A stretch of DNA of 32,000 bases from Candidatus Nanogingivalaceae bacterium (GCA_015257795.3 CP072208.2:390001-422000), one strand, 5' to 3'. Counted from the stretch's first letter, positions 1 to 32,000 are shown. Notes: generated by a model from the letters alone, not told the origin. Translations and numbers: made by a program.

Positions 1-2044
1 TATGACCAGTTGAGTCAAACAAGATATGAGAAATATCATCCTTGATCTCTTGTTTCATATCTGCAATTTCGATTTTACGTTCAACTTCGCGATCGGTTTT
101 AATTCGCAAATAATGACGAATCTTACCAATCAATTCTTCACTATCTTTAAGATATACAAATCCACGAGAAATCACATCTGGAGTCTTCAATAACCGACCC
201 GTTTTCTTACTAATAGTTAGAACAATAATAAAGATTCCCTCTGTCGAAATATGCAAACGATCTTTTACAACAGCATCATGAACCGTGTTTCCAGTATTGT
301 CATAAAGAATTGATCCAACATGAACGCGGCCACCTTTTTTAATTGTGCGCTCTTTGGTTAATTCAATAATATCACCGCTATCCGCAACAAGAATTTCATG
401 TCGTTTTAGCCCAAGCACTTTTTGCGCCATTTCGGCATTATGTTGAAGCATATAGAATTCACCGTGAACTGGCAAGTAGTTTTTTGGACGAATAGTTTCA
501 ACCAATCGAACATGATCATCATAATATGCATGCCCCGAAAGATGTAGAGGGCCAATTCCGTGATAATGACCACGGCCGTGTTGAATTACACCGGCACCCT
601 CGCGCAACAATCCATCCACTGTTGAGGCAACTCTAGGCTCATTTCCAGGAATAGGACTTGATGAAAACACCACAACATCAGTTGCTTTAATTTTCACAAA
701 TCGGTGAGCTCCAGTTGCCATGCGGTTCAAAACAGCATTTAATTCACCCTGTGAGCCGGTACATACGATTGAGACTTTCGAATCATCAAGTTTAACGATA
801 TCTTCCATTTTCACAATAACATCTTTAGGAACTTTAATTTTTCGTGATCGCAAAGCAACTTCAATTGCGTTAATCATTGAGAAACCTGCAAAAGCCACTT
901 TCCTATTATGTTTTACCGCTTCATCGAGAATCAATTGCAATCGATAAATCTGACTTGAAAAACATGAGAAAATCAATCGAGCGTGAGGGTAAGCTGTCAT
1001 AACCTCGCCAACACTTTCACCAATGGAATATTCACTGTGTGGGTGTGTTCCCGGTGTATCAATATTAGTACTTTCGTTCATTAATAGATCAACGCCCTCT
1101 TTTTGCGCAATCTCAGCAAGACGTGGAAGGTCGAACTGTGTGTCGACTGGATCATTTTCGAAACGCCAGTCACCCATATGTACAATGTTTCCATTTGGCG
1201 TACGAATAACCATCGCTACACATCCTGGAATTGAGTGAAGAACATGCACGAACTCAAGCGTCATATGCTCAGAAATCCTAATCTGTTCGTGTTTAAATGG
1301 ATCAACAACTTGATAGTTTGGTGAAACTTCAACAACCGCCTCTTCCATTTGACGCTTAATCATACCAATCGTAAAATCAGTAGCATAAATTGGAATATTG
1401 TTTCCAAATTCAGGCAAGAGCTGACGAACTGCACCAATGTGGTCAAGGTGGGCATGAGTAAATGCAACCGCTTTAACTTTATGCATATTATCTTTCAAAT
1501 ATGTAATATCCGGCGTCATAAAGTTTACACCAGGGTAGTCTTCGTTAGGAAAAATTGAGCCCATATCGATAACTAGGATTTCATCCATATACTCGATTGC
1601 GAACATATTTTTACCAATTCCAAACTCGCCCAAACCACCAAGCGGAATCACTCGCACGCTATCTTTTTCTGGGCGAAGTTTTTTCAACTTCGAAGCCGTT
1701 AATTGTTCACCATCAAAACCATTGAACAGCGATTTGTTAACAGGGATATTTACGATATGTTGCGTTGCGCGCATATTAATGTCATTTGAGATCATTCTTT
1801 GAGCACGAATAACCGCACCACGCCTTGTTGTTGTTGGTAGATTTACCTTTTTTGCATCATTTTTTTGTGAATGATTGTGCTTAGCGATATTCTTTGCTTT
1901 TTGCTGAGCTACTTTTGCAGACTTCTTTTCGCTTTCTTTCTTGCTGTTTCCAACGTATTTATCGCGATTTTTTTGCAGATCTTGCGCCTTTTTTTGTAAA
2001 TTAGCCCGCTTTCGAGCCTGCTTTTCATTAAAATTATTAGTCAT
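1..2044 (-). CDS. rnj: Ribonuclease J (metallo-beta-lactamase / beta-CASP). The C-terminal end runs off the window. It carries a Lys-rich N-terminal extension of about 135 aa.
   Basis: My own minus-strand translation from the ATG at 2044 (AAGGAG just upstream) stays open down to position 2. It reads MTNNFNEKQARK...VIPLGGLGEFGIGKNMF..., contains the HxHxDH motif FTHAHLDHIG, and continues ...LHLSGHAYYDDH.... It is missing from the ORF track because there is no in-window stop. Confidence 0.85.
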   Translation of the reverse strand, partial: MTNNFNEKQARKRANLQKKAQDLQKNRDKYVGNSKKESEKKSAKVAQQKAKNIAKHNHSQKNDAKKVNLPTTTRRGAVIRAQRMISNDINMRATQHIVNIPVNKSLFNGFDGEQLTASKLKKLRPEKDSVRVIPLGGLGEFGIGKNMFAIEYMDEILVIDMGSIFPNEDYPGVNFMTPDITYLKDNMHKVKAVAFTHAHLDHIGAVRQLLPEFGNNIPIYATDFTIGMIKRQMEEAVVEVSPNYQVVDPFKHEQIRISEHMTLEFVHVLHSIPGCVAMVIRTPNGNIVHMGDWRFENDPVDTQFDLPRLAEIAQKEGVDLLMNESTNIDTPGTHPHSEYSIGESVGEVMTAYPHARLIFSCFSSQIYRLQLILDEAVKHNRKVAFAGFSMINAIEVALRSRKIKVPKDVIVKMEDIVKLDDSKVSIVCTGSQGELNAVLNRMATGAHRFVKIKATDVVVFSSSPIPGNEPRVASTVDGLLREGAGVIQHGRGHYHGIGPLHLSGHAYYDDHVRLVETIRPKNYLPVHGEFYMLQHNAEMAQKVLGLKRHEILVADSGDIIELTKERTIKKGGRVHVGSILYDNTGNTVHDAVVKDRLHISTEGIFIIVLTISKKTGRLLKTPDVISRGFVYLKDSEELIGKIRHYLRIKTDREVERKIEIADMKQEIKDDISHILFDSTGH

Positions 2045-2151
2045 TATTCTCCTTGATTTAAAGCGTTCGAAAAATTGTTTTTAAAGGTCGGATTTTCTCG
2101 AACAAGTAATATTTTAGTACTTTCATTTTACCAAATCTTACGAGGAAAGTC

Positions 2152-2176
2152 AAATAAAAAAAGAGCCCGCGGGCTC
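2152..2176 (-). terminator. Rho-independent terminator after the 178-aa orphan
   Basis: Perfect GC-rich palindrome GAGCCCGCGGGCTC (2163-2176), followed on the minus strand by a T-run (the A-run at 2152-2162 on plus). Confidence 0.7.
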
Positions 2177-2181
2177 AATAA

Positions 2182-2718
2182 CTAAAAAGCAAAAAACGAT
2201 ATTTTTATGCGCTCTAAAAGAGAAAATTTATAACCTCTCTTCTTCAACTCTTTATACAAAATAAAGATCACGTCCTTTTTAGGGTTCGGGATTTTAGCTT
2301 TATTTTTTAAAAGAGTTTTTATACCTTTTAATATAATTTCACGATGTTCGGGTTCTAGATAATCTATTCCGTGATAAACAAATCGTGGTAATATATTTAC
2401 AAACTCCCTTTCGAAAATATTATATTTTTCAAAAATAGATAGTTCAACCATATCTATGTTAGAGATTTCTTTTCTCGCGGCTCTTGAAATATCATATCCA
2501 ACATCTCGCCCAGTGATATCAGAAAGCTCTTTACGGAAAACTTCACAAATATGAATTTTACCTTCAAAGTTCGTAGAATGTTCTTCTATCAATTTTGGAA
2601 TACGCTCTCCAATTGTCTGCACTAAAGCCCGAGGATTACGAACACCCTCCAACGATAAGTCACTTAAAATCCCGATGTATTTGCTTTTTTCGTCTAAAAG
2701 TACTTCTTCTTTTGACAT
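2182..2718 (-). CDS. Hypothetical soluble protein (about 178 aa), no recognisable family
   Basis: ORF-track entry 2182-2733. I moved the start to the ATG at 2718 (MSKEEV...) because GGAGG lies 8 nt upstream. The gene has its own promoter and terminator. Confidence 0.6.
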   Translation of the reverse strand: MSKEEVLLDEKSKYIGILSDLSLEGVRNPRALVQTIGERIPKLIEEHSTNFEGKIHICEVFRKELSDITGRDVGYDISRAARKEISNIDMVELSIFEKYNIFEREFVNILPRFVYHGIDYLEPEHREIILKGIKTLLKNKAKIPNPKKDVIFILYKELKKRGYKFSLLERIKISFFAF

Positions 2719-2750
2719 TTTGGCTACCTCCAAAAAAATAAGATTATTTA

Positions 2751-2780
2751 ACTATACGCTTTTTTTGAATTTTTGTCAAT
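2751..2780 (-). promoter_or_regulatory. Sigma70-type promoter for the 178-aa orphan
   Basis: Minus strand reads TTGACA (2780-2775), an 18-nt spacer, then TATAGT (2756-2751). Confidence 0.55.
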
Positions 2781-2808
2781 AAAAAATCCCTGCATATTTG
2801 CAAGGATA
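2781..2808 (-). terminator. Terminator after paralogue B
   Basis: Minus-strand hairpin UCCUUGCA-aaua-UGCAGGGA (8 bp including one G-U pair), followed by UUUUUUAUU. Confidence 0.55.
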
Positions 2809-2827
2809 TTAAGAGATTCATCAGCTA

Positions 2828-3382
2828 TTACCAACGAATAACCTTACTGACAATAGCAGTCCCAACAGCAATAACATTAGAAAGAACAGGTGCAATAGGC
2901 ATCAAAATAGCTGATAAAAAAATACCGACAACAAAAATACGGTTAGCTACAGTATTCTTTTTTAAATATCTGTCACTTGCATCTATCACATAATCATCTA
3001 TCGCGTAATCTTCTTTCATCATGTCATATTCATTTTCTAACACAAAAGCTACTGCGGGATATTCATCTGCAGGAAAAAGCAGCCATTTTTCACCTTCTTC
3101 CGAATAGAACGCCATGAATTGTTTCGGCGCACGAATTTTGGGCTCTTCAATAATACAATATAAACTACCTGCAGCAAGAAGTATAATACTTACTAGAGCT
3201 CTAACAAGAGATGGATGGAACAAAACTACAATAATACCTAATATAAGACCAAAAACCGAGAGAAGAGCATTTATCCCTTTATAAATTGTTTTTCGACGCC
3301 TACCAAAATATTCTGTCGCCTCATCCATGTTATCAAATACTGGCAATTCTCTGCCGTTGTATTGTTTCTTAACTAGTGTCAT
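2828..3382 (-). CDS. Hypothetical 4-TM membrane protein, paralogue B (184 aa)
   Basis: ORF track. GGAGG lies 8 nt upstream of the ATG. The layout is a basic N-terminus, a TM hairpin, a soluble loop of about 70 aa (IRAPK...EGEKWLLFPADEYPAVAFVLE), then a second TM hairpin. It is a paralogue of 3574-4167. Confidence 0.75.
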   Translation of the reverse strand: MTLVKKQYNGRELPVFDNMDEATEYFGRRRKTIYKGINALLSVFGLILGIIVVLFHPSLVRALVSIILLAAGSLYCIIEEPKIRAPKQFMAFYSEEGEKWLLFPADEYPAVAFVLENEYDMMKEDYAIDDYVIDASDRYLKKNTVANRIFVVGIFLSAILMPIAPVLSNVIAVGTAIVSKVIRW

Positions 3383-3459
3383 AGAAACTACCTCCTAAAA
3401 AATACTTTCGCAAAAGATACGAACATATATTATGATATCATATTTTTTGAATAAGTCAA
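3305..3459 (-). repeat. Conserved 5' module, copy B (promoter, leader and first ~26 codons)
   Basis: By manual alignment, about 93% identical to 4090-4243 over about 155 nt (11 differences). Confidence 0.85.
3432..3459 (-). promoter_or_regulatory. Promoter of paralogue B; its -10 lies inside a 12-bp palindrome
   Basis: Minus strand reads TTGACT (3459-3454), a 16-nt spacer, then TATCAT (3437-3432). The palindrome TATGATATCATA sits at 3431-3442. Confidence 0.45.
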
Positions 3460-3478
3460 TAATAGCTTTTTTAGTTAT

Positions 3479-3592
3479 AAAATAAAAAGACAGCCTTAGC
3501 TGCCTTATTGAGGTGTTTTATGTAAAGTCTTGCAAGACCTTAATCACTTGAGGAGCATTTTTAGTTTTAATTCCTACCTCGATTTGATATAA
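3479..3592 (-). repeat. Conserved 3' module, copy 1: a terminator plus a relic of the last ~25 codons of the 269-aa gene
   Basis: About 95% identical to 4271-4389. It contains the hairpin AAGGCAGC-uaag-GCUGUCUU followed by a U-run (about 3487-3510), and a relic reading ...IEVGIKTKNAPQVIKVLQDFT*. Confidence 0.85.
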
Positions 3593-4167
3593 GGTATTTT
3601 TCTTATCGCCTTATTGCTATTCCTGTGTATTACAATTCTAGCAACCTCAACAATAATCACGACCGCACAAGCAGCATAGCCATTAATAGGGAGTAAAACC
3701 CCCATTAAAATATAGCCTGCAATTGAGAAATACTCTTTTTTTGCATTAATCTCTAGCTGTCTTTCATTTATAGCTGCTATGTAAGCATTTTTCTCTTCAT
3801 CGAGTTCACTCTCTAGTACGAAAGCTACTGCAGGATAATCATCTTTTGGAAAAATCAGCCATTTACCTTCTTTTTTTGAATAAATTAAGCGAACATCTTT
3901 TGCTTTTGGTGCACGAATGTCGGCTTCTGTGCTACAAGAAGCACTATAAATCACAAAACCACCAATAAAGCTGAGAATCAACTCCCCTAAATCTAATTGA
4001 TAGCTAAAAGATAACAAAACGGCTACAAAGAAGCTGTAACAAGCCGAAAAAATAATCATCACCCAAAGAATCGTTTTTCGGGCTTTGCTAAAATGTTCCG
4101 TCGCCTCATCCATGTTTTCGAATACTGGCAATTCTCTGCCGTTGTATTGTTTCTTAACTAATGTCAT
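3574..4167 (-). CDS. Hypothetical 4-TM membrane protein, paralogue A (197 aa), with a chimeric C-terminus
   Basis: ORF track. The first 33 aa are about 80% identical to paralogue B, and the loop motif EGKWLIFPKDDYPAVAFVLE is shared. The last codons (...IPYIKSR*) read out of frame into the relic of the 269-aa gene. Confidence 0.75.
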   Translation of the reverse strand: MTLVKKQYNGRELPVFENMDEATEHFSKARKTILWVMIIFSACYSFFVAVLLSFSYQLDLGELILSFIGGFVIYSASCSTEADIRAPKAKDVRLIYSKKEGKWLIFPKDDYPAVAFVLESELDEEKNAYIAAINERQLEINAKKEYFSIAGYILMGVLLPINGYAACAVVIIVEVARIVIHRNSNKAIRKIPYIKSR

Positions 4168-4243
4168 AAAAACAACCTCCTAAAAAATACTTTCGCGAAA
4201 ATACGAACATATATTATGATATCATATTTTTAAAATAAGTCAA
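4090..4243 (-). repeat. Conserved 5' module, copy A
   Basis: About 93% identical to 3305-3459. Confidence 0.85.
4216..4243 (-). promoter_or_regulatory. Promoter of paralogue A, with the same architecture as copy B
   Basis: Minus strand reads TTGACT (4243-4238), a 16-nt spacer, then TATCAT (4221-4216). The palindrome TATGATATCATA sits at 4215-4226. Confidence 0.45.
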
Positions 4244-4270
4244 CTAACCCCTTCTTTCTCTTTAATTTTA

Positions 4271-4389
4271 AAAATAAAAAAGACAGCCTTAGCTGCCTTA
4301 TTTTTTGAGGTGTTTTATGCAAAGTCTTGCAAGACCTTAATCACTTGAGGAGCATTTTTAGTTTTAATTCCTAGCTCGATTTGATATAA
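4271..4389 (-). repeat. Conserved 3' module, copy 2 (the authentic 3' end of the 269-aa gene plus its terminator)
   Basis: About 95% identical to 3479-3592. It has the same terminator hairpin, followed by a U-run. Confidence 0.85.
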
Positions 4390-5124
4390 TTCTTTTTTTC
4401 CCGGTTGAAATCTAGCTATAACCATAACTCTATCATCTTTGTTAAAAGTTGTTAACTTAATATTAAAGTTATCCTTAGCACGAGATGAAATATTGTTATG
4501 AATACTCTTAAAACACAACAATCCAAACAAAATAATAACAAAAAATACAACAACTCCAACTGCATTTGGTACATTCCTAACAATTATATCCGCCACAATA
4601 GCAAAGAAAGCCAACATGATTGCCATACAGAAAGAATAAAAACTAAATACTTGCTTATTAACTTGGTTATTAATTCTTCTCAAACAGTCAAAAGCTTCTT
4701 TTTGGATATTTGTAGGTTTCTCGACTTCCTTTGTTTTTGGAAAAACATTATACCAAACTAAGTTAGTTTTGTCGTTTCCAAAACGTTCTTTCTCAAATAT
4801 CGGTAGATCTTTGTTTAAATGCCGATGCTTCAGAATACCGATTGTATATCTCATAGCACCAAGGGCAATCTCCATCAATCCGATAAGAATAACTGCATTA
4901 TTGTTTTGCTTCAACATCGAAGCAATTAGCACAAACAACCCAATAAGAATACTTAAATCTATAAAACGATAGATTATCTTATCGTGTTTAAAGAATACTT
5001 CCGCCACCTTGTCTAGCCGCGGAGTTTTTTCATTAATAATTACCGTATCGAACTTAGCTTCTTCATATTCTTCATATTGAATGTTGTTAAAATTCTGCAC
5101 TGTACTGATTTTTGATATTTTCAT
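4315..5124 (-). CDS. Hypothetical 4-TM membrane protein (269 aa), possibly a distant relative of paralogues A and B
   Basis: ORF track. GAGGTGG lies 9 nt upstream of the ATG. There are two TM hairpins separated by a loop of about 60 aa, and that loop contains LVWYNVFPKTKE (compare KWLIFPKDDYP in A and B). The C-terminal ~64 aa look beta-rich and end in a helix. Confidence 0.7.
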   Translation of the reverse strand: MKISKISTVQNFNNIQYEEYEEAKFDTVIINEKTPRLDKVAEVFFKHDKIIYRFIDLSILIGLFVLIASMLKQNNNAVILIGLMEIALGAMRYTIGILKHRHLNKDLPIFEKERFGNDKTNLVWYNVFPKTKEVEKPTNIQKEAFDCLRRINNQVNKQVFSFYSFCMAIMLAFFAIVADIIVRNVPNAVGVVVFFVIILFGLLCFKSIHNNISSRAKDNFNIKLTTFNKDDRVMVIARFQPGKKELYQIELGIKTKNAPQVIKVLQDFA

Positions 5125-5171
5125 AATATCATACCACCTCTTTATTAATTTTCTTTACTCTTTCGAGTAAC

Positions 5172-5186
5172 TTATATATTATATAA
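5172..5186. promoter_or_regulatory. Perfect 7-1-7 palindrome TTATATA-T-TATATAA, a Fur-family-like (PerR/Zur/Fur-type) box
   Basis: Read directly from the sequence. It overlaps the -10 of the 269-aa gene promoter and lies about 25 nt upstream of the -35 of the COG0523 gene. A second inverted repeat, AATACT-tttt-AGTATT, sits at 5185-5200. Confidence 0.35.
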
Positions 5187-5206
5187 TACTTTTTAGTATT
5201 TATCAA
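5178..5206 (-). promoter_or_regulatory. Promoter of the 269-aa membrane protein gene
   Basis: Minus strand reads TTGATA (5206-5201), a 17-nt spacer, then TATAAT (5183-5178). Confidence 0.55.
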
Positions 5207-5210
5207 GTCA

Positions 5211-5239
5211 TTGCCTGGTTTTCAAAAATCTGTTAAACT
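5211..5239 (+). promoter_or_regulatory. Promoter of the COG0523 gene, leaderless-type
   Basis: TTGCCT, a 17-nt spacer, then TAAACT. The ATG at 5246 lies only 6 nt past the -10, and there is no Shine-Dalgarno. Confidence 0.45.
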
Positions 5240-5245
5240 TATTAC

Positions 5246-6346
5246 ATGAATGAAAATTTCGACTTAACCGACTTTTCGAAAGATATCTTTAATGATTTTT
5301 CGAAAACCGAAATTCAAAAAACACAAAATAATCACAAAAAAATCCCAGTTATAATGATTTCTGGTTTTTTGGGTGCTGGAAAGACGACATTATTAAATCA
5401 TCTGCTAAAAACCAATCCCAATCTAAAAATAGGTGCAATCGTTAACGACTTTGGAAAAATAAATATCGACAGCAAACTACTCTCCGGCAACTTAGACCAG
5501 CAAACTATTGAACTTAGTAATGGCTGTATTTGTTGCATGATCGGAAGTAACGGCTTAAGCGAACCTCTAGCTAAACTCGCCAATGAAGATTCTGATCTTG
5601 ACGCAATACTAGTTGAAGCTAGTGGAATTGCCGAACCTTATGACCTTCTTAAAACTTTGCAATATTCCGGGAATAAATATTCCTATTTTGGCGGAAATAT
5701 CTATATTATTGATACTCAAAATTTCGAAAATACTAGTCGGGATTTTCCAACACATTTTAAAAAATGTTTAAAGGCGAGCGATATTGTTGTTTTAAATAAA
5801 ACCGATTTAGTTTCGAAAGATAAACTCAATGATATTGAATCTACGATTCGCGAGCTAAATTCGCAAGCACCCATTATTTATAGTCAAAACTCACAGATTG
5901 ATTCGAAAATAATTTTTTCTTGGGATGAAAAACCTTTTACGGAAAGTATAGAAAACACCCATGACCACAAAAACCATATACATCATGAATTTGAGTCAAT
6001 TTCTTTCGAAACAAGAAAGCCGATCGACCCTAAAAAATTTAATGCTTTTTTAGATAATCTTCCTCAAAATCTTTTCAGAATGAAAGGAATTTGCTATTTC
6101 GGAATGAAAGGTTACGAACAAAGCTTTATAGTGCAAACCGTTGGAAAAACCGTTAATATGACTACTGAAGAATGGGAAGATGAAGAGCCTAAAACTGAGC
6201 TGGTTTTGATTGGTACAAAAATGAATAAAAGCAAAATCATTCAACAACTTAAAAAATTAGAAGATAATTCTCCAGATGAAATTACACCAGAAAATATGGT
6301 AAACTTCGAACGATTTTTCTTAAAAAATAATAAAACCGACCTTTGA
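5246..6346 (+). CDS. COG0523-family (CobW/ZigA/YeiR-like) metallochaperone GTPase
   Basis: P-loop GFLGAGKTTLLNHLL, CxCC motif NGCICCM, NKxD motif LNKTDL, and a His-rich stretch ENTHDHKNHIHHEFE. Confidence 0.85.
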   Translation: MNENFDLTDFSKDIFNDFSKTEIQKTQNNHKKIPVIMISGFLGAGKTTLLNHLLKTNPNLKIGAIVNDFGKINIDSKLLSGNLDQQTIELSNGCICCMIGSNGLSEPLAKLANEDSDLDAILVEASGIAEPYDLLKTLQYSGNKYSYFGGNIYIIDTQNFENTSRDFPTHFKKCLKASDIVVLNKTDLVSKDKLNDIESTIRELNSQAPIIYSQNSQIDSKIIFSWDEKPFTESIENTHDHKNHIHHEFESISFETRKPIDPKKFNAFLDNLPQNLFRMKGICYFGMKGYEQSFIVQTVGKTVNMTTEEWEDEEPKTELVLIGTKMNKSKIIQQLKKLEDNSPDEITPENMVNFERFFLKNNKTDL

Positions 6347-6366
6347 ATGTTTTGGTCGGTTTTATA
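6332..6366. terminator. Bidirectional terminator between the convergent COG0523 gene and pepN
   Basis: Hairpin AAAACCGACC...GGTCGGTTTT, flanked by A- and T-runs on both sides. Confidence 0.6.
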
Positions 6367-6370
6367 TTGC

Positions 6371-8899
6371 TTATATTTTCATTAAGAAATCTTCTACTTG
6401 CTGTTTATCTCGTTCGATTAACTCAATTCGCCCAGAAATTTCACGCTCACCCATTTCAATTGCTCGCGTCAAACTTGGGTCATTTTTTAATGGTTCGAAG
6501 AAATCTTTAAACTCTTGTAATTCTTCTCGTGTTCTTAAAATTACACCGGAATATCGTGGAAAATCATTATAGCTTTTATCTCCATCAAATTTTTGCGTAA
6601 TAGCATCCCAATTATTTCGAAGCCAAGTCCACGCAAGTTTTCGAATTTTCGTGTTTCGAAGTAAATGAACGTACCAACTCAAAACATCTTGCGAACGAAT
6701 TACATCATCTTCAAGCATCTTTTCGAGTAATTTTTTACCCGTTTTAAGATTTTTAGTTGCGGTTAAAGCAATCATAAGATCGTCACGATAATCTACATTT
6801 GTTGTGTTTTGATATTCTTCAATAAGCTTTTCAATCAATTCTGGAGTTTCATCAAATCTTATTTTTGCCGTTAAAATTAAACTTCGAATTTCAGAATCAA
6901 TATCTTCCATATTTTGAGCTTTCGCAAAGATTTCTAACGCACCGTCAATTGCCTCTTTGTTTTCTGCATAAATCATATGCGCAAGAATTGAACTACGATT
7001 CTGCGTATCTTCCTCATCTTCACCGGTCTTTTTGAAGAAACCAAGTCGCTTAAATTCTGATTCTGCCAAACCACCAACAAAATTCTTCATTTTTTGGGAA
7101 CTTTCAGAACCTTCGTCTACAAAAATTTTCAATTCGCCAATCAAGATACTGATCATATCCCAAACATTTAGAGAAGTTTCATTTTTATAGTATTGCAGAG
7201 TTTTCAATAAATCGACACTAGAAATTTCGCCACCCCTTGAAAGCAACGATCGTTCCTGCAAGATCTGTAATCGCGAAACCGTATCTAGCTCACCATTTTG
7301 CACTTTTTCTAAAAGTTTTTCGAAAAGTTCACCTTCGTAATTACTAATAAAATGCGCAACGTTACCTTTATTGAGCTGAACAAAATCACCCGTTTTTTGA
7401 CAAGCTAACTCTTTTTGATTCATCACTTCTGGTAGATTAGGTTGATTTGAACGCAATAAAATTGGCCAAATTCGGTTAGTGTCTTTTCCTTTGCCTATGA
7501 AAAATTGCTTTTGCGAAAGCTCCAGATTATCACCGCTATTTTTTACCAAAACACTTGGATAGCCACTCTGAAGAAGCCATGGATTCATAAAATCCGCGAC
7601 ATTTTTTCCAGATGCTTCACTTAAACATCGCCACAAGTCTTCACCTACCGTATTTTTATATTTAAAACGTTCAAAATATTCACGCAAACCTTTTCTAAAA
7701 GCTTCATCACCAATATATTCTCGAAGCATATTCATTAATCTTGCGCCTTTTGCATACACAATCGCACCATCAAAAATCGTACCGATTTCATCTGGATGAT
7801 GAACAGGAACGTGAACCGATTGAACTCCGTCAATTGCATCGCGGCGTAAGCTCAAAATAGCTTCATTCACCGCAAATTCTTCCCAAATTTTCCATTCAGG
7901 CTCTAATACGTCTGTTGCAAAATATTCCATCATCGTTGCAAATGACTCATTTAGCCACAGCTCATCCCACCACTTCATTGTAACGAGGTTTCCGAACCAC
8001 TGATGCGAAGTTTCATGAGCGATAACCAATGCTACATATTTTTTAGAAGAAATTGAAGATTTTTCATCCGCCAAAAGAGCAGTTTCGCGATAAGTTATCA
8101 AGCCCCAGTTTTCCATTGCACCGCTAGAAAAATCCGGCAAGGCAACGTGATCACATTTTGGAAGCGGAAACTTTTGATCGAAGAAATCTTCATAAAACTC
8201 CAAAACTCTTACGGCAAAATCTAGTGGAAACTTGAGCAGGCTAGATTTTTGAGCTTTAGTCGCCAAAACTGAAACTTCAGTCCCGTTTTTTGTTTTTTTC
8301 GAAACTCTTTGAAGATCACCTAAAACAAATGCTAAAAGATAGGTTGACATTCGTGGAGTTTTTTTAAACTTGGTAATTTTGCTATTTTCAAATTTTTCTA
8401 CTTTTTCGGGGTTAGTATTTGACAAAACTTCTATATCTTTTTGCGAAACGATCCCTAATGAAAAAGTTGCTTTAGCTTCAGGCTCATCGATACAAGGAAA
8501 AACCTCTCGCGCATGATGGCTCTCAAATTGGGTTGCAAAAAGCTCCTTTTTAACACCATTTTCCTTATAATAACAAGGGTAGAGACCGTGCATCGCATCC
8601 GTAATTTTACCTGAAAAACAAATTTTAAAACTAATTTCATCATCTTGATTAAAATTAAATTGATCTATTCCTATCTTGATTTCATCTCCATTTTTCGAAA
8701 AGGTAACCTTTTTATCGTCTAAAAAAACGATTTCTTCAATCTTTAAATCTTTTGCATGAAGAAAAATTTCCTTTTCGTTTTTAACTGTCCCAAAAATCTG
8801 TACTTTTCCTGTAAAACTGCGCTTATCCGCTTGAAATAAATCCAATAAAAGCTCATAGTGCTCAGGATTAAAATCATTAATCAATCTTTTAACACTCAT
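6371..8899 (-). CDS. pepN: Aminopeptidase N (M1-family zinc metallopeptidase)
   Basis: GAMENWG exopeptidase motif and HETSHQWFGN...WLNESFA (HEXXH-X18-E). 842 aa. Confidence 0.9.
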   Translation of the reverse strand: MSVKRLINDFNPEHYELLLDLFQADKRSFTGKVQIFGTVKNEKEIFLHAKDLKIEEIVFLDDKKVTFSKNGDEIKIGIDQFNFNQDDEISFKICFSGKITDAMHGLYPCYYKENGVKKELFATQFESHHAREVFPCIDEPEAKATFSLGIVSQKDIEVLSNTNPEKVEKFENSKITKFKKTPRMSTYLLAFVLGDLQRVSKKTKNGTEVSVLATKAQKSSLLKFPLDFAVRVLEFYEDFFDQKFPLPKCDHVALPDFSSGAMENWGLITYRETALLADEKSSISSKKYVALVIAHETSHQWFGNLVTMKWWDELWLNESFATMMEYFATDVLEPEWKIWEEFAVNEAILSLRRDAIDGVQSVHVPVHHPDEIGTIFDGAIVYAKGARLMNMLREYIGDEAFRKGLREYFERFKYKNTVGEDLWRCLSEASGKNVADFMNPWLLQSGYPSVLVKNSGDNLELSQKQFFIGKGKDTNRIWPILLRSNQPNLPEVMNQKELACQKTGDFVQLNKGNVAHFISNYEGELFEKLLEKVQNGELDTVSRLQILQERSLLSRGGEISSVDLLKTLQYYKNETSLNVWDMISILIGELKIFVDEGSESSQKMKNFVGGLAESEFKRLGFFKKTGEDEEDTQNRSSILAHMIYAENKEAIDGALEIFAKAQNMEDIDSEIRSLILTAKIRFDETPELIEKLIEEYQNTTNVDYRDDLMIALTATKNLKTGKKLLEKMLEDDVIRSQDVLSWYVHLLRNTKIRKLAWTWLRNNWDAITQKFDGDKSYNDFPRYSGVILRTREELQEFKDFFEPLKNDPSLTRAIEMGEREISGRIELIERDKQQVEDFLMKI

Positions 8900-10649
8900 C
8901 CAAAATTCTCCTCTTAAAATCCGTTATAATTTCTTCAATCTTAGCACAATCTTCTTTTTTAGCAAATAGCCATTGAGCATAAATTTTTATTTTTGGCTCT
9001 GTTCCGCTTGGACGAATTGTAATCCTATTCTCAGGTTTCATAAATTCGAAACTAACAGCATTGCCACCTTCGAGCATATTAAATCTACTTTTTTCTCCCG
9101 TAGCAACATTGATCTCCGTCAAATTATCAAAATCTTTAATTTTTGTTGCACCAAAAGTTTCTTCACCACTTTTAACTTTTTGCATAATTTCCTGCATTTT
9201 ATTAAACCCATCTGAACCAGAAAATTCAACAGATTCTGTTTTTTCTGTAAAAAAGCCAATTTCTGAATAAATTTCATCTAATTTCTCACCTAGAGTTTTA
9301 TTATTTTTTTGAAGATCCGATGCTAATTCTGAAATAATTAGTCCAATTGTTGCAGCATCTTTATCTCTAGTCTGATCACCAACTAATCCACCAAGGCTTT
9401 CTTCGAATCCAGCGACAAATATTTCACCTTCAGATTCCTTTTGAAGGATTTTTTTGCCGATAAATTTAAAACCAACCATTAAGTCATCATAAATTCTTAT
9501 ACCATATTTTTTAGCCAAAGCATTTAGCGCATCGGTAGTAACAAAACTTTTGCAAATAAACCTTCTATCTTTAAAATATAAATTCTCATATTTGTTTATT
9601 TTGTCATGAATTTTCGAAAACAGATAGTCTGCAGCTAAAATTGCTGTCTGATTTCCTGAAAAACTTCGCACTTCGCCATTTTTCTCAAGACTCATCACAC
9701 AAATCCTGTCTGCATCCGGATCTGTTGTCAATGCAATATTTGCGCACACTTGTCTAAGTTTTTTAATTGCCATTTTATTTGCAGATAGGTTTTCAGGATT
9801 CGGCTTTTTGTCTGGTAATGTTGAAAAATCTCCATCAAAATTCATTTGTTCATCAACCAAAACAATATCTTTAAAGCCGGCAGATTTTAATGTCTGTAAA
9901 AGATTTGTCGAACCAGTACCATGAATTGGCGAAAATACAATCTTAGCGTTTCGATTTTTTCCTACAGAAAGTTTAGTATTTGTGTTTATATATTTTTCAT
10001 CAATCTCTTTACCTAAAATTTGAATTTTGCCGCTTTGCTTCAACTCTTCAAAGTTGCCAATTTTAATATCTTTTATATTTTGTGCAATTTTCATTATGTT
10101 TTCATCATTCGGTGAAGAAACCTGCGCTCCGTCATTCCAATAAACCTTAATTCCGTTATCTTGAGGTGGATTGTGGCTAGCCGATATTACAATTCCGGCT
10201 GAAGCTTTAAGCTCACGAACAGCAAATGATAATTCTGGAGTTGAACGCGGATAATCAAAATAAAAAACTTTAATCTGATTTGCCGCTAAAACTTCAGCGC
10301 ACCTTCGCGAAAGCTTTTTCGATGAGTTTCGAACGTCCCAACCAATAGCAACGCTCAAGTTATGTTCTTTTTTCAACTTTAAATAATCAGCTAGCGCTTG
10401 AGCACTTTCTGAAATAGTAATTAAATTAATTCGGTTTGGTCCAACACCAACTTTTCCTCGCCGCCCTGCAGTTCCGAATTCCAAAACTTTAAAAAAAGAT
10501 TCCTCCAACTCTTCCCATTTTTCATCAATAATTAATTTTTCTATTTCTGTATGAAATTCTTTATATCTTTCATCAAAAAACCAAATTTTAAGATTTTCGA
10601 AAGCTGATTTCGATAAATGATTTTCAGCATTTTTTAGTTCGTTATTCAC
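8889..10649 (-). CDS. Alpha-D-phosphohexomutase (phosphoglucomutase / phosphomannomutase, PgcA-like)
   Basis: Active-site motif SASHNPPQDNG and Mg-binding motif TTDPDADR. GTG start with AAGGAG upstream. The 3' end overlaps the pepN start by 11 nt. Confidence 0.85.
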   Translation of the reverse strand: MNNELKNAENHLSKSAFENLKIWFFDERYKEFHTEIEKLIIDEKWEELEESFFKVLEFGTAGRRGKVGVGPNRINLITISESAQALADYLKLKKEHNLSVAIGWDVRNSSKKLSRRCAEVLAANQIKVFYFDYPRSTPELSFAVRELKASAGIVISASHNPPQDNGIKVYWNDGAQVSSPNDENIMKIAQNIKDIKIGNFEELKQSGKIQILGKEIDEKYINTNTKLSVGKNRNAKIVFSPIHGTGSTNLLQTLKSAGFKDIVLVDEQMNFDGDFSTLPDKKPNPENLSANKMAIKKLRQVCANIALTTDPDADRICVMSLEKNGEVRSFSGNQTAILAADYLFSKIHDKINKYENLYFKDRRFICKSFVTTDALNALAKKYGIRIYDDLMVGFKFIGKKILQKESEGEIFVAGFEESLGGLVGDQTRDKDAATIGLIISELASDLQKNNKTLGEKLDEIYSEIGFFTEKTESVEFSGSDGFNKMQEIMQKVKSGEETFGATKIKDFDNLTEINVATGEKSRFNMLEGGNAVSFEFMKPENRITIRPSGTEPKIKIYAQWLFAKKEDCAKIEEIITDFKRRILDEC

Positions 10650-10700
10650 AATAGCTCCTTTTTACCATTTTATCACTTATCTCGGATAAAATCAAAGTGC

Positions 10701-10729
10701 TTGCGTTTTTGGCTTTTTTGTAGTAAAAT
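10701..10729 (+). promoter_or_regulatory. Leaderless-type promoter for the small membrane protein gene
   Basis: TTGCGT, a 17-nt spacer, TAAAAT, then 7 nt to the ATG at 10737. No Shine-Dalgarno. Confidence 0.5.
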
Positions 10730-10736
10730 ATGCTCG

Positions 10737-11027
10737 ATGAATAAATTTTTAAAGAAAGCTCAGAAAAAAATTTCCGACGACAACACTAGGGGTGCTCAAA
10801 TTGGACTCCTTGAAGAGGTTTTTAATGATATATACCCTAATCGTTGGACAATCTATAAAGTTAACTTCTTTCGCGGAATAGCTTTCGGTTTTGGTAGCGC
10901 GATTGGTGCAACGGTTCTTATTTTTCTTCTCGTATGGCTTCTTAATTTCTTCGTAAATATTCCCGGAGGAATTGGAGATTTTATCCAGGCAATTATACAT
11001 GCAATGCAAAGCCGAAGACAAATTTAA
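10737..11027 (+). CDS. Small membrane protein (96 aa). It resembles what I recall as DUF5665, but this is unverified.
   Basis: ORF track 10701-11027, which uses a TTG start. I moved the start to the ATG at 10737 because the promoter lies inside the longer version. One C-terminal hydrophobic hairpin: FFRGIAFGFGSAIGATVLIFLLVWLLNFF. Confidence 0.6.
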   Translation: MNKFLKKAQKKISDDNTRGAQIGLLEEVFNDIYPNRWTIYKVNFFRGIAFGFGSAIGATVLIFLLVWLLNFFVNIPGGIGDFIQAIIHAMQSRRQI

Positions 11028-11058
11028 AATCACCCTTTGAAAGGGTGATTTATTTTTA
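11028..11058. terminator. Bidirectional terminator (convergent small membrane protein gene and PBP gene)
   Basis: Hairpin ATCACCCTT-tgaa-AGGGTGAT, with T-runs on both strands. Confidence 0.65.
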
Positions 11059-13809
11059 ATTTCCAGAATCGCTAGAACTGCTGTTCGAACTTATCGAAGA
11101 CGGCCCTGTATAACTCTTTGAAATTTTATAACCGCCAGAATCAGAAACTTCAACGGTTATATTCTGGCCAGCTTTACTGAATGTGTAGTCTGTAGATAAA
11201 GTATTTCCAGTTGGGACGGCGGTACTAATAGTAGCACCATCAACTTTCACTACAACAGAACTTATGTCAAAATTACCTTTATTAATATTGACATTTATTC
11301 TATATGTATTCGAATTCGGATGTCTTGAGTAAGAAACACCTGATATGCTTGGTTGGCTATCAGAGCACTTGTGTATATCGTCCTCTTCATTGATGTTATA
11401 TCCATCTGGAACTGTAACCGATTTCTTCTTCGAGATAGGGTCTGTTACTTCAAATACAGTTAACTTAATACGGGTTGAGTCGGGTGTACATTTTGTAGCT
11501 TTCTTTTTCGAAATACTATCAAATTCGACTTCTCTAGATGTTGAACCGGTTTTGTTTTTATCCCACCAAGAAGGACAAATATCAGTTCTTCCATTTATAG
11601 TACAGCTTCTAATACCCGCGGGTTTATCTATCTTATCGCCAGGTTTCCATTTTCCGTTTGCGGCATAAACCTGTTTATGCACGGAACTCATATAGTCATT
11701 CACTACTCGGCGCACAGCACTGTTATCGGAAGACCTTAGAGCTCGTCCATCATGATTACCACTCCAAACACCAGTAGCTACAACAGACGAATAGCTCATC
11801 ATCCACGAATCTTTTGCGGCTCCCTTACCGTTGTCAGTTGTTCCTGTTTTTGAAGCCGTCCAAACCCCTGGAACAACAAATCCATAACTTCGACTCTGAC
11901 CTCCAAAGGTTGTCGTTCGAGCACTAGCATCAGAAAGGATATCCGTCAATTCGTACGCTGCCTGCTGGTCAATAACCTGCTTAGATTCATCTTTCCATTC
12001 ATAAATTTTTTGATTCGAAGAATTTTTAACCTCAGTAAAGTAAGTTAGCTCTTTGTATACACCTCCGCGAGCGATAGAAGCATAAGCATTTGTATGCTCA
12101 TCTTGATGAACCGAACATCCACCACCAATAGCGGCAGAAAGACCAGCATTACTATTCTTACAGTAAGACTTATCGCCAAGTTGCTGTGCAACACTAACAC
12201 CATCGTTAACTCCAACTATCGCTAAAGATTTAACCGCAGCAATATTTAAAGAGTTACCCAAGCTAAATCGTATAGGAACACTTCCATAAAACTGTTTAGA
12301 TGCATTTCTGAGTTGACAAGAACCGTAAGTCCCTGCACAATATTGAGAATCAATATTTTCATCCTTTAGAATAGTACCTGGGGTATAAACTGTATCTTTT
12401 TTATTGAATAAAGCAGCGTAATCAACTACCGGCTTAATACTTGACCCAGGATCTAGAGAAGAAGTCGCAGCATTCGTTTGACCATAACCTTCTTTATTAT
12501 AGTCAACTGATCCAACCTGGGCAATAACTTGTCCAGTAGTAACATCCACTGATGTCATAGCTATATTGTCGGCACCGCTAATATACAGTGTTTTAGAACC
12601 TGCATTAACAGCCGATTCAGCAAGTGATTGAGCTTTAAGATCTACTGTTGTTTTTACGGTAAGACCTCCGGCACCGACAACTTTCACACCAAGCTTTTCT
12701 TCAAGTTTCTTTTTAACTTCCTGTACAAAGTGTGGTGCTTTGATGTTTGCATATTGATCTCTCTCTGGTTTAATAGTCGCCAAAATATCAAAATCCTTAG
12801 CTTCCTTAGCTTCTTTTTCAGTGATAAATCCACAAGAAACCATATCGTTTAATACTTTGTGTTGACGCTCAACTAGACTCTTGTTAAATTCTCTATTGTA
12901 GGGATTGTAAATTGCGGGGTTATTAGGAATAGAAGCCAATAGGGCCGCTTCAGCTAAAGTTAGATCTTTAGAACTTTTTCCGAAGTATGTTCGAGCACCA
13001 GATTCAACTCCGTTTCTTCGTCCACCATAAGGAGACTCATTTAGATAGAGTGACAAAATCTGATCTTTATTATACATTTGTTCAACTTGAACCGCCAAAA
13101 TCATTTCTTTAATTTTTCGCGGTATTCCACTTAAACCACGCTCATTTGACTCGTTCGAAAAATAAACCTGCTTGATTAATTGCTGAGTTAATGTTGAACC
13201 ACCCTGAGTAGCACCACCCTTAAAATTATTAACAAAAGCTCGAACGATAGCCGTCAAATCAACGCCTTTATGTTTATAGAAATCCCTGTCTTCAATAGCG
13301 ACTGTAGCTTTTTTAACATAGTCGGATATCTCAGAATTCTCAACAACTAGCTTATAATCTCCAGAACCTTTATCTTCCCATAAAAGCTCACCGTTACGGT
13401 CGTAATACTTAGAAACAGTCGTCTGAACTCGTTTCGCCAATTCTTCAGGTTTGATCTGATTTAGGTCTTTTGAGACGTAAGCAAAAGCAGCAGCAATAGC
13501 AATTCCGCTAAGAATAATTATTGCGCCTAAAATTTTTAGGCCCATAAACAAACCTTGTTTACTAAACCAATATTTCAAAACTCGTTTTGGATGCAACCTA
13601 TAAAAGAATCTCTTCACTGGATCTTTTGGCAAGCTTGCAAGGTATTCCGCCCTTTCGCGAGCCCTAGAATCTTTTTTCTCTTTCATTCTATGCGCTAAAT
13701 TTGTATATAAACCTAGATTATTCTGCCTTTTGAGTGCACTACCTTTCTTCAAGGATGTACGTTTTTTGGTAGAACTCTTTTCTTTATTAAGCCTATTTCT
13801 TCTATCCAT
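11056..13809 (-). CDS. Class A penicillin-binding protein (GT51 transglycosylase plus transpeptidase) with a C-terminal extension of about 230 aa
   Basis: GT51 motifs EDRDFYKHKGVD, GGSTLTQQL and RKIKE. Transpeptidase motifs SSIKP (SxxK) and SKTGTT (KTG). I moved the start to the ATG at 13809 (MDRRNRL...) because a consensus promoter sits inside the first 13 codons of the track ORF. Confidence 0.85.
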   Translation of the reverse strand: MDRRNRLNKEKSSTKKRTSLKKGSALKRQNNLGLYTNLAHRMKEKKDSRARERAEYLASLPKDPVKRFFYRLHPKRVLKYWFSKQGLFMGLKILGAIIILSGIAIAAAFAYVSKDLNQIKPEELAKRVQTTVSKYYDRNGELLWEDKGSGDYKLVVENSEISDYVKKATVAIEDRDFYKHKGVDLTAIVRAFVNNFKGGATQGGSTLTQQLIKQVYFSNESNERGLSGIPRKIKEMILAVQVEQMYNKDQILSLYLNESPYGGRRNGVESGARTYFGKSSKDLTLAEAALLASIPNNPAIYNPYNREFNKSLVERQHKVLNDMVSCGFITEKEAKEAKDFDILATIKPERDQYANIKAPHFVQEVKKKLEEKLGVKVVGAGGLTVKTTVDLKAQSLAESAVNAGSKTLYISGADNIAMTSVDVTTGQVIAQVGSVDYNKEGYGQTNAATSSLDPGSSIKPVVDYAALFNKKDTVYTPGTILKDENIDSQYCAGTYGSCQLRNASKQFYGSVPIRFSLGNSLNIAAVKSLAIVGVNDGVSVAQQLGDKSYCKNSNAGLSAAIGGGCSVHQDEHTNAYASIARGGVYKELTYFTEVKNSSNQKIYEWKDESKQVIDQQAAYELTDILSDASARTTTFGGQSRSYGFVVPGVWTASKTGTTDNGKGAAKDSWMMSYSSVVATGVWSGNHDGRALRSSDNSAVRRVVNDYMSSVHKQVYAANGKWKPGDKIDKPAGIRSCTINGRTDICPSWWDKNKTGSTSREVEFDSISKKKATKCTPDSTRIKLTVFEVTDPISKKKSVTVPDGYNINEEDDIHKCSDSQPSISGVSYSRHPNSNTYRINVNINKGNFDISSVVVKVDGATISTAVPTGNTLSTDYTFSKAGQNITVEVSDSGGYKISKSYTGPSSISSNSSSSDSGN

Positions 13810-13819
13810 ACTGACTACA

Positions 13820-13848
13820 ATTATACCGCACATGCTTATGCATTTCAA
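13820..13848 (-). promoter_or_regulatory. Promoter of the PBP gene, with a very short leader
   Basis: Minus strand reads TTGAAA, a 17-nt spacer, TATAAT, then 10 nt to the ATG at 13809. No Shine-Dalgarno. Confidence 0.55.
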
Positions 13849-13929
13849 GATGCTTTATAACCCCATTTAGTGGAAAAAAAACACTTTTTATGTTAATATG
13901 TATTATATAATCAAGTAATAGGAGACAAA

Positions 13930-15138
13930 ATGAAATTATCAGAAGAACTAAAATGGCGAGGTTTCTGGAATCAAACCACCTTCAAGGATCCGGAAATTTT
14001 AGACAAAGAAAAACTAACAATTTATCTTGGCGCCGACCCTTCTGCAGACAGTCTTCATATTGGCCACTTAAGCGTTTATATGATGGTTCGTCGCTTTCTT
14101 GATCATGGACATAAGGTAGTTCTCCTTGTTGGTGGTGGAACCGGAATGATTGGCGATATGCGAGACACAGAAGAACGAGATTTGCTATCCGCCGAAAAAG
14201 TTGCAAAAAATACTGAAGCATTAAAAAAACAGGTCTCAAAATTATTTGCAGGACAAGATTTTGAAGTTGTAAATAATGCAGATTGGCTTTCGAAAATTGA
14301 ACTAATACCCTTCCTCCGCGATATAGGAAAAAACTTTAATATGGCTGAACTTATTAGCCGTGATTTCTTCAAAAGTCGAATCAATAATGGTAACGGCCTT
14401 AGCTTTGCCGAATTCACTTACACATTATTACAGGGTTACGATTTTTGGTACCTTCACAAGAATAAAGGTGTTTCTCTTCAAGTTGGCGGAAGTGACCAAT
14501 GGGGAAATCTTCTATCTGGAGTGAACCTGATTAGAAAAAAAGAAGGAGACGAAGTCTTTGCAATGACTGCTCCTCTCTTAATCAATCGTTCAACAGGGCG
14601 AAAATTTGGAAAATCAGAAGGAGGAGCACTCTGGTTGGATTCTTCGAAAACTTCTCCTTTTAAGCTATATCAGTTTTTACTAAATTCTGATGACCAAAGT
14701 GTTTTCGAATATCTTAAAATCCTCACCACTCTAACAAAGGAAGAGATCGAATCAATTGAACAGGACCATCTCAACAACCCCCATCTACGGATTGCTCAAA
14801 AGGCTTTGGCACAAAATGTCGTTGAGATTGTTCATGGTAAAGATAATACAAAAAATGTCATATCCGCAACGGAAGTTCTTTTCGGTGGAAAAGAATTTAA
14901 TTCGTTAACTTCAGAAGAAATAAACGTCCTTAAAAATGAATTACCTTCAGCTACTAAAGACCAAGCTATTACAGATATATTAGTAAATTCAGAAACAACG
15001 AAAAGTAAGGGTGAAGCAAAGAGACTTATTTCGGGAAACGCTATTTCATTTAATGGCGAAAAAATCCATGAAGATATTGATATTAATCAAAGTGGAATAG
15101 TCAAAAAAGGTAAAAACAACTTTATATTAGTTCTGTAA
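13930..15138 (+). CDS. tyrS: Tyrosine--tRNA ligase
   Basis: HIGH motif (SLHIGHL), KMSKS-like motif (KFGKSEG) and a C-terminal S4-like domain. AGGAG lies upstream. Confidence 0.92.
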   Translation: MKLSEELKWRGFWNQTTFKDPEILDKEKLTIYLGADPSADSLHIGHLSVYMMVRRFLDHGHKVVLLVGGGTGMIGDMRDTEERDLLSAEKVAKNTEALKKQVSKLFAGQDFEVVNNADWLSKIELIPFLRDIGKNFNMAELISRDFFKSRINNGNGLSFAEFTYTLLQGYDFWYLHKNKGVSLQVGGSDQWGNLLSGVNLIRKKEGDEVFAMTAPLLINRSTGRKFGKSEGGALWLDSSKTSPFKLYQFLLNSDDQSVFEYLKILTTLTKEEIESIEQDHLNNPHLRIAQKALAQNVVEIVHGKDNTKNVISATEVLFGGKEFNSLTSEEINVLKNELPSATKDQAITDILVNSETTKSKGEAKRLISGNAISFNGEKIHEDIDINQSGIVKKGKNNFILVL

Positions 15139-15144
15139 CATAAT

Positions 15145-15177
15145 AAAAAAGACGGTAATCTCAACCGTCTTTTTTTG
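15145..15177. terminator. Bidirectional terminator (convergent tyrS and YtxH gene)
   Basis: Hairpin AAGACGG-taatctcaa-CCGTCTT, flanked by an A-run and a T-run. Confidence 0.65.
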
Positions 15178-15192
15178 ATTATGTTTTTTCTA

Positions 15193-15531
15193 TTAAACTT
15201 TCTTTTCGAAACCTTTTTTTGCACCGTCAATCGTGTTTAAAGCTCTTTTTTGAATTTTAGCAGCTTCTTTTTTAACATTTTCAGCAGTCTCATCAGCCTT
15301 CTGCTTGGTAGTTTCCGCAAATTCACCAACTTTTTCTTTAGTGTCTTCAACAAAATCACCAGCATCTGAAGCAACTTTTGCAGTTTTTTCTGTCGCAATA
15401 TCAGCCACTTTTTTAGCCTTTGTTTTTAAATCTTTTCGAGTTTCTTCACCGCTTTTTGGGGCTGATAAAATTCCTGCAACAGCACCAACCATAGCGCCGA
15501 TAGCCAATCCTAATCCAAATTTTTTACTCAT
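15193..15531 (-). CDS. YtxH-domain protein (112 aa)
   Basis: N-terminal GLGLAIGAMVGAVAGILSAPKSGEETRKDLK followed by a Lys/Glu-rich helical tail. AAGGAG lies upstream. The start directly abuts the stop of the upstream gene (TAAATG). Confidence 0.75.
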   Translation of the reverse strand: MSKKFGLGLAIGAMVGAVAGILSAPKSGEETRKDLKTKAKKVADIATEKTAKVASDAGDFVEDTKEKVGEFAETTKQKADETAENVKKEAAKIQKRALNTIDGAKKGFEKKV

Positions 15532-15789
15532 TTATTTTTCTCCTTTTTTAAATTTAAATTTATTAAACATATCTAATACTATTTTTCCGATAATTATTGG
15601 CGATGTTACTTGAGCAACATTTTGCGCAATACTATCTATACTTGATGTAATATTTTGCATTTTTTCTGTAACATCGCCAATTTGACGAGTCACTCGAATA
15701 ACTAATATAAAAGTAATTATTCCTAGTGTAATAAAAATTGCAAGCGCTACAGATAAAAATACAACCAAGATTTCTGCGGCAGAGCTCAT
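15532..15789 (-). CDS. DUF948-like single-TM protein (85 aa)
   Basis: One N-terminal TM segment followed by a helical region. As I recall, this type of protein commonly pairs with a YtxH gene. Confidence 0.6.
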   Translation of the reverse strand: MSSAAEILVVFLSVALAIFITLGIITFILVIRVTRQIGDVTEKMQNITSSIDSIAQNVAQVTSPIIIGKIVLDMFNKFKFKKGEK

Positions 15790-15852
15790 TATTCTCCTTT
15801 ATCGTTTTTTAATTTTATTATTTTTATTTTGATTTTTTACAAATCTGGTAGT

Positions 15853-15881
15853 ATTGTACCACAAAATAATTCTTATGTCAA
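15853..15881 (-). promoter_or_regulatory. Promoter of the DUF948-YtxH pair
   Basis: Minus strand reads TTGACA (15881-15876), a 17-nt spacer, then TACAAT (15858-15853). Confidence 0.55.
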
Positions 15882-15890
15882 TAGTTTTTT

Positions 15891-15932
15891 CTAAAAAATA
15901 ATAACTACCCCTTAAAATAAAGTGTAGTTATT
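15891..15932 (-). terminator. Terminator after gatB
   Basis: Hairpin AATAACTAC...GTAGTTATT, followed by a U-run on the minus strand. Confidence 0.5.
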
Positions 15933-15943
15933 ATTTAGAATTA

Positions 15944-17467
15944 TTATATTCTTTCACGAATTAGCTTTTGGGCTAGTGCCGGGTTTGCCTTACCTTTTGA
16001 TTTTTTCATAATCTGACCGACCAAAAAGCCGATCGCTTTATCATTGCCATTTCGAATGTCTTCGATTGCTTTTTGTGAAGCTGAATCCGCCAAAACCTCA
16101 TCAACAATTTTCGCAATAGCACCCTCATCTGAAACCTGAAGTAAATTCATTTTTTCAGCGATCTTTTCTGGCATAAATTCTAGATTTTCGTCATCAAGCA
16201 TTGCCAAGAAAATTTGATGACCGCCGTTAGAGCTCACTTTTTTATCATGGACTAAATGAGCCAAAAGAGTTAACCGGCGAGGGCCAACATAACCTTTATA
16301 AACTTTATCCATATCGAGTTCTTCGCTTGGCGTTGAAGCAAACCAATTAAAGATTCGCTTCATATTTTCTTTATGTTCTTCAAGTGTGTATTCTGGCAAG
16401 AACTCTCTAATAATCTCTAACGCATTCTCCTGTCCATTCTCCCAAGGTCCATCACCCCAAGTTGCTAGTAACAGTTCAGCGATTCGATAATCACTCAAAG
16501 CATATTCGATCACAGAGCTATCAAGCCCAAAAATACTAAATTTATCTCGGAAATAGTCTGGCATGATTGGAAATCGTGCTTGCATTTTCAAAATTTCTTC
16601 ATCACTCAAGATAATCGGTGGAATATCTGGATCCGGCATATAGCGATAATCTTGGGCTTCCTCTTTACTGCGCTGAGAGAATGTTTTTTGTTCATCATCA
16701 AGCCAACCGCGCGTTTCCTGCTTAATTTTTTCGCCCTTTTCTAGTAATTTAACTTGGCGTTCAAATTCATACTGAGCCGCACGCTCCACGCTTCGAAAAC
16801 TATTTAAGTTTTTAATTTCAGTTCGCGTTCCGAGTTTCTCTTCACCAAATTTTCGTGCCGAGATATTCACATCAAAACGCATATTTCCTTGATACAGATC
16901 ACCATTTGTCACATCCGCAAAAACCATTCGCTTATGAAGCTCTTCAGCATATGCTCGTGCTTCCTCGGCCGAATGAATGTCCGGCATAGAAACGATCTCG
17001 ATTAGAGGTGTTCCAGCTCGATTTAAGTCAACCAGCGAATGATCATTAAAGTGAGTTAGTTTTCCAGCATCTTCTTCAAGATGTGCATGTTCAATCCTCA
17101 CCTTTACTTCACCACCACTAGGGAGTGGTGCAATAATCTCACCAGCACCAATGATTGGCTGATAAAGTTGTGAGGTTTGATAACCTTTTGGTAGATCTGG
17201 ATAAAAATAATGCTTTCGATCAAAACGACTCACGTTTGCAATTTTAGCATTCAAAGCTTTTCCTGCTCGAACCGCTAAACGCACAGCCTCTTTATTTAAA
17301 ACTGGTAGCATTCCGGGCAAACCAAAATCAATTGGTGAAGTTGCTTCGTTTGGTGTTTTATCTCGAGCATCGTTATCACTTCCACTAAAAAGCTTAGTTT
17401 TTGTTTTCAATTGAACATGACATTCAATACCGATTGTCATTTCATATTTTTTTAAAATATCTTCCAT
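15944..17467 (-). CDS. gatB: Asp/Glu-tRNA amidotransferase subunit B
   Basis: MEDILKKYEMTIGIECHVQL... and a C-terminal GatB/YqeY domain. I prefer the ATG at 17467: AGGAG lies 7 nt upstream, and the junction with the preceding ORF reads TGATG. Confidence 0.92.
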   Translation of the reverse strand: MEDILKKYEMTIGIECHVQLKTKTKLFSGSDNDARDKTPNEATSPIDFGLPGMLPVLNKEAVRLAVRAGKALNAKIANVSRFDRKHYFYPDLPKGYQTSQLYQPIIGAGEIIAPLPSGGEVKVRIEHAHLEEDAGKLTHFNDHSLVDLNRAGTPLIEIVSMPDIHSAEEARAYAEELHKRMVFADVTNGDLYQGNMRFDVNISARKFGEEKLGTRTEIKNLNSFRSVERAAQYEFERQVKLLEKGEKIKQETRGWLDDEQKTFSQRSKEEAQDYRYMPDPDIPPIILSDEEILKMQARFPIMPDYFRDKFSIFGLDSSVIEYALSDYRIAELLLATWGDGPWENGQENALEIIREFLPEYTLEEHKENMKRIFNWFASTPSEELDMDKVYKGYVGPRRLTLLAHLVHDKKVSSNGGHQIFLAMLDDENLEFMPEKIAEKMNLLQVSDEGAIAKIVDEVLADSASQKAIEDIRNGNDKAIGFLVGQIMKKSKGKANPALAQKLIRERI

Positions 17468-17880
17468 CAAATTGCTCCTAAATCTTTTAAAGCCTGTTTA
17501 AAGCTATTCATTGCGCGACGAGTTTGGTCGAAATTAATTTGTGCATCATTTTCATGCGCAATCACGTTTCGAAGCTTATGCGCGTGCCAAATTGAATTTG
17601 GGCTCGAAAGCCTGTCTTTTGCATTTTTTAACCGCTCACCCATTGTTTGTCCAGAAATCTTCAATTCTCTCATTGCTGTGTCAACAAGCTTATCGGCATT
17701 AATTAGCGCCAAATGCCAAGTTGCTGGCTCATCTTTTTTAATAGAATTTTCAATTTTTAACCAGTCGCCCTGAAATTTAAGTTTATCGAGCTGAATTTTT
17801 TCAGTTTTAGTTATTTCAATAAAAAAGAATAAAAGTCCAGCACAGATCAAAATTGAAACTGAAAGAATTATTAAATCCAT
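17467..17880 (-). CDS. Membrane-anchored helical protein (137 aa) with the motif AHKLRNVIAHE (Rx4H, HEPN/DUF4145-like)
   Basis: ORF track. N-terminal TM segment LIILSVSILICAGLLFFFI. GGAGG lies 7 nt upstream. It has 1-nt stop/start overlaps with gatA (TAATG) and with gatB (TGATG). Confidence 0.75.
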   Translation of the reverse strand: MDLIILSVSILICAGLLFFFIEITKTEKIQLDKLKFQGDWLKIENSIKKDEPATWHLALINADKLVDTAMRELKISGQTMGERLKNAKDRLSSPNSIWHAHKLRNVIAHENDAQINFDQTRRAMNSFKQALKDLGAI

Positions 17881-19280
17881 TATTTTTCCTCCAAACTATC
17901 TGCGAGTGCTAAAATCTTTGAATCAGATTCCATTTTTCCAATAATTTGCACACCTACTGGTAACCCAGCTTCAGTTTTGCCTGCAGGAACAGATATTGCT
18001 GGTAGGCCCGCTAGAGACGCAGGAACATTCAAGATGTCAGCAAGATACATCTTTATAGGGTCATGCACATTTTCGCCAATCTTAAATGCTGGCGTTGGCG
18101 CAACTGGACCAACCAAAAAATCTACATCCTCAAACAACTTATTGAATTCATTTATCAAAATTGTTCGTGCTTTTTGTGCCTGTAAGTAATATGCATCATA
18201 AAAGCCGCTCGAAAGAACATATGAACCAATCATAATTCGGCGTTTGTTTTCAGCTTCGAAACCTTCATCACGAGATTTTCCAAATACTTCGCTAAGATTC
18301 TTTGCGTCTTTTGAACGTAAACCGTATCGAATTCCGTCATACCGAGCTAGATTAGAAGAAACTTCAGCTGGAACCACAATATAATAAATAGCTAAAGAAT
18401 ATTTACTCATAGGTAATGAAACTTCGACAATTTCATGACCGGCTTTTCGCATTTTTTCAATATAATTTTCAGTTACCTTTCGAACTTCAGGGTCAACTCC
18501 ATCACTCAAAAACTCTTTAACAACACCAATTTTTGCCTTTTTTGGTGCTTTTTCTTCTTTCCAAAAATCAGGCAAGGTCATTGCGTCACGAGAATCAAGA
18601 CCAGCCATAACACGCATTACAAGTTCACTCTCTTTAGCGGTTTTAGCAAAAACGCCAATCGTATCAGTTGAAGAAGCCATTGCGACAACACCAAATCGAG
18701 AAACTGTTCCATAAGTTGGTTTTACGCCATAAACACCGTTAAAGCTAGCTGGCTGACGAATTGAGCCACCCGTATCAGTTCCAAGAGTGAAAGGAACGAT
18801 ATCTAATGCCGAAATTACTGCCGACCCTCCAGAAGAGCCACCGGCAACACGGGTTTTATCAACTGAGTTTTTAGTAACTCCAAAAGCTGAGTTTTCAGTA
18901 GAACCCCCGTGAGCAAAAGCATCTAAATTAGCTTTTCCAATACAAATCGCACCCGCATTTTCTAATTTTTCGATAGCGGTTGCTTGAATTGGAGTCATGA
19001 AATGCTCAAGCATTTTGCTTGAAGCTGTTGAAGGCGACCCAAACACCAAGAAATTATCTTTCGCAACAAAAGGTACTCCAGCCAATTCGCCAACTTTCTC
19101 ACCTTTCGAAATTTTTTCGTCAATCTCTTTAGCTCGTTCTAAAGCCCTATCTCCAATCAAACTCGTAAAAGCATTAAACTCCTTAGCATTTTCAGCCTTT
19201 GCTAGCGCTTCTTCTACAAACTCAACTGCTGTCTTTTTACCAGACAGAACTTGTTCTCTAATTTCAAAAATACTCGTCAT
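17880..19280 (-). CDS. gatA: Glu-tRNA(Gln) amidotransferase subunit A
   Basis: Amidase signature GGSSGGSA. 466 aa. Confidence 0.92.
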   Translation of the reverse strand: MTSIFEIREQVLSGKKTAVEFVEEALAKAENAKEFNAFTSLIGDRALERAKEIDEKISKGEKVGELAGVPFVAKDNFLVFGSPSTASSKMLEHFMTPIQATAIEKLENAGAICIGKANLDAFAHGGSTENSAFGVTKNSVDKTRVAGGSSGGSAVISALDIVPFTLGTDTGGSIRQPASFNGVYGVKPTYGTVSRFGVVAMASSTDTIGVFAKTAKESELVMRVMAGLDSRDAMTLPDFWKEEKAPKKAKIGVVKEFLSDGVDPEVRKVTENYIEKMRKAGHEIVEVSLPMSKYSLAIYYIVVPAEVSSNLARYDGIRYGLRSKDAKNLSEVFGKSRDEGFEAENKRRIMIGSYVLSSGFYDAYYLQAQKARTILINEFNKLFEDVDFLVGPVAPTPAFKIGENVHDPIKMYLADILNVPASLAGLPAISVPAGKTEAGLPVGVQIIGKMESDSKILALADSLEEK

Positions 19281-19287
19281 AATTCTC

Positions 19288-19581
19288 CTACAAAACCTTT
19301 GGAACTTTTACTTGATTATCTTCAACATTATTACCAGCCAACTTCAAAAGCTCAGCTCGCTTAACACCGTAATCATTAATTTCATCTTCTCGCCAAACAT
19401 TTTGATTTTTCGAAACCGAATAAGTCGGCTCAACGCCATCTGTATTAAGTTCGCTAAGTTGTTCAATATATTCAACAATATTTCCCAAGTCAGTTTGAAG
19501 ATTAGAAACTTCATCATCGCTTAACGAAATACTTGAAAGCTCCGCTAAACGCTTAACTTCTTCTTTTGATATCTTTTCCAT
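19288..19581 (-). CDS. gatC: Asp/Glu-tRNA amidotransferase subunit C
   Basis: MEKISKEEVKRLAELSSISLSDDEV.... I moved the start to the ATG at 19581 because the track's upstream 23 codons cover the promoter. Confidence 0.85.
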   Translation of the reverse strand: MEKISKEEVKRLAELSSISLSDDEVSNLQTDLGNIVEYIEQLSELNTDGVEPTYSVSKNQNVWREDEINDYGVKRAELLKLAGNNVEDNQVKVPKVL

Positions 19582-19588
19582 ATACTTT

Positions 19589-19597
19589 AGTATATCA
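19589..19597 (-). promoter_or_regulatory. Extended -10 promoter of gatC, leaderless-type
   Basis: Minus strand reads TGaTATACT, then 7 nt, then the ATG. No Shine-Dalgarno. Confidence 0.5.
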
Positions 19598-19650
19598 CTT
19601 TTTGTATTTTTTTTAAAGTATACATCTTGTCTTATTCGGTTATTTAGCAA

Positions 19651-19690
19651 TAAAAAAACAACCGCCCGAATATCTTTCGAACGATTGTTT
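19651..19690 (-). terminator. Terminator after rpsI
   Basis: Stem ACAATCG/CGGTTGT (one G-U pair) with a 17-nt loop, followed by UUUUUUUAUU. Confidence 0.45.
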
Positions 19691-19701
19691 TTTTGTATAG
19701 A

Positions 19702-20100
19702 TTAACGCTTTGAGAATTGTTCTCGTTTTCGCGCTGATCGTAAACCGTATTTCTTGCGTTCTTTTTCGCGTGGATCACGCTTCAAGAATTCTGCTTTTTT
19801 CAATACTGGTCGCAAATCTGCATGAGCAACAGTTAAAGCTTTTGAAATAGCGAGTTTAATAGCGTCAACTTGACCGGCTAAACCACCACCGTTAACTTTT
19901 ACTGTAATATCAAAATCTGATTGTTTACCAACCAATGCAAGCGGATCTGTAATTTCAGCAAGCATTGATTTATTTCCATCAAAATATTCAAGTGCAGGTT
20001 TTTCGTTAATAGTAAGACTACCTTTTCCTGAATATAGTCGAGCTCGAGCAGTCGCAGCTTTTCGTCGGCCAAGACCGTAGAAATATTTAGCTTCAGCCAT
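19702..20100 (-). CDS. rpsI: 30S ribosomal protein S9
   Basis: 132 aa. Contains ...GGGLAGQVDAIKLAISKAL... and ends in the basic tail ...RKREQFSKR. Confidence 0.93.
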   Translation of the reverse strand: MAEAKYFYGLGRRKAATARARLYSGKGSLTINEKPALEYFDGNKSMLAEITDPLALVGKQSDFDITVKVNGGGLAGQVDAIKLAISKALTVAHADLRPVLKKAEFLKRDPREKERKKYGLRSARKREQFSKR

Positions 20101-20102
20101 GA

Positions 20103-20549
20103 TTATTTAACCTCAACTTTCTTTGGTTTTTGAGCTGAATGGTTATGCTCTGAACCTACATAAACTTTCAAACGTTTCATTCGTTCAGCTTGAAGTTTAT
20201 TCTTTGGAAGCATACCTGAAACTGCTTTTTCTATAATCATTGCAGCATTCTTTTCGCGCAATTCTTTCAAAGAAGCTTCACTTAGACCACCAGGAAATCC
20301 ACTGTGTCGATAATACATCTTATCTTCTTCTTTATTTCCTGTAACTTTAACCTTTTCAGCATTGATAACAATTACATAATCTCCGCCGTCTGTGTGTGGC
20401 GTATATGTAGGCTTGTTTTTGCCTGTCAAAAAAGTTGCAATTTTTGCGCTAAGTCGACCAAGTGTAGCCGATTCAGCAGCATCAATCAAGATCCAATCTC
20501 GTTTAACTTCAGCTGGTTTTTGTGAATAAGTTTTTGCGTTAATTGCCAT
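20103..20549 (-). CDS. rplM: 50S ribosomal protein L13
   Basis: 148 aa. Contains ...YTPHTDGGDYVIVINAEKV...YYRHSGFPGG.... Confidence 0.93.
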   Translation of the reverse strand: MAINAKTYSQKPAEVKRDWILIDAAESATLGRLSAKIATFLTGKNKPTYTPHTDGGDYVIVINAEKVKVTGNKEEDKMYYRHSGFPGGLSEASLKELREKNAAMIIEKAVSGMLPKNKLQAERMKRLKVYVGSEHNHSAQKPKKVEVK

Positions 20550-20933
20550 CTACTTATCCTCACTTTCGTGTTTAATTTCATCAACAAATTCAATTGTAGC
20601 CATTTCTGCGGCATCACCTCGACGAATTCGAGTTCGCTCAACTCGCAAATGCCCACTGTTTCGTTTCGAAAGTTGTGGTGCGATAACATCTACTAATTTA
20701 TTTGCTGCGTCAATATTACCAAGTTTGGCCATAACTTGACGACGGTTATGTAAATCACCTTTTTTAGCTTTAGTGATAAGCTTTTCTGTGTAGCGCAAAG
20801 TCTCTTTGGCTTTTGGCAAAGTTGTTTCAATCTTGCCATGAATGACTAACGAAGTCGCTAAGCCTTTGAGGAGCGCTCGGCGTTGATCGCGTTCACGACC
20901 AAATTTTCGCCCTTTATATCCATGTCGGTGCAT
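20550..20933 (-). CDS. rplQ: 50S ribosomal protein L17
   Basis: Begins MHRHGYKGRKFGRERDQRRALLKGLA.... 127 aa. Confidence 0.92.
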   Translation of the reverse strand: MHRHGYKGRKFGRERDQRRALLKGLATSLVIHGKIETTLPKAKETLRYTEKLITKAKKGDLHNRRQVMAKLGNIDAANKLVDVIAPQLSKRNSGHLRVERTRIRRGDAAEMATIEFVDEIKHESEDK

Positions 20934-20934
20934 A

Positions 20935-21858
20935 TTATAAATTTAACTCCGCTATTTTATCTTTTACTTCATCCAAAGCTTTGCTTCCAAAGCCTTTAAG
21001 TTCACGCAAATCTTGTTCGGTAAGGTTTACTAAGTCGTGAACAGTGCGAATGTCATTGTTGACAAGCGCATTTGTTGTTCGAGCTGTCAAGTTTAGATCT
21101 TCAATTGGTGTATGAAGCTCACTCGCCTCATCCTCGGCTTCCTCGCCAAGAGCTGGAGCAGCCTCAATTGTTGTAGATCCTGCAAGAGCCGTATACTGGT
21201 TTGCTAGGATTGCAGATGCTTGTTCGAAAGCTTCTCGAGGAGACAATGAACCGTCGGTCTCGATAGTTATATTAAGCTTATCAAGATTCGAAACTTGTCC
21301 AACACGAGTATTGTCAACTTTGTATCGAACTCGCAAAACCGGCGTAAAGATAGCGTCAACCGCAATCATATCGCTATGAATTCGATCTTCGCTTGATTCT
21401 TCGATCGTTTTGTATCCATGACCAGATTCAACTACAAGGTCCATTACAAACTTAGTTTTTGCATCATCGATAGTTGCAATAATTTGATCTGGGTTTACAA
21501 CTTCCATATCTGCGCTAGCTTGAATATCTGCAGCAGTAATCACTCCAGCACCAGTTTTTTCTAATCGAAGCTCAACAGGTGAATCAGTATGAGCTTTGAA
21601 TTTAATATTTTTAAGATTCAACATGATGTCAACCACATCTTCTTTTACACCTTCAATAGATGTAAATTCATGACTAACTCCGTCAATCTTAAAAGCAACT
21701 ATCGCTGCACCATTTATGCTAGAAAGAAGCACTCGGCGCAAACTATTTCCAAGCGTATTCCCGTATCCAGGTTCAAGCGGTTTTACAACAAAAGTTGCAA
21801 CGTTATCGCTTAAATCCTGAATTTCGGCAAGCGCCGGATTGTGAATTAATTTTGACAT
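20935..21858 (-). CDS. rpoA: DNA-directed RNA polymerase subunit alpha
   Basis: 307 aa. The N-terminal domain contains GNSLRRVLLSS, and the C-terminal domain has an HhH-type region (LNLTARTTNAL...LKGFGSKALDEV). Confidence 0.93.
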   Translation of the reverse strand: MSKLIHNPALAEIQDLSDNVATFVVKPLEPGYGNTLGNSLRRVLLSSINGAAIVAFKIDGVSHEFTSIEGVKEDVVDIMLNLKNIKFKAHTDSPVELRLEKTGAGVITAADIQASADMEVVNPDQIIATIDDAKTKFVMDLVVESGHGYKTIEESSEDRIHSDMIAVDAIFTPVLRVRYKVDNTRVGQVSNLDKLNITIETDGSLSPREAFEQASAILANQYTALAGSTTIEAAPALGEEAEDEASELHTPIEDLNLTARTTNALVNNDIRTVHDLVNLTEQDLRELKGFGSKALDEVKDKIAELNL

Positions 21859-21881
21859 ATAAACTTTTAGCTCCTTACCTT

Positions 21882-22499
21882 TTATCGTGAGTAGTATTCA
21901 ACGATTAGCTGTTCATTGATTCCAGCTTCTGCTTCTTCTCGTTTAGGAAGACCAGTAATAGAAACTGTCATCTTTTTGCCATCAGCCTTCAACCAACTAA
22001 GTGGTGCTGGTGCTGCATCAGCAATAACATTTTCAAGATTTGTGAAATAGCCAGATTTTTGGCTTTTTGGTCGAACAACAATCTCATCGCCAGACTTCAA
22101 ACGAATTGAAGGAATATCAACGCGTCGTCCGTTTAATAAGAAATGTCCGTGGCTCACCAATTGGCGAGCTTGTCGACGTGAAGTTGCGAAACCTGCACGA
22201 TAAATAGCATTATCTAAGCGAAGTTCCAAAAGTTGTAGCAAGTTTTCACCAGCCAAACCTTCACGACGTGATGCTTCTTTCATCAATCGTGCGAATTGTT
22301 TTTCAAGAAGTCCGTAAAGTCGTCGAACTTTTTGTTTTTCACGCAATTGAATTGCATACAAGCTTGGTTTTCCTTGTCGAGAACCTGAGTGTTGACCAGG
22401 AATACCACTTTTACGTGCCATAATTTTGACAGCTTTTCTATGAAGGGCATAGCCTTCTCGGCGTGATTGTTTAACAATCGGAGACCTATCTCTCGCCAT
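21882..22499 (-). CDS. rpsD: 30S ribosomal protein S4
   Basis: 205 aa, with an S4 RNA-binding domain (LDNAIYRAGFATSRRQARQLVSHGH). Confidence 0.93.
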   Translation of the reverse strand: MARDRSPIVKQSRREGYALHRKAVKIMARKSGIPGQHSGSRQGKPSLYAIQLREKQKVRRLYGLLEKQFARLMKEASRREGLAGENLLQLLELRLDNAIYRAGFATSRRQARQLVSHGHFLLNGRRVDIPSIRLKSGDEIVVRPKSQKSGYFTNLENVIADAAPAPLSWLKADGKKMTVSITGLPKREEAEAGINEQLIVEYYSR

Positions 22500-22502
22500 A
22501 AA

Positions 22503-22889
22503 TTAAGCCCTCCTTGCTTTCTTTGGACGAACGCCACCATGTGGAACGCCAGTCACATCTTTAATACTTTCAACAGCAATGTTTACATTTGAAAGTGATC
22601 GGATCGCTGAATCGCGACCTAGACCCACACCCTTAACGAAAACATCTACTGATTTTAGGCCATAAAGAGCCTGTGCATTTTCGGCTGCTTTTTCAGTTGC
22701 AACCTGCGCTGCATAAGCTGTACCTTTTTTGCTTCCGCGGAAACCACACGCACCAGCGCTCGCTGCTGCTAAAGCATTACCTTTTTTATCTGTAAAAGTA
22801 ATGATTGTGTTGTTGAAGGTAGCTTGAATATGCATTTGACCTGATGGAACAGATCGGCGCTGTTTTTTACGACTAACTTTTTCTGCCAT
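22503..22889 (-). CDS. rpsK: 30S ribosomal protein S11
   Basis: 128 aa. Contains ...GFRGSKKGTAYAAQ...PHGGVRPKKARR. Confidence 0.93.
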   Translation of the reverse strand: MAEKVSRKKQRRSVPSGQMHIQATFNNTIITFTDKKGNALAAASAGACGFRGSKKGTAYAAQVATEKAAENAQALYGLKSVDVFVKGVGLGRDSAIRSLSNVNIAVESIKDVTGVPHGGVRPKKARRA

Positions 22890-22909
22890 AATTCTATCCC
22901 TTTCTCAAA

Positions 22910-23296
22910 TCAAGTCTTACTTGCTGCTTTTGGCTGTGCTCCACCAACGGCGATTGCGCGACCCTTTCGAGTTCGTGCGTTCGTTCGTGTGCGCTGACCG
23001 TTTACAGGCAACCCTGATTTGTGTCGCATACCTTTATAGTTGTTAATGTCTTTTAGACGTTTAATATTATTTGCCACGAGGCGTTGCAGATCACCTTCTA
23101 CAGTGTAATCATTATCAATAATTGCACGTAGTTTCTGTTCTTCAGCCTCGGTGAGATCTTTCACCCGAGTGGTCGGCTCAATATTAGCCGCCGCAAGGAT
23201 GGTTCGCGAAGTTGTTTCGCCAATACCATAAATGTAAGTAAGAGCGATCCAGACTTGCTTTTCTGCTGGGATTGTTACCCCTGCGATTCGAGCCAT
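22910..23296 (-). CDS. rpsM: 30S ribosomal protein S13
   Basis: Begins [10 protein letters not shown]...[10 protein letters not shown].... 128 aa. Confidence 0.93.
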
Positions 23297-23298
23297 AC

Positions 23299-23415
23299 TT
23301 AACCCTGCCTTTGCTTATTCTTAGGTTTTTTCTTATTGATAACACGTAGTCGACCTTTTCGGCGAACTAAAATGTCATCTGGACTGATTTTTTTAACACT
23401 TGCACGAACTTTCAT
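23299..23415 (-). CDS. rpmJ: 50S ribosomal protein L36, cysteine-less (C-minus) form
   Basis: My own translation: [38 protein letters not shown] (38 aa). It is too short for the ORF track. AAGGAG lies upstream. It sits at the conserved position between infA and rpsM. Confidence 0.85.
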
Positions 23416-23515
23416 AAGTGTATAAAAACTCCTTATCCTTTAGGTTTATATTATCTGCAAATCCCCATAGAAATAATAAGCCATTTAAATTTTGGCTTTT
23501 TCTATTTTGAACTTG

Positions 23516-23737
23516 CTAGTCTCTTAGGCGGAAGCTGATTCTTCCCTTAGTAAGATCATAAGGGGTCAACTCTACTTCAACCTTATCGCCCGGAACTAAA
23601 CGAATATAATGCTTTCGCATCTTTCCGCTAATATGAGCGATGATTGTATGCCCATTTTGAAGCTCAACTTTAAACTGCGTGTTTGGCAAAGCCTCCACGA
23701 TTCGTCCTTCCAATTTTATTACTTCCTTTTGAGCCAT
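23516..23737 (-). CDS. infA: Translation initiation factor IF-1
   Basis: [30 protein letters not shown].... I prefer the ATG at 23737 over the track's TTG at 23749, because that TTG overlaps the -10 box. Confidence 0.9.
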
Positions 23738-23748
23738 AAATCTATACA

Positions 23749-23777
23749 ATTTTACCCTATTATCTTTAAAAAGTCAA
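23749..23777 (-). promoter_or_regulatory. Promoter of infA, with a very short leader
   Basis: Minus strand reads TTGACT, a 17-nt spacer, TAAAAT, then 11 nt to the ATG at 23737. No Shine-Dalgarno. Confidence 0.5.
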
Positions 23778-23827
23778 GGGTTTTTTAAAATTTTAAAAAT
23801 AAAAAAGCGATCCGTAGACCGCTAATT

Positions 23828-24703
23828 CTAAATCCAGAGACGAAGTTCTTTAGAAAGCCATCTCTCAAAACATTCGAGGTTTCTAATTATTGGTGACTCT
23901 TTTTTAGTGTTTGAAAGAATATTTTCAATAACCGGTCGCCGCTTCCTTTCAGAAATTACTGTAAATTTACAACGCTCATCAGACTTATCTGAATCTTCTC
24001 CTAAAAAATCAATAATTTGATCGAAAAAAGTTATTGAAGGGTTTATGACAAATGCCTTATCCGCATATTTCATCATCGAAAAATCACCCTGAGTATCGCC
24101 CGCCGCAATAACAAAAAAGTCCTCTCTGTTGAATAAGTATGACTTTTTACTTATCTTCTCCAATACTTGTTCAACAAACATATGCTTGTTTTCGAATGTC
24201 CGAATTTTAGTTTCTCTAAAAATTCCTTGATCGTCCTTTTCGTAGTCTTGACCAATTCCCATATAGAAATCGTATTCTTTAACAAAAGCATCCACTAAAA
24301 ATTTTGGCGAACCGGAAATAGCAACTAGCTTAAACCCTTCTGTTCGTAAAAAGTTAATCATGTTTAATGTAGAGATGTAATCTTGACTACCTCGATATTC
24401 TACCACAACTCTTCGCCCAATTTCGCGAACTTCTTCAGAAGTGTATTTTTCTAATGCTATCATTGCAAAAGCAACAACCATTTGACAATATTGACCAAAC
24501 AGCTCATCCGAATTCTTTTCGGAAGTTTTATAAGCTTTTCGAAGTTCTTTTATCTCCTTCTGAAGCCCCTGATACTTCTCTAAATTACCCCCACGATACT
24601 TGTAGTCGCGGATGAGAATTTCATATAAACTTTCTGGCAGTGGCCTTGTTCTAATCGTTCCATCAATATCAAAAAATGCAACCTTCTCTTTAAAGTTTGG
24701 CAT
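23828..24703 (-). CDS. HAD-superfamily hydrolase (HAD-IB / SerB-like phosphatase fold), 291 aa
   Basis: Motif I FFDIDGT, motif II VAISGS and motif IV AAGDTQGD, plus a helical cap insertion. Confidence 0.7.
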   Translation of the reverse strand: MPNFKEKVAFFDIDGTIRTRPLPESLYEILIRDYKYRGGNLEKYQGLQKEIKELRKAYKTSEKNSDELFGQYCQMVVAFAMIALEKYTSEEVREIGRRVVVEYRGSQDYISTLNMINFLRTEGFKLVAISGSPKFLVDAFVKEYDFYMGIGQDYEKDDQGIFRETKIRTFENKHMFVEQVLEKISKKSYLFNREDFFVIAAGDTQGDFSMMKYADKAFVINPSITFFDQIIDFLGEDSDKSDERCKFTVISERKRRPVIENILSNTKKESPIIRNLECFERWLSKELRLWI

Positions 24704-24771
24704 ACCCAGTACCTCTTTTCTAAAAAATGTGCTAGAACCATATCATAGCACATTTTTATTGTTAGGTCAAA

Positions 24772-25470
24772 TTACATTTTTCGAACTGCTCTTAACATTA
24801 CGCGTTTATTGAAAGTGTTTTTAGCATAATCCCAGTCGCCAACACAAGTAATCATATTCAAGCCCTCTTTTTTCGGATCCATTGAATTTAACATTGTTTT
24901 CATACCAAGAGGGTTACTTTCATTGTTTATATCCTCAACAGACATCTCCCTGTTGTCGACAACTTGATAAGTTATACGTTGACCATCACCACGTTCAATA
25001 ATAATCTCAGATCCCTTTGAAAGGCTTCCTAAATTTTCAAAAATACCACCTTTCGTCGGACCACCATTATGCCCATCAATTAAAACAGCTCCTTTTCCAG
25101 CGCCAGGTAGTCCACTCTTCGTATACCATCCTGCATCATAAATCGATTTCGGAGAATCTAATTGTCCAGTATCTTTAATTGTTCCGATTTGAACAACCCT
25201 TGCATTAGATATTTTTAAGCTTGGTATCGAAAGGTATCTCGGAAAAGAGGGGTTAGGAACCTGATAGTCATCCTTTTTTTCTTGGGTAACTTCCGTTTCA
25301 TCAACCTCATAACTAGCCACGGTATGACCGGAACTTGAACTTATATCTTTCGTTTGAATAAAATTAACATAGAGATAAAAACCCGTATACCCAATCAGTA
25401 AAAGCCAACAAACACTAAGCGCGACAACAACTACTTGCCTTGATTTTTTCTTAGAGTGTTTAACTTTCAT
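24772..25470 (-). CDS. Sortase-family transpeptidase (class F-like), N-terminally membrane-anchored
   Basis: N-terminal TM segment, then LSIPSLKI...AGWY...PG..GAVLIDGH (catalytic His), ...MITCVG (catalytic Cys) and ...VMLRA (Arg). AGAGGA lies upstream, and the gene starts 9 nt after the secY stop. Confidence 0.75.
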   Translation of the reverse strand: MKVKHSKKKSRQVVVVALSVCWLLLIGYTGFYLYVNFIQTKDISSSSGHTVASYEVDETEVTQEKKDDYQVPNPSFPRYLSIPSLKISNARVVQIGTIKDTGQLDSPKSIYDAGWYTKSGLPGAGKGAVLIDGHNGGPTKGGIFENLGSLSKGSEIIIERGDGQRITYQVVDNREMSVEDINNESNPLGMKTMLNSMDPKKEGLNMITCVGDWDYAKNTFNKRVMLRAVRKM

Positions 25471-25479
25471 TTAATCCTC

Positions 25480-26886
25480 TTATTTATAGTCGTCGTACGT
25501 GACCATTAACGCTCGTGAGTTTACTTGGCGAATTGTTTCGAGAGCTACAGTCACAACAATCAAGATACCCGTTCCTCCGATAGATAGATTACTACTTTGA
25601 ATCGAAGCAAGGTTATATAATAGATAATCGGCCACGAATGGCAATAGAGCAATCAAACCAAGAGCTACTGCGCCAAATAGATTCAAACGATTAACTACTT
25701 TATTGAGGTAATTAGCAGTAGAAATTCCCGGACGAACACCTTCTATAAATCCACCTTGTTTTTGTAGATTGTCTGCAATCTCATTTGAATTAAATACGAT
25801 TGAAGTATAGAAATAAGTGAATACAACAATTAAGACGAAGTATGCCGCTGGATAAATAAACGACTCAAGAGAAGCACCTGTAAAGGTTCCTTGGTTTGGT
25901 GCCGAGAACCATTTGATAAGGTTATTTGCTAAATCAACATTAACTTTCGCATTTTTCATAACTTGACCTATAAATGCAGGCAAGCTTAAAAACGAAACAG
26001 CAAAGATCACTGGAATAACTCCCGCAACGATCAATTTAACAGGTAAAATACTTTTAATACCACCATAAGAAGAATTACCATGAACTCGTTTTGCATAATT
26101 AATAGTAATAACACGTTGAGCTTCATTAATTTTAACCAGGATATACAAAAGTATTAAACTAACTACCGCAAGAATTATTGCTACCACAAAAGTAATCCTG
26201 TTAACCGGTAGCGTAAACCATCCAAAAACACTTAGTGCACCATCTTTAGTGTCTGAAATTGAAGAAACTAAAGTAGCTAAAGTTGTTGGTAGTTGCGAAA
26301 TAATACCAGCAAAAATAACCAAAGATATACCGTTTCCAACACCTTTTTCGGTAATAATTTCGCCAATCCACATCAAAAGAACAGATCCTGTAACCATCGC
26401 CGTAACAGCAACGATCCAGTTTGTAAGACTCATTCCATTGAAGGCTGCAGAATTTGACTGAAGCACTGTAGTCTGAAGAATAAAAACATATGCAATCGAC
26501 TGAATAATCGCCAAAGGAACTGTCAAAATTCGTGTCCATTGGTTAATTTTACGACGACCAGATTCGCCATCATTATTCAACTCCTCAAGAGAAGGAATAG
26601 CCTTGGTCATCAACTGAGTAATAATAGAAGCCGTAATAAATGGGCTTAATCCAACCAGCATAATAGAAAAGCTAGTTAAAGCTCCACCTGTCAAAAGGTT
26701 AATAAATCCACCCAAATCCGTGCTTTTAATAGCCGATTCAACAACTTCCTTAAGATTCCCCGCATTAGCAAGCGGAATTGGTACGTGCGCCAAAAATCTA
26801 AAAATTACTAAAAGCCCAACCACCCCAAAAACACGCTTTTGCATGTCTCTATTTTTCATCGATTTAACTATTGTTTTCCAGTTCAT
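25480..26886 (-). CDS. secY: Preprotein translocase subunit SecY
   Basis: 468 aa, 10-TM pattern. Contains ...FRFLAHVPIP...LGGFINLLTGGAL..SIMLVGLSPFITASII.... Confidence 0.93.
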   Translation of the reverse strand: MNWKTIVKSMKNRDMQKRVFGVVGLLVIFRFLAHVPIPLANAGNLKEVVESAIKSTDLGGFINLLTGGALTSFSIMLVGLSPFITASIITQLMTKAIPSLEELNNDGESGRRKINQWTRILTVPLAIIQSIAYVFILQTTVLQSNSAAFNGMSLTNWIVAVTAMVTGSVLLMWIGEIITEKGVGNGISLVIFAGIISQLPTTLATLVSSISDTKDGALSVFGWFTLPVNRITFVVAIILAVVSLILLYILVKINEAQRVITINYAKRVHGNSSYGGIKSILPVKLIVAGVIPVIFAVSFLSLPAFIGQVMKNAKVNVDLANNLIKWFSAPNQGTFTGASLESFIYPAAYFVLIVVFTYFYTSIVFNSNEIADNLQKQGGFIEGVRPGISTANYLNKVVNRLNLFGAVALGLIALLPFVADYLLYNLASIQSSNLSIGGTGILIVVTVALETIRQVNSRALMVTYDDYK

Positions 26887-26898
26887 AGTTCTTATTTT

Positions 26899-26927
26899 AC
26901 CATACTTTCTATCTTATTTAAAGTCAA
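26899..26927 (-). promoter_or_regulatory. Candidate promoter of secY
   Basis: Minus strand reads TTGACT, a 17-nt spacer, TATGGT, then 12 nt to the ATG at 26886. Confidence 0.4.
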
Positions 26928-26930
26928 AAA

Positions 26931-27758
26931 TTATTTTATCATAAAACAGCAAATCATTACCAAAGCTAGAATAATTCGATACCAGCCAAATAGTTGAAAA
27001 TCGTGTTTTTTAAGATAGTCGGTCAAGAATCGAACAACTATCATTGAAATAATAAATGTAGCCACTAAAGCAACCATCAAATACATAATCTCACTAGACG
27101 AATACTTAAAACCGTATTTTACTATTTTTAGTGCACTCGACCCTAACATAATAGGAATCCCCATAAAGAATGAAAACTCTACAGCTATCTTACGTGAAAC
27201 TCCTGTTAATAAACCTCCAATAATCGTTGATCCACTCCTAGAAGTTCCTGGAATCAAAGCTAACATCTGATATGCACCAATTTTAGCAGCATCCCTATAT
27301 GTCATATCTTCAAATTTTTCAACTCGTGGAGAAATTCTATGAACAGCACGATATCGTTCAATCACAATAAATAATGCACCATAAATAGCCAACATTGAAG
27401 CGATAACCCACATGTTTTCGAAATGTTTTTCAATAAAACTATTCAACAACAAACCAACAACACCGGCAGGAATTGCACCGATAATTATTTTTTTCCACAA
27501 TTCAATAGTTTCATGTTTTTCGCGAGAATTTTTATGTCTATCCAAAGGATTGAGTCTTGACCAATAGATAAAAACAATCGCCATAATTGCGCCAAGCTGA
27601 ATAACAACCATAAACAGGTCTTTAAAATCTTTCGAAAAACTTAGTTTAGCGAAATGATCAAATAAAAGCATATGCCCAGTACTTGAAACTGGAAGCCACT
27701 CGGTGATTCCCTCAATAGCACTAACTATAATCACCTTTAATAATTCTATAATTTCCAT
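26931..27758 (-). CDS. uppP: Undecaprenyl-diphosphate phosphatase (BacA/UppP)
   Basis: EWLPVSSTGH near the N-terminus and PGTSRSGSTI in the second half. 275 aa. AGGATAGG lies upstream. Confidence 0.9.
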   Translation of the reverse strand: MEIIELLKVIIVSAIEGITEWLPVSSTGHMLLFDHFAKLSFSKDFKDLFMVVIQLGAIMAIVFIYWSRLNPLDRHKNSREKHETIELWKKIIIGAIPAGVVGLLLNSFIEKHFENMWVIASMLAIYGALFIVIERYRAVHRISPRVEKFEDMTYRDAAKIGAYQMLALIPGTSRSGSTIIGGLLTGVSRKIAVEFSFFMGIPIMLGSSALKIVKYGFKYSSSEIMYLMVALVATFIISMIVVRFLTDYLKKHDFQLFGWYRIILALVMICCFMIK

Positions 27759-27774
27759 AACCTATCCTATTATA

Positions 27775-27867
27775 TCACGCTTTAGCTTTCGAAATTTCTT
27801 CTTCACTTAGCAAAATACTTGAAAGCTCCGCCAAATGCTTAACTTCGTCTTTTGATATTTTTTCCAT
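27775..27867 (-). pseudogene. Truncated gatC paralogue (30 codons); possibly a leaderless upstream ORF of uppP
   Basis: My own translation: MEKISKDEVKHLAELSSILLSEEEISKAKA*. Compare GatC: MEKISKEEVKRLAELSSISLSDDEVSNL.... The nucleotide similarity to 19510-19615 (about 80-85% over about 105 nt) extends into the promoter. Confidence 0.7.
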
Positions 27868-27874
27868 ATCAACA

Positions 27875-27883
27875 AGTATATCA
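27875..27883 (-). promoter_or_regulatory. Duplicated gatC-type extended -10 promoter
   Basis: Minus strand reads TGaTATACT, then 7 nt, then the ATG at 27867. The geometry is identical to the gatC promoter. Confidence 0.5.
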
Positions 27884-27902
27884 CTTTTCGAAAGATTTTT
27901 AA

Positions 27903-27929
27903 AGTAAAAACTCCCAAAAATTGGAAGTC
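27903..27929 (-). terminator. Terminator after the 69-aa ORF
   Basis: Minus-strand hairpin ACUUCCA-auuuu-UGGGAGU (one G-U pair), followed by UUUUUAC. Confidence 0.45.
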
Positions 27930-27936
27930 TCTAAGT

Positions 27937-28146
27937 TTATTTTTTCTCAAGTTTTTCGATTCGTTGGTTCAACTCGTTTATATAATTCATTTGATTTACA
28001 TTAATTTCACCCGAAGTCTTAATATTGTTATTAATTCTTTGGTGAAGAAAAATTACTCCAGCCGAAAGAATTAAATTCCATAAGACGAGTAACGAAACTG
28101 CAATTATTCTAAAAACTTTCTTGTCTTTTTGATTAATAAATTTCAT
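27937..28146 (-). CDS. Small single-TM protein with a coiled-coil tail (69 aa)
   Basis: ORF track. AAAGGA lies 6 nt upstream. TM segment FRIIAVSLLVLWNLILSAGVIFL. Confidence 0.5.
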   Translation of the reverse strand: MKFINQKDKKVFRIIAVSLLVLWNLILSAGVIFLHQRINNNIKTSGEINVNQMNYINELNQRIEKLEKK

Positions 28147-28187
28147 AAATATCCTTTCAATTAAAATAGCTCGTCCAAAAAACTATT

Positions 28188-28542
28188 CTATTTTATGTAT
28201 ATAAAATATCCCTTATCAGGAATTTCTATAACTCTTGTAAATTCCTTAATTCCTATGCCTCCGAAAAAATTTCTATACTTCACAAAACTAGCAATAGTGA
28301 CCCTCTTAGTTCATAAACCCTAAAGTTTCTGGAAATTCCAGACAATTCCAATGTGGAATTTTGCCCAGACGAAGGAACAACAGAAAAGTTTGAAGATATA
28401 ATAACATTTCCCCAACTAGCAACTTCGTTACCTATATGAAAAGCAACCCAATCTCATATCAGCTTTAGCCGTAGAACTAAAACCAATCATACAGGCCAAA
28501 AATAATGTGATAGTTTATAATTTTGAATTTATTTTTAACCAT
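28188..28542 (-). pseudogene. Decayed gene for a small secreted protein (at least 3 frameshifts)
   Basis: An intact promoter, then GGGGTGA, then ATG, but translation stops after 21 codons (MVKNKFKIINYHIIFGLYDWF*). The other frames carry protein-like pieces: TITLFLACMIGFSSTAKAD (signal-peptide-like), DWVAFHIGNEVASWGNVIISSNFSVVPSSGQNSTLELSGISRNFRVYELRGS, and VTIASFVKYRNFFGGIGIKEFTRVIEIPDKGYFIYIK*. Confidence 0.45.
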
Positions 28543-28593
28543 TTTTTCACCCCACATTATATAAAAGTACTCCCTGGATGAGCTAATGCTATA

Positions 28594-28621
28594 ATTATAT
28601 CAACATAAAAAAGTTCGTCAA
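28594..28621 (-). promoter_or_regulatory. Promoter in front of the decayed secreted-protein gene
   Basis: Minus strand reads TTGACG (28621-28616), a 16-nt spacer, then TATAAT (28599-28594). Confidence 0.5.
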
Positions 28622-28629
28622 TAGTTTTT

Positions 28630-30606
28630 TTATTTCACCATTCTCTTTCTAATTTCCGCAATCTGATCTCGCAAATCTGCCGCCTCCTCGAAAAGCAAAT
28701 TCGCACTGGCGAGATTCATTTGGTTTGTTAAATCTTGAATCAAATTATCCCATTCTTCACGCGGAATTTTTCTTAAGTCCAGTTTTGGTCTTTTATCTTT
28801 TTGCGGAATAATTGCGCGCAAACCTTCGCTAATTTCACTCGCAACGCTTTTCGGTGTAATATTGTTTTTTAAATTATATTCTTTTTGGATTTCTCGTCGC
28901 CGATTCGTTTCGTCGATCGCAAGCTTCATTGAACGAGTTATTTTATCGGCATACATAATCACTTTTCCTTCTTCGTGCCTAGCTGCTCGCCCGATCGTTT
29001 GAATTAATGCACTTTCTGAACGCAAGAAACCTTCTTTATCCGCATCTAAAATTGCAACCAAACTAACCTCTGGCAAATCCAAACCCTCACGCAAAAGATT
29101 AATTCCAACGAGAACATCATAAGTTCCTTCGCGTAAATCACGCAAAATATCACCACGCTCCAAGGTGTCAATTTCGCTATGGATATACGCTGTTTTTATC
29201 CCGTTTTCTTCCAAAAATCCACTCAAATCTTCAGCCATCCTCTTAGTCAGAGTTGTAACCAAAACTCGCTGACCTTTCGAAATCCGTTTTTGAATTTCCT
29301 CCATTAAATCGTCAACTTGACCTTCAATTTTTCGAACTTCAATTTCAGGGTCTAATAGTCCCGTTGGACGAATAACTTGCTGAGCTGGTTTTGGTGAATG
29401 CTCAAGCTCAAAATCGCCAGGGGTTGCCGAAACATAAATCGCCTGATTAATATGTTTATAAAATTCATCAAAAGTCAAAGGTCGGTTATCAAGAGCCGAG
29501 GGTAAGCGAAAACCATTATCCACCAAAACAGTTTTACGCGCTCGGTCACCATTAAACATCCCTCGAACTTGTGGTAAAGTCATGTGCGACTCATCAACTA
29601 AAAGTAAAAAATCATCCGGAAAATAATCCAGCAAAGTTGCGGGTTGTTCACCGGGTGCGCGCTCAGTTAAATATCGCGTATAGTTTTCAATCCCTTTTAC
29701 AAATCCAGTTTCTCGAAGCATTTCAAGATCATATTTTGTACGCTGAGCTAATCGTTGCGCCTCAAGATATTTTTTATTTTTTTCGAAATATTCATATCTC
29801 GCATAAAATTCCTTCTCAATTTGTGGAATTACTCGATCGATAATTTCTTTTGGAGTAGCGTAGTGAGAATTCGGAAAAATATCAAAAAATTGCGGTTTTT
29901 CAAGAATCTCACCTGTAAGCGGATTGGTGATTGTTAGCCTATCGATTTCATCACCAAAAAATTCCACTCGCACTGCCAAATCTGATCCCGCAGTGAAAAT
30001 ATCTATCGTATCGCCACGAACTCGAAAAGTTCCGCGAGAAAAATCAACATCGTTTCGTTCATATTGAATATCTTTCAAATGCCTCAAAAATTTATCTCGA
30101 TTATAACGCATTCCGGGTTTGATATGCAACGCCATTTGCATATAGCTTGCTGGCGAACCGATACCATAAATACAGCTAACACTCGAAACAATAATCGTAT
30201 CGCTCCGAGTTAACAACGCCTCAGTTGCGGCGTGTCGAAGTTTTTCAATCTCTTCATTTATTCGCGAATCTTTTTCGATATATGTATCCGTACTTGCAAT
30301 ATAAGCTTCGGGCTGATAATAATCAAAATAGCTCACAAAATAATGAACTTCATTTTCAGGAAAAAACTTTTTAAACTCACCATAAAGCTGAGCCGCAAGA
30401 GTTTTATTGTGCGCCAGAATTAAAGTTGGTTTTTGAGTGGCTTGAATAATATTTGCCATTGTAAAAGTTTTACCCGAACCAGTTACACCCAACAAAGTTT
30501 GTTCATGCTCACCTTTCTTTAAACCCTCGACTAATTGTGAAATTGCCTGCGGTTGATCACCAGTTGGTTGATATTTTGATTTTAATTTAAACTCACGATA
30601 TTTCAT
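28630..30606 (-). CDS. uvrB: Excinuclease ABC subunit B
   Basis: [10 protein letters not shown] (Walker A), DESH box, and the C-terminal UVR motif ...[11 protein letters not shown].... 658 aa. Confidence 0.93.
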
Positions 30607-30613
30607 TATTTAT

Positions 30614-30642
30614 ATTTTATAATATATTTCATCAAAAAGCAA
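30614..30642 (-). promoter_or_regulatory. Leaderless-type promoter of uvrB
   Basis: Minus strand reads TTGCTT, a 17-nt spacer, TAAAAT, then 7 nt to the ATG at 30606. No Shine-Dalgarno. Confidence 0.45.
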
Positions 30643-30663
30643 AACCGCCCAAATTGAGCGGTT
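30631..30663 (-). terminator. Terminator after the LOG-like gene
   Basis: Hairpin AACCGC-ucaauuugg-GCGGUU, followed by UUUGCUUUUU. It overlaps the -35 of uvrB. Confidence 0.45.
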
Positions 30664-30667
30664 AGCT

Positions 30668-31276
30668 TTATCCGTTTCCAGCGCGTTTTTCTGAAAGATG
30701 GTCATCATCTCGTGGTGCAATGAAGTCTGCATTTTTTTCATCAAGTCGTGCAATCACTTTACGAACAAGCCGTTCAGGGTTATTGTCATAAATTATATCT
30801 TTCGTTCCTGGAGCTTCAACATTTTGCAAAAGTGTTGGAACGTAATCGGCAAGCGCCATACTTCCAAGCAAGACACCGCAAACTTTGCGAGATTCTAGAG
30901 CGGTTGCGAGTTCGTGAAGCGACCCCATCCGGCCGCCAACTGTAATTACCGCATCGCTTGAAAGCACCAAGTGTGTATCACGCCCAACATAGCTCATTCC
31001 CGTAAAATTAATATAATCAAAAGGCTTAAACGGCAATTTATAAGTATTCACATGTTGTCGAAAACTTGAAGCAGGCGAAAAACCAATACTCAAGCCCGTT
31101 CGACCTTTAACACTAACCGCACCCAAAGCAGCGTAGTGTGGCAAACCAACCGTTGCACCAGTTGTTAAAATCTTTCCTTGCCGAACAATCTCTTGCCCGA
31201 GTCTAAAAGCTAAATCCTTTGAAGCCATAACACTATCTCCGGTGGCAGCCCCAGAAACACAAATTTGATATCTCAT
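30668..31276 (-). CDS. LOG / TIGR00725-type (SLOG superfamily) Rossmann-fold protein, 202 aa
   Basis: QICVSGAATG...TTGATVGLPHYAALGA...SDAVITVGGRMGSLHELATAL (a GGxGTxxE-like motif). AAGGAG lies upstream. Confidence 0.6.
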   Translation of the reverse strand: MRYQICVSGAATGDSVMASKDLAFRLGQEIVRQGKILTTGATVGLPHYAALGAVSVKGRTGLSIGFSPASSFRQHVNTYKLPFKPFDYINFTGMSYVGRDTHLVLSSDAVITVGGRMGSLHELATALESRKVCGVLLGSMALADYVPTLLQNVEAPGTKDIIYDNNPERLVRKVIARLDEKNADFIAPRDDDHLSEKRAGNG

Positions 31277-31286
31277 TTTTCTCCTT

Positions 31287-31745
31287 TTAAAATATTTTTT
31301 CTTCTAGTTGTTTTTTTGAATAATTTGAAAATACTTTTTGGTATTTTTCTAAGATTTCTACTTTTAAAGCTTCTTGAAAATTTTCGAAAACCAACTTATC
31401 GGTATTTTTAAATTCTTTTTTTGAATTCAACTCAACATCTTTTTTATTCACCGAAACAAAACCGTCTTCGGTAAATATCACCGACGTTTCATTCTTCTTC
31501 CAAAAATCATCATTATTAAGCTTATTTTTTAAAGCCGAAATTGCTTCTACATTCAAAACATCACTCTGTAAAAAACCCAATTCCTGTTCTAAATCACGCG
31601 ATTTTTTATACAAGTTTGCCATAATCTGCGCTGAAACGCTTTTTGTTTGTGGCTTTTTAGACTCTAAACTAGTTATTTCATAATTAAACCTTCGCGCATA
31701 AGCACCTTTTAAACCTAAAAGCTCTGAAAGTTTATAAGTTTTCAT
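31287..31745 (-). CDS. Hypothetical protein (about 152 aa), no recognisable family
   Basis: ORF track 31287-31751. I prefer the ATG at 31745: GGAGGAG lies 8 nt upstream, and it sits 2 nt after the stop of the kinase gene. Confidence 0.55.
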   Translation of the reverse strand: MKTYKLSELLGLKGAYARRFNYEITSLESKKPQTKSVSAQIMANLYKKSRDLEQELGFLQSDVLNVEAISALKNKLNNDDFWKKNETSVIFTEDGFVSVNKKDVELNSKKEFKNTDKLVFENFQEALKVEILEKYQKVFSNYSKKQLEEKIF

Positions 31746-31747
31746 TA

Positions 31748-32000
31748 TCAAATCTCCTCCATCGGCATATCGTGAAGATTTGAATCTTTATATAAAATTC
31801 CTTTTTTAGCACCCAGATATTGAATCACAGAAGTTGAATTTGCGCTTGCGAATAAAATACTCTGCTTAATATCTGCGCCCTGAGCCCATTGACTAACAAA
31901 CCCAGAACCAAAAGCATCACCCGCACCCGTTCTATCAACCGAAGGAATATCTTCATACATTCCGGCATGAATAATTTTGCCCCCGGCTTTGACCCAAACA
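31748..32000 (-). CDS. PfkB-family (ribokinase-like) carbohydrate/nucleoside kinase. Only the C-terminal part is present; the 5' end lies off the window.
   Basis: The reading frame is open to the window edge (VWVKAGGKIIHAGMYEDIPSVD...). It carries PfkB signature 2, DRTGAGDAFGSGF. Confidence 0.75.
   Translation of the reverse strand, partial: VWVKAGGKIIHAGMYEDIPSVDRTGAGDAFGSGFVSQWAQGADIKQSILFASANSTSVIQYLGAKKGILYKDSNLHDMPMEEI

Follow-up and report, generated by a model that had tools for sequence, protein, structure and literature searches.

Gene content and expression signals of the rnj-COG0523 interval

The source organism is an oral Saccharibacterium of clade G6 (Ca. Nanogingivalaceae). In the window (the whole stretch of 32,000 nucleotides that was analysed), the interval between rnj, encoding RNase J, and a COG0523/CobW-type GTPase gene is occupied by four genes on the minus strand, designated p269, p197, p184 and p178 (Table 1). 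The four ORFs, described as orphans in the first-pass annotation, were confirmed, and no family was found for their products in Pfam, NCBIfam, PADLOC or PHROGs. The p178 frame can be drawn as 2182-2718 or 2182-2733; the ATG at 2718 is the start codon of the 178-aa protein, and the homologues all begin MSKE. The description of the islet as low in GC was not borne out, because its value (0.326 versus 0.363 for the window) lies about 1.5 SD under the mean and is marginal, the coding regions of p184 and p197 (0.355 and 0.364, respectively) are at the window average, and the dip runs on into the neighbouring COG0523 gene, which is as low as the islet (0.323).

Each gene had been proposed to carry its own promoter, Shine-Dalgarno sequence and terminator, and a sigma70-like site (10-11 of 12 matches each) and a hairpin were indeed located for all four, together with strong Shine-Dalgarno sequences. 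Terminator-like sites numbered 9 in the scan (1.3 expected) and 18 in the next 20 kb (13.6 expected). By these signals the four genes are predicted to be separate transcription units, monocistronic and not operonic.

Table 1. Positions of genes, predicted expression signals and homology blocks in the window
Feature	Position	Strand	Remarks
rnj (RNase J)	1..2044	(-)	conserved; borders the hot spot on the left; extends beyond the window
p178	2182..2718	(-)	soluble orphan; islet member adjoining rnj
p184	2828..3382	(-)	second tandem paralogue; cassette type B-Y
p197	3574..4167	(-)	first tandem paralogue; cassette type A-X
p269	4315..5124	(-)	269 aa; islet member adjoining COG0523
COG0523/CobW-type GTPase gene	5246..6346	(+)	conserved; borders the hot spot on the right
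Promoter-like site, p269	5206-5178	(-)	TTGATA-17-TATAAT, 11/12 matches
Promoter-like site, p197	4243-4216	(-)	sigma70-like
Promoter-like site, p184	3459-3432	(-)	sigma70-like
Promoter-like site, p178	2779-2751	(-)	TTGACA-17-TATAGT
Terminator hairpin, p269	4299-4280	(-)	within duplicated 3' block
Terminator hairpin, p197	3506-3487	(-)	directly past stop
Terminator hairpin, p184	2807-2786	(-)	directly past stop
Terminator hairpin, p178	2176-2163	(-)	directly past stop
5' homology block, p197	4069..4243	(-)	-35/-10, 5' UTR, Shine-Dalgarno, first ~30 codons; repeats D1, D5
5' homology block, p184	3284..3459	(-)	same elements as p197 block
Central homology block, p197	3805..3882	(-)	encodes KWLIFPKDDYPAVAFV; repeat D3
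Central homology block, p184	3029..3106	(-)	encodes KWLLFPADEYPAVAFV
3' homology block, copy 1	4268..4398	(-)	last ~24 p269 codons and p269 terminator; repeats D2, D6
3' homology block, copy 2	3475..3601	(-)	relic of p269 3' end and terminator, behind p197

Topology and relationships of the islet proteins

Hydropathy and charge counts assigned two TM hairpins and a central loop of 68-76 aa to p269, p197 and p184, with a predicted N-in and C-in topology and external loops of 4-8 aa. This topology bears on the possibility that the proteins form an epibiont-host interface, helping to set which host bacterium can be attached to or fed on and diversifying with host range. The organism's group is described in the literature as obligately episymbiotic, and the locus is lineage-restricted and strain-variable; however, with external loops this short, no signal peptide, no exposed domain, and conserved parts predicted to be cytoplasmic, an interface role is quite unlikely.

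The 184-aa and 197-aa proteins are paralogous, as proposed (38% identity, E 1e-34). In p269, the two TM hairpins are accompanied by a conserved loop on the cytoplasmic side (LNKDLPIF...VWYNVFPKTKE) and by some 60 aa that form a C-terminal domain; the p269 counterparts in a sister clade (238-252 aa) start MKISKI. The first-pass annotation had given p269 the topology of the paralogues and joined all three into one family of 4-TM proteins; the shared architecture was upheld, but architecture alone does not imply homology, and the family did not survive comparison. The alignment of p269 with the p184/p197 profile (hhalign) reached a probability of 2% (E 0.023) and, after removal of the first TM hairpin, scored 13.5, shuffled controls scoring up to 14.2. 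The best BLASTP match between p269 and the paralogues (E 0.006) covered 28 residues in a register differing from the one first proposed, and the supposedly shared loop motif W-x-x-[FV]-FPK scored no better than shuffled controls. A 298-aa protein of L016 is a clear relative of p184/p197 (97%, E 3.5e-11), and no relation to the p269 family was found for it.

p178 is predicted to be a nine-helix, all-alpha cytoplasmic protein (AF2 pLDDT 84, pTM 0.78) with the conserved C-terminus YKFSLLERIKISFFAF, and relatives of 238-260 aa hold the same position in sister clades. Its fold found no match in the PDB (best E 0.04, TM-score 0.3-0.4) or in the viral library.

Family and fold searches

Library and fold searches of the islet proteins gave no credible match. 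No homology to known immunity, exclusion or defence families was detected, membership of DUF600, DUF443 or TipC was not indicated by any Pfam or NCBIfam match, and none of the nine islet and related proteins compared with PADLOC models, including Kiwa KwaA/KwaB, gave a match at E<=1. A bacterial PH-like (YdbS/YdbT) module had been suspected; no bPH occurred among the Pfam matches listed at E<=1 for the four window proteins, and bPH_2 (PF03703) was absent from the 25 most-matched Pfam families listed for 32 family members. The likeness to bPH_2 lies in a TM hairpin followed by a short strand-rich cytoplasmic segment, but in p184 this segment is only about 35 aa long, and 2-3 strands plus a helix are modelled in it at low confidence. 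With a pLDDT of 53, the AF2 prediction for p184 is too poor to assess the fold; only two strands in it have a confident length (89-94 and 99-104), and a disordered linker comes after them.

Weak matches of the first TM hairpin to DUF4231 (E 0.0028; best 9e-4, 12 of 32 members) and SLATT_6 (E 0.14), families likewise built of a cytoplasmic helix and then a TM hairpin, raise the alternative of an abortive-infection or toxin-antitoxin-like system, in which a 2-TM/4-TM SLATT-like effector under the control of p178 as soluble sensor or antitoxin would respond to phage attack by killing or arresting the cell. Pairing of a membrane protein with a soluble one is common in defence systems, and the site is a variable hot spot. 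The scores, however, fall below the curated cut-offs (18.5 bits versus 24.7 for DUF4231, 11.8 versus 100 for SLATT_6), the unrelated 2-TM families DUF334 and DUF2207_C match equally well or better, and of the two window paralogues p184 (B-type) matches whereas p197 (A-type) does not, so that the match depends on a hypervariable cassette and cannot reflect homology at the level of the family. Given also the empty PADLOC result, the monocistronic layout predicted from the signals, and neighbours (p178, rnj and COG0523) that include no nucleotide-signalling or sensor partner such as SMODS or SLOG, such a system is very unlikely.

Conserved blocks and TM-hairpin cassettes

The paralogues are built of conserved blocks alternating with hypervariable TM-hairpin cassettes. 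Of the three conserved blocks, the first comprises the promoter, the 5' UTR and the codons up to ~27, the second is the central block, and the third is a p269-type 3' tail with terminator, situated upstream of each paralogue. DNA identity between p197 and p184 is 93-95% from the -10 region to codon ~27 and 85% in the central block, which is cytoplasmic and reads KWLxFPxxxYPAVAFV in the proteins, but 40-50% in the TM cassettes. The two copies of the 3' block are 91-93% identical; residues 243-269 of p269 match 3521-3601 (tblastn), and the last 8 codons and stop of p197 lie inside the duplicated p269 3' block in a different frame. This p269 relic was found behind p197 in all strains with a p197 slot.

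p184 is the most polymorphic slot, with at least five TM-hairpin types among 23 strains. In the paralogues, the N-half and the C-half each come in two types, and every one of the four pairings is represented. Single-copy arrays (L067, L069-L071) hold p197(5')/p184(3') chimeras, which are mostly 77-100% p197-like to about nucleotide 300 and then 90-100% p184-like almost to the stop, the crossover mapping to the central block. L067 is otherwise window-like and therefore looks like a direct deletion product of a window-type array. By homologous recombination at these blocks, cassettes are reassorted and the number of copies shifts between one and two.

Distribution among related genomes

The gap between rnj and COG0523 is a lineage-restricted, strain-variable accessory hot spot. 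Comparison of the locus across related genomes, as the first-pass annotation had recommended, showed that both presence and copy number vary: the gap is about 210-300 bp long and holds no islet genes in L019, L021, L022 and L024, whereas there is one islet gene in L029, two in L003-L018, three in L001 and four here. The paralogues are present in two copies here and in most strains, and in one copy in L001, L067 and L069-L071. When 1.84 billion representatives were searched exhaustively with HMMER profiles, 11 matches came back, all from the same family (Nanogingivalaceae); the homologues are confined to close relatives, and none carries Pfam domains. The proposal of an undescribed accessory module was thereby strengthened, since no relatives were found beyond one Nanogingivalaceae sub-lineage and the content is variable, the opposite of single-copy synteny throughout the lineage.

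Phage morons and the genes of prophage superinfection-exclusion proteins (e.g. HK97 gp15, T4 Imm type) form self-contained units of promoter, gene and terminator, and their products are small inner-membrane proteins that evolve fast. The islet genes, each flanked by its own predicted promoter and terminator and slightly low in GC, resemble them, and in one IMG/VR contig a myovirus-like tail module is continuous with p184 and p178, at 99.9% identity to the window. The islet could accordingly be regarded as a phage remnant or moron-like cargo (e.g. for superinfection exclusion), chromosomal or still phage-borne. Against this, the junction in the contig is a 19-nt shared string within an otherwise intact phage ORF, 13 related phage contigs lack islet genes in the stretches compared, and neither junction was found in a metagenome collection; the single phage-islet junction is probably chimeric. 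Moreover, no islet homologue was found in 50,697 phage genomes, no PHROG was matched, and in 23 of 23 strains the islet is flanked by housekeeping genes, none lying in a prophage. A phage origin is therefore highly improbable.

Diversity and selection

Across 18 strains, nucleotide diversity in the three membrane-protein genes (0.06-0.22) exceeded that of the flanks (0.02-0.045), the high-diversity zone being sharply edged (window ~2773 to ~5146); in p178 diversity was just slightly over that of the flanks. The dN/dS ratio was 0.37-0.65 in the islet genes, 0.00 in rnj and 0.09 in COG0523. p269 had 0.37 overall and 0.47-0.73 in its TM hairpins, and p184 had 0.65 overall and 0.94-0.99 in both TM hairpins, a range that also includes hairpin 2 of p197 (hairpin 1, 0.52). 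The conserved N-terminal and central-loop segments of the paralogues had 0.08-0.46. In the p184 TM hairpins pN was ~0.19-0.21, compared with 0.012 in COG0523 (a difference of about 15-fold) and 0.001 in rnj (about 200-fold), whereas synonymous divergence was just ~1.3-2 times higher than in these genes.

Ratios near 1 can equally be read as relaxed constraint, and recombination confounds site-model tests. The islet may thus encode lineage-specific membrane proteins without any specificity, whose function, e.g. in membrane organisation or scaffolding, resides in the cytoplasmic blocks; the TM helices would drift fast because they need just hydrophobicity, and recombination would be a by-product of tandem duplication. 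In agreement with this, dN/dS is at most ~1 and never clearly higher, damaged alleles exist (P0113 is frameshifted, and one p197, in L045, is 5'-shortened, the ORFs of the 23 typed strains being otherwise intact), the absence of the islet from some related species marks it as dispensable, and orphan genes are common in CPR genomes. But the nonsynonymous excess in the p184 TM hairpins far outruns the synonymous one, at least five discrete cassette types have been reassorted inside one species cluster, the frames stay open across segments evolving at a neutral rate, and a much-reduced genome retains 3 kb with four strong predicted expression signals. Relaxed constraint is, on balance, an unlikely explanation.

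Proposed function

By evolutionary analogy we tentatively favour, while regarding it as doubtful, a protective intramembrane immunity or exclusion module, a possibility already listed in the first-pass annotation. In such a module, p269, p197 and p184 would act inside the membrane, with hardly anything exposed externally; specificity would be set by the TM hairpins, and the conserved segments in the cytoplasm would serve all members as a scaffold or as a docking surface, perhaps for p178. These polytopic proteins would neutralise membrane-acting antagonists; candidates are toxins with which a host or competitor bacterium depolarises membranes or forms pores, and the phage proteins that insert into the membrane for DNA ejection. 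A polymorphic antagonist would exert diversifying pressure, and this would account for the upkeep of diverse TM cassettes and for their shuffling. In line with such a role, the genes have been kept: in the 23 typed strains every ORF but the 5'-shortened p197 is open, and strong Shine-Dalgarno sequences, promoter-like sites and terminators persist.

The nearest parallel is provided by the T7SS immunity arrays of Firmicutes (esaG/DUF600, tipC and tsaI/DUF443; Garrett et al. 2022, PMC9484751), which are likewise made of non-identical tandem paralogues, each with conserved blocks at both of its ends and in its middle. The tandem esaG and tipC genes recombine at conserved homology blocks, leading to loss and expansion, and TsaI, which counters a membrane-depolarising toxin, is a polytopic membrane protein in which a single block, at the 5' end, is conserved (PMC9484751). 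The islet has in common with these arrays a strain-variable number of tandem paralogues and recombining homology blocks, but it has no sequence relationship to them and no adjacent polymorphic toxin, its variable parts are the TM hairpins themselves, and its families are limited to one CPR lineage. It also holds one or two paralogue copies, whereas orphan-immunity arrays are typically long strings, and horizontal sharing between taxa, frequent for immunity islands, is not a feature of its families. No cognate toxin gene or fragment was found at the locus, which consists of four orphans between housekeeping flanks, and toxin, secretion and phage genes were absent from the islet, from the flanks of the 23 strains and from the scanned window genes, all of them housekeeping.

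Immunity proteins against pore-forming colicins (Cai/Cbi type) are small polytopic inner-membrane proteins with 3-4 TM helices, whose specificity is thought to reside in intramembrane helix-helix recognition of the toxin. The islet proteins have no homology to them; colicin immunity genes, in contrast, adjoin the colicin gene, and their products lack a conserved cytoplasmic loop of ~70 aa.

A bolder and improbable extension of the immunity/exclusion reading is that the TM-hairpin cassettes represent a previously unrecognised intramembrane specificity system of ultra-small episymbionts, namely a shuffled repertoire directed against membrane-inserting proteins of hosts or phages and docked on the conserved cytoplasmic domain and p178. 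If this were true, the cassette repertoire would guard the single membrane of the epibiont and would help decide which hosts and phages it can survive.

Layout of the islet and its sequence signals

The islet comprises four genes encoding three four-TM membrane proteins (p269, p197 and p184, named by length in amino acids) and a soluble protein, p178. Their positions are listed below together with dN/dS values, which were calculated by the Nei-Gojobori method. The start assigned to p178 was supported by its homologues, all of which begin with MSKE.

Positions in the window and dN/dS values of the islet genes and their borders
Feature	Position	Strand	dN/dS	Remark
rnj (RNase J)	1-2044		0.00	Truncated; left border of islet
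p178	2182-2718	minus	0.38	Soluble; ATG start at 2718; 178 aa
p184	2828-3382	minus	0.65	ORF
p197	3574-4167	minus	0.45	ORF
p269	4315-5124	minus	0.37	ORF
COG0523/CobW GTPase gene	5246-6346	plus	0.09	Right border of islet

Every islet gene has a strong Shine-Dalgarno sequence and a sigma70-like site on its 5′ side and, directly 3′, a GC-rich hairpin with a T-run. Terminator-like sites numbered 9 in the islet interval (1.3 expected from shuffles) and 18 in the next 20 kb (13.6 expected). Because each gene has its own promoter-like site and hairpin, and terminators are in excess, the four separate transcription units proposed in the first-pass annotation hold up as far as sequence signals go. The low GC content also claimed there proved weak: the islet has 0.326 against 0.363 for the window, the coding regions of p184 and p197 do not deviate from the window mean, and the COG0523 gene matches the islet in its low value. 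No RNA gene was detected in the window by Rfam and tRNA scans.

A perfect 12-bp palindrome, TATGATATCATA, was found at only two sites in the window, 3431-3442 and 4215-4226, over the -10 region of both paralogue promoters (p184 and p197). It may be an operator or simply belong to the duplicated block; being restricted to the two duplicated promoters, it was uninformative on a regulon and was dropped as a clue to one.

Variability of the rnj-COG0523 interval

By its flanking genes, the window belongs to Ca. Nanogingivalaceae, which is the human oral clade G6 of Saccharibacteria. When the locus was compared across homologous contigs from related genomes and metagenomes (L-numbers), a check suggested in the first-pass annotation, gene number varied from zero to four and no single-copy conservation was found. 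The interval was empty (210-300 bp) in L019, L021, L022 and L024, and had one gene in L029 (for a 300-aa four-TM protein), two in L003-L018 (for a 238-260-aa relative of p178 and a p269-type protein that starts with MKISKI), three in L001 and four in the window. The rnj-COG0523 interval is a hot spot. Protein identity between the window and the L003 group was 95-96% for RNase J, 75% for PepN, 71% for the COG0523 protein and 27-29% for the islet proteins.

RNase J, 99.85% identical in protein to that of L001 and with a dN/dS of 0.00 among strains, is exceptionally conserved compared with 5246-8899, and it adjoins the fastest-evolving genes of the region. To the left of the window end, the rnj-recG interval was a second small variable spot in L035-L050, carrying three short genes (127, 76/77 and 84 aa) in most contigs, none of the three in L040, L047 and L049, and a reduced or different set in L048 and L050. 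In Ca. Nanogingivalis gingivitcus (L023, 2395-2904), recG and not rnj lies upstream of the COG0523 gene, and the gap encodes a single 169-aa soluble protein, with no tblastn match to any of the four islet proteins. On a 666-kb MAG contig (L030, 10001-13609), the COG0523 and pepN matches broke up into several pieces that overlapped or differed in frame; the islet genes were split as well, which suggests either an indel-rich assembly or pseudogenes.

Strain diversity was measured on 18 contigs that came from independent oral metagenomes. Nucleotide diversity was 0.02-0.045 in the flanks, 0.03-0.05 in p178 and 0.06-0.22 in the three membrane-protein genes, the high-diversity stretch having sharp edges near 5146 and 2773 and lower values where p197 and p184 have their conserved 5′ ends. 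By segment, dN/dS reached 0.94-0.99 in p184 (both TM hairpins) and in the second p197 hairpin, 0.52 in the first hairpin of p197 and 0.47-0.73 in the p269 hairpins, and was 0.08-0.46 in the segments that the paralogues conserve, the N-terminus and the central loop. The reading frames remain open and hydrophobic.

Family relationships and cassette exchange

The first-pass annotation had grouped the three membrane proteins into one family. p184 and p197 were indeed paralogues (38% identity, E 1e-34), and p269 has the predicted topology ascribed to it, with two TM hairpins, a cytoplasmic loop of 68-76 aa and both ends inside, as in the paralogues; its membership was not upheld. By BLASTP, p269 matched them over 28 residues alone (E 0.006), in a register different from the one proposed, and profile-profile comparison of the two families gave a probability of 2%. 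A split-domain arrangement, in which the p269 loop would correspond to the N-terminus plus central loop of p197 with a TM hairpin inserted, was evaluated by deleting hairpin 1 from the p184/p197 family so that the proposed motif was aligned with the BLASTP motif, and its score did not exceed that of shuffled controls. No relationship of p269 to p184 and p197 is detectable in the protein sequences. The 3′ end of p269 (last ~24 codons plus terminator, 4268-4398) is duplicated behind p197 (3475-3601) with 91-93% identity, and the p197 frame enters this block in another frame and then stops.

In L016 (1604-6764), the segment is inverted relative to the COG0523 gene, and its membrane protein, a member of the p184/p197 family, is 298 aa long and has an additional C-terminal domain, pointing to a longer ancestral form.

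Alignment of the p184/p197 family revealed two N-half types, A and B (B with subtypes), and two C-half types, X and Y, in all four combinations; p197 is A-X and p184 is B-Y. In DNA, the two genes were 93-95% identical from the -10 region to codon ~27, ~40-47% across hairpin 1, 85% in the central block (the conserved cytoplasmic segment) and 40-50% beyond it. Given this alternation, deletion between the tandem central blocks should leave a single A-Y gene, and such genes were found: in four contigs from different samples (L067 and L069-L071) the tandem pair is replaced by one gene that is mostly 77-100% p197-like to nucleotide ~300 and, over nearly all the remainder, mostly 90-100% p184-like. 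L067 looks like a direct deletion derivative of a window-type array, because its p269 type is that of the window. Typing of 23 strains gave at least five hairpin-1 types in the p184 slot, two in the p197 slot, 3 × 3 module types with recombinants for p269 and one type for p178. The locus diversifies by a clear and testable mechanism, in which cassettes are exchanged and copy number changes at the conserved blocks; the anatomy and dynamics of the islet are demonstrated by these data.

Database and structure searches

No meaningful match to the four proteins or their more distant relatives was obtained from Pfam, NCBIfam, PADLOC or PHROGs, in agreement with the initial view that they lack a recognisable family. 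Weak matches to DUF4231/SLATT, DUF334 and DUF2207_C were below curated cut-offs, all lay on the hypervariable first hairpin, varied with cassette type and were lacking for p197; they were taken to be compositional. When 1.84 billion cluster representatives were searched exhaustively with HMMER profiles, 11 proteins were returned, all of the same family, and profile searches of the PDB with the islet families gave nothing credible. The one named public record retrieved is annotated 'hypothetical protein', and no paper describing the locus was found.

The AF2 model of p184 (32-sequence alignment; pLDDT 53, pTM 0.27) was unusable, so no fold search was made with it. That of p178 was confident (pLDDT 84, pTM 0.78), all-alpha with nine helices, and had no significant match in the PDB or a viral structure library. 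In the PDB, the p178 family profile matched BstYI, a restriction enzyme (E 0.017, ~160 residues); this assignment was rejected because the confident model is all-alpha, longer relatives do not conserve the D of the invariant N-I-D stretch, and neither fold search gave significant matches. Resemblance to 14-3-3 and helical-repeat proteins (E 0.04-0.1, TM-scores 0.3-0.4) was attributed to generic helical packing and not to a shared fold.

A 12.5-kb IMG/VR contig labelled viral (L053, IMGVR_UViG_3300006745_000047) carries a myovirus-like tail module (baseplate hub, wedge and tail fibre) fused to p184 and p178, the islet part being 99.9% identical to the window. The join (11332-11350; window ~3435-3454) falls on a 19-nt string, TTATTCAAAAAATATGATA, that occurs both in the p184 promoter and in a phage ORF that is otherwise intact. 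Islet genes were absent from the stretches retrieved of 13 related phage contigs, neither junction was found in the metagenome collection, and none of 50,697 phage genomes encoded relatives of the islet proteins. A phage-borne islet was set aside in favour of a chimeric join at the shared 19-mer; L053 is probably an assembly chimera and possibly a real phage-host recombinant.

Discussion

Sequence comparison and database search show that the islet is genuine: an undescribed accessory module, hypervariable, with proteins that fall outside any known family. The earlier observation was partly confirmed and its interpretation partly supported, the immunity role being a hypothesis by analogy. The membrane proteins are predicted to expose almost nothing outside, with variable parts in the membrane and conserved parts in the cytoplasm. 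In tandem T7SS toxin immunity genes, conserved homology blocks drive recombination, loss and expansion, and the immunity protein against a membrane-depolarising T7SS toxin is a polytopic membrane protein (PMC9484751); the islet paralogues match this evolutionary pattern. From this likeness and the membrane-buried variable parts, we infer, tentatively, a role in intramembrane immunity or exclusion, in which the islet proteins would counter membrane-inserting toxins or phage ejection proteins within the membrane, with p178 as a possible conserved cytoplasmic partner. Against immunity, no cognate toxin, horizontal spread or homology to known immunity families was found, and the paralogues number only one or two copies. 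The dN/dS values could also reflect relaxed constraint; the main rival, in our judgement somewhat less probable than immunity, is fast drift of lineage-specific membrane proteins. Still lower we rank a host interface, an abortive-infection system and a phage remnant.

The genomes of Saccharibacteria are tiny and their life depends on host bacteria, and little is known of their genes for conflict with hosts, competitors and phages. The islet is among the fastest-evolving stretches, and its neighbours include some of the lineage's most conserved genes. If its genes are merely fast-drifting orphans, the locus would still be a useful strain marker; if the TM hairpins are specificity determinants, it would exemplify recognition within the membrane plane and offer a handle on the strain-level ecology (for instance host range, phage resistance or toxin immunity) of an uncultured oral lineage.
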